Part shown: piece by piece, positions 1-31,306 of the stretch
How the letters are laid out: every line of letters starts with the position of its first letter
How positions within the stretch are numbered: position 1 is the first letter of the stretch
Assembly: GCA_043769455.1 (NCBI GenBank)
Contig: JAYVJH010000537.1
Coordinates: 1-31,306, forward strand
Direction of reading: 5' to 3'
DNA from: Runella sp.
Lineage (GTDB): Bacteria; Bacteroidota; Bacteroidia; Cytophagales; Spirosomataceae
DNA: 31,306 nucleotides
Translations under genes and position numbers: made by a program
The notes under the pieces: generated by a model
The model's database searches: none
The model's input: only the letters and a program-made list of their open reading frames with translations
Told to the model about the DNA's origin: nothing

Positions 1-510
1 ACCGAAGCCAGTCGTTTTTTTGCGAGCAGAGGCTGGGAGTATTTGCAAGAAAGCGAATTGGACACTGCCTGCTATCGGTTCAATTTGGCTTGGCTCTTAG
101 ACAACAAAAACGCTGATGCTTATTGGGGTTTGGGCGTGGTGTGTTATCAAAAAGGCTACCTCACCGATGCCGAACGACTACTCCGAAAAGGCATTGACAT
201 AGACTCTGTAAATGTAGGGTTATTGGTGGACCTAGCAACGGTCGATATGCTGAGTTTTAAAGAAAATAAAGACAACTGGGAACTACTCGAAGCCGACCAG
301 CTATTGGCCAAAGCCATCAGAATAGACAGCACCAACGGCAATATCTACCTCAAAAAAGCGGTTTTAGAATACCATAAAAGCGACTTTGTAGCATCGTGGG
401 CGTATATTCACAAACTCCGAACGATTGACGAAGCACTAATCGACCTTGATTTCGTAAAAGAACTACTCGACTGTAAACCCGACCCAATGGGGTTTTTCCT
501 GAAAAAATAG
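1..510 (+). CDS. TPR-repeat protein, 5'-truncated by the window edge
   Basis: The frame is open from base 1 (TEASRFFASRGWEYLQES...), so the true start lies upstream of the ORF-track start at 43. TPR-like helices: DAYWGLGVVCYQKG..AERLLRKGI, NIYLKKAVLEYHKSDF..SW. Confidence 0.7.
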   Translation, partial: TEASRFFASRGWEYLQESELDTACYRFNLAWLLDNKNADAYWGLGVVCYQKGYLTDAERLLRKGIDIDSVNVGLLVDLATVDMLSFKENKDNWELLEADQLLAKAIRIDSTNGNIYLKKAVLEYHKSDFVASWAYIHKLRTIDEALIDLDFVKELLDCKPDPMGFFLKK

Positions 511-520
511 CGTTAAAAAA

Positions 521-1408
521 CTACTCTCGCTTAAAAACAGGATAGCAAACCACAGCAGCCAATATAATGACTGTGCCGAGGTAAAATCCTGATGTCATTC
601 GCTCGCTTTCTCCAAAAATCAAAAAAGCCAATACAATACCATAAACAGGCTCTAAGTTTACAGTTAAATTAAAAGTAAAAGGGCTGATTATGCGTAGCAA
701 GCCCACTCCAGCCGAATACGCATAGACAGTGCAGACCCAAGCCAATATCAAAATCCAGCCCCATTCTGCTGGGTTGGGTAGTTGGTTGGGTGTTTCTGGA
801 AAAATCAAAACGTAGCCTATCCAGAGCAACCCACTACTGATACAGCCGCCGACCATTTCATAAAAAGTAATGAGCATGGGGTCGTGTTTTTGGGCAAATC
901 GGCTGTTAGCAATCGTAAAAAGTGCCGCCAAAAATGCCGAAAACAAAGCCCAAGCCAAACCTACGGCACGGTCAATTTCAAATCTAAAAATGACATACAA
1001 ACCCACAATCACAATCAAGCCCAGAGATACTTCGAGCAAACTAATTTTTTTGGTGCTAAACAGCGGTGCAAGCAAAGCCGTAAAAAGCGATGTGGTGGCC
1101 ATGCCAGCCAAACAAACGGAGGCATTGGAAGCCCGAGCCGATGCAAAAAAAGCAAACCAATGCAAACCCATCGAGCAGCCCACGAGCAGCAGTTTGAGTG
1201 TTGTTTTGGTATCTAATTTTTTTATTTTTTTGGTCAATATCAAAACCAATGCCAAACCCAAAGCCGCCCACAATGTACGATAAAAAGTAAGGGCTACTGG
1301 TAAAATATTTTTGACTAACAGCCCCAAAATAGCCGTAAATCCCCAAATCAAAACCAAGAAATGCAGATGTAAATAGTCCTTAAAATGAGGTTGTTGTGAA
1401 TTGTTCAT
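521..1408 (-). CDS. EamA/DMT family inner-membrane transporter
   Basis: About 10 TM segments in two repeated halves (LIWGFTAILG; NLEPVYGIVLA). Start moved from 1435 to the ATG at 1408 (MNNSQQ...) because a TAnnTTTG box at 1433-1440 lies just upstream of it. Confidence 0.9.
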   Translation of the reverse strand: MNNSQQPHFKDYLHLHFLVLIWGFTAILGLLVKNILPVALTFYRTLWAALGLALVLILTKKIKKLDTKTTLKLLLVGCSMGLHWFAFFASARASNASVCLAGMATTSLFTALLAPLFSTKKISLLEVSLGLIVIVGLYVIFRFEIDRAVGLAWALFSAFLAALFTIANSRFAQKHDPMLITFYEMVGGCISSGLLWIGYVLIFPETPNQLPNPAEWGWILILAWVCTVYAYSAGVGLLRIISPFTFNLTVNLEPVYGIVLAFLIFGESERMTSGFYLGTVIILAAVVCYPVFKRE

Positions 1409-1432
1409 CAAAAAAAAGATTAGGTATATCAG

Positions 1433-1440
1433 CAAAATTA
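1433..1440 (-). promoter_or_regulatory. Bacteroidota sigma-A -7 box (TAATTTTG) for the EamA gene
   Basis: Exact TAnnTTTG match on the minus strand, ~25 bp upstream of ATG 1408. Confidence 0.55.
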
Positions 1441-1508
1441 CTCAAAAAATGCCATTTACCACTCAATCAACATTCGCTGTTTTAGTAGGTCATACCCAAA
1501 AAAATGAC

Positions 1509-1516
1509 TATTTTTG
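1509..1516 (+). promoter_or_regulatory. Bacteroidota -7 box (TATTTTTG) for glmM
   Basis: Exact TAnnTTTG match in the divergent intergenic region, ~90 bp upstream of glmM. Confidence 0.5.
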
Positions 1517-1605
1517 CCTATTATGTATTGATAGATATTTTTTAAAGAATAATTCTTCAAAAATCTATCATTCTATCATTCAATCACCCAATCACTCAAT
1601 CAACC

Positions 1606-2997
1606 GTGTCTTTAATCAAATCAATATCAGGAATCAGGGGAACAATAGGCGGTCGTACAGGCGACTCACTGACACCACTCGACGTAGTCAAGTTTGCATC
1701 GGCTTATGGTACTTGGCTCAAACGCAACAATGCCGAAAGTACAACGATTGTCATAGGCCGTGATGCCCGCCTGTCAGGCGAAATGGTTTCTAAACTTGTG
1801 GCCGCTACACTACAAGGGCTGGGCTTTGATGTCATTGATTTGGGGCTTTCTACAACCCCAACTGTCGAGGTAGCCGTACCTATTGAAGCCGCCGCTGGAG
1901 GTATAATCCTGACGGCCAGCCATAACCCCGTGCAGTGGAATGCACTTAAATTGCTCAACTCAAAAGGTGAGTTTATATCGGCACAAGATGGTGAAGAAGT
2001 ATTAGCGATAGCCGAAAACGAAGATTTTGACTTTGTAGATGTCCGAAAATTAGGTACTTATACCCAAAACGATACTTATCTGCAAAAACATATTGATATG
2101 GTATTGGCATTGCCATTGGTCGATGTGGCGGCTATCGGTGGGCGAGATTTCAAAATAGCAGTCGATGCCGTCAATTCGACAGGTGGTATTGTTGTACCGA
2201 TGTTGTTGGAGGCATTGGGTGTAAAAAAAGAAAATATCACACTCGTACACTGCGACCCAACAGGCGACTTTGCTCACAACCCCGAGCCATTGCCCGAAAA
2301 TTTGACCGATATTATTAGAGAAATCACTCGTGGCGACTATGACTTGGGCGTAGTTGTGGACCCAGATGTGGACAGACTGGCACTAATCTGTGAAGATGGC
2401 TCGGCTTTTGGCGAAGAATATACATTGGTGGCTGTGGCCGATTATGTACTCAAAAACAAAGTTGGCAATACAGTTTCAAATCTCTCATCGACAGGTGCAT
2501 TACGAGATATTACCGTCAAGGCGGGAGGCCAATACAAGGCTTCGGCTGTGGGCGAGGTCAATGTTGTGGAGATGATGAAAGCGACCAATGCCGTAATTGG
2601 CGGCGAAGGCAATGGCGGCGTTATTTATCCCGAACTACACTATGGCCGTGATTCGCTGGTAGGTATTGCACTGTTTTTGAGCCACTTGGCCAAATTTGGC
2701 CGCTCAGTTTCGATGTTAAGACATGGTTATCCAAATTATTATATTTCTAAAAACAAAATAGAACTCACGCCCGACATTGACGTAGATGATGTATTGGTGC
2801 AGATTCAAAAAAAATACGCCAAGCAGCCAATCAATACCATTGATGGTGTAAAAATCGAATTTGATAAAGAATGGGTACACCTACGCAAGTCCAACACCGA
2901 GCCAATTATTCGTATTTATTCAGAATCTGAGTCAGAGGCAACTGCCGAGCATTTGGCCCAAAAACTCATTTCAGATATTAAAGAAATTATTTCTTAA
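1606..2997 (+). CDS. glmM: Phosphoglucosamine mutase (alpha-D-phosphohexomutase family)
   Basis: GTG start. SISGIRGT N-terminus, phosphoserine motif TASHNP, metal loop DPDVDR, sugar-binding GEGNGG, C-terminal RKSNTEP. Confidence 0.85.
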   Translation: MSLIKSISGIRGTIGGRTGDSLTPLDVVKFASAYGTWLKRNNAESTTIVIGRDARLSGEMVSKLVAATLQGLGFDVIDLGLSTTPTVEVAVPIEAAAGGIILTASHNPVQWNALKLLNSKGEFISAQDGEEVLAIAENEDFDFVDVRKLGTYTQNDTYLQKHIDMVLALPLVDVAAIGGRDFKIAVDAVNSTGGIVVPMLLEALGVKKENITLVHCDPTGDFAHNPEPLPENLTDIIREITRGDYDLGVVVDPDVDRLALICEDGSAFGEEYTLVAVADYVLKNKVGNTVSNLSSTGALRDITVKAGGQYKASAVGEVNVVEMMKATNAVIGGEGNGGVIYPELHYGRDSLVGIALFLSHLAKFGRSVSMLRHGYPNYYISKNKIELTPDIDVDDVLVQIQKKYAKQPINTIDGVKIEFDKEWVHLRKSNTEPIIRIYSESESEATAEHLAQKLISDIKEIIS

Positions 2998-3063
2998 AAA
3001 ACAGCACGAAAAACAAATAGTAGTCCGAAAAAGTAACATTGTAACATTTTTTATGTAAAAAAC

Positions 3064-3906
3064 ATGAAAGCAAAATATGTAAATCCATTTACTGACTTTG
3101 GTTTTAAAAAAATTTTTGGCGAAGAAGCAAGTAAACCCCTACTCATTGATTTCTTGACAAATTTATTGCCTGAAACCAATATTGTGGACTTGACTTTTAA
3201 GGATAAAGATAAACTTGGTGAAACAGAAGAAGATAGAAAAGCTATCTATGACATTTATTGTGAGAATAATTTGGGCGAAAAAATAATTATTGAACTACAA
3301 AAAGCAAAGCAAAATTATTTTAAAGACCGAACAGTTTACTATTCAACTTTTCCAATTCAAGAACAAGCAGAAAAAGGTGAGTGGAACTACCTACTAAAAT
3401 ATGTGTATTGTATTGGTATTTTAGATTTTAAATTTGACGAAAAAGTAAAATCAGGACAGGGTGAAGTAATTCATACCGTCCAATTGAAAGACCAAAATAA
3501 CAAAGTATTTTATGAAAAATTGAAGTTTGTTTATTTGGAAATGCCCCATTTTACTAACGAAGAGTATGAACTAGAAACACGTTTAGACAAATGGTTATAC
3601 TTCATCAGACACTTAGAGGATTTTCAAAGTATTCCTGAAATATTTAAAGACGAGGTGTTTATTCAAGCCTTTGAAAAAGCAGAAATTGCAAAGTACAGTG
3701 AAGAGGAACGAGAAAGTTATCAGCAAAGTTTAAAGAATTTTAGAGATAACAAAGCTGTCTATGAATATGCAATAGATACTGCTTTTGATGATGGCCAAGT
3801 CCAACGAACGCTGGAAATTGCGAAGACTGGCAAACTGATGGGATTATCAATCGACAACTTAATCAAATTGACAGGTTTAACAAGTGCTGAGATTGATAAT
3901 TTATGA
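3064..3906 (+). CDS. Rpn-family recombination-promoting nuclease / PD-(D/E)XK putative transposase
   Basis: Signature NPFTDFGFKKIFG, D..YDIYCEN..GEKIIIELQK, LEMP, and a short C-terminal tail (GLSIDNLIKLTGL). Its stop overlaps the sbcD start (ATGA, 3903-3906). Confidence 0.88.
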   Translation: MKAKYVNPFTDFGFKKIFGEEASKPLLIDFLTNLLPETNIVDLTFKDKDKLGETEEDRKAIYDIYCENNLGEKIIIELQKAKQNYFKDRTVYYSTFPIQEQAEKGEWNYLLKYVYCIGILDFKFDEKVKSGQGEVIHTVQLKDQNNKVFYEKLKFVYLEMPHFTNEEYELETRLDKWLYFIRHLEDFQSIPEIFKDEVFIQAFEKAEIAKYSEEERESYQQSLKNFRDNKAVYEYAIDTAFDDGQVQRTLEIAKTGKLMGLSIDNLIKLTGLTSAEIDNL

Positions 3907-5144
3907 AAATCCTACATACTGCCGACTGGCATTTGGGTAAAAAATTAGAAAACTGCTCTCGATTGAACGAGCAAAGGCTGGTTTTAGACGAAATCTGCGA
4001 CATTGCCCACACTCAAAACGTTGATGCGGTCATTGTAGCAGGCGATTTGTTCGACAACTTCAATCCTTCTGCCGAAGCGCAAGAACTATTATATTCGACA
4101 CTTTTTAGACTGTCTGACGGTGGGCGGCGGTTGGTTGTGGCCATTGCTGGCAACCACGATTCGCCCGAGCGCATCGAAGTACCCGATGCTTTTGCTCGTA
4201 TTTGCGGTATTTTGTTTGTAGGCTATCCCAATGCCGACATCAAGCCTTTTGAAACAGAGCATGGAGTCAAAATGACCAAATCTGACAAAGGTTTTGCAGA
4301 GTTTCAGTTGCCCCGTTGTGAATTTCCGCTAAGGCTTTTATTGACACCCTACACCAACGAAATACGCCTCAAAACATACCTCAAAGACGAAGATTCAGAG
4401 GAAAGTCTGCGGCAGGTATTGGCCAAACACTGGCAAAACTTAGCCGATGTTTATTGTGATGTTTTGGGGGTCAATATGCTCGTTACGCACTTATACATGA
4501 TGCAAGAACACGACCCCAGCCCCCCCGAAGAACCCGACGATGAGCGGCCAATATTGCACGTGGGCGGAGCGCAGGCGGTGTTTGCAACCAACGTGCCGAC
4601 ACAAATACAATATGTGGCTTTGGGGCATTTGCACAGATTTCAGACCATTGCACGGCAGCCTTGCCCGATGGTATATAGCAGTAGCCCGCTGGCATATAGT
4701 TTTGCCGAAGCCAATCAGGTCAAAAACATAGTAATTATTGAGGCCAATCCTTCGCAGCCTGTCAGTTATAGTGCCGTGCCGCTTGGTGCTGGTAAGCCGC
4801 TGTTGAGAGGCCGTTTTGACAACGTAAACGAGGCTTTGGCATGGCTGACCGATAACCAAAATGCGTGGGTACAACTGACGATGGTAACAGAAAACTATTT
4901 GGAAGCGGCAGATAAAAAACGACTTATTGCCGCTCACGAAGGCTTGATTGGGATTATTCCAGAAATAAAAAATAGTAAAAAAGTCATTACTTTCTCACAA
5001 TCTGCTGATTTACAGGCACAAACGATGGAAGAGATATTTGTCGATTATTTTAAGACCCGTAAAGAAAGCGCAGGACAGGCCCCGTCAGAGGGTTTGTTGG
5101 CATTGTTCAAAGAAATAGTAGCTACCGAAACTGATAATATATAA
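3903..5144 (+). CDS. sbcD: Exonuclease SbcCD subunit D (Mre11-like metallophosphoesterase)
   Basis: Motifs HTADWHLG, AGDLFD, AGNHDS, ALGHLH, YSSSPL; sbcC lies downstream. Confidence 0.93.
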   Translation: MKILHTADWHLGKKLENCSRLNEQRLVLDEICDIAHTQNVDAVIVAGDLFDNFNPSAEAQELLYSTLFRLSDGGRRLVVAIAGNHDSPERIEVPDAFARICGILFVGYPNADIKPFETEHGVKMTKSDKGFAEFQLPRCEFPLRLLLTPYTNEIRLKTYLKDEDSEESLRQVLAKHWQNLADVYCDVLGVNMLVTHLYMMQEHDPSPPEEPDDERPILHVGGAQAVFATNVPTQIQYVALGHLHRFQTIARQPCPMVYSSSPLAYSFAEANQVKNIVIIEANPSQPVSYSAVPLGAGKPLLRGRFDNVNEALAWLTDNQNAWVQLTMVTENYLEAADKKRLIAAHEGLIGIIPEIKNSKKVITFSQSADLQAQTMEEIFVDYFKTRKESAGQAPSEGLLALFKEIVATETDNI

Positions 5145-5239
5145 ATAGCACTGGTAATTTGAAATTGAAAAGGTATTATCCAATAAGGGTAAGTAAAGTT
5201 AGAATGATAGGAGTAGATAAATTAGAATTTCAAATCTCG

Positions 5240-5247
5240 TATCTTTG
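5240..5247 (+). promoter_or_regulatory. Bacteroidota -7 box (TATCTTTG) for the 64-aa gene
   Basis: Exact TAnnTTTG match 16 bp upstream of ATG 5264. Confidence 0.55.
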
Positions 5248-5263
5248 ATAAAATAACAATACT

Positions 5264-5458
5264 ATGCAGAGAAAAATTGTAATGGTAGCCAAGCAAATCG
5301 GATTGAAAGATACGAATCAAGAAATGGCAGACTTAGATTATTGGCTATCTAAAACACCCCAAGAAAGATTACGAGCCGTTACGATACTCATACGCCAAAA
5401 TATGATAGTTGGGCAAAGAATGGATAAAACAGTAGCTTCAAAACGCCTAATGAAATGA
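5264..5458 (+). CDS. Small hypothetical protein (64 aa); type usually paired with a nucleotidyltransferase gene
   Basis: Own -7 box. The DLDYWLSKTPQERLRAV motif is one I recall from small genes preceding nucleotidyltransferase genes. Its stop overlaps a downstream ATG (ATGA). Confidence 0.65.
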   Translation: MQRKIVMVAKQIGLKDTNQEMADLDYWLSKTPQERLRAVTILIRQNMIVGQRMDKTVASKRLMK

Positions 5459-5496
5459 CTCTTGACCCTGACTTTGAGGATTTTATACGATTTTAG
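5455..5496 (+). pseudogene. 5' stub of a probable nucleotidyltransferase gene (MTLDPDFEDFIRF*)
   Basis: Coupled ATGA start. The 13 codons resemble the M-x-L-x-x-D-F-x-(D/E)-F-I N-terminus of Bacteroidota nucleotidyltransferases (recognised from memory). The stop coincides with the edge of an inverted-repeat element. Confidence 0.5.
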
Positions 5497-5601
5497 GTAT
5501 GTATTCAAAAGTAATACGGTGTCTTAATTCTAATAACTTGCTGATTTACAGCATTGTATTTAACTCACGACACCGTACTATGTACTCACGACTACTTAAA
5601 A
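5491..5601. repeat. ~110-bp element with nested inverted repeats and an internal direct repeat (MITE/IS-scar-like)
   Basis: TACGGTGTC (5515-5523) / GACACCGTA (5569-5577) is a perfect IR. TTTTAGGTA (5491-5499) / TACTTAAAA (5593-5601) is an 8/9 IR. ACTCACGAC occurs at 5563 and 5584. Confidence 0.35.
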
Positions 5602-5659
5602 ACCCTACAACGACCGAAATAATTGGGGCTGCTTAATTTGCAAATATATCTCTACCATC

Positions 5660-8600
5660 ATGATTCCTATAAAACTAACGCTCAAAGGTATTCATTCCTA
5701 TCGTGAAACCCAGACTATTGAGTTTGACAAACTAACCGAAGCAGGTCTTTTTGGTATTTTTGGTAAAGTAGGTAGTGGCAAATCTACAATTCTCGAAGCC
5801 ATTAGTTTTGTGCTTTTTGGCAAGCGAGAACGAGCCAGTAACTATGACTTGTTTAACTTACGGTCGGATAAACTACTGATTGACTTTGAATGTAGGGCTG
5901 GGCGAGACAATAATCTGTATCGGTTTGTGGCCGATGGGCGACGCAACGGCAAGCAATTTGAAAAAGTATCGATGGACAGACGGGCATATCAATGGCTGAC
6001 CGAACTCAAAGACTGGTCGCCGATTGAGTATGAAGACCCCGCCGAAAAAATTATTGGTCTGAGTTACGATAATTTTAAACGGACGATAATAATTCCACAA
6101 GGTCGCTTTCAAGATTTTATTGATTTGGGCGACACAGAGCGTACCAAAATGCTCAAAGAGTTGTTTAAACTCGAACGCTTTGATTTGTCGAAACAGTTGG
6201 CTGCCGTCAAGAGCCAAAACAAAGACCAACTTACTGAAAATCAGGCTCGAATAGATGCAATCGGTGATGTGTCGGAAGAGGTAATTGCCCAAAAAATACA
6301 CGACCTTAAAATAACCAAAGAACTGTTTTTGATAGAAAGCAAGACCCTCAGCCAACTACAAAAACAAGCTACTGAACTGACAGAACTACGGCTGAACATT
6401 GATAAATTAAACCAAGAAAAAGAAAAAGTAGATAGGTTGAACCTACAAAAGCCGTTTTTTGAGGCTCGGAAACAAGTTTTGAAAGACTATGAATTTTGTG
6501 CTACTAATTTCAAATCAATTATAGATCGTAGAGCCGACTACGCCAAAAACTTAAACCAAGACCAAACTAAACTCAACACAAAGGCTGCAGATTTTAAAAC
6601 GATTCAGGGGCAGTTAGCCATTCAACAAAAAAATATAGAAACGCTGCGGCCGCAATATGAAACACGGCAAAGACTTAAAGATGAAGCACTTGAACTCAGT
6701 AAAATTATTGACATAAAGAAAAAAAATGACCAAAAAACAGATATAGACAAACGCATTGCCAAAGGTGAAACACTACTAACTGAAAAAAACGAAGCTATCA
6801 AACAGCGACAAGCTACACTCAATATATTACAAACACAACTTCAAAAAAACAAAGCCGACCTACCAGATGTACTGCAACTGTCGGAAATAAAAACATGGTT
6901 TGCCCAAGCTAAAAATTGGGCCGATGCCCGAAAAAAATTAAAAGATGAGGCCGATGGCTTGCTCAAAAAACAAGAAACAGAATACCTAAATATAACAAAT
7001 GCCGTGTTTTATGAACAGTCAAACTTGGTTGCAGATATGCCACAGGGTACGACAACGGCGGTAGTGATTGAAGCACTGAAAGTGATTCAGGCTACCAAAA
7101 AACAAGAAATTGTGGCCTTAGACCAGTCGTTACTGTACCTAAATACTCAAAAAGCCTTACAGCAATATGCCGATGGGCTGGCCGATGGCAAGCCGTGTCC
7201 GTTGTGTGGCTCTGTGCATCACCCGAGTAGTCTTAGTTCGTCTGAAAATTTTGATAATCAAACGATTACGATAAAAAAACAACGAGCAGACTTACAAAAT
7301 CTAACAGATTTTATTGTCAAAGCGATTGGTAAAATAGAAAATAGTCAAGTAAAATTAGACGAAATAGCCCAACGTAAAAATGAAATAAAACAAGAATGGG
7401 CAACTCAAACAAACGAAATAGAGCAACATAAGCAGGCGTTTGTTTGGCAGCCGTTGTTTAGTGCCGACCAGCCCGAAGCCGTTGAAAAGGCATTTGCCGA
7501 GGCCAAAAATAAAAAAAATGATGTTGAGCGTTTGGAAAAAATCATCGAAACCGAAGCCAAAGCAATAGAAACAGAAAAAGAAACGATTAGTAAATACGAA
7601 AAGCCGATTGCTGAGTTGCGCTTAGAATCTGCGGGTTTGCAGTCGGTTATGGAATCGTTGCTGGGGCAGTTGCAAAAATTAAATTTTCAAGATTTTGTAG
7701 AAACAAACACTGAAACGCTGACTCAAAAACAGACAGAATTAGACCAGAAATACAAAAAAATTACTTTAGATTTTGAACAGTTAGACAATGTCATCAAGGT
7801 ACAAACCAATGCCAAAAGCAGCTTGGAGGGCGAGCTGAAAATATTGGACGATTCGGTAAAAAACAATACGGCAGAGTTAGCGAAAATCAAGGCCACATTA
7901 TCTGAAAAAATAATAGAAGCTGGTTTTGAATCTGAGCAAACGATTACCGATATTTTGGCTCAACGACTAAATATAGACTTGGAACGCACTGATATTCAGA
8001 CTTTTGAACAAAATATAAAACTGGCAGATCTTGCCCTGACAAATTTAAAACTATTGGTAAACAACCAAACGATAAATGCTGAACAAGAGGCCGAAGTAAA
8101 AAATAATGTGATAGAACTGGAACTGAAAATATCGGAATTACAAAAAACAGAAGGTGGTCTCAACACAGAATTAACATCGCTACAAACTCGGTTTGGCCTA
8201 CAAAAAGAACTACAAGCGGTCCGTAAAAAAGTAGAAGCCCGCCAAACAGACATTAACTTGATTGATACGTTGTTTAGGTCAAACGGTTTTGTTAATTATG
8301 TGTCGTCTGTCTATTTGCAAAATTTGTGCAACCAAGCCAATGAGCGTTTTTATAGAATGACACGCCAGCAGTTACAACTCGAAATTTACCAAAAAGACGG
8401 CAAATATGACTTTCAAGTCAGAGATTTGCTCAACGATGGCCGCACACGGGCGTTGAGTTCGTTGTCGGGTGGGCAGAAGTTTCAGGCTTCGTTGTCGTTG
8501 GCTTTGGCCTTGGCCGACAGTATTCATACCCAAAACGAAATGAAAGAAAATTTCTTTTTCTTGGACGAAGGTTTTGGGTCGTTAGACAAAGACTCGTTAC

Positions 8601-8749
8601 AAGTGGTTTTTGAAACTCTCAAATCGTTGCGCCGAGAAAACCGTATTGTGGGCATTATCTCGCACGTCGAAGACTTACAACAAGAAATCGACCGTTATTT
8701 AGTTGTTACAAACGACGAAGAATTGGGTAGTTTGGTGGCGGTGTACTAA
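5660..8749 (+). CDS. sbcC: Exonuclease SbcCD subunit C (Rad50-like SMC ATPase)
   Basis: Walker A GKVGSGKST, long coiled coil, zinc hook CPLCGS, signature LSGGQ, Walker B FFLDEGFGSLD, H-loop IISH. Confidence 0.95.
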   Translation: MIPIKLTLKGIHSYRETQTIEFDKLTEAGLFGIFGKVGSGKSTILEAISFVLFGKRERASNYDLFNLRSDKLLIDFECRAGRDNNLYRFVADGRRNGKQFEKVSMDRRAYQWLTELKDWSPIEYEDPAEKIIGLSYDNFKRTIIIPQGRFQDFIDLGDTERTKMLKELFKLERFDLSKQLAAVKSQNKDQLTENQARIDAIGDVSEEVIAQKIHDLKITKELFLIESKTLSQLQKQATELTELRLNIDKLNQEKEKVDRLNLQKPFFEARKQVLKDYEFCATNFKSIIDRRADYAKNLNQDQTKLNTKAADFKTIQGQLAIQQKNIETLRPQYETRQRLKDEALELSKIIDIKKKNDQKTDIDKRIAKGETLLTEKNEAIKQRQATLNILQTQLQKNKADLPDVLQLSEIKTWFAQAKNWADARKKLKDEADGLLKKQETEYLNITNAVFYEQSNLVADMPQGTTTAVVIEALKVIQATKKQEIVALDQSLLYLNTQKALQQYADGLADGKPCPLCGSVHHPSSLSSSENFDNQTITIKKQRADLQNLTDFIVKAIGKIENSQVKLDEIAQRKNEIKQEWATQTNEIEQHKQAFVWQPLFSADQPEAVEKAFAEAKNKKNDVERLEKIIETEAKAIETEKETISKYEKPIAELRLESAGLQSVMESLLGQLQKLNFQDFVETNTETLTQKQTELDQKYKKITLDFEQLDNVIKVQTNAKSSLEGELKILDDSVKNNTAELAKIKATLSEKIIEAGFESEQTITDILAQRLNIDLERTDIQTFEQNIKLADLALTNLKLLVNNQTINAEQEAEVKNNVIELELKISELQKTEGGLNTELTSLQTRFGLQKELQAVRKKVEARQTDINLIDTLFRSNGFVNYVSSVYLQNLCNQANERFYRMTRQQLQLEIYQKDGKYDFQVRDLLNDGRTRALSSLSGGQKFQASLSLALALADSIHTQNEMKENFFFLDEGFGSLDKDSLQVVFETLKSLRRENRIVGIISHVEDLQQEIDRYLVVTNDEELGSLVAVY

Positions 8750-8769
8750 GTGCTGCGAATCTCTGATTA

Positions 8770-9180
8770 TTAGGGTTTTAAATTATCTTTCTCTCGTAGA
8801 TATTTTGCCTCTATCTCAGCCTTTTCTTTTTCTGCTTGGCATAGTTTGAGTTCAAGTTGTAGTTTTTCTATTTGGTGCTGTGCTTCACGAGAATCATAAT
8901 TATTATTAGCTGTTTGGCCACCATTGTTTGTCCCTGTTACTACTTGCGGTGTGCTGCATTGGTCAAAAAAATTAGAGACAGTCTTTCCAAATTCCTCAAT
9001 ATCTTCTTTAGAAATACCGAACTCTTCGGCTATTTGCGCTATGCGCTCATCGCTTGGTTCAGTTTTGCCACGTTCAATATCTCCATAAGCTAATCGAGAA
9101 ATACCTATCATGTTAGCCATATTTTCTTGTGAAAGTCCTTTGATAGTTCTCAGAAATCTAATTTTTTCTCCTGTTTTCAT
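8770..9180 (-). CDS. XRE-family helix-turn-helix transcriptional regulator
   Basis: HTH_3 pattern KIRFLRTIKGLSQENMANMIGISRLAYGDIERG plus a C-terminal coiled coil. Divergent from the peptide operon. Confidence 0.9.
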   Translation of the reverse strand: MKTGEKIRFLRTIKGLSQENMANMIGISRLAYGDIERGKTEPSDERIAQIAEEFGISKEDIEEFGKTVSNFFDQCSTPQVVTGTNNGGQTANNNYDSREAQHQIEKLQLELKLCQAEKEKAEIEAKYLREKDNLKP

Positions 9181-9188
9181 AGTTTGTG

Positions 9189-9224
9189 CAAAATGTATAG
9201 TGGTTGGTTTACAAAATGTATAGT
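9189..9224. promoter_or_regulatory. Perfect 13-bp direct repeat CAAAATGTATAGT (candidate operator)
   Basis: Copies at 9189-9201 and 9212-9224 (23-bp period), directly upstream of the XRE start in the divergent promoter region. Confidence 0.5.
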
Positions 9225-9324
9225 ATTGAAAAGATGATAAAAATAATAAAAATTATCACATTTGTCTCAGTAAATTATTTGTTACAAAATTAAATCATTT
9301 TTCACATTAAAACTTGTAAATAGT

Positions 9325-9663
9325 ATGAAAAAAACATCAAAAAAATTTATCATTTTCGGACTATTATGTCTGTTTTTTGCTACCAACTCTATTGGTAGCA
9401 GCCCAGCTTTAGGGCGTTACAACACTATAGCCAATCCTAAAAATTATCAACCTAGCGGCGGCAAAGCCAATTATCCTGCGGTTGTAACTGCGGCTGTTGC
9501 TGTTGTAGCAACCACTTACTTTGCCGTTTATGAAGCTGGTAGAATCTTGGGCAAAGCTGCCTACTATTTTTTGTCAGGTAATACTGCAGTCAATGACGTA
9601 CAAAGTGCTGAATTTGCGTATTACAATGCAACAGATTTTTCATCTTATGACGCTAAAAATTAA
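9325..9663 (+). CDS. Secreted precursor peptide 1 (SdpC-like candidate toxin/RiPP precursor)
   Basis: 112 aa. Sec signal, GRY motif, Ala/Val/Gly-rich hydrophobic core (PAVVTAAVAVVATTYFAVYEAGRILGKAAYYF), C-terminal ATDFSSYD. First gene of an operon with SdpA/SdpB-like genes. Confidence 0.7.
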   Translation: MKKTSKKFIIFGLLCLFFATNSIGSSPALGRYNTIANPKNYQPSGGKANYPAVVTAAVAVVATTYFAVYEAGRILGKAAYYFLSGNTAVNDVQSAEFAYYNATDFSSYDAKN

Positions 9664-9679
9664 CTAAAAATAAAAAATT

Positions 9680-9994
9680 ATGAAGAAGAAAATTAACATT
9701 TTTATGCTACTGTTAGTATTATTTGTAAACATTAGCTACACAAACAGTGTCGCCATAGGCCGTTACAAAAATTCTAATATCCCCATATCAGTCAATTCTA
9801 ACGATAGAAAAGTAGGTTTTCCTGGATTGGTTTTGGCAGCACTGTACGTTGTAACATTAGGGGCGGTTTTTGTTGCTGGATTTGCTGAAGGTTGGGGACA
9901 AGCTGATGCAGCAGGTACTCAACGTTATACAGGTGTTTTCCCACTTTCAGAGAACCCAACAGATTTTTCTAAATTTGACACTGCGATAAATTAA
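9680..9994 (+). CDS. Secreted precursor peptide 2 (paralog of peptide 1)
   Basis: 104 aa. Sec signal, GRY motif, hydrophobic core (PGLVLAALYVVTLGAVFVAGFAEGWG), C-terminal PTDFSKFD. Confidence 0.7.
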   Translation: MKKKINIFMLLLVLFVNISYTNSVAIGRYKNSNIPISVNSNDRKVGFPGLVLAALYVVTLGAVFVAGFAEGWGQADAAGTQRYTGVFPLSENPTDFSKFDTAIN

Positions 9995-9996
9995 AT

Positions 9997-10677
9997 ATGA
10001 AAGGGTTTATTGAACGAGTCAGCTACGGGTGTAAAGTTCTACTTAGACTTACACTCGTAGCTACTCTATTTTTACACTTTAGTATAGTTGCTCTCGATCT
10101 TTTACCAGACAATCCTATTAAGCATCAGTATAAAAGAGAGTTGTTATACTACATGAATCCATTGTTTGCCCAGTCATGGAATTTATTTGCACCCAATCCA
10201 GTAAATTTTGATACCGCTATTTTGCTTCAATTCAAGAAAATGAAGAAAGGAAACGAAAATACTACGGCTTGGGTAGATATAATAGAACCATTATTAGAAA
10301 TACGAAGACAATCATTTTGGTCACCAACTCAAAGGGTTCTGAAAAATATGTCATCTATTACACAAAGTATAGCAGAAACCAATAACAATATTCGTATTTA
10401 TATCCAAAAAACAGATTCGCTTAAAAATAAAGATGTTGTAATTGATAAAATTTATAGCCGTCTTTATCCTACTTCACCTGGTCATATAGCACTAATACAA
10501 TATTCTAAGTATGTCTATAAAAACATGAATGAGACCGCGGATTTTGATAGTGTTTTGGTAAGATATAGAATTGTTTATCAAGAGTATCCTCGATTTTCAA
10601 AGCGAAAGCAAGATTATAACGACAAAAAAAACTGGAAAAATTCTGAAATTATTTCTAACTTTTATAAAGTCCAATGA
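9997..10677 (+). CDS. SdpA-like / DUF5819 family membrane-anchored protein
   Basis: Single N-terminal TM followed by YMNPLFAQSWNLFAPNP (the Q-x-W-x-(L/F)-F-A-P-x-P motif of DUF5819/SdpA). Immediately upstream of an HTTM gene with an ATGA overlap. Confidence 0.75.
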   Translation: MKGFIERVSYGCKVLLRLTLVATLFLHFSIVALDLLPDNPIKHQYKRELLYYMNPLFAQSWNLFAPNPVNFDTAILLQFKKMKKGNENTTAWVDIIEPLLEIRRQSFWSPTQRVLKNMSSITQSIAETNNNIRIYIQKTDSLKNKDVVIDKIYSRLYPTSPGHIALIQYSKYVYKNMNETADFDSVLVRYRIVYQEYPRFSKRKQDYNDKKNWKNSEIISNFYKVQ

Positions 10678-11879
10678 CATATAGCCAAGGCTTATCATAT
10701 TACAGGTTTGTTGTATCGTTTCTGGTAATAAAAAATACAATTTTTTATTTTCCAATGGCGAGTGAACTATTTGGTAAGAACGCCATTATCCCTTTGATGA
10801 TATATGATGCAAATAACAGTAGCCTTTTTTACTTAAAAACGCTACTCTTTTTTCCATTCCAATATTCTTACAGTGCACAATTATTTTTAATTTTGACTTT
10901 TATCACAGCGACCATATATTTGTTTGGTAAATGGCGTTTTGTTTCTGGTTGGATTCTTTATTATTTCATTATGGTAGCCAAAGAACGAAATGGTTTTATA
11001 CTTGATGGTTCTGATAATGTCATACAGGTAACATTACCTTTTTTGATTTTAGCCGAAACTTTACAACCACAGTTAGTTGCGAAAGTACTATTTTTGGATA
11101 AAATAAAAAACTTTACTAACTTTGATTTGTTCCTGTTGGCGTTAAAGGTGCAAGTATGTTTTGTGTATTTTTTTACCTCCTTAGCAAAACTACAAGGTAC
11201 TTTGTGGTTGAATGGCACTGCTGTTTACTATACTATGCGAGTGAGCGAATTTAATGCTACATCATGGAACGTACCTCTAACAGAAAACCACTACTTTGTA
11301 GTTGCATCAACATATTTTACGATTCTCTTTGAAATCGCTTTCCCTTTTTTAATATGGTTTAAGAGACCTAAATTTTTTATAATTATTGCAGGCATATTCC
11401 TACACGTAGGAATATGGGTATTTATGAGAATAGATAATTTTTCATGGATAATGATTGGTACTTATTTTCTTTTTATAGCAGACAACGAGTACAACCAGTT
11501 TCAAGCTATTGTTTACAAAAAAAGACTGTTGATTTATTTTGATAGTTGGTGTCCCAAATGTAGAGCGTTTATTTCACTAATTAGGATGATAGATGTTTTT
11601 GAAAATGTCCAATACGCATCAATCAGAGATATAAAAACAAGTGATATTATTGATACAAAGCGTTCTTTAAGAGAAATGCCATCTATTCAGACAAACAATG
11701 ATAAAGTTTACTATGGTTTTGATTCTCTTTTGAATGTTACCAAAGCTATTCCTATTCTCTGGCTTTTTGTTCCCTTGATGTATGTCTTAAAAATCACCAA
11801 CTTGGGCAAAATACTGTATAAAGAAATAGCTGATAATCGTAAAACTTTACACTGTAACGAAGATGAATGTAGTTTATAA
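10674..11879 (+). CDS. SdpB-like HTTM-domain membrane protein fused to a C-terminal DCC/DUF393-type thiol-disulfide oxidoreductase domain
   Basis: HTTM hallmarks: RNGFILDGSD, QVCFVYFFTSLAKLQGTLWLNGTAVYY, FEIAFPFLIW, GIFLHVGI. C-terminal LIYFDSWCPKC (DxxCxxC) ...YYGFDS..LYKEIADNR. Confidence 0.8.
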   Translation: MTYSQGLSYYRFVVSFLVIKNTIFYFPMASELFGKNAIIPLMIYDANNSSLFYLKTLLFFPFQYSYSAQLFLILTFITATIYLFGKWRFVSGWILYYFIMVAKERNGFILDGSDNVIQVTLPFLILAETLQPQLVAKVLFLDKIKNFTNFDLFLLALKVQVCFVYFFTSLAKLQGTLWLNGTAVYYTMRVSEFNATSWNVPLTENHYFVVASTYFTILFEIAFPFLIWFKRPKFFIIIAGIFLHVGIWVFMRIDNFSWIMIGTYFLFIADNEYNQFQAIVYKKRLLIYFDSWCPKCRAFISLIRMIDVFENVQYASIRDIKTSDIIDTKRSLREMPSIQTNNDKVYYGFDSLLNVTKAIPILWLFVPLMYVLKITNLGKILYKEIADNRKTLHCNEDECSL

Positions 11880-12177
11880 TTATTTCATACAAAGTAATTG
11901 GGTTCTTTGGTATGGTATTCCGCTGGTGTTGTACTACATTACTATATTTTATTTATTTCCAAACGTATATTTACTAAATTTGAATATACAGGAAAAAAGA
12001 ATTTATCCCCATATTAAGTCCACGCTTCTATTTGTCGCTTTACCGTATTTGTTAATATCGCTAATTATTTTTTTCATAGATATTAATATTTCCAATTCAC
12101 TATCGTCAAAGAGTGGTAGGATAATTACCTCATATCTACTCGTCAGACTTGTGTTACCATCACTTAAAATTAAGTAA
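11863..12177 (+). CDS. Small hydrophobic membrane protein (candidate immunity)
   Basis: 104 aa with 2-3 TM segments. Overlaps the HTTM gene end by 17 bp and has the same AT-rich composition. Confidence 0.5.
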   Translation: MNVVYNYFIQSNWVLWYGIPLVLYYITIFYLFPNVYLLNLNIQEKRIYPHIKSTLLFVALPYLLISLIIFFIDINISNSLSSKSGRIITSYLLVRLVLPSLKIK

Positions 12178-12181
12178 ACCC

Positions 12182-12703
12182 ATGAACATCTACACAAAGT
12201 TTTTATTCTATTCTATTGTTACTTCTCTGCTCGCCTTATTCGTTGTTTACAGTGTTTCATACTACATATCCAGTGACGGATTCTCTTCAAATGAGTCAAT
12301 TTTCTATGGTATGCTGGTCGCTTTTATCTATTTTTTAGTGTCTTTCATTACTGATACCATCTTTCTAACTCAGTATAAACAAGATTGTAAAAATGAAAAT
12401 ATATCGGTTGTAAAAAAACGGTTTCAGTTTCTGGCTATGACTATATTACCTTTTATATTTATAACTCTAATTGACTGGCTTTATTTCACCTTTATTGATA
12501 GCAGCATACCTAAAATGCACGTAGAATCAATAGCTGATGTGCTTATTTCCAATGGTCAAGACCCCGATGTAGTGTATAGTTTAGCTGAATTACCTCTAAT
12601 TGCCCAAAATATATTCGTTATTTTATTAGGTAAGATGATGAGTTCTACGTTTGCTATATTATTGTCAGACTCAATAACAAAAGACAAAGAACGTACTTAT
12701 TAG
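12182..12703 (+). CDS. ~4-TM membrane protein (DUF4199-like; candidate immunity)
   Basis: 173 aa from ATG 12182, 4 bp after the previous stop; the ORF-track start at 12149 overlaps that gene. Three TMs, a loop (YFTFIDSSIP), then a final TM. Confidence 0.6.
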   Translation: MNIYTKFLFYSIVTSLLALFVVYSVSYYISSDGFSSNESIFYGMLVAFIYFLVSFITDTIFLTQYKQDCKNENISVVKKRFQFLAMTILPFIFITLIDWLYFTFIDSSIPKMHVESIADVLISNGQDPDVVYSLAELPLIAQNIFVILLGKMMSSTFAILLSDSITKDKERTY

Positions 12704-12720
12704 TCTTGAATCAATAACCC

Positions 12721-14460
12721 CTACCAAGCAATGGTATAGGCAATCATTTCTTTGAGTGGTGCAATGAGTTCTTGTTTGCCATTGCTGGTACGGACAACGG
12801 GCGAAAACTCAGATGGAATATAAATATAATATTGCTGATGACGACCGTTGCTGGTGCCGTTGTCAATACTATAAATTCCTTTTTCGATTTCTATTATGGC
12901 ATCGGCCACGGCCAGCCGAATAGTCAGATCTGTAATCAATGCTGCGGCAGTGATGGTATTTACAAGCCCATTCCGGGTGGGTATTAGCTTTTGAGTTATT
13001 TCGGTTTTATCAAATAAATAATGTAGCGTGGGCGCGCCCAGTTCGTCTAATTTTGTTGCTTTGTAAGTGATGGCTGCCACGGTGTCAGGCCAGAGTGCGG
13101 CAGGCTCGTTGAGTGTAGCGATAATACTCTTTCCGTCTAATTGTTGCTTGACACCCAGCGGTTTGAGTAGTTGTGGCTCGCCCCGTTCGTGCCACATCTC
13201 GGTAACATCTGCAAACGCCCCACGCCATACTTGTAGCAAAGCAGCTTGGTTCAAATCGACAGAATAATGCAGCCCTTGCGGACTACCGACCGATAGTACG
13301 TGGGTGCGTTTTGTGCTTTCGCCTTCTATTTGTATAAAAGACCGCAATATTTCGGGCTTGTCTTTGGGTTCTACGGTTATCATTGGTATTGGCTCAGGCT
13401 CTGGCAAAGACGATAGCGCATGAAGTGAATAAGGCCGAACGCCCAATGCCGAAACCGTTAGCCCTAATGCTGCTGGCCGCCAGGCTTTGTGATAAAACAA
13501 CCTAAACCGATGCTCACCAGCCGACAGATTGACCGACCTACCGACAGGTTGCTGCGAAAACTCACTCCATTGGTTAGGTAGCACAGGCTTGTCGTCTATT
13601 GCCAAACTCAAATGACCCATATAGGCCATCGAAAACTGATACTCGGCAGTTATTTTAACGTTTATCGTTCCGTCATAAACTACACAAAAATCTTTTTGAC
13701 CCACGCCCCATGTCTGAGAGAGGGTTGATGTGGTATCTTTTTTTATTAGGTTTTTGGGGTCAATACTTTCAATGTTTTCTGCCCAGTCTTTATATAACTG
13801 GTAAGTCATTTGGGTTAGCGAAACTGGTTTTACTTCGTTCTGAATCTGATATAATACTTTTTGAACGGCCAATGTACCTGCTTCGACCTGAAAGCTAAGT
13901 ATATTTGAGTTGTTGGTTTGGGGCAAGAAAATATTTTCTTGAATCAAAACATCATTCAAATACAGGTATTCGAGTTGTGCTGGGGTGGCTGGTCTGGCTT
14001 TTCTGATTAGTAGCCTCACTGTTTGCCAAAGTCCTGATGCCTTACTTGCGTTTTGAGATGGAATGTTATTGCCGATACCTCCAGAAGTAGTATTTTTAGT
14101 GCCGTTTTGTAGCCAACTGTCTGCCACTTTAACAACATAACCACCTGGTAGAGTTACGTTACTTTTACCATCTTTTGATATTGCAAACTCAAATTGCAAC
14201 AACACATCACCACTCTCTAAACGAACCGTGGCTGGCATACCTACCGAACCCAGCAACACACCTTCGGTTTCAGAATAGAGTGGTAATTTTTGAGTTGCAT
14301 CAGGTTTGAAGGGGTGCATTTGTACTTGTTCATATACTTTCCAGTTGTCTTCAATCTTAAAAGAGTTGGGTGTAAGATTGGTCAAGCCATTCTGTGCAAG
14401 TGTATTGATGGCAGTCATACATAGTACGACAACAGATAAAAGCCGGTTATGAGAAATCAT
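12721..14460 (-). CDS. Secreted protein with a DUF1080-like (3-keto-disaccharide hydrolase-like) N-domain and a PA14 domain
   Basis: Signal peptide ending LA-Q from ATG 14460. NASKASGLWQ and YLNDVLIQEN are DUF1080-like. FCVVYDGTI..EYQFSM..LAIDDK..LSAGEHRFRLFY is PA14-like. Confidence 0.65.
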   Translation of the reverse strand: MISHNRLLSVVVLCMTAINTLAQNGLTNLTPNSFKIEDNWKVYEQVQMHPFKPDATQKLPLYSETEGVLLGSVGMPATVRLESGDVLLQFEFAISKDGKSNVTLPGGYVVKVADSWLQNGTKNTTSGGIGNNIPSQNASKASGLWQTVRLLIRKARPATPAQLEYLYLNDVLIQENIFLPQTNNSNILSFQVEAGTLAVQKVLYQIQNEVKPVSLTQMTYQLYKDWAENIESIDPKNLIKKDTTSTLSQTWGVGQKDFCVVYDGTINVKITAEYQFSMAYMGHLSLAIDDKPVLPNQWSEFSQQPVGRSVNLSAGEHRFRLFYHKAWRPAALGLTVSALGVRPYSLHALSSLPEPEPIPMITVEPKDKPEILRSFIQIEGESTKRTHVLSVGSPQGLHYSVDLNQAALLQVWRGAFADVTEMWHERGEPQLLKPLGVKQQLDGKSIIATLNEPAALWPDTVAAITYKATKLDELGAPTLHYLFDKTEITQKLIPTRNGLVNTITAAALITDLTIRLAVADAIIEIEKGIYSIDNGTSNGRHQQYYIYIPSEFSPVVRTSNGKQELIAPLKEMIAYTIAW

Positions 14461-14487
14461 AAGTGGTTGTGTTGAGGCAATAAAAAC

Positions 14488-14530
14488 AAAAAAGGCAGTT
14501 AGCATTTATAAATACTGACTGCCTTTTTTT
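14488..14530 (-). terminator. Rho-independent terminator after the T9SS Ig-repeat gene (probably bidirectional)
   Basis: AAAAAAGGCAGTTAGCATTTA/TAAATACTGACTGCCTTTTTT is a near-perfect palindrome with A/T tracts on both sides, 17 bp past the stop at 14547. Confidence 0.8.
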
Positions 14531-14546
14531 ATGAGTTTAAGTTCTT

Positions 14547-17500
14547 TTATTCAATCTTCAATATTTTGCGATGTGCCGTTTTATCGTTTTGTTCTATTCT
14601 CAAATAATATTGGCCCGACGGTACATTTTGAAGTGTTAGCTCTGTACGGTTTTGTTTTGTTTGGTATTGTTCTATGAGTCGGCCTGTGGCATCTAAAATC
14701 GAAATGGTAGCGGCATTTTTGAAGGTAATATTGCCGAAATCAACTACGATTTTGTCTTGAACTGGGTTGGGAAATACCGTTATCCAGTTGGCATTTGTAG
14801 TATTAGACGTACTCAATAACTGATTTACTCTGAGGCGATATTTGCTTGTAGCAAAGCCATTTCCACAGGCATTTATTACTGATACAACACTGTAAGTATT
14901 TGTTTTGGGCGATGTCAGCGTAAATTCGTAAGGACTTGTAGATAAGTCTAATGTTGTATTTTTTTGTGCCAAACTATCGCTATAAACCAACGTCCACGGA
15001 CTTTCGCCAGACAATGCAATGGTAATTTTAGTGGTTTCGTTTTCAAAAACACTTACCGGCCCGCTGATAGTTACATTGGGTAATTCTCGAACAGAAATCT
15101 GAACAGGGCTGACTTGGCCTTTTATACTAATGTTGGGTGCTGTACCCAATACCCTCATAAAATAATTGCCACCCAGTGTATTGGCAGGAATTGTGGCCGT
15201 GAGCGGGCTAATAGTACCTTGTGTTGGAATATTCTTAAAGTCGGCGTCTATATTTGTTTTTGAAATCTGAATTGTAAAAACGGCATTGGTTGGTACAAAA
15301 TCAGACGAAAAATATGGAATTATAAAAGTCTTACCTGCACAAAGCGAGGCTACATTTGGATTTCCTGTTGTAACGGTTGAGGTTCTTATGTTGATAGTTG
15401 CCGTACCGAGAGGCGTACCATCGCCACAGTTATTAGTGATTTTTGTTACTGTATAAATTGTCGTTTCGAGTGGTGTTACGGTAACAGTTGTAGGGTTTTG
15501 ACTAACTGTTGCCGTACCAGTAAAACCATTTGAGAGCGTGTATGTCCAAGGCCCTTGTCCCGAAAATTCTATTTTCAACGTTGCTGACTGGCCTTGAGTC
15601 AGGCTTGTTTCGCCACTAATGGTAGCCGTTGGCAATGGTTGAATAATCGCTACTATTTTGGCTCTATCGCTTTCACATCTGGTGGTAGCATCGGTTTGAG
15701 TAGCAAAAAAATCGTAAGTACCAGGTATTTGTGTAAAAATACCATAAACTGAGCCAGAGAAGGCAGGTCTGTTACCGTTGTACCACTTAATATCCGTGCC
15801 TGTAGCAGTAAGGTTTGCTATTGCTGCATTTTGACAGAACACAACTGGGTCTGTTGTTACGATTGGTTTGGGAGTAACTCGTACTTTTACAGTCAATATT
15901 GTGCGCTCACTTTCACAGCCGTCTAAGGTTTGTGTAACCCCATAATTTGCTATTAATGAATTGCCTGTTGTAATCATTGGGGCATCTGCCGAAGCTGTGT
16001 TGTTGGGGTAGTACCAGCGCAAAGCCGTGCCACCCGCTGTAAGTGTAAGTGTTGGGTCAAACTGACACAACAGATACTCTGTTATTAACTGGGTTGGTTT
16101 TTGAGGTAAAAACTTAACAAAAAAATTGATTTGTGTTTTTGGGCTTTCACAACCAAAGCCATTTACCTGAGATACAAAATATTGCCCAGCGCCAGCTATT
16201 TGAGTATTTACGGTCGGTGCATTTGGCAATGAGTTCAGCGAGAAAGTGTACCATTTTAGTGTGCTACCGTTGTCGGGTGTTCCTGTCAAGGGCTGTGCTG
16301 TTTCAAAACTACAATAAGTTGGACTTGCATTAGTTGGTGGTGTAATTGGTGTAGGATTGACCAATACCGTAACTGTTGAGCGAGGGCTTTCGCAGCCCAA
16401 TCCTGTTGTTTGAGATACATAGTAGTAGGTTGTTCCAGCAGTTTGTGTTGTCAATGTAGGCGACTGATTGGACGAAAAACCACCTGTAATTGTGCTATAC
16501 CACCCCAGGGTATTGCCGCTTGCTGGTGTTGCTACCAATGTGGTTGCAGGGTAGTTTTGACAAAAAACAGGATTGATAAAAGGTGGTGCTGCTGGTGTTG
16601 GGTTTATGCTTACATTGATGGTAGTAGCATTGCTTTCGCAACCAAAACCGTTTGTCTGCGTTACGGCATAGGCCGTTGTACCTGTGTTGGCAGTACTTGG
16701 GGTTGGTGCAGTACTCAGCACAGGGCCCGGAAAAGAATTATACCATTTTATGTTTGTACCATTGGCTGTTAGTTGGTTTGATGGGTACGTTTGGCAATAG
16801 GTAATGGCGGTAGTGGTAGTGGGTGGTGCGGGTTGTGGGTTTACGTTTACTTGTACCAAAGTACGTGGAATATTCTCACAACCTGCAAAAGTACCAGATA
16901 CATATAATCGTTGTGTTACATAATAATTTGTAATACCTACATTGGCAGAGCTTGGTATAGGTGCCGTACCTGAGCTATTGCCACCTGTTGCGGCTGCGTA
17001 CCAGCTGATGCTTCCTCCTAAACTTGGTGTGGCTACAAGTGGATTAGTATTGCTATTTTGACAATAAGTAATATTTGAAGCTGATGGTGCAGGGGTAAAA
17101 TTGACCAATGCCGTAATAGTAGCCTGCGGACTTTCGCAGAGTGCTGGCGATGCGGTAATTTGTGATACTTTATAGGTATAAGTAGTGCTTCCACCTACGT
17201 TGGTATTGGGTGTGGGTGCAGATGTTCCAGTAAAGTTTCCATTACCGTCGTACCATTTCAAGGTATTGCCTGTGCTTGGGCTTGCGTTCATGGCACTTGC
17301 ACCGTCGTTTTGGCAATATACTGCACTCGAAGCCGAGGGTATGGCAGGTATGGCATTGATTGTTACCGTAATTGTGGCTCTTGTACTTTCACAACCATTT
17401 AGTATTTGGCTTACATAATAGTTTGTACTACCGACACTGGCCGATGATGGTACAGTTGCTGCCCCAGATGGTATGCCACCTGTTGCATTTGGTCCATACC

Positions 17501-19970
17501 ATTGAGCAGATGCACCTGTTACAAAAACGCCCGACAAGGCAGTTGTAGGGGCATTGTTACAAATATTGACTGGGGTAGTAACGCTCGGTGCATTTGGAAC
17601 GGCATTGACCAAAACAGAAACGGGTGTACGTGGTGTGCTTTCGCAGCCCGTGGTTGTATTTTTCTGGACTACATAGTAAGTTGTCGTTCCCAAAACGGCA
17701 GTACTTGGTATGGTAGCAGTAGTTGTACCTGTGCCGCCTGTGGTGTTTATGTCATAATATACCAACGAAAATCCAGACGTAGCTGGTGCAATATAGTTTG
17801 ACAATGCTGGCGTACTTTGGTTTTGACAAGCAACTACCGGCAACGAAGCCGTAATGGTTGGTGCTTGCGTAACATATACAGTCGTTGTTACTGCCGTTCT
17901 GGGTGCAAACTCACAGCCATTGGCGTTGGCTTGTGTAACGTAATAAGTGGTGTTTGTAGTAGTTGTAACTGCTGTATTTGGGGTTGGTGCGCCAATTACA
18001 GTTCCAGCAGTTGCTACTGCATACCAGCGAATGGTATTGCCAGTAGATGGTGTTGCTACCAACGGCGTGCTACTTTGTCCTTGGCAGAGTAGTACCGAGG
18101 TGGTTGTAGTTGGTGCGGCTGTTGGTGTTGCGTTTACAGTTACCGTTATAGCCGTCCGTGGGCCTTCGCAATTCAGTCCAGTTATTTGAGACACATAATA
18201 ATTGAGAGTCGTTGCGCTGGCCGTCGATGGTGTTGGGGCTGTTGTTACAAACGTACCACCTGTTGCCACCGTGTACCATCTGAGGGTATTGCCAGTTGCT
18301 GCCGTTGCCGATAGTGGTGTGGCCACATCGTTTTGGCAATAAGTATAGGTAGTAGTAGCGGCTGGTGCAGTAGGTGTAGGATTTACATTTACAACAATCG
18401 TAGCACGTACACTCCCGCACGTACCCAACTGCGATACATAATAGCTTATTGAGCCACTTGTAGCAGTAGCGGGCGTAGGTGCTGTTGCGCTGGCTGTGCC
18501 ACCCGTAGCGACCGTGTACCATTTCAGGGTATTGGTACCTGTTGCCGTGGCACTAAGTGCGGTGGCAGTAGCATTTTGACAGTAAATAACTGGCGATGTA
18601 ACTGTTGGAGCAGCAGGCAATGGGTTGATAGTTACAGTTACGGTCGTCCGTGGGCTTTCGCAATTTAGTCCTGTTATTTGAGATACATAATAATTGAGAG
18701 TTGTGGCAGTAGTAGTCGATGGTGTTGGGGCTGTTGTTACAAACGTCCCACCTGTTGCCATTGTGTACCATCTGAGGCTACTACCAGTTGCTGCCGTTGC
18801 CGATAGTGGCGTGGCTACGTCATTTTGGCAATAAATATAGGCAGTAGTAGCGGCTGGTGCAGTTGGTGTAGGATTGATATTTACAACAATCGTAGCACGT
18901 ACACTCTCGCACGTACCCGCCGACTGCGATACATAATAGCTTGTTGAGCCACTTGTAGTAGTAACGGGCGTAGGTGCAGTTGCGCCTGCTGTGCCACCCA
19001 TAGCGACTGTGTACCATTTCAGGGTATTTGTACCTGTGGCCGTGGCATTAAGTGCGGTAGCAGTGGCGTTTTGACAATAAATTACTGGCGACGTAACCGT
19101 TGGAGCAGTTGGGGCGGCACTAACGGCTACTATTACGGCTGTTCGTTGGCTTTCGCAAGTACCATCGGTCTGAGAAACATAATAGTTAAGTGTTGTTGCT
19201 GTGGTGGTAGATGGCGTGGGGGCAGTGGTTACAAACGTACCACCCGTTGCCACTGTGTACCATCTGAGGGTATTACCTGCGGTTGCTGTTGCCGATAGTG
19301 GTGTGGCCACGTCGTTTTGGCAATAAGTATAGGTAGTGGTAGCGACTGGTGCGCTGGGTCCTGTTACAACTACCGAAATACTGGCACGAGTATTACTCTC
19401 ACAACCACTCACAGTTTGAGTTGCAAAATATGCGCTTGTAGAAGGTGCTGTTGTGCTGGGTGTTGGGGCTGTTGCGCTAGCTATACCGCCTGTTGCTGCC
19501 GTGTACCACAAAATGGCCATTCCAGCAGCCGATAGTGGTACGGCAGTTGTGCCTGTGCAATAATTAACTGGGCTTGTAACGGCGGGTGCGGCAGGCGGTA
19601 CTGCAACTGCAAACGCTGGGCTACCTGCACTCGTAACCACCACAGGACCTGACACTATCCGAACCGAATAGGCCGAACCAGATGTGAGCGATGCGGGTAG
19701 AGTTATGGTAGCAGGGCTGGCAGCAGTTGCGCCCAGCACGGTAGGAACCAAAAAACTACCCATAGCATCAGACAATTCAACAGAATAAGAAGGCGTACCT
19801 ACAAAACCCGTGGCCGTAAACGACACAATAGCCGTGCTACCCGAACAAAACGCCGTTGCCCCCGCTGGTAACGACATACCAACACCACTAATAGTTTGGC
19901 TGTAAACACTAACTGATAGTAAACCTGAAAAAAGACTTAGGCTTAAAGAATAAAGTATTTTTTTGAACAT
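14547..19970 (-). CDS. Large T9SS-secreted surface protein / putative adhesin with 16 tandem Ig-like (CHU_C-associated type) repeats and a type A CTD
   Basis: Signal peptide (VYS-Q). Sixteen ~80-aa repeats P..P...(Y)C Q...L.A...G..L.WY...GG...PTP.T....YYVSQ...CES.R. C-terminal VFPNPVQD..ILDATGR..L.NVPSGQYYLRI..KILK. Confidence 0.9.
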   Translation of the reverse strand: MFKKILYSLSLSLFSGLLSVSVYSQTISGVGMSLPAGATAFCSGSTAIVSFTATGFVGTPSYSVELSDAMGSFLVPTVLGATAASPATITLPASLTSGSAYSVRIVSGPVVVTSAGSPAFAVAVPPAAPAVTSPVNYCTGTTAVPLSAAGMAILWYTAATGGIASATAPTPSTTAPSTSAYFATQTVSGCESNTRASISVVVTGPSAPVATTTYTYCQNDVATPLSATATAGNTLRWYTVATGGTFVTTAPTPSTTTATTLNYYVSQTDGTCESQRTAVIVAVSAAPTAPTVTSPVIYCQNATATALNATATGTNTLKWYTVAMGGTAGATAPTPVTTTSGSTSYYVSQSAGTCESVRATIVVNINPTPTAPAATTAYIYCQNDVATPLSATAATGSSLRWYTMATGGTFVTTAPTPSTTTATTLNYYVSQITGLNCESPRTTVTVTINPLPAAPTVTSPVIYCQNATATALSATATGTNTLKWYTVATGGTASATAPTPATATSGSISYYVSQLGTCGSVRATIVVNVNPTPTAPAATTTYTYCQNDVATPLSATAATGNTLRWYTVATGGTFVTTAPTPSTASATTLNYYVSQITGLNCEGPRTAITVTVNATPTAAPTTTTSVLLCQGQSSTPLVATPSTGNTIRWYAVATAGTVIGAPTPNTAVTTTTNTTYYVTQANANGCEFAPRTAVTTTVYVTQAPTITASLPVVACQNQSTPALSNYIAPATSGFSLVYYDINTTGGTGTTTATIPSTAVLGTTTYYVVQKNTTTGCESTPRTPVSVLVNAVPNAPSVTTPVNICNNAPTTALSGVFVTGASAQWYGPNATGGIPSGAATVPSSASVGSTNYYVSQILNGCESTRATITVTINAIPAIPSASSAVYCQNDGASAMNASPSTGNTLKWYDGNGNFTGTSAPTPNTNVGGSTTYTYKVSQITASPALCESPQATITALVNFTPAPSASNITYCQNSNTNPLVATPSLGGSISWYAAATGGNSSGTAPIPSSANVGITNYYVTQRLYVSGTFAGCENIPRTLVQVNVNPQPAPPTTTTAITYCQTYPSNQLTANGTNIKWYNSFPGPVLSTAPTPSTANTGTTAYAVTQTNGFGCESNATTINVSINPTPAAPPFINPVFCQNYPATTLVATPASGNTLGWYSTITGGFSSNQSPTLTTQTAGTTYYYVSQTTGLGCESPRSTVTVLVNPTPITPPTNASPTYCSFETAQPLTGTPDNGSTLKWYTFSLNSLPNAPTVNTQIAGAGQYFVSQVNGFGCESPKTQINFFVKFLPQKPTQLITEYLLCQFDPTLTLTAGGTALRWYYPNNTASADAPMITTGNSLIANYGVTQTLDGCESERTILTVKVRVTPKPIVTTDPVVFCQNAAIANLTATGTDIKWYNGNRPAFSGSVYGIFTQIPGTYDFFATQTDATTRCESDRAKIVAIIQPLPTATISGETSLTQGQSATLKIEFSGQGPWTYTLSNGFTGTATVSQNPTTVTVTPLETTIYTVTKITNNCGDGTPLGTATINIRTSTVTTGNPNVASLCAGKTFIIPYFSSDFVPTNAVFTIQISKTNIDADFKNIPTQGTISPLTATIPANTLGGNYFMRVLGTAPNISIKGQVSPVQISVRELPNVTISGPVSVFENETTKITIALSGESPWTLVYSDSLAQKNTTLDLSTSPYEFTLTSPKTNTYSVVSVINACGNGFATSKYRLRVNQLLSTSNTTNANWITVFPNPVQDKIVVDFGNITFKNAATISILDATGRLIEQYQTKQNRTELTLQNVPSGQYYLRIEQNDKTAHRKILKIE
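18130..19360 (-). repeat. Intragenic 492-bp-period tandem duplication (Ig repeats 2-6, A-B-A-B-A)
   Basis: The anchor TTTTGGCAATAA starts at 18331, 18823 and 19315 (exact 492-bp spacing). Alternate repeats are nearly identical in protein sequence. Confidence 0.85.
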
Positions 19971-20289
19971 ATTTTTGAAGCAATAGGGTTGTAATTTTTA
20001 TGCTAAGTACTAATGTAGAATTATGAATGAGTAAATAACTGTTTACCATTACGATTGAATAAATATTTGATTTTCAATGAACTGGCTATATTTAAACAAT
20101 ATCTTGATTTGTTTAAATATAGCTGACTTATTGATCAATTATAATATTTTTCGTTGTTCGTTTTTCACTATTCACTAATTAACGACACGCAAAGTTAAGA
20201 TTTAATAAACAACAAGACAAAAATTAAAATAACAATGATTACAGAAATTGACAACATTGATTGGCAGGGTATTTTAGACTGACTAACAA

Positions 20290-23244
20290 CTAACGCCCAA
20301 CAACAGCCCGATAGACTATCTCATGAATTTTATTTCTTATTTTTTGCTGGTTCAATGCGTTATTGTCGGCACGAGGATAGACTCTATTCGACAAAAATAC
20401 AAATACCAAATCTTGCTTGGGGTCGGCCCAGACCATTGTACCCGTAAAACCCGAATGACCAAAGCCAGAAGCCGATGCCGATGGAGCAACATAGTTACTT
20501 TCTTTGTTGATTGGGGCTTTGTCCCAGCCTAAGCCTCGGTGGTTTGGCTCGTCAAAAATACCACTAAAATAAGACGTTGTTTCGGGCTTTAAGTAACGAT
20601 GGCCTCCGTAAGCACCTTTTTGTAGGTTCATTTGCATGAGCTGTGCCAAATCTGAGGCATTGCTAAACAGTCCCGCATGGCCCGAAACCCCTCCTACTAC
20701 TGCCGCCATTTGGTCGTGGGCGGTGCCTCGCAATAGTTGGTATCTAAATCTATAATCGTTTTCGGTTGGGGCAATTTGTTTTTCAGCAAATCTACCGAGT
20801 GGGTTATAGCCTGTCATTGTCATTTGTAGTGGGTCATAAAAATTTTCTTTGACGTATATATCTAACGGTAACTTTGAAATTCGCTCAACTACTTTTTGTA
20901 AAATCACTAATCCCAAATCGCTGTAAATAAATGGAAATTGTCCATTTTTGGCACGTTTGTTTGTCAGCGGCGACTGTACTATCCATTTCCAGACCGAATC
21001 TTTCAGAGTTATTTTAGAAAACAATTTAGGTGCAATCTGCGACACAAAAATACTGTCCTTGATGCTACTGTAATATTCGGGCTTTGGTGCGCCGCCATTT
21101 GTCAATGTACGTTCCCAGAGCGAAGGATAAAACGCCACCGCCCCTGACCGATGTAGCAGTAAGTCTTCGATTGTGGCTGTTTTTTTATTTGTATTTTGTA
21201 ATTCGGGCAAATAAAAACTGGCTTTTTGTCTCAAATCCAATTTGCCTTGCTCGTACAACAACATCAGGGCTTGTAGCGTTGCCGATACTTTTGTTACCGA
21301 TGCTACATCGTACAATGTTTGGGATAGCACTTTTTCGCTGGGGTCTTCGTAGGTGAGTGAGCCAAAGTTTTTTTGATAAACGATTCGTCCCTTTCGGGCT
21401 ACTAATATCTGACAACCAGGAAAAACTTTGTTTTGAATAGCATTTTTGACGACCGTGTCGATATTGGCCAGTTTGACTGCGCTCATACCCACTTGCTCGG
21501 GTAGCCCAAAAACCAATCTATCGACAGGGTTTGTTTGTTGTCCAGATTTGAGCGGAAACATAGTGCCAATCGAAATCGGCAGTTTGCCTCTAAAAGTCAG
21601 TGCGCCAAAAATTTGCTGAGGTACAATGTTTTCCAAATCTGGGCTATCTTCATAGCTACAAATTACAGTCGTACTGTCGGGAATTTGAGCCAGACAGTAG
21701 GGCGAAGCAAATACACATACAATTACTTTTGACTTTTGTCGTAAATTATAAATCAGCCCGACCGTAGCCTCCGAAAGCTGATAAGGACGGCCCAATTTTG
21801 TTCGGCGATCGTGCAAACTCACTACCACCACATCTGCATCACCTACCTGTTGCACAATATCGTTGATGTTTTCGGTAGAAGTTGGTTTGTCGGGCGATGT
21901 TATATTTTTGAAGTTGCCAAATTGGCTCAATGTTTTTTGAAATTCATTGTCATAGCCAACACCAATGGCCACCGATGCCAATTTTTGGTCGTTTATGGTC
22001 TGTAATGGAATGGTATTTTTATTGTTTCGGACCAAAGTAACGGAGGCTTCGTACAGATTTCTGATATCTGCTTTTACTGTTCCTGTGTTCAGGTCTGCAC
22101 CCAAATTGTCGGCCACTATCTCGTGGTTTTTTGAGAGGCCAACCCAATATTTAGAATGTAATATTTTTAGTACTTTTTCGTCAAGAGTTTCAATTGGAAA
22201 TATGTCTTTTTCAACCAATATCTTAATTTTTTTTATAGATTCAACAACACTCTCAGGGCAAAGCAAAATATCGTTACCAGCCAACAATGCCCGTATGTTG
22301 GCTTCTACGGCAGTTTTGTTGCGGCTCACACCTCGCATATTCATGGCATCTGTAAAAATTAAGCCTTTAAAGCCCATTTGTTTTTTGAGCAACTGCGTAA
22401 CGACCTTATCTGAAAGTGAGGCGGCCAGGGCAGGGGTATTGTCTAATTCTGGCACAAACAAATGCCCCGTTATGACCCCCGTCAGGCTGTCGGCAATGAG
22501 TTGCTTGAAGGGATATAAGTCGGTTTCGTTGAGTTTTTCTACTGAGTGGCTCACCACTGGTAGTGTATAATGTGAGTCAGAACCTGTGTCGCCATGGCCT
22601 GGAAAATGTTTGGCAGTAGCCACCACCCGCTGGTGTTGAAGTCCCTTCATGTATGCCACCGACTTATTGGTTACGTTCTGACGGTCTTCACCAAACGAGC
22701 GAATACCAATTACAGGGTTTTGGGGATTGCTGTTGATGTCGGTAACAGGTGCAAAATTGACATGAATACCCATGCGCTGGCATTGCTGCCCAATGGTAAG
22801 ACCCATTTTATAAACAAGCGAATCGTCCTGAATTGCGCCCAAGGTCATTTGTTTTGGAAAATCTGCGATGCTGTCCAACCGCATACCTAAGCCCCATTCG
22901 CCATCTATACCAATCAACAACGGTACTTTGGCAAGCGACTGGTAATGATTGGTCAGCTTGGCTTGCCTGTGTGGGCCGCCCTGGAAAAATATCAGGCCAC
23001 CAATATTATAGTTCTGAATCAAGTTATCGAAGTGGCGTTTGTCTGCTCGGTGGTCAGAGTAAGTAGCCACCATAAAGAGTTGCCCTATTTTTTGGTCAAG
23101 GCTAAGACTATTAAAAACACTATCTACCCATTGCTTTTCTATCACCGACTCTGCGCTGTTTTTTACAATTTGAGCGGGCGGTTTGACAGATGCAATAAGC
23201 GTTGTTAAAACAAGAAATAGAACTGTTCGAGCGATGATTTGCAT
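20290..23244 (-). CDS. GH3 beta-N-acetylglucosaminidase (NagZ-type) fused to a beta-lactamase-fold serine hydrolase
   Basis: NagZ motif KHFPGHGDTGSDSH, plus DGEWG and FTDAMNM. The C-terminal domain has SxxK (ASVTK), YSD and GHSGFTG. Confidence 0.9.
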   Translation of the reverse strand: MQIIARTVLFLVLTTLIASVKPPAQIVKNSAESVIEKQWVDSVFNSLSLDQKIGQLFMVATYSDHRADKRHFDNLIQNYNIGGLIFFQGGPHRQAKLTNHYQSLAKVPLLIGIDGEWGLGMRLDSIADFPKQMTLGAIQDDSLVYKMGLTIGQQCQRMGIHVNFAPVTDINSNPQNPVIGIRSFGEDRQNVTNKSVAYMKGLQHQRVVATAKHFPGHGDTGSDSHYTLPVVSHSVEKLNETDLYPFKQLIADSLTGVITGHLFVPELDNTPALAASLSDKVVTQLLKKQMGFKGLIFTDAMNMRGVSRNKTAVEANIRALLAGNDILLCPESVVESIKKIKILVEKDIFPIETLDEKVLKILHSKYWVGLSKNHEIVADNLGADLNTGTVKADIRNLYEASVTLVRNNKNTIPLQTINDQKLASVAIGVGYDNEFQKTLSQFGNFKNITSPDKPTSTENINDIVQQVGDADVVVVSLHDRRTKLGRPYQLSEATVGLIYNLRQKSKVIVCVFASPYCLAQIPDSTTVICSYEDSPDLENIVPQQIFGALTFRGKLPISIGTMFPLKSGQQTNPVDRLVFGLPEQVGMSAVKLANIDTVVKNAIQNKVFPGCQILVARKGRIVYQKNFGSLTYEDPSEKVLSQTLYDVASVTKVSATLQALMLLYEQGKLDLRQKASFYLPELQNTNKKTATIEDLLLHRSGAVAFYPSLWERTLTNGGAPKPEYYSSIKDSIFVSQIAPKLFSKITLKDSVWKWIVQSPLTNKRAKNGQFPFIYSDLGLVILQKVVERISKLPLDIYVKENFYDPLQMTMTGYNPLGRFAEKQIAPTENDYRFRYQLLRGTAHDQMAAVVGGVSGHAGLFSNASDLAQLMQMNLQKGAYGGHRYLKPETTSYFSGIFDEPNHRGLGWDKAPINKESNYVAPSASASGFGHSGFTGTMVWADPKQDLVFVFLSNRVYPRADNNALNQQKIRNKIHEIVYRAVVGR

Positions 23245-23266
23245 AAATACTAATTTGTACTAACTG

Positions 23267-23274
23267 CAAAGGTA
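23267..23274 (-). promoter_or_regulatory. Bacteroidota -7 box (TACCTTTG) for the GH3 gene
   Basis: Exact TAnnTTTG(C) match 23 bp upstream of ATG 23244. A second copy lies at 23302-23309. Confidence 0.6.
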
Positions 23275-23319
23275 CAAAATAGCCAGTCTTTTTTACTAAG
23301 CCAAAGGTATATTCATTAT

Positions 23320-24063
23320 TCACAACCACCCAAACTGCTCAATTAACTTTTCTTTGTGCATTCTTGATATTGGAATAGACTTGTTGTTGGTCATCAATAG
23401 ATAGCTACCCTCGCCTTTATAAAATTTCTTGATTTGGTCTAAGTTAATAATATATTGTCGGTGAACTCGCAAAAATCCTCGGTCTTCGAGCAATTCTTGA
23501 ATGTCTTTGAGCGATTTGGTGATGAGATAATACTGCCCATCGCTCAAAAAAAACTTGGTATAATTGTCGTCAGACTCGCAGTAAACAATGTCTTTGAGCT
23601 TCACAAAAGTAACCCCATTCTGATAAGGCAACGCTATTTTGTCGTTGCTGGGCTTATTGGCCTGAGCCAGTTGTTGTTTCAGTAACTCTATTTGTTCTTT
23701 CACAAATCGGTCTTGTTTTTCGGCACGATGTACTGCTCTTATCAGTTCTTGGCTTTCAACGGGTTTGAGCAAATAGTCTATGGCACTGTACTTAAAGGCT
23801 TTGAGAGCAAACTTATCATAAGCCGTAACAAAAACAAGCGCAAAAGAGAGATTTTCGACCGCCTCCAATACCTGAAAACCATTCATTTGAGGCATTTCTA
23901 TATCCAAAAACACCAAGTCGGGTTTTAGTTCTTTGATGGCCGCCACACCCTGTGTACTGCTGGTGTGTGCAGCAATGACCTGTACCTGTGGGCAGTATTG
24001 CCCCAGCCTGATTTGTAATAACTCTACGGCATCAGATTCGTCGTCGATAATGATAGCTTTCAA
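23320..24063 (-). CDS. LytTR-family response regulator (REC + LytTR)
   Basis: TTG start. IIIDDE, FLDIEMPQMNG, FVTAY, YLLKP; LytTR domain FLRVHRQYIIN. Confidence 0.93.
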   Translation of the reverse strand: MKAIIIDDESDAVELLQIRLGQYCPQVQVIAAHTSSTQGVAAIKELKPDLVFLDIEMPQMNGFQVLEAVENLSFALVFVTAYDKFALKAFKYSAIDYLLKPVESQELIRAVHRAEKQDRFVKEQIELLKQQLAQANKPSNDKIALPYQNGVTFVKLKDIVYCESDDNYTKFFLSDGQYYLITKSLKDIQELLEDRGFLRVHRQYIINLDQIKKFYKGEGSYLLMTNNKSIPISRMHKEKLIEQFGWL

Positions 24064-24340
24064 TTTGGTTTTGAGTTAATGATTTGTTGAGTTTTGAATA
24101 ACTTGAATTTACTAAAATAAATGATTGAACTATAACTTATACATGAATGGTTGAATGAATAAATGTTTGATTTTTAGAAATTTACCCAAATTTATAATCG
24201 TGTTTAAATTTGCTCAGTAATGAGTAAATAATAAGTTGGTCATTTTTTAGCCCTTTCAAGGCTGACAACTCACCGTGTTATTATTTACCCGTTGCTCAGT
24301 TACTTAATTACAACAATTTTCGTTATCTGTTTTTCACTAC

Positions 24341-27300
24341 TCATACGGGTATTTCTATAATTATTGTTGTACCGCTGGCTTGGCCGTTGGTATCTTTGAG
24401 GTCTATGATTTGTACTTTGGTTTCGGTCTTATAAAGTTGATTGATAAGCTCGATGCGCTCGGCTGTAACTTTCATACCAAACGATTTGGTTTTGGTTACT
24501 GATTTGCTCTTAAACTCGGCTGACTTTTCTCGTCCCACGCCGTCGTCGGTAATGGTTACTTGTATGGCCATAATATCTTGTAAATTTGTACTAATAGTCG
24601 TAATATATTGCGGCTCTACTGTTATTGTTACTTTTCCGCCTTCTTCTTTGTGCATGAGGCCATGCCAGATGGCGTTTTCGACAAAAGGCTGCAACAACAG
24701 CGGCGGAATCTGAACATAGCCTTGGTCTATACTTGGCGCAACGCTGATGGTATAACTAAATTTATCTCTAAATCGCATCGCTTCCAGTTCTATGTACAGT
24801 CGCAGACTTTCGAGTTCGTTTTCGAGTGTAACTTTTTCAGAACGAGAGTTTTCTAAAACCAACCGTATGAGCCTCGAAAACTTAGAAAGATAATTTGATG
24901 CTTTATCGATGTTATTTTGAGCTGTAAAAAGTTGAATAGAATTAAGACAATTAAAAATAAAATGTGGGTTCATCTGCGCCCGTAGTGCTGTGATTTCGGT
25001 TTGGATAATTTTTTGGCTGTACTCTATTCGCTGATTAGCAAGTTCTTGATCTTTTTTTTGCATCTCAGACTGCTCTATTTTTAGTTCTGTAAAAAGCCGC
25101 CTATACATTGCTCTACTCACAGAAAAGTACAAAACCAAACCCACAATCAATAGCCCAAAAAGTGCCTTAGCCCAAGCCGTTTCGTACCAGTAAAAGGCAA
25201 TGGCAAAACGAAAAACGCTTTCTTTGTTGTCTGTGTTTTGTTTGACATGAAACACATAATGGCCGCCAGAAAGGTTTGAGTACATGGCCGAATTTTCGGT
25301 AGTTTTGTGCCATGATTTATCCCAGTTTTCTAAATAATAGCTGTACTGATTTAGGTGTTTTTTTTCAAAATTTAAAGCCGTAAAAAAAAACTGTATTCCG
25401 TTTTGTTCTCGTTTCAATGAGATTTCGGGGCCTTTATTTTGAATAGTACCAATAGGTTTATCATTGACCAATATTTTTGAAAATTGTGGTGCTTTGTGAG
25501 GTTGGACTATTTTTATTTTTTCAATATCAATCGTATTCAGTCCACCATCGCCACCTACAATCAACTCATTTTTTTTTGTCCAAAATCCCGTCATCGTATT
25601 ATTGGACAGTAAGCCATTTTCAATAGTCAGCCGTCGAAAGCTATTGTTTGCCTCTGTAAACTGTTGCAGACCATCGTAAGTGCCTACCCAAATGTTGTTT
25701 TGAGCATCAACGGCTACTTGCCTACATTCTGTATCTACAAGCCCTGTTGCCCTCGACCACCGTTTGAGAATTTTGCCCGATGTGTCTATTTTGGCAAGCA
25801 TATCCCAGCCCGTTACCCACAACAATCCCGCTTTGTCTTCGGTTATTTTCAAAATAGCTGTTTCAAGACCTGCCGGGTTATTTTGTTTTGTACTAACTAA
25901 TTTTTTGTTGGTTTCGTCAAAATACCAAAGTCCGTGGTTTGTACCAAACCACATTCGACCCTGACGATCTTCAAAAATAGCCATAACCCAGTTGCCCCCT
26001 TTCATTATACTGTCATCTGAAACCTTGTCCCAAAGAGCCAGCTCTTGTCCTGTGGCTAAGTCTATGGCGTGTATGCCTTCGTAATAATTGACGAGCCAAA
26101 GACGGTTTTTTCGGTCTATTTTGCCCAAAGAATAAAACGGCACACTAAAAAAAGTAGGATGTGTTTTGAATGGAATAGACAAAAATTGCTCTTTTTTTGG
26201 GTCAAACAAAAAAACACCCTCTCGGTGTGGGTCAGTAGTTTGGTCAATATACCCATCGCTCCAGACAGCCCACTGGTTGCCACCTATCCAAATTCGGTTT
26301 TTATCGTCTTGATCGAGCCAAAGTCCTTCAAAAGCACCATCGTATTGAGGCATTGCAAATCGTTTGAGAGCGTTGTTGGCTCTGTTCCATTTCCACAAAC
26401 CATTGTAAGCCGACAACAGCCAAAATGTCTGACCTCTGGGATCGGCTTTGTCTTGCAAAATGGCATGGATATTATTGTATTTACCATTGGCATTGGTTTG
26501 GGGTAATTTTAAAGACTGAATGGCTTGTTTGTAGGGCGAATACAACAACAAGCCCTCAGAAGTACAAAACCATACATTATCGTTTTGAGTTTTAAGTATT
26601 TGATTGACCGAAAATGAAAATGGTAAAATGCCTGTTAGCTTTTTTGATTGTTTGGTTTTGGGGTCAAAAATACCAATGCCTCTGTCAGTTCCAAACCAAA
26701 CAATATCCTCGTTGTTGGCATTGATACTCTCGAATGCCGCAAAAACCAAAGAGGCATCGTACACAAATTTGAATGAGTCGTTGGCAATGTCATATCGCAG
26801 CAAGCCCTTGCTACTACCTGCCCATAAGATTTGTTGTGAGTCAATTATACCTCTATATAAATCCATATTGCCAGCATCAAACAACCCTTTGCGAGGGCAG
26901 TCTAAGCCCACGATACAGTGTAGTTGATTGGCTTTTCGGTCAAATTTAAAGAGACCCACCTCCGTACCCAATACCCAAAGATGATGCTTACCGTCTTCTA
27001 CAAAACTACCTTTGTGCCAGATATATGTCGTTTTTTTGAGTGGGTAATGTATCGTTTTATGAGCAACGGGGTTATACCGATTGACACCATTACGGTCTGA
27101 ATACCAGATATGTCCATAAAAATCTACAAAAGTATTGTGTCCACCACCACTCGGCCCTTTGTCTATGATAGTTACTCGTCCCGAAACTGGGTTAATAGCC
27201 ATTAAACTATATCCATCTGTCGAAACGAAAATTGTACCATCAGTAGTTTGGGCAAGTCCATTAACTATTTGATTGATGTTATAATCTCGAAATTCGTAGC

Positions 27301-27493
27301 CATCATACCTGTACAATCCCTTGCGTGTGCCAAACCACATAAAGCCCTGTTTGTCTTCGATGGCACAATTAACGGTATTGCTTGGCAGGCCGTTGTCTAT
27401 ACTTATATGCTCAAAATGAGGCACGACCTCCCTCTGAGCATACAAGCGTAAAGCACAGCACAAAAGCAAAACGATTGGGCGTATTAGGTTCAA
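24341..27493 (-). CDS. LytS/YehU-type sensor histidine kinase with a periplasmic beta-propeller (Reg_prop) and a Y_Y_Y domain
   Basis: Signal peptide, repeated D..G..W.GT..GL propeller blades, QYSYYLENWD..YSNLSGGHY, one TM, ALRAQMNPHFIFNCLNSI, QPFVENAIWHG, DDGVG, FGM. Confidence 0.92.
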   Translation of the reverse strand: MNLIRPIVLLLCCALRLYAQREVVPHFEHISIDNGLPSNTVNCAIEDKQGFMWFGTRKGLYRYDGYEFRDYNINQIVNGLAQTTDGTIFVSTDGYSLMAINPVSGRVTIIDKGPSGGGHNTFVDFYGHIWYSDRNGVNRYNPVAHKTIHYPLKKTTYIWHKGSFVEDGKHHLWVLGTEVGLFKFDRKANQLHCIVGLDCPRKGLFDAGNMDLYRGIIDSQQILWAGSSKGLLRYDIANDSFKFVYDASLVFAAFESINANNEDIVWFGTDRGIGIFDPKTKQSKKLTGILPFSFSVNQILKTQNDNVWFCTSEGLLLYSPYKQAIQSLKLPQTNANGKYNNIHAILQDKADPRGQTFWLLSAYNGLWKWNRANNALKRFAMPQYDGAFEGLWLDQDDKNRIWIGGNQWAVWSDGYIDQTTDPHREGVFLFDPKKEQFLSIPFKTHPTFFSVPFYSLGKIDRKNRLWLVNYYEGIHAIDLATGQELALWDKVSDDSIMKGGNWVMAIFEDRQGRMWFGTNHGLWYFDETNKKLVSTKQNNPAGLETAILKITEDKAGLLWVTGWDMLAKIDTSGKILKRWSRATGLVDTECRQVAVDAQNNIWVGTYDGLQQFTEANNSFRRLTIENGLLSNNTMTGFWTKKNELIVGGDGGLNTIDIEKIKIVQPHKAPQFSKILVNDKPIGTIQNKGPEISLKREQNGIQFFFTALNFEKKHLNQYSYYLENWDKSWHKTTENSAMYSNLSGGHYVFHVKQNTDNKESVFRFAIAFYWYETAWAKALFGLLIVGLVLYFSVSRAMYRRLFTELKIEQSEMQKKDQELANQRIEYSQKIIQTEITALRAQMNPHFIFNCLNSIQLFTAQNNIDKASNYLSKFSRLIRLVLENSRSEKVTLENELESLRLYIELEAMRFRDKFSYTISVAPSIDQGYVQIPPLLLQPFVENAIWHGLMHKEEGGKVTITVEPQYITTISTNLQDIMAIQVTITDDGVGREKSAEFKSKSVTKTKSFGMKVTAERIELINQLYKTETKVQIIDLKDTNGQASGTTIIIEIPV

Positions 27494-27518
27494 TGTGATA
27501 AGGACTTAATAAAATACT

Positions 27519-28682
27519 TCAACGGCAATTTTTAAATTTACTGACAATGTACGGTGTTTTTTTGCTTGTTTTTTTGATACTATATACGGCATCAATCGTT
27601 ACTTCTTTTATCCACGCACGGCGGTCGGTAGGCGGTATGGCCAATATTGAGTTGTAGGTACGGTCGGTGGTCATGTCCAATTCTGGGCAATCATTGGCCA
27701 CTTGCCATTGATTGCCCGGCCCCCACTCCCATACCAACCAGCCGATGCCCTGTGCCTCTGCAAGTTGTATAAATTGCTGATAATCAACTATTCCAGCATC
27801 AGAGCAAGGGCTACTCGCACCAGCCCAAGCACCATATTTGGCAATTTCGCCCATGACAATCATAATGGGTAAGCCTTGTACTTGGCTAAATTTATTGGCA
27901 ATAAACCGCCCACCTTCTGCCCCATCAGTATCGGTTTTAGGCCAATATGGGTGAAAATCAAATATTACATTTTTGCGTGGGTCGGCGTTTAGTATTTCTA
28001 CGCCTTTTATAGCAAAACAATGTAAACTCTTGCCTCTATCCATGCCATCTATCATCAGAGGTACTCTTATTCTGGCAGTTCGGAGTTGCCTGATGGCATC
28101 TTTATAGGCATTGGCGTAAGTTGTCAAATCGGTAGGATTGTTTTCGTCGCCCCCTGCTGCTTCGTCGCCAATGTTTACAATCAAATAGTTTTGATGTCGG
28201 CGAATAAGAGCTACCATCGCAGGGCGTTTCCAGTAATCAACGTATTGTTGCAATTTGGAAAAACCACCATCAATCTCCTCCATGTAGTCCCAAAGCCCTA
28301 CGATGGGTATGAGGCCGTTGTTGCGGGCGTTGGTAATGATACGGTCTAAGCGGGTGTCGTCTGTATTGCTAAGGTCTGGGTTACGGATTCCCCACACAAT
28401 CCGAACGCAGTTGGCACCTGTTTTGGCAATTTCTGGAAAAGAAATAGTGCCTTCTGGGTCGGTGCCATCAAAGATAACCATTTTATTGACTCCCTTCAAA
28501 ATCACAGTTTTACCGCAAACGTCTTTGAGTTGATTGCCAACGGTGTAAGATGTCAAAAGAGATGCCAATGCTGCTGGCGAAAAAGTTGTACTAAAAGGTC
28601 TCCTAATAGGTATAGTTTTCTGCCCTAAAACGCTGAGGCTCACAGTCAATAAACCCAAAAACAAAAATGGTAGTTTTTTCAT
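27519..28682 (-). CDS. Glycoside hydrolase family 5 (mannanase GH5_8-like), secreted
   Basis: Signal peptide (VLG-Q). TGANCVRIVW, IVNIGDE (acid/base), FDFHPYW, VMGEI (nucleophile), GWLVWEWG. Confidence 0.8.
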   Translation of the reverse strand: MKKLPFLFLGLLTVSLSVLGQKTIPIRRPFSTTFSPAALASLLTSYTVGNQLKDVCGKTVILKGVNKMVIFDGTDPEGTISFPEIAKTGANCVRIVWGIRNPDLSNTDDTRLDRIITNARNNGLIPIVGLWDYMEEIDGGFSKLQQYVDYWKRPAMVALIRRHQNYLIVNIGDEAAGGDENNPTDLTTYANAYKDAIRQLRTARIRVPLMIDGMDRGKSLHCFAIKGVEILNADPRKNVIFDFHPYWPKTDTDGAEGGRFIANKFSQVQGLPIMIVMGEIAKYGAWAGASSPCSDAGIVDYQQFIQLAEAQGIGWLVWEWGPGNQWQVANDCPELDMTTDRTYNSILAIPPTDRRAWIKEVTIDAVYSIKKTSKKTPYIVSKFKNCR

Positions 28683-28742
28683 ATTTATATTTTTTTAGTT
28701 CGACACAATACTACACAAAAAGCCCACGGCCTCCAACTACTT

Positions 28743-28790
28743 ACCCGCCACCAGTCCGAAATAGTAGGTGAGCAACAGGTATAAGTAGGT
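28743..28790 (-). promoter_or_regulatory. Candidate LytTR-type box upstream of GH5 (CCTAC repeats at a 21-bp period)
   Basis: 32/48 ungapped identity to 30183-30230. GTAGG at 28764 and 28785. Confidence 0.55.
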
Positions 28791-28874
28791 AAAGTCTAAT
28801 TATTGTGCAGTCGGGCGGAAACACCATAGCCGTCAGGCTAAGAGTTTATTATGTCTTTTGGGGTACACTTATAC

Positions 28875-29007
28875 TGCGCCTTTGTTGGTGTTTTTACCGC
28901 ACAGGCAACCCTGCAACAACTCGGACGGTAGCTTGTTGGCAAAAACACCAACAAAGGCGCAAAAACTCGGACGGTAGCTTGTTGGTGAAAACACCAACAA
29001 AGGCGCA
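28875..29007. repeat. GTAG-type REP doublet (REPIN-like, 87 bp, 28875-28961) plus a tandem extra REP unit (28964-29007)
   Basis: Terminal IRs TGCGCCTTTGTTGGTGTTTT / AAAACACCAACAAAGGCGCA. The unit is GTAG followed by the hairpin TTGTTGGTG-AAAA-CACCAACAA. The right half is duplicated with a 46-bp period. Confidence 0.8.
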
Positions 29008-29104
29008 AACAATAGATAGGACGGTAATAAAATAAATATTTTTTTCTAAACAATTTAAAACAACATGACTACATAAACGCACTGATTATTATAAAAATAC
29101 ACCT

Positions 29105-29434
29105 TTATAAGCTCAAAAGTTGATACTCTAAATCAAGTAAATCGTTTTGGACAATGTACCAAAGTATTTGATAATCAACGCCAAAGTAACCGTGTATGAG
29201 CCTGTTGCGAAAACTAACAACGCTATGCCAAACGATGTCAGAATGAACATCTCGAAACGTATTAGGCAACTGATTGGCAGCCTCACCGATGATTTCAAAA
29301 TTACGTTCCACGGCATCAACAGTACGAGTATCGGTCATAAAAGCCTCAAAATCCAAACCTTCGGTATAGGTCTTGATTTTGGAGATAGCCAATAGCATAT
29401 CATTGATGAGCAGTTGAGGGTCTCGTTTAGACAT
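29105..29434 (-). CDS. HepT-like HEPN ribonuclease toxin (DUF86)
   Basis: DAVERNFEIIGEA and an RX4HXY motif (RNRLIHGY), followed by VDYQILW. Overlaps the upstream MNT gene. Confidence 0.92.
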   Translation of the reverse strand: MSKRDPQLLINDMLLAISKIKTYTEGLDFEAFMTDTRTVDAVERNFEIIGEAANQLPNTFRDVHSDIVWHSVVSFRNRLIHGYFGVDYQILWYIVQNDLLDLEYQLLSL

Positions 29435-29717
29435 AAATCAAGTCGGGTTCTATGGCGGCAAAGTAAGCAGGCTTAATACCATTGCGAGAGACCAAATCAA
29501 CAGACATTTGGAGATGTGTTTCTAATTCTTTGGCCAAGTCAAAAAACGTAAATCCGATAGGTTGGTTGAGTTCTACCAAAATATCGACATCGCTCAAAGT
29601 CGTACTTTCGTTACGAGCCACCGACCCAAAAATAGCCATACGCTCAATGGGGTATCGTTTGACTAACAAAGGTTTGATGACAAGTAGTTTATTTGTGATA
29701 TGTTGGGATTGTAGCAT
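29427..29717 (-). CDS. MntA-like minimal nucleotidyltransferase antitoxin
   Basis: 96 aa from ATG 29717 (the ORF-track start at 29759 is likely too long). IFGSVARNE..SDVDILV and VDLVSR.GIKP. Confidence 0.92.
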   Translation of the reverse strand: MLQSQHITNKLLVIKPLLVKRYPIERMAIFGSVARNESTTLSDVDILVELNQPIGFTFFDLAKELETHLQMSVDLVSRNGIKPAYFAAIEPDLIYV

Positions 29718-29843
29718 TGATATTTTTAATTTTTTTACAAACATAATCATTTTTCTCAAAACAATTTAAACCAACGTGGCAACGTAAACGCACAACACAA
29801 TGAAAGTACAATAAGAATAACTTGTCATTTTTATTCAAATTTT

Positions 29844-30057
29844 TTACCAGTGTAGCTTAACAAAATCATCGTAGAGTTCAAATTTTTCATCTTTGGTGAT
29901 GACGAACATATTTTCGACAAAAGCCGTAGCTATAATTAGTCGGTCGGTCAAAAGGGTTTTTATGGTCGGCGATAAGCGGAGTTGATTGATACTTAATCAA
30001 GTAGTTTTCAGTAATTGGCAAGACTACAATATTTAAAGAAATACTATTTTTCCAAAT
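29844..30057 (-). pseudogene. C-terminal remnant of a PIN/VapC toxin, frameshifted and lacking its 5' end
   Basis: The minus strand reads IWKNSISLNIVVLPITENYLIKYQSTPLIADHKNPFDR. After a 4-bp duplication (TCGG at 29940-29947 on +) it continues LIIATAFVENMFVITKDEKFELYDDFVKLHW*. This restores the VapC H-x-D-P-F-D-R-L-I-I-A...T-x-D motif. Confidence 0.8.
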
Positions 30058-30070
30058 TTAAGCAAGCGAT

Positions 30071-30157
30071 TGCGCCTTTGTTGGTGTTTTTACCGCACAG
30101 GCAACCCTGCAACAACTCGGACGGTAGCTTGTTGGTGAAAACACCAACAAAGGCGCA
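30071..30157. repeat. Second 87-bp REPIN-like copy, direct orientation relative to 28875-28961
   Basis: Identical to the first copy except in the GGCAAAAAC/GGTGAAAAC loop region; 23/24-bp terminal IR. Confidence 0.85.
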
Positions 30158-30182
30158 AAAATCTCTTACCGTTAAATCACTC

Positions 30183-30230
30183 TCCTACCAAAACCTGCCA
30201 CTCACCTACTAAAATCTGCTACTGGCGGGT
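30183..30230 (+). promoter_or_regulatory. Candidate LytTR-type box upstream of the orphan LytTR gene
   Basis: CCTAC at 30184 and 30205 (21-bp period). Matches the GH5 upstream element in the opposite orientation. Confidence 0.55.
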
Positions 30231-30379
30231 GTAGAGTGGCGTGGTATTTAGATAAGCGATAGGTTTGAGGCGAATAATAAGAGAATAGGGCTTGATGTGG
30301 TATTTATAACGATGCGACTCTCGCCATTAAACTTTTGTGATGTTCAAAAATATCTGATACCCTAAAACTCAAATATATT

Positions 30380-30706
30380 ATGCAAACATTATCTATTCCG
30401 ATGCTCTGGTTTGGCCGTTCGGCTTTTCGTTTCGACAGCGTGGTGAGGCTCGAAGCCGAGCAAAACTATACTTGGGTTTATTTTACAGATGGTCGCAAAA
30501 TACTGATGTCGCACACACTGGCATATTATGAATCTTCGCTACCTAAGTATTTTAGTCGTATTCATCGCAGCCATTGTATCAATACCCATTTCATAAAATC
30601 AGTGGGTTGTAAGCAATGCTCAGAGATAGAACTCACCGACGGTAGCCGCCTGACAGTAGCCCGCAGACGTTGGCAAAGTGTCAAAGATGGTCTTATAAAC
30701 CAATAA
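30380..30706 (+). CDS. Stand-alone LytTR DNA-binding domain protein
   Basis: RLEAEQNYTWVYF.DG.K.LMSHTL..YE..L..FSRIHRSHCIN..L.VARRR. No receiver domain. Confidence 0.88.
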   Translation: MQTLSIPMLWFGRSAFRFDSVVRLEAEQNYTWVYFTDGRKILMSHTLAYYESSLPKYFSRIHRSHCINTHFIKSVGCKQCSEIELTDGSRLTVARRRWQSVKDGLINQ

Positions 30707-30802
30707 CTCGACTTGGGCGCAACCACACAATTAGAAATACATTAGTAATTTTTGAACCAAAGTAATTGTAACCAAAGGCGGTGGCCTTGATACACCAATC
30801 AA

Positions 30803-31306
30803 ATGAAAAAAATAAAACTTATTCTCATTCTGGCCTTGGGTTGTAACCTACTCTGGGCGCAACAAAAAAAGCCTGCGGCTACTCGCTCCGTGTCTTATGT
30901 CGTTCCCAAAAAAGCACCTACGCCTCAACCAGCACCAGCGTCTCAGGCTCCGCCTGTTCAGCCCACTCGCTCACCCGCCCAACAGCCCACGAGTGAGTAT
31001 GATAGATACAACTCTCAACGGCAGACCGCTGCCAGTGAAAGGCGCAACGACAGCCCCGATGTAGGTTCGGTTGTAAAAATAAACTTTATGCGGCTCATTA
31101 TCAGAGGTATTGATTTGGAATTTGAAAAACGAATCATGGAAAAGTCGTCTTTGATTTTGACAACAGGCTACTACTTTGGTGGGCCTTTGCAAGGTGGCTA
31201 CCGCTTAGGGCTTGACTATCGGCAATATCTCGGCCAGAGTCTTTCGCCGGCTGGGTTGTATGTATCTGGGGGAGCGGTAGGTAATTTTTTGCCCATTGCC
31301 GACAAT
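30803..31306 (+). CDS. Secreted/outer-membrane protein (DUF3575-like beta-barrel), 3'-truncated by the window edge; absent from the ORF track
   Basis: Open frame from ATG 30803 to the end: signal peptide MKKIKLILILALGCNLLWA-Q, a Pro/Gln-rich linker, then VKINFMRLIIRGIDLEFEKRIMEKSSLILTTGY alternating beta-strands. Confidence 0.65.
   Translation, partial: MKKIKLILILALGCNLLWAQQKKPAATRSVSYVVPKKAPTPQPAPASQAPPVQPTRSPAQQPTSEYDRYNSQRQTAASERRNDSPDVGSVVKINFMRLIIRGIDLEFEKRIMEKSSLILTTGYYFGGPLQGGYRLGLDYRQYLGQSLSPAGLYVSGGAVGNFLPIADN

Follow-up and report, generated by a model that had tools for sequence, protein, structure and literature searches.

Bacterial HTTM/DUF5819 protein pairs are widespread and have recently been predicted to be split, GGCX-like relatives of the vitamin K-dependent carboxylase, consisting of a DUF5819 protein and an HTTM-DCC1 protein (preprint 10.64898/2026.08.19.745780). 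In the published AF3 model the complex of the two proteins resembles GGCX and MloH. No substrate of these pairs is known. The SDP and YIT toxins also depend on HTTM proteins, which are present in linaridin clusters as well. A further point of reference is provided by the class IIb bacteriocins, in which adjacent genes encode two peptides with GxxxG motifs and are accompanied by an immunity gene (PMC2850506).

The cassette analysed here is best described as a DUF5819 and HTTM-DCC1 pair with a new family of two-peptide candidate substrates, which is a closer description than SdpABC. It shares with the published split pair the same three Pfam domains (all above cut-off), adjacent overlapping genes, the N-terminal membrane helix of the DUF5819 protein, and the conserved catalytic Lys and conserved Trp of the HTTM core. 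Unlike the published pair, the Bacteroidota clade to which the cassette belongs always has two to five genes of the new peptide family in front of the enzyme genes, and DUF4199-like membrane proteins after them. With a probability of about 0.5, we consider the peptides to be dedicated substrates of a split carboxylase-like enzyme, probably yielding a two-peptide membrane-active product and encoded together with immunity proteins.

Gene content and insertion site of the cassette

The window is a stretch of 31,306 nucleotides from a sediment Bacteroidota bacterium. Between positions 8770 and 12703 it contains seven tightly packed ORFs, encoding an XRE regulator, two peptides, a DUF5819 protein, an HTTM-DCC1 protein and two small membrane proteins. 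The features are as follows:

8750-12710, no strand assigned: inserted cassette of ~3.96 kb, flanked by the stop codons of an SbcC-like and a PA14 gene, which are convergent
8770-9180, minus strand: XRE-family HTH regulator of 136 aa (Pfam HTH_3, E=7e-13), divergent from the operon, its C-terminal tail being coiled-coil-like
9189-9224, plus strand: a 13-nt sequence (CAAAATGTATAGT) present twice in the divergent promoter region, as perfect direct repeats whose starts are 23 nt apart
9325-9663, plus strand: peptide A (peptide 1), 112 aa, with Sec-type signal, polar linker, hydrophobic helix and acidic tail
9680-9994, plus strand: peptide B (peptide 2), 104 aa, built on the same plan
9997-10677, plus strand: DUF5819 protein, 226 aa (PF19136, E=2e-21), composed of an N-terminal membrane helix and a domain of 188 aa for which a periplasmic location is predicted
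10674-11879, plus strand: HTTM (GGCX-like) polytopic membrane enzyme (PF05090, E=5.6e-8) with a C-terminal DCC1-like thiol-disulfide domain containing C-P-K-C (PF04134, E=1.4e-12)
11863-12177, plus strand: two-helix membrane protein m98, 104 aa (from hydropathy)
12182-12703, plus strand: four-helix membrane protein m177, divergent DUF4199-like, 173 aa from ATG (184 aa from TTG at 12149)

All seven ORFs of the compact operon with divergent XRE gene, as given in the original prediction, were confirmed, and so were the short gaps or overlaps between them. From peptide 1 on, the genes are separated by a 16-nt gap, a 2-nt gap, a 4-nt overlap and a 17-nt overlap; the last spacing is a 29-nt overlap or a 4-nt gap, depending on whether translation of m177 starts at the TTG or at the ATG at 12182.

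The GC content is 31-35% in the cassette versus ~42% in the flanks. In a genome of the same genus (G001) the SbcC-like gene (93% identity) ends at position 12017 of contig C119 and is adjoined by the PA14 gene (88% identity) at 12032-13789. Because the two genes are adjacent there, G001 has a cassette-free but otherwise intact site. DUF5819 was not found in 40 relatives searched. The empty site in the congener, the low GC content and the sporadic distribution together indicate that the cassette is an accessory element; its seven genes, including the XRE gene, which falls inside the inserted segment, form a single insertion, best explained as a self-contained, horizontally acquired unit. In a search of sequence runs the cassette was present in DNA metagenome runs only.

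The XRE regulator matches HTH_3 with 48.8 bits (cut-off 23), and homologous divergent XRE genes occupy the equivalent position in the related loci L010/L011 and L020. The two 13-nt repeats in front of it are a candidate operator.

The HTTM protein is related to GGCX

HMM scans matched all three expected domains above the curated Pfam cut-offs: DUF5819 with 77.8 bits (cut-off 27.1), HTTM with 33.1 bits (27.7) and DCC1, which is the predicted DUF393, with 49.3 bits (27.8). The DUF5819 and HTTM genes are co-oriented and overlap by 4 nt (10674-10677), an order that is identical in all related loci. A profile made from 11 HTTM proteins matches human GGCX structures (E=6e-6). HTTM residues K172 and W178 are invariant and align to the GGCX segment K-K-L-D-A-D-W; in GGCX Lys218 is catalytic and Trp223 is its stacking residue (PMC12647623). 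By these alignments the HTTM core is homologous to GGCX, with the catalytic Lys and the stacking Trp retained. The host genome contains menA (E=5e-95).

The DUF5819 domain is predicted from hydropathy and charge to face outwards, since its basic N-terminus is followed by a membrane helix. The AF2 model of the isolated protein (mean pLDDT 89.9) gave no Foldseek match in the PDB at E<=0.001, and there was no GGCX chain among the 50 matches listed, so the proposed structural correspondence of DUF5819 to the luminal 'clamp' region of GGCX was not reproduced with this model. The DCC1 domain is fused to HTTM in some loci and is encoded by a separate gene in others. The stand-alone DCC1 proteins are predicted to be cytoplasmic, because they have the CxxC strand at their start and no signal peptide.

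The cassette does not belong to the SdpABC family

The original prediction had described the cassette as an SdpABC-like cluster. Membership of the SdpABC family had to be rejected: the HTTM protein matches the SdpB model (TIGR04033) weakly (E=4e-13), with 49.7 bits versus a cut-off of 178.4, the SdpA (TIGR04034) and SdpC models gave no match at E<=1, no SdpI-type domain appeared in the Pfam scan, neither the peptides nor the small membrane proteins had an NCBIfam or Pfam match, and a single one of 54 DUF5819 relatives touches TIGR04034 (E=0.045). A true cannibalism system of the SdpABC type, in which DUF5819 would be SdpA, HTTM SdpB, the peptides SdpC and a membrane protein SdpI, is very improbable. 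It would fit the weak SdpB match, the Sec-exported hydrophobic precursors, which are like SdpC and YitM, and the small protein gene directly 5′ of the HTTM gene. However, the precursors are ~105 aa long and paired, not ~200 aa and single, the regulator is of the XRE type (SdpR is an ArsR-type regulator), the peptide genes come before the enzyme genes, reversing the order, and a DCC1 domain is present.

Although not a member of that family, the cassette may work in a similar mode. As in SdpABC/SdpIR and YitPOM/YitQ of Bacillus subtilis, the genes of an HTTM protein and a small partner adjoin that of a precursor which is exported by Sec and contains a hydrophobic region. In both cases a membrane protein is encoded nearby (immunity protein in Bacillus, candidate here), and the genes lie on an accessory island. 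Unlike in the Bacillus systems, the precursors are Cys-free and carry a C-terminal motif, and the host is diderm.

The linaridin clusters (LinG HTTM, LinE, LinL) likewise encode a precursor together with an HTTM protein and a small protein. Linaridin precursors have a Thr-rich core that gives dehydrobutyrine. Unlike the linaridin clusters, the window has no LinE alpha/beta-hydrolase, and the peptides have Sec signals. No LinM, LinD or LinT homologues were seen in the cassette. A hydrolase encoded beside the peptides of the related locus L019 has no HTTM part and is not related to HTTM.

Peptides A and B define a new family

By BLASTP, the two peptides are paralogous to each other (E=1e-8). The Pfam scan assigned them to no family, and comparison with bacteriocin families gave no match, lactococcin G-alpha at E=0.011 being below the cut-off. 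In peptide A the predicted cleavage site is followed by L-G-R-Y, the helix contains G-R-I-L-G-K-A-A-Y-Y, and the end is D-F-S-S-Y-D-A-K-N. The AF2 model of this peptide (mean pLDDT 70) has helices at residues 5-24, 51-84 and 89-97. Peptide B has the core G-F-A-E-G-W and the tail end D-F-S-K-F-D-T-A-I-N. As predicted, the mature parts are free of Cys (peptide 1 has one, in its signal peptide), and both peptides finish with the shared motif T-D-F-S-x-(Y/F)-D.

On the basis of sequence, the peptides define an unnamed family of ~80 members with a common plan: a Sec-type signal with an A-x-A-like site, a GxxxG hydrophobic core and an acidic tail, with D-F-S-K-F-D as the C-terminal motif. The C-terminal pattern [DNE]-F-x-x-[FY]-[DN] is present in 80/80 sequences, 57 of which have exactly one residue beyond it, and GxxxG in 78/80. 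There are two subtypes: peptide A scores 97 bits with the subtype-A HMM versus 48 with subtype B, and peptide B 96 bits with subtype B versus 54 with subtype A. The order A then B is found in 12 loci. Each locus has two to five copies, whose cores are highly divergent between the conserved ends; such copy number and divergence fit the expectation for precursors or toxins.

The resemblance to class IIb bacteriocins such as lactococcin G and the plantaricins (PMC2850506) lies in the two different adjacent peptides, the GxxxG motifs and the adjoining small membrane genes of the immunity type. Unlike these bacteriocins, which have a double-glycine leader, the peptides have a Sec-type signal, a mature length of ~80 aa, a conserved C-terminal motif, a Bacteroidota host and no significant sequence similarity to them, and there is no C39 ABC transporter. 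The dedicated membrane enzyme pair, a further difference, would imply that the peptides are modified.

The peptide genes occur only beside the enzyme genes

Co-occurrence of the peptides with DUF5819/HTTM in other genomes had been set beforehand as a refutation test, which the original prediction withstood. In a sample of 401 genomes of the order, DUF5819 was found in four, and full-length peptide genes (E<=5e-6) were present in exactly those four, directly adjacent to it, and in 0/397 of the others. Loci found by means of the peptides (L007, L010, L018, L020, L022) have DUF5819-HTTM downstream; conversely, loci found by means of DUF5819 (L012-L016) have two to five peptide genes upstream. The same gene order is shared by at least 12 independent loci. 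This recurrence, together with the 4/4 versus 0/397 co-occurrence, places the association far beyond chance, and the cassette retains the appearance of a portable peptide-maturation unit. Since the peptides are found only beside the GGCX-related enzyme in the 401-genome sample, they are candidate substrates.

Distant DUF5819/HTTM pairs without such peptides are found in L003-L005 (1.5-kb flanks) and in Bacillus cereus (L024), so the peptides would be clients of one clade only. These pairs, which work without the peptides, would also suit a different role, that of accessory membrane subunits: the small proteins would then be part of the HTTM/DUF5819 complex, and the real substrate of this complex would have its gene at another site or would not be a peptide at all. 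The strict co-occurrence and the TM-grade helix with its GxxxG packing motifs fit such a role, too. Nevertheless, we regard it as quite unlikely: stoichiometric subunits rarely range from two to five tandem copies, only the ends of the peptides are conserved while the enzyme keeps 46-69% identity, and the cleavable Sec signals and the invariant C-terminal motif resemble recognition elements. Moreover, in one relative (L023 and L019, on a single contig) the distance between the five peptide genes and the enzyme genes is 10 genes, with a MacB/TolC-type exporter encoded in the interval. The genes there encode a NusG paralogue, an M16 peptidase, an OEP, a MacB-type ABC transporter and an HlyD protein. 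The claim that the system has no dedicated exporter or peptidase thus holds for the cassette, near which neither an ABC exporter nor a peptidase was found within the window, but not for this relative, which carries both.

Candidate immunity proteins and nature of the product

Both small membrane proteins are candidate immunity or accessory proteins. Homologues of m98, for which no Pfam family was above cut-off, are found at the matching position in L006, L007, L010 and L015. An m177-type gene follows HTTM in nearly all loci with enough flank. Between loci, m177 is 22-42% identical versus 46-69% for HTTM. It resembles DUF4199 clusters (atlas features 0.91, structure TM 0.64).

DUF4199 is a widespread group without a known immunity role, which would suit a product that is not an antagonistic toxin. 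The peptides would then be genuine HTTM/DUF5819 substrates and the small membrane proteins assembly or transport partners, an interpretation that we hold possible but somewhat doubtful. The product might, with the same reserve, be a signal, a factor of the envelope or of a stress response, or an acidic peptide pair, membrane-anchored or periplasmic, whose modified tail binds Ca2+ or a different metal. The tail is acidic like a Gla domain (on average its 36 residues include 5.8 Asp/Glu), which would be consistent with this, as would the absence of an outer-membrane exporter from the window, and products of GGCX bind Ca2+ and are not toxic (PMC12647623). On the other hand, a portable, sporadic, XRE-controlled cassette with two to five rapidly diverging peptides is more typical of antagonism loci, and one relative has a dedicated peptidase and a tripartite exporter.

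Proposed mechanism

In the reading that we prefer, that of dedicated substrates giving a two-peptide product, the XRE repressor would control the operon. Peptides A and B would leave the cytoplasm through Sec, and signal peptidase I would cleave them directly in front of the conserved (V/F/I)-G-(S/A)-Y. They would be handled on the periplasmic face by the split GGCX-like enzyme, made up of the HTTM core and the membrane-anchored DUF5819 with its periplasmic domain. For recognition or for modification, by carboxylation or processing, the most likely target of this enzyme would be the invariant acidic tail, whose C-terminal end is Y-N-x-x-D-F-S-K-F-D. The putative menaquinol/O2 chemistry would be started by the conserved Lys172, and the cytoplasmic DCC1 CxxC domain may supply reducing power for quinone recycling. 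The matured A and B peptides would pair via their GxxxG helices into a membrane-active, bacteriocin-like product, from which the fast-evolving DUF4199-like protein and the 104-aa membrane protein would protect the producer. Observed in this scheme are the gene content and its insertion, the strict linkage of peptides and enzyme, the pairing of A with B, the motifs, the homology to GGCX with its Lys and Trp, and menA; the substrate role of the peptides, the chemistry, the RiPP nature, toxicity, immunity and the function of DCC1 are inferred.

Several features count against this reading. With a mean Kyte-Doolittle peak of 2.15, the hydrophobic core reaches TM grade and could be a stop-transfer anchor, so that the conserved tail would stay cytoplasmic and remote from the active site, which is predicted to be periplasmic; however, the C-tails are net negative in 95% of the family members (mean charge -3.6), a poor fit to a cytoplasmic tail. 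The lack of an outer-membrane exporter or peptidase in the cassette and the ~80-aa mature peptides, longer than those of class IIb, also speak against it. The same holds for the missing match of the peptides to any bacteriocin family and of the isolated DUF5819 model to GGCX, for the distant DUF5819/HTTM pairs that lack the peptides, and for the occurrence of the sequence in DNA metagenome runs only. Nor is SdpB known to carboxylate SDP.

A more specific version seems rather unlikely. In this version a bacterial GGCX-like carboxylase that depends on menaquinone would have its first ribosomal substrates in A and B, which it would carboxylate on Asp and/or Glu of the invariant acidic D-F-S-K-F-D tail. 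The two peptides would found a new class of Bacteroidota two-peptide bacteriocins, RiPP-like in kind, with the cytoplasmic DCC1 as a built-in functional equivalent of VKOR.

Significance

With peptides A and B, an HTTM/DUF5819 enzyme has concrete candidate substrates for the first time; the two may constitute a two-peptide antibacterial toxin. The cassette and its ~80-member peptide family represent a compact transferable system, in which the candidate substrates are encoded beside the enzyme, a redox partner and genes of putative immunity function, all on 4 kb. The action of bacterial HTTM enzymes on peptides thereby becomes directly testable. In literature searches we found no characterised Bacteroidota product of this type, as the original prediction had stated. 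If the product is antibacterial, it would represent a new type of bacteriocin from the Cytophagales, a group with few characterised peptide antibiotics.

Gene content of the cluster

The cluster is composed of a minus-strand regulator gene and six plus-strand genes separated from it by a 144-bp AT-rich gap. The plus-strand genes overlap or lie at most 16 nt apart, and an ORF check of the window found all reading frames where the original prediction had placed them.

Genes of the cluster
8770-9180, minus strand: XRE/HTH_3 regulator, 136 aa (Pfam HTH_3)
9325-9663, plus strand: peptide 1 (peptide A), 112 aa
9680-9994, plus strand: peptide 2 (peptide B), 104 aa
9997-10677, plus strand: DUF5819 protein, 226 aa (Pfam E=2e-21)
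10674-11879, plus strand: HTTM + DCC1-like protein, 401 aa (Pfam E=5.6e-8, E=1.4e-12)
11863-12177, plus strand: membrane protein, 104 aa
12182 or 12149 to 12703, plus strand: membrane protein, 173 or 184 aa

The anticipated DUF5819, HTTM (a GGCX-like membrane domain) and DCC1-like (CxxC thiol) domains were confirmed by HMM search, their scores and that of HTH_3 all exceeding the curated Pfam cut-offs. The common plan claimed for the two peptides was also borne out, and BLASTP (E=1e-8) identified them as paralogues. The region separating the XRE gene from peptide A holds a perfect 13-nt direct repeat, CAAAATGTATAGT, at 9189-9201 and 9212-9224 (23 nt apart), which is a candidate operator of the XRE regulator. 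None of the RNA runs contained the locus.

Relationship to SdpABC and other peptide systems

The cluster had originally been proposed to be an SdpABC-like toxin cluster. Membership of the SdpABC family did not hold, because the score of the SdpB model, 49.7, was far below the 178.4 required and no match to the SdpA, SdpC or SdpI models was present in the locus. The locus belongs to the family defined by the DUF5819 + HTTM-DCC1 pair. It may work like an SdpABC system; Bacillus requires HTTM proteins for its SDP and YIT toxins, and linaridin clusters also contain HTTM proteins. Class IIb bacteriocins are encoded by two peptide genes standing side by side and have GxxxG motifs (PMC2850506), and the window resembles them in having an adjacent pair of peptide genes with GxxxG.

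The enzyme pair

In a 2026 preprint (10.64898/2026.08.19.745780) DUF5819 and HTTM-DCC1 were modelled as a complex resembling GGCX, the vitamin K-dependent carboxylase, and the Asp-carboxylase MloH. Eleven HTTM proteins from cassette loci were combined into a profile, which matched human GGCX structures at E=6e-6 and placed K172 and W178 of the window HTTM, both invariant, opposite the GGCX segment K-K-L-D-A-D-W. GGCX was reached only with the profile; single-sequence phmmer search of the PDB gave only weak thioredoxin matches. The AF2 model of the window DUF5819 was of high confidence, with a pLDDT of 89.9. When this model alone was compared with the PDB by Foldseek, there was no significant match, and the structural correspondence described in the preprint was not reproduced. 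A menaquinone cofactor is plausible, because the host genome has menA (E=5e-95).

The DCC1 domain is predicted to be cytoplasmic, since the stand-alone forms in sister loci have the CxxC strand at their very start and no signal peptide. The DUF5819 domain is predicted to lie outside, because a basic N-terminus precedes its single membrane helix.

A peptide family with two subtypes

A profile built from four peptides was searched against 1.84 billion proteins (E<=1e-3) and matched 71 cluster representatives, nearly all of 97-121 aa. The C-terminal motif [DNE]-F-x-x-[FY]-[DN] was found in 80 of 80 sequences, in 57 of them with exactly one residue beyond it, and GxxxG occurred within the hydrophobic core in 78 of the 80. 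Near-invariant positions (peptide-1 numbering) are G30, G72, G76, F105, F108 and D109. The predicted signal-peptidase site has the consensus A-x-(A/S) followed by (V/F/I)-G-(S/A)-Y, and the consensus tail reads Y-(N/D)-x-x-D-F-S-K-F-D-x.

The core defines two subtypes, A (Y-A-A-G-Y-V-V-G-T-x-A-(H/Y)-(H/Y)) and B (F-V-V-G-V-V-(D/N)-G-(W/Y)-N). Subtype HMMs assigned the first window peptide to A (97 vs 48 bits) and the second to B (96 vs 54 bits). In 12 loci the A gene was followed by the B gene, the latter adjoining DUF5819; some loci carry three to five peptide copies.

No Pfam or NCBIfam family covers the peptides, and an Atlas search with peptide A gave chance-level matches only. Three apparent resemblances were taken as compositional: the UniRef label 'DUF4134' on Hymenobacter peptides, which Pfam and NCBIfam did not reproduce; TrbC/VirB2, matched by only 4 of 74 (best E=1.3e-4); and lactococcin G-alpha, below the cut-off at E=0.011.

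Across the family the mature part is predicted to span about 80 aa. It comprises a Ser/Thr-rich, near-neutral N-segment of 25 aa, a core of transmembrane grade (mean peak hydropathy 2.15) and a 36-aa tail, which is net negative in 95% of the members. The AF2 model of peptide A (mean pLDDT 70) has a signal helix (5-24), a disordered linker, a long helix (51-84) and a short helix (89-97). For the tail the periplasmic side fits better than the cytoplasmic one, because the tail is acidic, and this placement would bring it near the enzyme, although the core could still act as a stop-transfer anchor.

Linkage of the peptides to one enzyme clade

The peptides were found next to DUF5819/HTTM elsewhere, whichever of the two was used as the starting point. 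All loci fetched with the peptides (L007/8, L010/11, L018, L020 and L022) had DUF5819 and HTTM downstream. A contig scan with the DUF5819 alignment returned only five loci (Hymenobacter metallicola, H. sp. H14-R3, H. elongatus, a Cyclobacteriaceae MAG and Rhodonellum psychrophilum), all with peptide genes upstream. The gene order of Hymenobacter aquaticus is that of the window: peptides of 105 and 103 aa, DUF5819, HTTM, membrane proteins of 98 and 175 aa and, last, DCC1 as a gene of its own.

Of the 401 genomes of the order that made up one fixed sample, four had DUF5819, and full-length peptide matches (E<=5e-6) occurred in the same four genomes, adjacent to DUF5819 in each; three of the four belong to one genus, and they do not represent four independent events. 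A further 11 genomes of the order gave only weak partial matches to the peptide profile; these lay inside larger frames, mostly of 455-472 aa, and were dismissed as false positives.

Peptides of the family were absent beside distant DUF5819/HTTM pairs, namely those of another Bacteroidota family (L003-L005, within 1.5-kb flanks) and of Bacillus cereus (L024). In the B. cereus loci L024/L025 the genes that follow the distant DUF5819 pair encode a transglutaminase-core protein and a stand-alone DCC1. P0071, an orphan weak family member lacking GxxxG, stands beside TonB-receptor and OMP genes at L021 (ERZ25067213 contig_3), where no DUF5819/HTTM was found within 7 kb of it.

DCC1 is fused to HTTM in the window and in L010, and is encoded by a separate gene, downstream or divergent upstream, in L007, L006, L015 and L022. 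This pattern of fusion and fission supports a functional link between DCC1 and HTTM. Upstream of the cassette copy in L010 there are HopA1-like and LanC-like genes (50-2317), which are not kept in other loci.

The cassette as an insertion

The cluster has a GC content of 31-35%, compared with about 42% in its flanks. The SbcC-like and PA14 genes that flank it in the window are directly adjacent in another genome of the genus (93% and 88% identity, respectively), where roughly a dozen bases separate the two stop codons. Relative to this empty site, the segment of ~3.96 kb (roughly 8750-12710) from the XRE gene through the last membrane protein is therefore an insertion, and the XRE regulator is part of the cassette. 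The insertion carries no mobility gene, and no target-site duplication was seen at its junctions. Flanking genes differ from lineage to lineage, which shows that the cassette is transferred as one piece. DUF5819 was present in 5 of 401 sampled Bacteroidota; a search of 40 relatives, which included the genus's other genome, did not find it.

Just upstream of the SbcD/SbcC-like genes there is a PD-(D/E)XK nuclease-family transposase gene (3064-3906; PF12784, E=9e-66) within a stretch of 32% GC, probably another small insertion. On the other side, the PA14-domain protein (12721-14505, minus strand) adjoins a 1807-aa protein (14547-19970, minus strand) that carries a T9SS C-terminal sorting domain and 11 CHU_C-associated Ig-like repeats. 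These two surface or secreted proteins are resident and lie outside the cassette.

Hints on function

Two of the relative loci, L023 and L019, proved to be one contig (JAHLSW010000548.1 of GCA_020357715.1). It carries a long cluster that opens with a NusG paralogue, DUF5819, HTTM, membrane proteins of 105 aa and 189 aa (the latter like the larger one of the window) and an M16 peptidase, and continues with Wzy_C, TPR, OEP, ABC, MacB_PCD/FtsX, HlyD, DCC1 and five tandem peptide genes. Through this gene content the family is connected with proteolysis and with export through two membranes. The five peptide genes are followed by a secreted alpha/beta-hydrolase. The possibility that the 689-aa hydrolase beside the L019 peptides is a LinH-like fusion with HTTM was discarded (hhalign probability 0.2%).

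Identity between loci is 46-69% for HTTM and 40-52% for DUF5819, and only 22-42% for the larger membrane protein, which resembles DUF4199 proteins; the peptides keep little apart from their ends. Such a gradient fits a toxin/immunity pair, without proving one. PADLOC gave no defence-system match apart from the HTH. Modification, secretion and toxicity of the peptides are inferences. What is new here is the peptide family, with its A/B pairing and strict linkage to one enzyme clade, and the complete portable cassette.

Follow-up and report, generated by a model that had tools for sequence, protein, structure and literature searches.

The question raised by this locus is what two short exported peptides are doing in front of genes for a putative membrane enzyme, and whether they are its cargo. 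The window (the whole stretch of Runella DNA analysed here, 31,306 nt) contains two ORFs that the preliminary description had read as paralogous precursors with conserved flanks around a divergent hydrophobic core, following the leader/core/follower logic of RiPPs. Both ORFs start with ATG, are separated by 16 nt and were found exactly where they had been placed. They are listed with their neighbours in Table 1.

Table 1. Coordinates of the two precursor genes and surrounding features in the window
Feature	Position (nt)	Strand	Description
XRE-type helix-turn-helix regulator, 136 aa	8770..9180	-	Pfam HTH_3, 7e-13; divergent
AT-rich intergenic region upstream of operon	9181..9324	+	presumed promoter region, read from the sequence
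Type A precursor, 112 aa	9325..9663	+	signal peptide aa 1-28, LGRY aa 29-32, polar linker, Ala/Val/Gly helix aa 50-83, polar spacer, tail
Type A Gly-zipper Y69-x-x-G72-x-x-x-G76	9529..9552	+	
Type A C-terminal tag D104-F-S-S-Y-D109	9634..9651	+	
Type B precursor, 104 aa	9680..9994	+	signal peptide aa 1-25, IGRY aa 26-29, linker, hydrophobic helix aa 47-72 with end GAVFVAGFAEGW, spacer, tail
Type B C-terminal tag D95-F-S-K-F-D100	9962..9979	+	
DUF5819 protein, 226 aa	9997..10677	+	Pfam PF19136, 2e-21; N-terminal membrane helix plus domain
HTTM-DCC1 fusion	10674..11879	+	HTTM aa 1 to ~275; DCC1-like CxxC oxidoreductase aa 287-393 (nt 11532-11852)
Invariant Lys172 of HTTM	11187-11189	+	from alignment
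Small hydrophobic membrane protein, 104 aa	11863..12177	+	overlaps HTTM stop codon
DUF4199-like polytopic membrane protein, 184 aa from TTG	12149..12703	+	alternative ATG at 12182

Every element of the architecture noted earlier, that is, signal peptide, GRY, linker, YP or FP, core, spacer and TDFS tail, was present in both ORFs. The N-termini are Sec-type, and both signal peptides terminate in small-x-Ala sites. The hydrophobic stretch opens with YP in type A and with FP in type B, and this Ala/Val/Gly-rich stretch holds one Glu only, E70 in either peptide. The tails TDFSSYD (aa 103-109, type A) and TDFSKFD (aa 94-100, type B) lie 3-4 residues before the stop codon. The two products share 39% identity over 67 aa (BLASTP, E=1e-8), and their status as real genes and as paralogues was confirmed at the sequence level. 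The AF2 model of type A (mean pLDDT 63) consists of helices 5-24 and 52-83, the remainder being unstructured. A lipoprotein reading was rejected: the signal-peptide Cys of type A sits in the middle of the helix, no lipobox accompanies it, and type B and many relatives lack it. A reading of the tail as a T9SS or sorting signal was rejected as well, the motif being six residues long with no helix or basic cluster after it, as judged against the features that such signals presumably have. Nothing was found in support of the earlier suggestion that the tail serves as an outer-membrane export signal. On scanning the 6165 ORFs of at least 60 aa in the 3.78-Mb genome for [DN]F[ST]x[FY]D within 14 residues of the C-terminus, two were retrieved (rough chance expectation, ~0.2), and both belonged to this gene pair.

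The peptide family proved rare. Related loci were gathered through a DUF5819 alignment, and 44 members were compiled; the family amounts to ~21 clusters among 1.8 billion proteins, was found in Cytophagales only and has no Pfam or NCBIfam model. When the type A peptide was run against a word-indexed protein collection, the query itself was the sole match, and in the ESM Atlas the best feature score, 0.83, was at chance level, the structure matches being generic helical membrane fragments. The layout signal peptide-xGRY-linker-helix-spacer-tail was repeated in the 44 relatives. Conserved throughout were the +2 Gly that follows the predicted signal-peptidase site, a Gly-zipper and the DFSxFD tail; the first and last of these bear out the earlier view of the flanks as signatures. 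Linker and spacer were the variable parts. The tail Asp, which is preceded by Phe, is the sole invariant acidic residue. No Glu was conserved among the 44 members, the core Glu included. Thus, the single core Glu remarked upon earlier does exist in each window peptide, but it is not a trait of the family, and gamma-carboxylation of this residue was rejected on that account.

The notion of a variable core between conserved flanks turned out to be half right. The middle region differs between the paralogues and is wholly replaced in three additional copies (L006 copy 0, L018 copy 3 and L014 copy 4). Within each paralogue type, in contrast, few regions are as well conserved as the C-terminal portion of the core, with YxxGxxxG kept in type A and GAFxxGxxxG[YW] in type B, where a G-x-x-x-G-x-x-x-G is also present. 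Across the 22 type A sequences, G72 and G76 never vary, and Y69 shows conservation of at least 90%; in the type A tail, D109 is invariant, and D104, F105, S106 and an aromatic residue at 108 are at least 90% conserved. Flanks and enzyme adjacency are what stands of the RiPP logic, and the core, which has its own type-specific conserved motif, is by its sequence not hypervariable in the RiPP sense. About six of the 44 members lack a membrane-grade hydrophobic core, and maximum hydropathy was just 0.34-1.2 in L012 copy 2, L014 copies 3-5 and L018 copy 3. Between L015 and L016, identity was 85% for type A, 71% for type B, 75% for DUF5819 and 88% for HTTM: unlike many diversifying toxins, the peptides are not faster-evolving than the enzymes.

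The preliminary description had tied the tail to the DUF5819 and HTTM neighbours and put this tie to a survey of the genes around the motif. When this survey was run, the tie held. In 14/14 loci with enough flanking sequence (the window, L002, L006-L008, L012-L019 and L098, covering two or more families plus metagenomes), 2 to 5 tail-bearing precursors immediately precede DUF5819-HTTM and share its strand. DUF5819 occurs in four of 401 genomes of the order, exactly those with peptide matches at E<1e-8, and each of these strong peptide matches lies no more than ~1 kb from DUF5819. In the window, the six operon genes follow one another closely: 2 nt separate the type B stop codon from the start of the DUF5819 gene, and a 4-nt and a 17-nt overlap come next. 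The operon was found in 0/37 other genomes of the same family, and its GC content is ~0.32 as against 0.37-0.49 in the flanks; this patchy distribution and low GC give it an accessory character. Beyond Cytophagales, in another phylum, a Virgibacillus genome carries three DUF5819-HTTM loci, and 3/3 have an upstream Sec precursor ending in D-hydrophobic-x3-F-D; one of them (L022) was confirmed to have DCC1 as a gene of its own. The Cytophagales and Virgibacillus peptide families may be homologous, their match having a probability of 67% (hhalign), mostly over the signal peptide. Outside these two groups, most DUF5819-HTTM loci (~70, largely from Streptomyces) have no such precursor nearby.

The two peptide types are themselves an old pair. 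A type A clade took 12/13 first genes, the first gene of the window among them, and the second genes of the other loci grouped with the type B gene. Mapped on the tree, the first/second label required 2 changes, compared with 9.0 in shuffles (0/500 shuffles as low). As read from this phylogeny, the A/B pair is ancient and its gene order has been kept, which makes a two-component product more plausible than a pair of independent ones.

We then considered the enzyme genes. The second part of the DUF5819 protein is probably a periplasmic domain, and we presume that this protein is a partner or substrate-handling subunit, distantly SdpA-like. Indeed, DUF5819 matched SdpA at 90.5% probability (hhalign), limited to 47 N-terminal columns, and a PxNPIKH...QxW motif is common to both. 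Its AF2 model (pLDDT 83.5) gave no Foldseek match in the PDB at E<=0.001, GGCX included, and the highest Z in a wide VIA-align search was 4.6; with the single chain, a fold-level resemblance to the clamp domain of GGCX was not reproduced. DUF5819 had no NCBIfam match and was found in 0/14 control genomes, among them Bacillus subtilis, as a TIGR04032 control showed.

The HTTM-DCC1 protein passed the Pfam HTTM cutoff (33.1 bits against 27.7), and its DCC1 part matched at 1.4e-12. TIGR04033, the SdpB family, scored 49.7 bits (E=3.9e-13) against a curated cutoff of 178, and a genuine SdpB aligned over 295 aa at 1e-13 (BLASTP). By these comparisons the HTTM protein is an SdpB homologue, not an equivalog. 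An HTTM profile also matched human GGCX (E=2.6e-12), and in this alignment K172 falls on the second Lys of VKKL, which we take to be the catalytic K218; K172 was invariant in 14 HTTM sequences. DCC1 recurs at related loci, either fused to HTTM or as a separate gene. The genome encodes MenA (TIGR00751, E=4.9e-95, above cutoff), so that menaquinone can be made. A complex prediction of HTTM aa 1-285, DUF5819 and mature type A, run on custom-built alignments, scored 0.09 (mark, 0.32), which speaks neither for nor against binding.

Several known systems resemble parts of this arrangement. In Bacillus subtilis, sdpABC and yitPOM are toxin-maturation operons, and SdpC gives rise to the 42-aa SDP (Perez Morales 2013, per PMC6818787). 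SdpC is Sec-exported, and its hydrophobic C-terminal domain, which differs in each group of SdpC homologues, is freed as the toxin only with SdpA and SdpB (PMC6818787). Similarly, the present precursors are Sec-exported, have a polar tail behind a hydrophobic segment rich in Ala, Val and Gly, vary in the hydrophobic segment by homologue group, and adjoin an HTTM protein and a small single-helix partner with the SdpA motif, with membrane-protein genes downstream. The likeness stops short of the precursor itself. The peptides gave no match at E<=10 to the SdpC model TIGR04032, and the family profile matched a bona fide SdpC (L092) at 1.3% probability (hhalign). The pro-region here is ~20 aa, whereas that of SdpC is ~110 aa; a single precursor is replaced by two obligate paralogue types, encoded upstream of the enzymes and not downstream; the conserved DFSxFD tail is absent from the two SdpC sequences examined; no Cys or disulfide is conserved; there is a DCC1 partner; and the host is Gram-negative. 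Neither SdpI nor SdpR was matched when the flanking genes were scanned with Pfam and NCBIfam.

A second parallel concerns vitamin K-dependent carboxylation. In a preprint that names no substrate, pairs of DUF5819 and HTTM-DCC1 are modelled as a bacterial vitamin K-dependent carboxylase in split form (bioRxiv 10.64898/2026.08.19.745780). The domain set, DUF5819, HTTM and DCC1, is the same here, but a dedicated tagged peptide family is joined to the enzyme genes. In GGCX, the substrate is anchored by way of Leu-Glu, a hydrophobic residue followed by an acidic one (PMC12647623), and the candidate substrates described here likewise have an invariant hydrophobic-acidic dipeptide. MloH of malonomycin biosynthesis, a related enzyme, carboxylates Asp (PMC12186529). 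In contrast with GGCX substrates, they have neither a Gla-type Glu cluster nor a propeptide-like N-terminal recognition element.

Two further groups of peptides share less with this locus. Class IIb bacteriocins (lactococcin G, plantaricins, enterocin 1071) are likewise encoded by adjacent gene pairs, have complementary GxxxG-type helices and adjoin genes for small membrane proteins. Yet the present precursors have Sec signal peptides instead of double-glycine leaders, have no C39-ABC exporter, are much longer, bear a conserved C-terminal tag and are tied to a carboxylase-like enzyme. Homology to lactococcin G-alpha (NF038035, over the Gly-zipper) was rejected, its E value being 0.011 and its score 15.9 bits against a cutoff of 37; the match occurred in 2/23 members, among other low-complexity hydrophobic matches, and was taken as noise. 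Linaridin clusters include an HTTM protein of unknown role, LinG/CrdG (PMC9927463), and a ribosomal peptide adjoining an HTTM membrane protein is the sole component in common. The present peptides have Sec signal peptides in place of cytoplasmic leaders and no conserved Thr-rich core, and Pfam and NCBIfam scans in and around the operon gave no alpha/beta-hydrolase, decarboxylase or methyltransferase, whereas linaridin clusters have a LinL/LinE hydrolase.

Taken together, these comparisons lead us to propose, tentatively and at somewhat less than even confidence, that the A and B pro-peptides are dedicated cargo of the downstream DUF5819/HTTM enzyme and yield an SDP-like paired membrane agent. 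They are the best current candidates for natural bacterial substrates of a GGCX-related two-part membrane enzyme. The enzyme would comprise DUF5819 and HTTM, with the DCC1 thiol-redox partner fused to HTTM here. After Sec export and a cut behind small-x-Ala, each pro-peptide of ~80 aa would expose an (L/I/F/V)-G-x-Y N-terminus. The acidic D-F-S-x-F-D tail would remain periplasmic and dock on the DUF5819/HTTM complex, where its Phe-Asp dipeptide might be modified; if the hydrophobic helix instead acted as a stop-transfer, the tail would be cytoplasmic and beyond the reach of a periplasm-facing active site. The enzyme would then license maturation of the Gly-zipper helix, as SdpA and SdpB do for SdpC, and the A and B helices may be jointly membrane-active, in the manner of SDP or of two-peptide bacteriocins. 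The producer would be protected by the two small downstream membrane proteins. More specifically, the invariant Phe-Asp may be carboxylated in a menaquinone-dependent fashion (or undergo another reaction that a strong base generated from the quinone drives) by split DUF5819/HTTM, with DCC1 recycling the quinone, a chemistry that we consider doubtful at this stage.

That SdpA and SdpB are needed for the SDP toxin has been clear since 2013, and their role is still unexplained. If the Phe-Asp chemistry were true, it could also account for SdpA and SdpB function. [quoted passage not shown] Should the peptides prove membrane-active, Gram-negative Bacteroidota would have yielded a new kind of two-peptide antimicrobial. 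The set is compact and strictly linked, with enzyme, redox partner and tagged peptide pair, and the family, with its one sharply defined invariant motif, is present in culturable Hymenobacter species, among them H. psychrotolerans DSM 18569, H. arizonensis, H. duratus and H. metallicola.

Other explanations share part of this evidence. The peptides could be carboxylase substrates whose product is no toxin, for instance an envelope protein that binds metal or calcium, or a factor anchored in the membrane, in which the tail Asp or the acidic spacer is carboxylated and which serves in housekeeping or stress. The invariant Lys at the catalytic position, the recurrence of DCC1 and the presence of MenA are all in keeping with such a role, as are the invariant Asp preceded by Phe, the absence of fast divergence in the peptides and the ~6/44 members without a membrane-grade stretch; moreover, MloH acts on Asp (PMC12186529). 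We nevertheless hold this to be rather improbable, because the distribution is very patchy and accessory, copy number runs from 2 to 5, the downstream genes encode small membrane proteins or an ABC ATPase (L012; homologue in L014), a layout also known from bacteriocin loci, and the Gly-zipper helices are akin to those of membrane-active peptides.

Alternatively, the peptides might not be substrates at all but single-pass subunits or assembly factors of the DUF5819-HTTM complex, their Gly-zippers packing helices there. Strict co-occurrence, translational coupling, conserved GxxxG motifs and an evolution rate similar to that of the enzymes fit a structural part of this kind. It is an unlikely one, however, given that several copies have no membrane-grade helix and that copies number 2 to 5, that most DUF5819-HTTM pairs of other phyla do without such genes, and that a cleavable signal peptide with an acidic tail would be unusual in a fixed subunit.

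Less likely still, the peptides would be exported pheromones whose maturation the enzyme controls and which the XRE regulator or another system senses. The XRE gene is indeed divergently upstream, and the peptides are small, exported and encoded beside processing genes. Yet BLASTP found no counterpart of this regulator in 10 related loci, there is no linked sensor kinase or receptor, and ~80-aa products with long hydrophobic helices differ from known pheromones. Finally, that ordinary secreted or membrane proteins lie beside DUF5819-HTTM by mere chance is very unlikely in view of the same order and strand in 14/14 loci from two or more families plus metagenomes and of the 4/4 co-occurrence among 401 genomes.

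Returning to the paired membrane agent, the remaining genes of the locus supply possible accessory functions. The XRE-type regulator may act locally. A scan for sigma-70-type promoters did no better than on shuffled sequence, the promoter and terminator scan was uninformative, and Rfam gave no RNA element in 8500-13000. The locus contains no peptidase, dedicated exporter or outer-membrane crossing route. On the two downstream membrane proteins, Pfam and NCBIfam gave weak DUF2721, DUF4199 and FraC matches only, and an XRE-type HTH on the regulator. The 104-aa protein, which had no family match in these databases, has counterparts of similar size and position in L015, L016 and L018 and is a candidate immunity or accessory protein. 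So is the DUF4199-like protein, which is kept at related loci: it matched the downstream genes of L015-L018 at 1e-13 to 1e-14 (BLASTP), with a match also in L002, its DUF4199 assignment being weak (0.032 in the window, 3.6e-5 in L017). In L012, an ABC ATPase gene lies downstream, and a homologous gene is found in L014.

The preliminary description had claimed a pair of paralogous precursors with conserved flanks and a divergent hydrophobic core at 9325-9994, and this was borne out by two exact ORFs separated by 16 nt, whose products, peptides A and B, contained all the described parts and matched each other in BLASTP (E=1e-8). Both peptides start with a Lys-rich N-terminus and a hydrophobic stretch ending in small-x-Ala, that is, a signal-peptidase I-type site, followed by L/I-G-R-Y and a polar linker of ~18 aa. 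The middle region consists of Y/F-Pro and an Ala/Val/Gly-rich stretch of 26-34 aa with one Glu. Then comes a polar spacer and T-D-F-S-(S/K)-(Y/F)-D, hereafter the tail, with the stop codon 3-4 residues further on. The mature part of neither peptide contains Cys. An AF2 model of peptide A, of low confidence, showed helices at residues 5-24 and 52-83 and little else. When the 6165 ORFs of the 3.78-Mb assembly were searched for the tail pattern near the C-terminus, only two were retrieved, the neighbouring peptide A and B genes.

These two genes open a tightly packed six-gene unit. The GC content of the unit (window 9200-12700) was ~0.32 (about 0.30-0.35) vs 0.37-0.49 in the flanks, and none of the 37 further genomes sampled from the window's family carried the system. 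These two observations are in line with horizontal acquisition. No Rfam element was found in the unit region, and no peptidase, exporter, or outer-membrane route was found at the window locus. The SbcC/Rad50-like and PA14-domain neighbours were not kept beside the system elsewhere.

Features of the window locus and of the DUF5819-HTTM loci of Virgibacillus chiguensis
Feature	Coordinates	Strand	Remarks
SbcC/Rad50-like ATPase	5660-8749		1029 aa; flanks unit
XRE-type regulator	8770-9180	-	divergent, upstream of unit
Peptide A ORF	9325-9663	+	ATG start, 112 aa
Peptide B ORF	9680-9994	+	ATG start, 104 aa
DUF5819	9997-10677	+	Pfam 2e-21; begins 2 nt after peptide B
HTTM fused to DCC1-like CxxC oxidoreductase	10674-11879	+	4-nt overlap with DUF5819 gene
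Hydrophobic protein	11863-12177	+	104 aa
DUF4199-like membrane protein	12149-12703	+	184 aa
PA14-domain protein	12721-14505	-	594 aa; convergent, flanks unit
Virgibacillus locus L022	4594-7107		
Virgibacillus locus L096	1345-3348		
Virgibacillus locus L097	1647-4016		

A tail occurring mostly away from HTTM/DUF5819 genes would have spoken against the reading given in the preliminary description. This was not what we observed. In 14 of 14 loci with a readable flank (the window, L002, L006, L007, L008, L012-L019, and L098), two to five tail-bearing precursors immediately preceded DUF5819-HTTM and shared its strand. Among 401 evenly drawn genomes of the order Cytophagales, DUF5819 was present in exactly four (G000, G335, G629, and G934), and peptide matches below E=1e-8 occurred only in these four, each within ~1 kb of DUF5819. 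Five weaker matches in other genomes (E 3e-4 to 8e-3) were partial and noise-like. No tail-bearing precursor was found beside the DUF5819-HTTM pairs of L003 and L004, from another Bacteroidota family, which indicated that the enzyme pair also exists without such cargo; none was found either at ~70 Streptomyces and other DUF5819-HTTM loci. The L003 and L004 pairs (L003:1375-2816 and L004:318-1836) adjoin a fumarylacetoacetase-like gene.

Neither window peptide had a Pfam or NCBIfam match above noise, and we found no published description of the family or of its tail in the literature. A profile of the two peptides, run exhaustively with HMMER against 1.84 billion cluster representatives (E<=0.001), yielded 23 proteins, that is, 21 besides the window's own two, of ~90-120 aa and with the same architecture. 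Close relatives of DUF5819 (38-45% identity over the full length) came from six Hymenobacter species and two Cyclobacteriaceae MAGs, the remaining matches being all distant, mainly from Streptomyces with a few from Bacillota. Combining protein matches, DUF5819-anchored genomic loci, and metagenome contigs gave a set of 44 members, in which conservation was concentrated in three islands. The first is a Gly, invariant at +2 past the predicted signal-peptidase site and usually followed by x-Tyr; the second, a Gly-zipper that closes the hydrophobic stretch on its C-terminal side; the third, the tail, usually Y-x-x-x-D-F-S-x-F-D followed by 0-7 residues, with the variants NFT-DFD, AFAEFD, EFSQFD, DLKRFD, and DFEKFD. 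The final Asp of the tail is invariant, and the preceding aromatic is Phe except in a few members (Tyr in the window type A). Linker and spacer showed essentially no conservation, Cys was not conserved, and the core Glu stressed in the preliminary description was not conserved across the 44 members. Hydropathy of the middle region varied: most members exceeded the membrane-helix threshold, and about six, including L012 copy 2, L014 copies 3-5, and L018 copy 3, fell below it (maximum 19-residue Kyte-Doolittle 0.34-1.2). The peptides evolve no faster than the enzymes.

The two cores had been proposed to act either as a two-peptide bacteriocin or as independent toxins. When the mature parts were placed in a maximum likelihood tree, one clade of 21 rows (support 85/90, drawn as an open fork) took up 12 of the 13 first genes and not a single second gene. 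The first/second label required 2 changes on the tree vs 9.0 in shuffles, none of the 500 shuffles being as low. Type A carries Y-x-x-G-x-x-x-G-(R/H/Q/T)-A-A-Y and type B G-A-F-x-x-G-x-x-x-G-(Y/W), and the A-then-B order was kept in Hymenobacteraceae, Cyclobacteriaceae, the window's own family, and metagenome contigs. A pair that is this old and has kept its order speaks for a two-component product more than for two independent ones. Some loci have extra copies: L006 and L018 carry three precursors each, and L014 has five. In L014 (3054-4898; Hymenobacter sp. H14-R3, same locus as G629:C16), forms resembling type A and type B take turns along the five tandem precursors upstream of DUF5819; they are short, their hydrophobic cores are strongly reduced, and three of the precursors terminate exactly at ...FD. 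The same short forms occur in L012 (H. metallicola).

As for the partner proteins, the window HTTM protein matched a genuine SdpB at 1e-13 over 295 aa in BLASTP, with a score far below the SdpB equivalog cutoff, and a profile of 14 HTTM proteins matched human GGCX (E=2.6e-12). Its invariant Lys172 aligned with the second Lys of VKKL in human GGCX, which we take to be the catalytic K218. DUF5819 shared with SdpA only an N-terminal helix and a PxNPIKH...QxW motif (hhalign 90.5% over 47 columns). Its confident AF2 model (pLDDT 83.5) had no significant PDB fold neighbour by Foldseek or VIA-align, and its fold may be absent from solved structures. DCC1 is recurrent: L015 and L019 each have it as a stand-alone gene (Pfam), L016 and L018 carry BLAST homologues of the L015 gene, and three Hymenobacter loci have it divergently upstream; among Cytophagales loci, only the window copy is fused to HTTM. 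Because neither window peptide has Cys in its mature part and no Cys is conserved across the family, DCC1 is unlikely to act on disulfides of the cargo, and a function as cofactor recycler seems more plausible. MenA is encoded in the window genome, so a naphthoquinone cofactor is available. L002, L012, and L014-L018 also encode a DUF4199-like membrane protein. In L012, the genes that follow encode an ABC ATPase and a protein of 247 aa (Pfam), and L014 has homologues of them in the corresponding position. A 2026 preprint modelled DUF5819 and HTTM-DCC1 as a split bacterial vitamin K-dependent carboxylase, with no substrate named (bioRxiv 10.64898/2026.08.19.745780).

The peptides form a family strictly linked to the enzyme genes and arranged as an A/B pair; their constrained parts are the tail and the Gly-zipper, and the enzyme retains the carboxylase Lys. 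We consider it probable that they are dedicated substrates or cargo of the DUF5819-HTTM enzyme. The precursors would be exported by Sec, leaving the acidic tail in the periplasm. Members lacking a membrane-grade helix must lie entirely outside the cytoplasm, which counts in favour of a periplasmic tail, and the residues following the helix are acidic, not basic, which argues against stop-transfer. The DUF5819 domain, which should sit outside given its positive N-terminus and single helix, and the HTTM active site would then engage the tail on the periplasmic side, either modifying Phe-Asp or licensing trimming. The Gly-zipper helices of A and B would subsequently act jointly in a membrane, the two downstream membrane proteins serving as putative immunity factors. 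This full SdpC-like two-peptide toxin model is more tentative, and we hold it to be slightly short of an even chance. In GGCX, a Leu-Glu dipeptide is anchored in the pocket and a separate recognition peptide is bound on a lumenal clamp (PMC12647623), and in MloH, a related enzyme, the carboxylated residue is an Asp (PMC12186529). Actual carboxylation of the tail Asp is unlikely in our opinion.

Among known systems, sdpABC/yitPOM is the nearest in mode of working. SdpC is exported through Sec, the SDP toxin arises from its hydrophobic C-terminal domain only with SdpA and SdpB, and each group of SdpC homologues has a different hydrophobic domain (PMC6818787). However, neither the precursor nor the immunity genes fit sdpABC/yitPOM, and the curated cutoffs are not reached, so membership fails. 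Class IIb bacteriocins share the two-gene GxxxG logic, but their leaders and exporters are missing here. The type A Gly-zipper segment (window 9529-9576, AGRILGKAAYYF) gave a sub-threshold match to the lactococcin G-alpha/enterocin 1071A model; we regarded this match as noise, probably GxxxG-helix convergence, and rejected homology to lactococcin G-alpha. Linaridin clusters also carry HTTM proteins, of unknown role (PMC9927463), and we rejected this identity as well. We regard the window system as an SdpAB-like, carboxylase-like route of peptide maturation in Gram-negative Cytophagales, whose tagged two-component precursors form a new family. It offers, in culturable hosts, defined candidate substrates for this enzyme family in bacteria.

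A parallel was found in another phylum, in the Bacillota genome of Virgibacillus chiguensis, where a Sec-type precursor of 92-114 aa lies upstream in all three DUF5819-HTTM loci. Their linker is acidic, their middle is rich in Gly and Ala, and their C-terminus reads D-(L/I)-x-x-x-F-D followed by 0-1 residues. Profile comparison with the Cytophagales precursors gave 67% probability, mostly over the signal peptide. The common tail may reflect shared descent or a shared recognition requirement. A separate DCC1 gene lies downstream in L022. A 398-aa protein follows in L096 and is similar in sequence to the one of 399 aa that follows in L022.

Follow-up and report, generated by a model that had tools for sequence, protein, structure and literature searches.

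The 31,306-nucleotide stretch of Runella sp. DNA analysed here (contig JAYVJH010000537.1; the window) carries an operon centred on a 401-aa membrane protein in which an HTTM domain is fused to a DCC1-like domain (Table 1). Two precursor genes and the gene for a DUF5819 protein precede it, the last of these overlapping the start of the HTTM gene by 4 nt, and two membrane protein genes follow. Homologues of the divergent HTH gene, also divergently oriented, are found at the related loci L004 and L026, and in nearly every related locus fetched DUF5819 is encoded directly ahead of HTTM. The 104-aa membrane protein gave no family match above cut-off in Pfam. The 184-aa membrane protein has BLAST homologues in 16 related loci, where they too lie downstream; five of the matches are weak (E 1e-4 to 6e-3). 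We infer that it is a candidate immunity protein.

Table 1. Genes and protein regions of the HTTM-DCC operon, in window coordinates.
Feature	Coordinates	Strand	Characteristics
Divergent XRE-type HTH regulator, 136 aa	8770..9180	-	HTH_3 PF01381, E 7e-13
Precursor peptide 1, 112 aa	9325..9663	+	Signal peptide, G-R-Y leader motif, Gly/Ala-rich hydrophobic core, C-terminal D-F-S-x-Y-D tag
Precursor peptide 2, 104 aa	9680..9994	+	Second peptide type, core end x-E-G-W, D-F-S-x-F-D tag, no Cys
DUF5819 partner, 226 aa	9997..10677	+	PF19136, 77.8 bits (cut-off 27.1); N-terminal TM helix and periplasmic domain
HTTM-DCC1-like fusion ORF, 401 aa	10674..11879	+	Pfam HTTM and DCC1-like
HTTM membrane domain, residues 1-284, equivalent to GGCX TM1-TM8	10674..11525	+	PF05090; AF2 model
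DCC1-like domain, residues 285-393, predicted cytoplasmic	11526..11852	+	PF04134; DxxCPxC at 11541-11561
Flexible C-terminal tail, Cys pair C394-x4-C399 (CNEDEC), then stop	11853..11879	+	Low pLDDT
Small membrane protein, 104 aa	11863..12177	+	Gene start lies within the end of the HTTM-DCC gene
Polytopic membrane protein, 184 aa	12149..12703	+	4-5 hydrophobic segments; kept downstream of HTTM

Pfam places residues 154-269 of the 401-aa ORF in the HTTM family (PF05090, 33.1 bits versus a gathering cut-off of 27.7). The protein had been called SdpB-like in an earlier reading made from the sequence only, a loose label, as the SdpB model TIGR04033 gave 49.7 bits, far under its cut-off of 178.4, and SdpB family identity was rejected. 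The DUF5819 partner had no NCBIfam match at E ≤0.1, and no SdpA-family partner was found; neither peptide matched the SdpC-family precursor in NCBIfam, peptide 1 giving only a sub-threshold match to lactococcin G. Assignment to the class IIb two-peptide bacteriocins was rejected, since this match of peptide 1 (lactococcin G alpha, NF038035) reached 15.9 bits versus 37 and was restricted to a 16-residue small-xxx-small stretch.

The AF2 model of residues 1-284 aligns to residues 58-327 of human GGCX with Z 14.8 and an rmsd of 3.7 Å over 239 residues, far above the next unrelated matches (Z ≤6.6). A weak structural match (Z 4.8) links its TM5-TM8 bundle to that of VKOR, and Pfam found no VKOR domain (PF07884) in the 401-aa protein. 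GGCX has nine TM helices, with TM6/7 monotopic and a lumenal domain after TM9; the bacterial HTTM chain ends after the TM8 equivalent. In the profile alignment K172 (codon 11187-11189), W178, E220 and H244 correspond to GGCX K218, W223, D263 and H287, the third position remaining acidic with Glu for Asp, and all four residues are invariant across the 23 fused homologues of alignment A1. In GGCX, Lys218, Trp223, Asp263 and His287 deprotonate vitamin K hydroquinone, and the invariance of their equivalents makes quinol-oxygenase chemistry plausible for the Runella protein, and with it a requirement for reduced quinone.

Both peptides belong to a 46-member precursor family that is always encoded upstream of DUF5819-HTTM, and these two Sec-exported, tagged peptides are candidate substrates of the HTTM-DCC/DUF5819 enzyme. 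The only Cys in either precursor lies in the signal peptide of peptide 1 (position 15), exactly as the sequence-only reading had stated. Post-leader Cys is absent from 37 of the 46 related precursors and occurs singly in a minority, two being present in just one member, from an unfused locus; a post-leader Cys pair was found in none of the eight precursors from DCC-fused loci. Each hydrophobic core contains a single Glu, and closer to the C-terminal tag there is another in each pro-peptide. The core Glu had been put forward as a speculative modification target, but its position is variable across the 46-member family (E/F/S/N/D/A/Q in one peptide type; mostly D, with E/N/T/S/R, in the other), and a conserved core Glu target was therefore rejected.

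The C-terminal part of the fusion matches DCC1-like PF04134 with 49.3 bits (Pfam gathering cut-off 27.8) from residue 287 to 393, covering profile positions 1-111 of 113. It carries D290-S-W-C293-P-K-C296 (DSWCPKC) at 11541-11561, and CNEDEC follows at 11853-11870, three residues before the stop. D290, C293 and C296 are invariant in the 23 fused homologues, the motif is invariant in alignment A2 too, and C394 and C399 are conserved in at least 90% of the 23, indicating that the Cys motifs are not a product of chance. A DCC-type domain with a CxxC and a terminal CNEDEC on an HTTM protein, as previously described from the letters, is thus borne out. The terminal Cys motif is not special to the fusion: a C-x3-6-C tail is present in 69 of 91 DCC relatives that stand alone and in 29 of 45 that are fused, and the fusion-specific Cys pair was rejected because a tail Cys is a general trait of the DCC family. 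In a sample of 401 genomes of the phylum, this DCC subtype was detected at E ≤1e-8 only in the Runella source genome. A metagenome scan with a single protein returned one locus at which a stand-alone DCC of the same subfamily overlaps bshC, a circumstantial link between DCC and thiols.

Modelled alone, the DCC domain (pLDDT 88.6) adopts a beta-alpha-beta-alpha-beta-beta-alpha topology, with DxxCxxC at the N-terminus of helix 1, the canonical redox position of the thioredoxin fold, and a Grx-like CPxC active site. The C-terminal tail is disordered (pLDDT 40-66) and not packed against the CxxC in both AF2 models, despite an alignment of 81 sequences. The position of DxxCxxC and the disordered tail argue against a structural or vestigial domain, whose CxxC and C-x4-C would bind structural zinc or which would only stabilise or assemble the HTTM-DUF5819 complex, with no redox turnover. 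Four Cys in two short motifs are indeed a classic zinc arrangement, and the repeated loss of the domain (see below) implies that the enzyme core does not need it; however, housekeeping DCCs keep only one tail Cys, and three Cys in all, and Arabidopsis DCC1 is reported to be a functional thioredoxin (Zhang et al. 2018; PMC6603150). We consider the structural explanation improbable.

The best structural neighbours of the isolated DCC model were GST, CLIC, DHAR, Grx and Trx, with Z values of only 7.2 to 4, a range that the structure-comparison tool itself flags as a common arrangement, and Foldseek E values of at least 0.036. Such GST-, CLIC-, DHAR- and Grx-type folds with a helical extension, together with the CPxC active site, would suit a peroxidase- or GST-like thiol enzyme clearing reactive quinone (hydro)peroxide, semiquinone or ROS that the oxygenase reaction leaves at the inner leaflet of the producer, and the coupling of one stand-alone relative to bshC points the same way, as does the raised mitochondrial ROS reported for the Arabidopsis DCC1 knock-out. 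Given the range of the Z values, a bshC link that comes from a single locus and the absence of any identified peroxidatic signature, protection from by-products strikes us as a rather poor prospect.

Several lines of evidence bear on the side of the membrane on which the DCC domain lies. It starts at the position of the cytoplasmic TM8-TM9 loop of GGCX, which places it in the cytoplasm. Positive charges (mean K+R) are concentrated in the predicted cytoplasmic loops, at 4.8, 2.4 and 3.5, and scarce in the loops predicted to be periplasmic; the C-terminal tails of unfused HTTM orthologues are K/R-rich; and stand-alone DCC proteins, which lack a signal peptide, have only 2-5 residues ahead of the domain. 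Related proteins of 600-700 aa consist of a membrane domain, a DCC, exactly one TM and then a soluble domain; hhalign comparison of this last domain with DUF5819 gave probabilities below 1% in all three classes of HTTM-DCC-TM-X proteins, so homology between the two is not claimed. Judging by GGCX topology, charge distribution and related architectures, the DCC domain is very likely cytoplasmic, with the membrane between it and both the active site and the exported peptides, and the peptides, the catalytic Lys and the DUF5819 domain are predicted to be on the periplasmic side. Topology prediction, which the sequence-only reading had suggested for placing the domain, thus came out for the cytoplasm.

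A DCC domain located opposite the substrate and the active site cannot oxidise substrate cysteines. For it to make, reduce or isomerise disulfides or thioether-type links in the precursors, in the manner of the disulfide of B. subtilis SDP, it would have to be periplasmic or act before export. The span of mature SDP (C141-S182 of SdpC), the family name 'thiol-disulfide oxidoreductase' and the related precursors with one post-leader Cys lend themselves to this explanation, which we nevertheless regard as highly improbable: both Runella pro-peptides are devoid of Cys, most family members are Cys-free after the leader, the sole two-Cys member belongs to an unfused locus, the topology evidence sets the domain opposite the exported peptides, and unfused orthologues process the same peptide types. 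Its position across the membrane from the peptides suggests instead that the DCC domain probably serves the enzyme or a quinone cofactor and is not a substrate disulfide former, in agreement with the original proposal. The negative inference is well supported, as the Cys census of the fused loci and the unfused orthologues with the same peptides also favour it.

Unfused HTTM orthologues, which have no DCC, accompany the same peptide family and make up most of the orthologues, and the fused state has changed at least six times, by gain or loss. No separate DCC gene was found within 6 kb in the unfused loci; a housekeeping DCC is encoded elsewhere in all five unfused genomes tested and in the Runella source genome, which also encodes two VKOR-domain proteins. 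As far as these sequences tell, the DCC domain is an accessory module that has been repeatedly lost or gained. Dispensability of the domain, named in the sequence-only reading as part of what would refute its proposal, is seen in an evolutionary sense.

Dispensability in many orthologues is also what would be expected of a regulator. The cytoplasmic CxxC and the tail Cys could act as a redox switch, sensing thiol redox or oxidative stress and gating HTTM via a rigid linker helix, with no electrons passing to the cofactor; toxin maturation would then be gated by producer physiology. The predicted cytoplasmic side and the well-ordered linker (residues 268-284, pLDDT 86-89, AF2) are consistent with a switch, and Arabidopsis DCC1, the only characterised relative, is reported to modulate a membrane enzyme, complex I. 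No conserved Cys or other obvious receiver is present on the HTTM cytoplasmic loops, however, and the fusion of DCC to DoxD-clan membrane domains, which recurs across lineages, fits a catalytic partnership better than lineage-specific regulation, making the switch unlikely in our estimation.

The best explanation of the whole, to which we give a rough probability of 0.38, is a GGCX-like peptide-maturation enzyme whose cytoplasmic DCC domain feeds thiol electrons to menaquinone. The 401-aa protein would be the catalytic membrane subunit of this bacterial enzyme, and the DUF5819 protein would contribute the ninth helix, which the HTTM chain lacks, together with a clamp-like domain in the periplasm. 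The DCC domain would take electrons from thiols of the cytoplasm (thioredoxin or bacillithiol) and pass them to the menaquinone cofactor, either converting quinone to quinol or re-reducing an epoxide by-product, and would in this way keep quinol supplied in the presence of O2, as VKOR and its thioredoxin-like partner do for GGCX.

Reduction of quinone (or epoxide) by the DCC domain is a tentative element of this model. The existence of a DoxD+DCC fusion, the finding of a plant DUF393 protein in quinone-rich plastoglobules and the reported effect of Arabidopsis DCC1 on complex I are circumstantial links between DCC and quinones. On the other side, we know of no DCC protein shown to reduce quinone or epoxide, and the two VKOR-domain proteins and the housekeeping DCC of the genome could do the same job. 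Across the 23 fused homologues the HTTM domain has no conserved Cys able to relay electrons, no conserved Cys for a thiol relay was found in the cytoplasmic N-terminus of DUF5819, and the prevalence of orthologues without a fused DCC also weighs against quinone reduction. In GGCX the head group of the quinone sits in the outer (lumenal) leaflet, a long way from any CxxC on the cytoplasmic side, so that flipping of the cofactor, or its reduction at another place in the membrane, would be required. The complete scheme of a 'vitamin K cycle in one polypeptide', in which thioredoxin or bacillithiol would recharge a cytoplasmic DCC and this would reduce menaquinone, or the epoxide of it, on behalf of a GGCX-like enzyme that faces the periplasm and modifies ribosomal toxin peptides, is correspondingly doubtful.

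HTTM proteins are common in bacteria and related to the human clotting-factor carboxylase, but little of their chemistry and few of their substrates have been worked out, and to our knowledge no bacterial function has been established for the DCC/DUF393 family. The operon offers a compact test system, with two candidate substrates, an enzyme in two parts and natural variants that have or lack the thiol domain. The predicted cytoplasmic location of DCC argues strongly against the obvious reading, a substrate disulfide, and raises the question of where a periplasm-facing quinol oxygenase obtains reduced quinone in an aerobic cell. If cofactor recycling is true, it would be a VKOR-independent route for quinone or epoxide reduction and the first biochemical function for DCC/DUF393, as a thiol:quinone or thiol:quinone-epoxide reductase unrelated to VKOR; if it fails, the DCC domain would be a regulatory or structural addition that the enzyme can do without, and the finding an ordinary one.

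HTTM-DCC fusions are already in databases, and one has been described for a Firmicute (bioRxiv 10.64898/2026.08.19.745780). This HTTM-DCC1-like protein of Melghirimyces thermohalophilus, with DUF5819 adjacent, has the same domains in the same order and a conserved Lys/Trp quinol site; the pair was modelled with menaquinol at these residues and its likeness to a GGCX complex was noted, the AF3 model placing the DUF5819 TM where GGCX has a TM helix and the DUF5819 domain at the GGCX clamp. The two systems differ in phylum (Bacillota versus Bacteroidota) and in length (447 versus 401 aa), and whereas the preprint names no substrates and no location or role for DCC, the Runella operon holds a tagged precursor pair and candidate immunity genes. 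Human GGCX is matched over TM1-TM8 and at the four catalytic positions, but it also carries TM9 and a large lumenal domain on the same chain, parts that DUF5819 would supply in the Runella system, and carboxylation of the Runella peptides is putative. Regeneration of reduced quinone by a thiol (CxxC) protein is a proposed functional parallel with GGCX plus VKORC1; VKOR, however, is a separate four-helix membrane enzyme with a lumenal CxxC, and the Runella DCC is modelled as a soluble thioredoxin-like domain, predicted at the opposite, cytoplasmic face.

The sdpABC and yitPOM operons of B. subtilis resemble the Runella operon in encoding a precursor that has a signal peptide and ends in a hydrophobic core, an HTTM protein and a further accessory protein, both needed for processing, and a nearby membrane immunity protein. 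SdpB has no DCC, in contrast, and the Runella operon is set apart by its low SdpB score, its lack of SdpA and SdpC matches, its DUF5819 partner, its two precursors with a C-terminal D-F-S-x-F-D tag and its Gram-negative host. MloH of malonomycin biosynthesis (Law et al. 2018) is a bacterial HTTM enzyme and vitamin K-dependent carboxylase orthologue for which carboxylation was demonstrated; it acts on a polyketide-peptide intermediate, not on ribosomal exported peptides, and is fused to a DUF5819-like part, with no DCC reported. Arabidopsis DCC1 belongs to the same Pfam family as the Runella domain and is reported as a thioredoxin acting on the quinone-reducing complex I, but it is a stand-alone organellar protein with a complex I subunit as its target and no HTTM partner. 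The VKOR-thioredoxin fusion of Synechococcus (PDB 3kp9/4nv2) joins a quinone-binding helix bundle covalently to a thioredoxin-fold CxxC domain, an arrangement that the HTTM-DCC protein would parallel. It has no family-level homology to the Runella HTTM-DCC, and its Trx domain is periplasmic, moving electrons from secreted proteins to quinone, whereas in the Runella proposal they would flow from the cytoplasm to quinone.

Pfam profiles divide the 401-aa product into an HTTM membrane domain (residues 154-269; 33.1 bits, cut-off 27.7) and a C-terminal DCC1-like thiol domain (DCC, residues 287-393; 49.3 bits, cut-off 27.8). These scores, together with the motif positions, bear out the sequence-only reading of an HTTM enzyme ending in a DCC-type domain with FDSWCPKC and a terminal CNEDEC, while its term "SdpB-like" holds only loosely, the SdpB model scoring 49.7 bits against a cut-off of 178.4. 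Among 23 aligned homologues that share the fusion, D290, C293 and C296 never vary, and conservation of C394 and C399 is 90% or higher. The gene upstream encodes a 226-aa DUF5819 protein (77.8 bits) and not SdpA. Homologues already carry the NCBI name "DCC1-like thiol-disulfide oxidoreductase family protein" or "HTTM domain-containing protein", and the fusion as such is already on record in databases and literature, since a 2026 preprint (bioRxiv 10.64898/2026.08.19.745780) modelled a Firmicute pair of an HTTM-DCC1-like protein and the adjacent DUF5819 protein.

Coordinates of the genes and motifs discussed (unprefixed positions are in the window; G000 and C-numbers denote its genome and contigs, L-numbers related loci)
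Feature	Position	Strand	Detail
Peptide 1	9325-9663	+	one Cys, within signal peptide
Peptide 2	9680-9994	+	no Cys
HTTM-DCC ORF	10674-11879	+	401 aa
DSWCPKC motif	11541-11561	+	in DCC domain
CNEDEC motif	11853-11870	+	3 residues ahead of stop
Housekeeping stand-alone DCC	G000:C109:2649-2975 (L029)		111.6 bits
Second, more canonical HTTM gene	C22:13-513 and C564:9-272		split over two contig ends, window's genome
Two large VKOR-domain proteins	C323:1855-2211 and C181:1558-1929		ORFs of 559 and 472 aa, window's genome
Stand-alone DCC and BshC equivalog	L043:2460-4372		activated-sludge contig; DCC 123-129 aa, C-D-E-N-C tail

An AlphaFold2 model of the protein, built from a 23-sequence alignment (mean pLDDT 79.7), matched human gamma-glutamyl carboxylase (GGCX) over model residues 1-284 and GGCX residues 58-327 (Z 14.8, rmsd 3.7 Å, 239 residues), and 16 GGCX entries outranked every other structure compared. 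Profile-to-sequence alignment pairs K172, W178, E220 and H244 with GGCX Lys218, Trp223, Asp263 and His287, the site where vitamin K hydroquinone binds and loses a proton. As all four residues are invariant in the family, the HTTM domain looks catalytically competent for quinol chemistry.

Six agreeing lines place the DCC domain very probably in the cytoplasm. The N-terminus of GGCX is cytoplasmic. Two of its nine TM helices, TM6 and TM7, are monotopic, and its lumenal domain comes after TM9; the bacterial chain goes no further than its TM8 equivalent, which would leave its end on the cytoplasmic side. Family-wide, the predicted cytoplasmic segments average 4.8 (130-151), 2.4 (229-234, which has no acidic residues) and 3.5 (linker) Lys plus Arg, and the predicted periplasmic loops are not rich in these residues. 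Unfused orthologues carry a short K/R-rich tail right after TM8, and stand-alone DCC proteins start 2-5 residues ahead of the domain with no signal peptide. In many relatives of 600-700 aa, exactly one TM helix separates the DCC domain from a final soluble domain, so that the two necessarily occupy opposite faces. In the DUF5819 protein, positive charges at the N-terminus ahead of the single TM helix would make its domain face out. Since the catalytic Lys is predicted at the outer end of TM5 and the precursors bear Sec signal peptides, the membrane would separate the thiol domain from the substrates, which makes a role of the DCC domain directed at those substrates very improbable.

The composition of the precursors also speaks against such a role. 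An iterated profile search yielded 47 small ORFs, and 46 precursors, the window's two included, were kept for a census. Common to them are a signal peptide, the leader motif G-(S/A)-Y and a Gly/Ala-rich hydrophobic core of two recurring types, and a C-terminal D-F-S-x-F-D tag is almost invariant. Post-leader Cys numbered zero in 37, one in eight and two in a single precursor; for the eight precursors of DCC-fused loci the counts were seven, one and none, and for the 38 of unfused loci 30, seven and one. In the window the only precursor Cys does lie in the signal peptide of peptide 1, as had been noticed. The core Glu put forward as a speculative target did not survive the census: the first peptide type has E, F, S, N, D, A or Q at its position, and the second mostly D, but also E, N, T, S or R. 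Among acidic residues, it is the tag's two Asp that are conserved.

In a maximum-likelihood tree (quick search) covering 76 HTTM domains, fused and unfused forms are interleaved, with at least six state changes forced by well-supported branches and a parsimony count of 14; truncation may account for some "unfused" rows on short contigs, but complete unfused genes are present in genome loci. The same peptide family is thus matured with or without a fused DCC domain, which argues against formation of a product-defining cross-link by this domain; from its distribution it looks accessory. With the topology and the lack of a Cys pair in fused-locus precursors, the earlier view that the redox domain forms no substrate disulfide is well supported. 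Two close HTTM homologues of 40-41% identity (P0087 and P0089) carry a class C beta-lactamase/peptidase-like domain (PF00144) in place of DCC, possibly as a proteolytic partner that trims the peptides.

Scanning a single genome from each species turned up 28 related loci. Bacteroidota (Hymenobacter, Cyclobacteriaceae, Pedobacter, Emticicia, Arcicella, Capnocytophaga, Saprospiraceae and others) keep a conserved gene order: DUF5819 and then HTTM, DCC-fused or not, follow between one and five small genes for precursors, and the 184-aa membrane protein of the window usually has a homologue at the end. In an Emticicia MAG (L026:5983-6902) the orthologous HTTM gene reads as overlapping ORFs of 195 and 123 aa, owing to a frameshift or an assembly error; the operon, with three precursors, is otherwise intact. 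Hymenobacter sp. H14-R3 (L005:3293-5137) has five tandem tagged precursor genes upstream of DUF5819-HTTM; the cores of several are only weakly hydrophobic, and the set of precursors can thus expand. The window's peptide operon is flanked by ORFs at 14547-19970 (-) and 5660-8749 (+), encoding, respectively, a repeat-rich, secreted protein of 1807 aa, similar at its C-terminal end to a type IX secretion sorting domain, and a 1029-aa SbcC/SMC-like ATPase. The operon's G+C content (about 31%, versus 38-50% around it) hints at horizontal acquisition.

Modelled in isolation with 81 relatives, the DCC domain reached pLDDT 88.6 (core 93-98), with only 66-54 for the last 14 residues, which hold the Cys pair. 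Its nearest structures (GST, CLIC, DHAR, Grx, Trx) have a generic thioredoxin fold extended by helices and match only weakly (Z 7.2 to 4, Foldseek E 0.036 or worse). A C-x3-6-C terminus is shared by 69 of 91 stand-alone relatives and by 29 of 45 fused ones, and in the window's genome and five related ones the housekeeping DCCs combine CxxC with a single conserved Cys in the tail; a tail Cys therefore belongs to the family at large and does not set the fusion apart. Beside CxxC, such a mobile tail with its Cys resembles the shuttle disulfides of other thiol oxidoreductases. A structural or zinc-binding role is improbable, the tail modelled as disordered and the three-Cys state of canonical members weakly disfavouring a zinc site.

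We favour reduction of the enzyme's cofactor by the DCC domain (probability roughly 35-40%, on circumstantial support). The conserved quinol site would need reduced menaquinone and O2, and analogy with GGCX implies an epoxide by-product. Fixed at the end of the quinone-binding TM5-TM8 bundle, the cytoplasmic thiol domain would be well placed to pass electrons to the quinone from thiols of the cytoplasm. Of the earlier proposal that the redox domain serves the enzyme or a cofactor, the case against a substrate disulfide thus gains a topological footing, and cofactor reduction stays tentative. In its favour, DCC domains are fused to several DoxD-clan membrane domains, a plant DUF393 protein occurs in the proteome of quinone-rich plastoglobules, and Zhang et al. 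2018, as summarised in PMC6603150, reported Arabidopsis DCC1 to be a thioredoxin that acts on complex I. Moreover, a stand-alone DCC of the window's subtype overlaps by 22 nt the end of an equivalog (305.8 bits, cut-off 265.8) of BshC, which adds the cysteine of bacillithiol, and a bshC gene start lies at a contig end in the window's genome; this single-locus lead suggests that the subtype may work with bacillithiol. Against cofactor reduction stand the outer-leaflet position of the quinone head in GGCX, the absence of a Cys relay from the HTTM domain and that of the fusion from most orthologues; the two VKOR-domain proteins and housekeeping DCC of the window's genome could also perform the reduction. 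A redox switch is a further, rather unlikely, function for the domain, and detoxification of by-products has only a slim chance of being its role.

The HTTM-DCC fusion offers a clean entry point for experiments. The large 600-700-aa class (P0254, P0256, P0263, P0206, P0234, P0201, P0242 and others) begins with an HTTM/DoxD-like membrane domain and ends in a soluble domain of 130-190 aa from no recognised family, in which similarity to DUF5819 was sought and none was detectable. This class copies the GGCX layout with DCC placed in the TM8-TM9 loop. In the preprint's model of the Firmicute pair the DUF5819 helix replaces a GGCX TM helix and the DUF5819 domain replaces the GGCX clamp.
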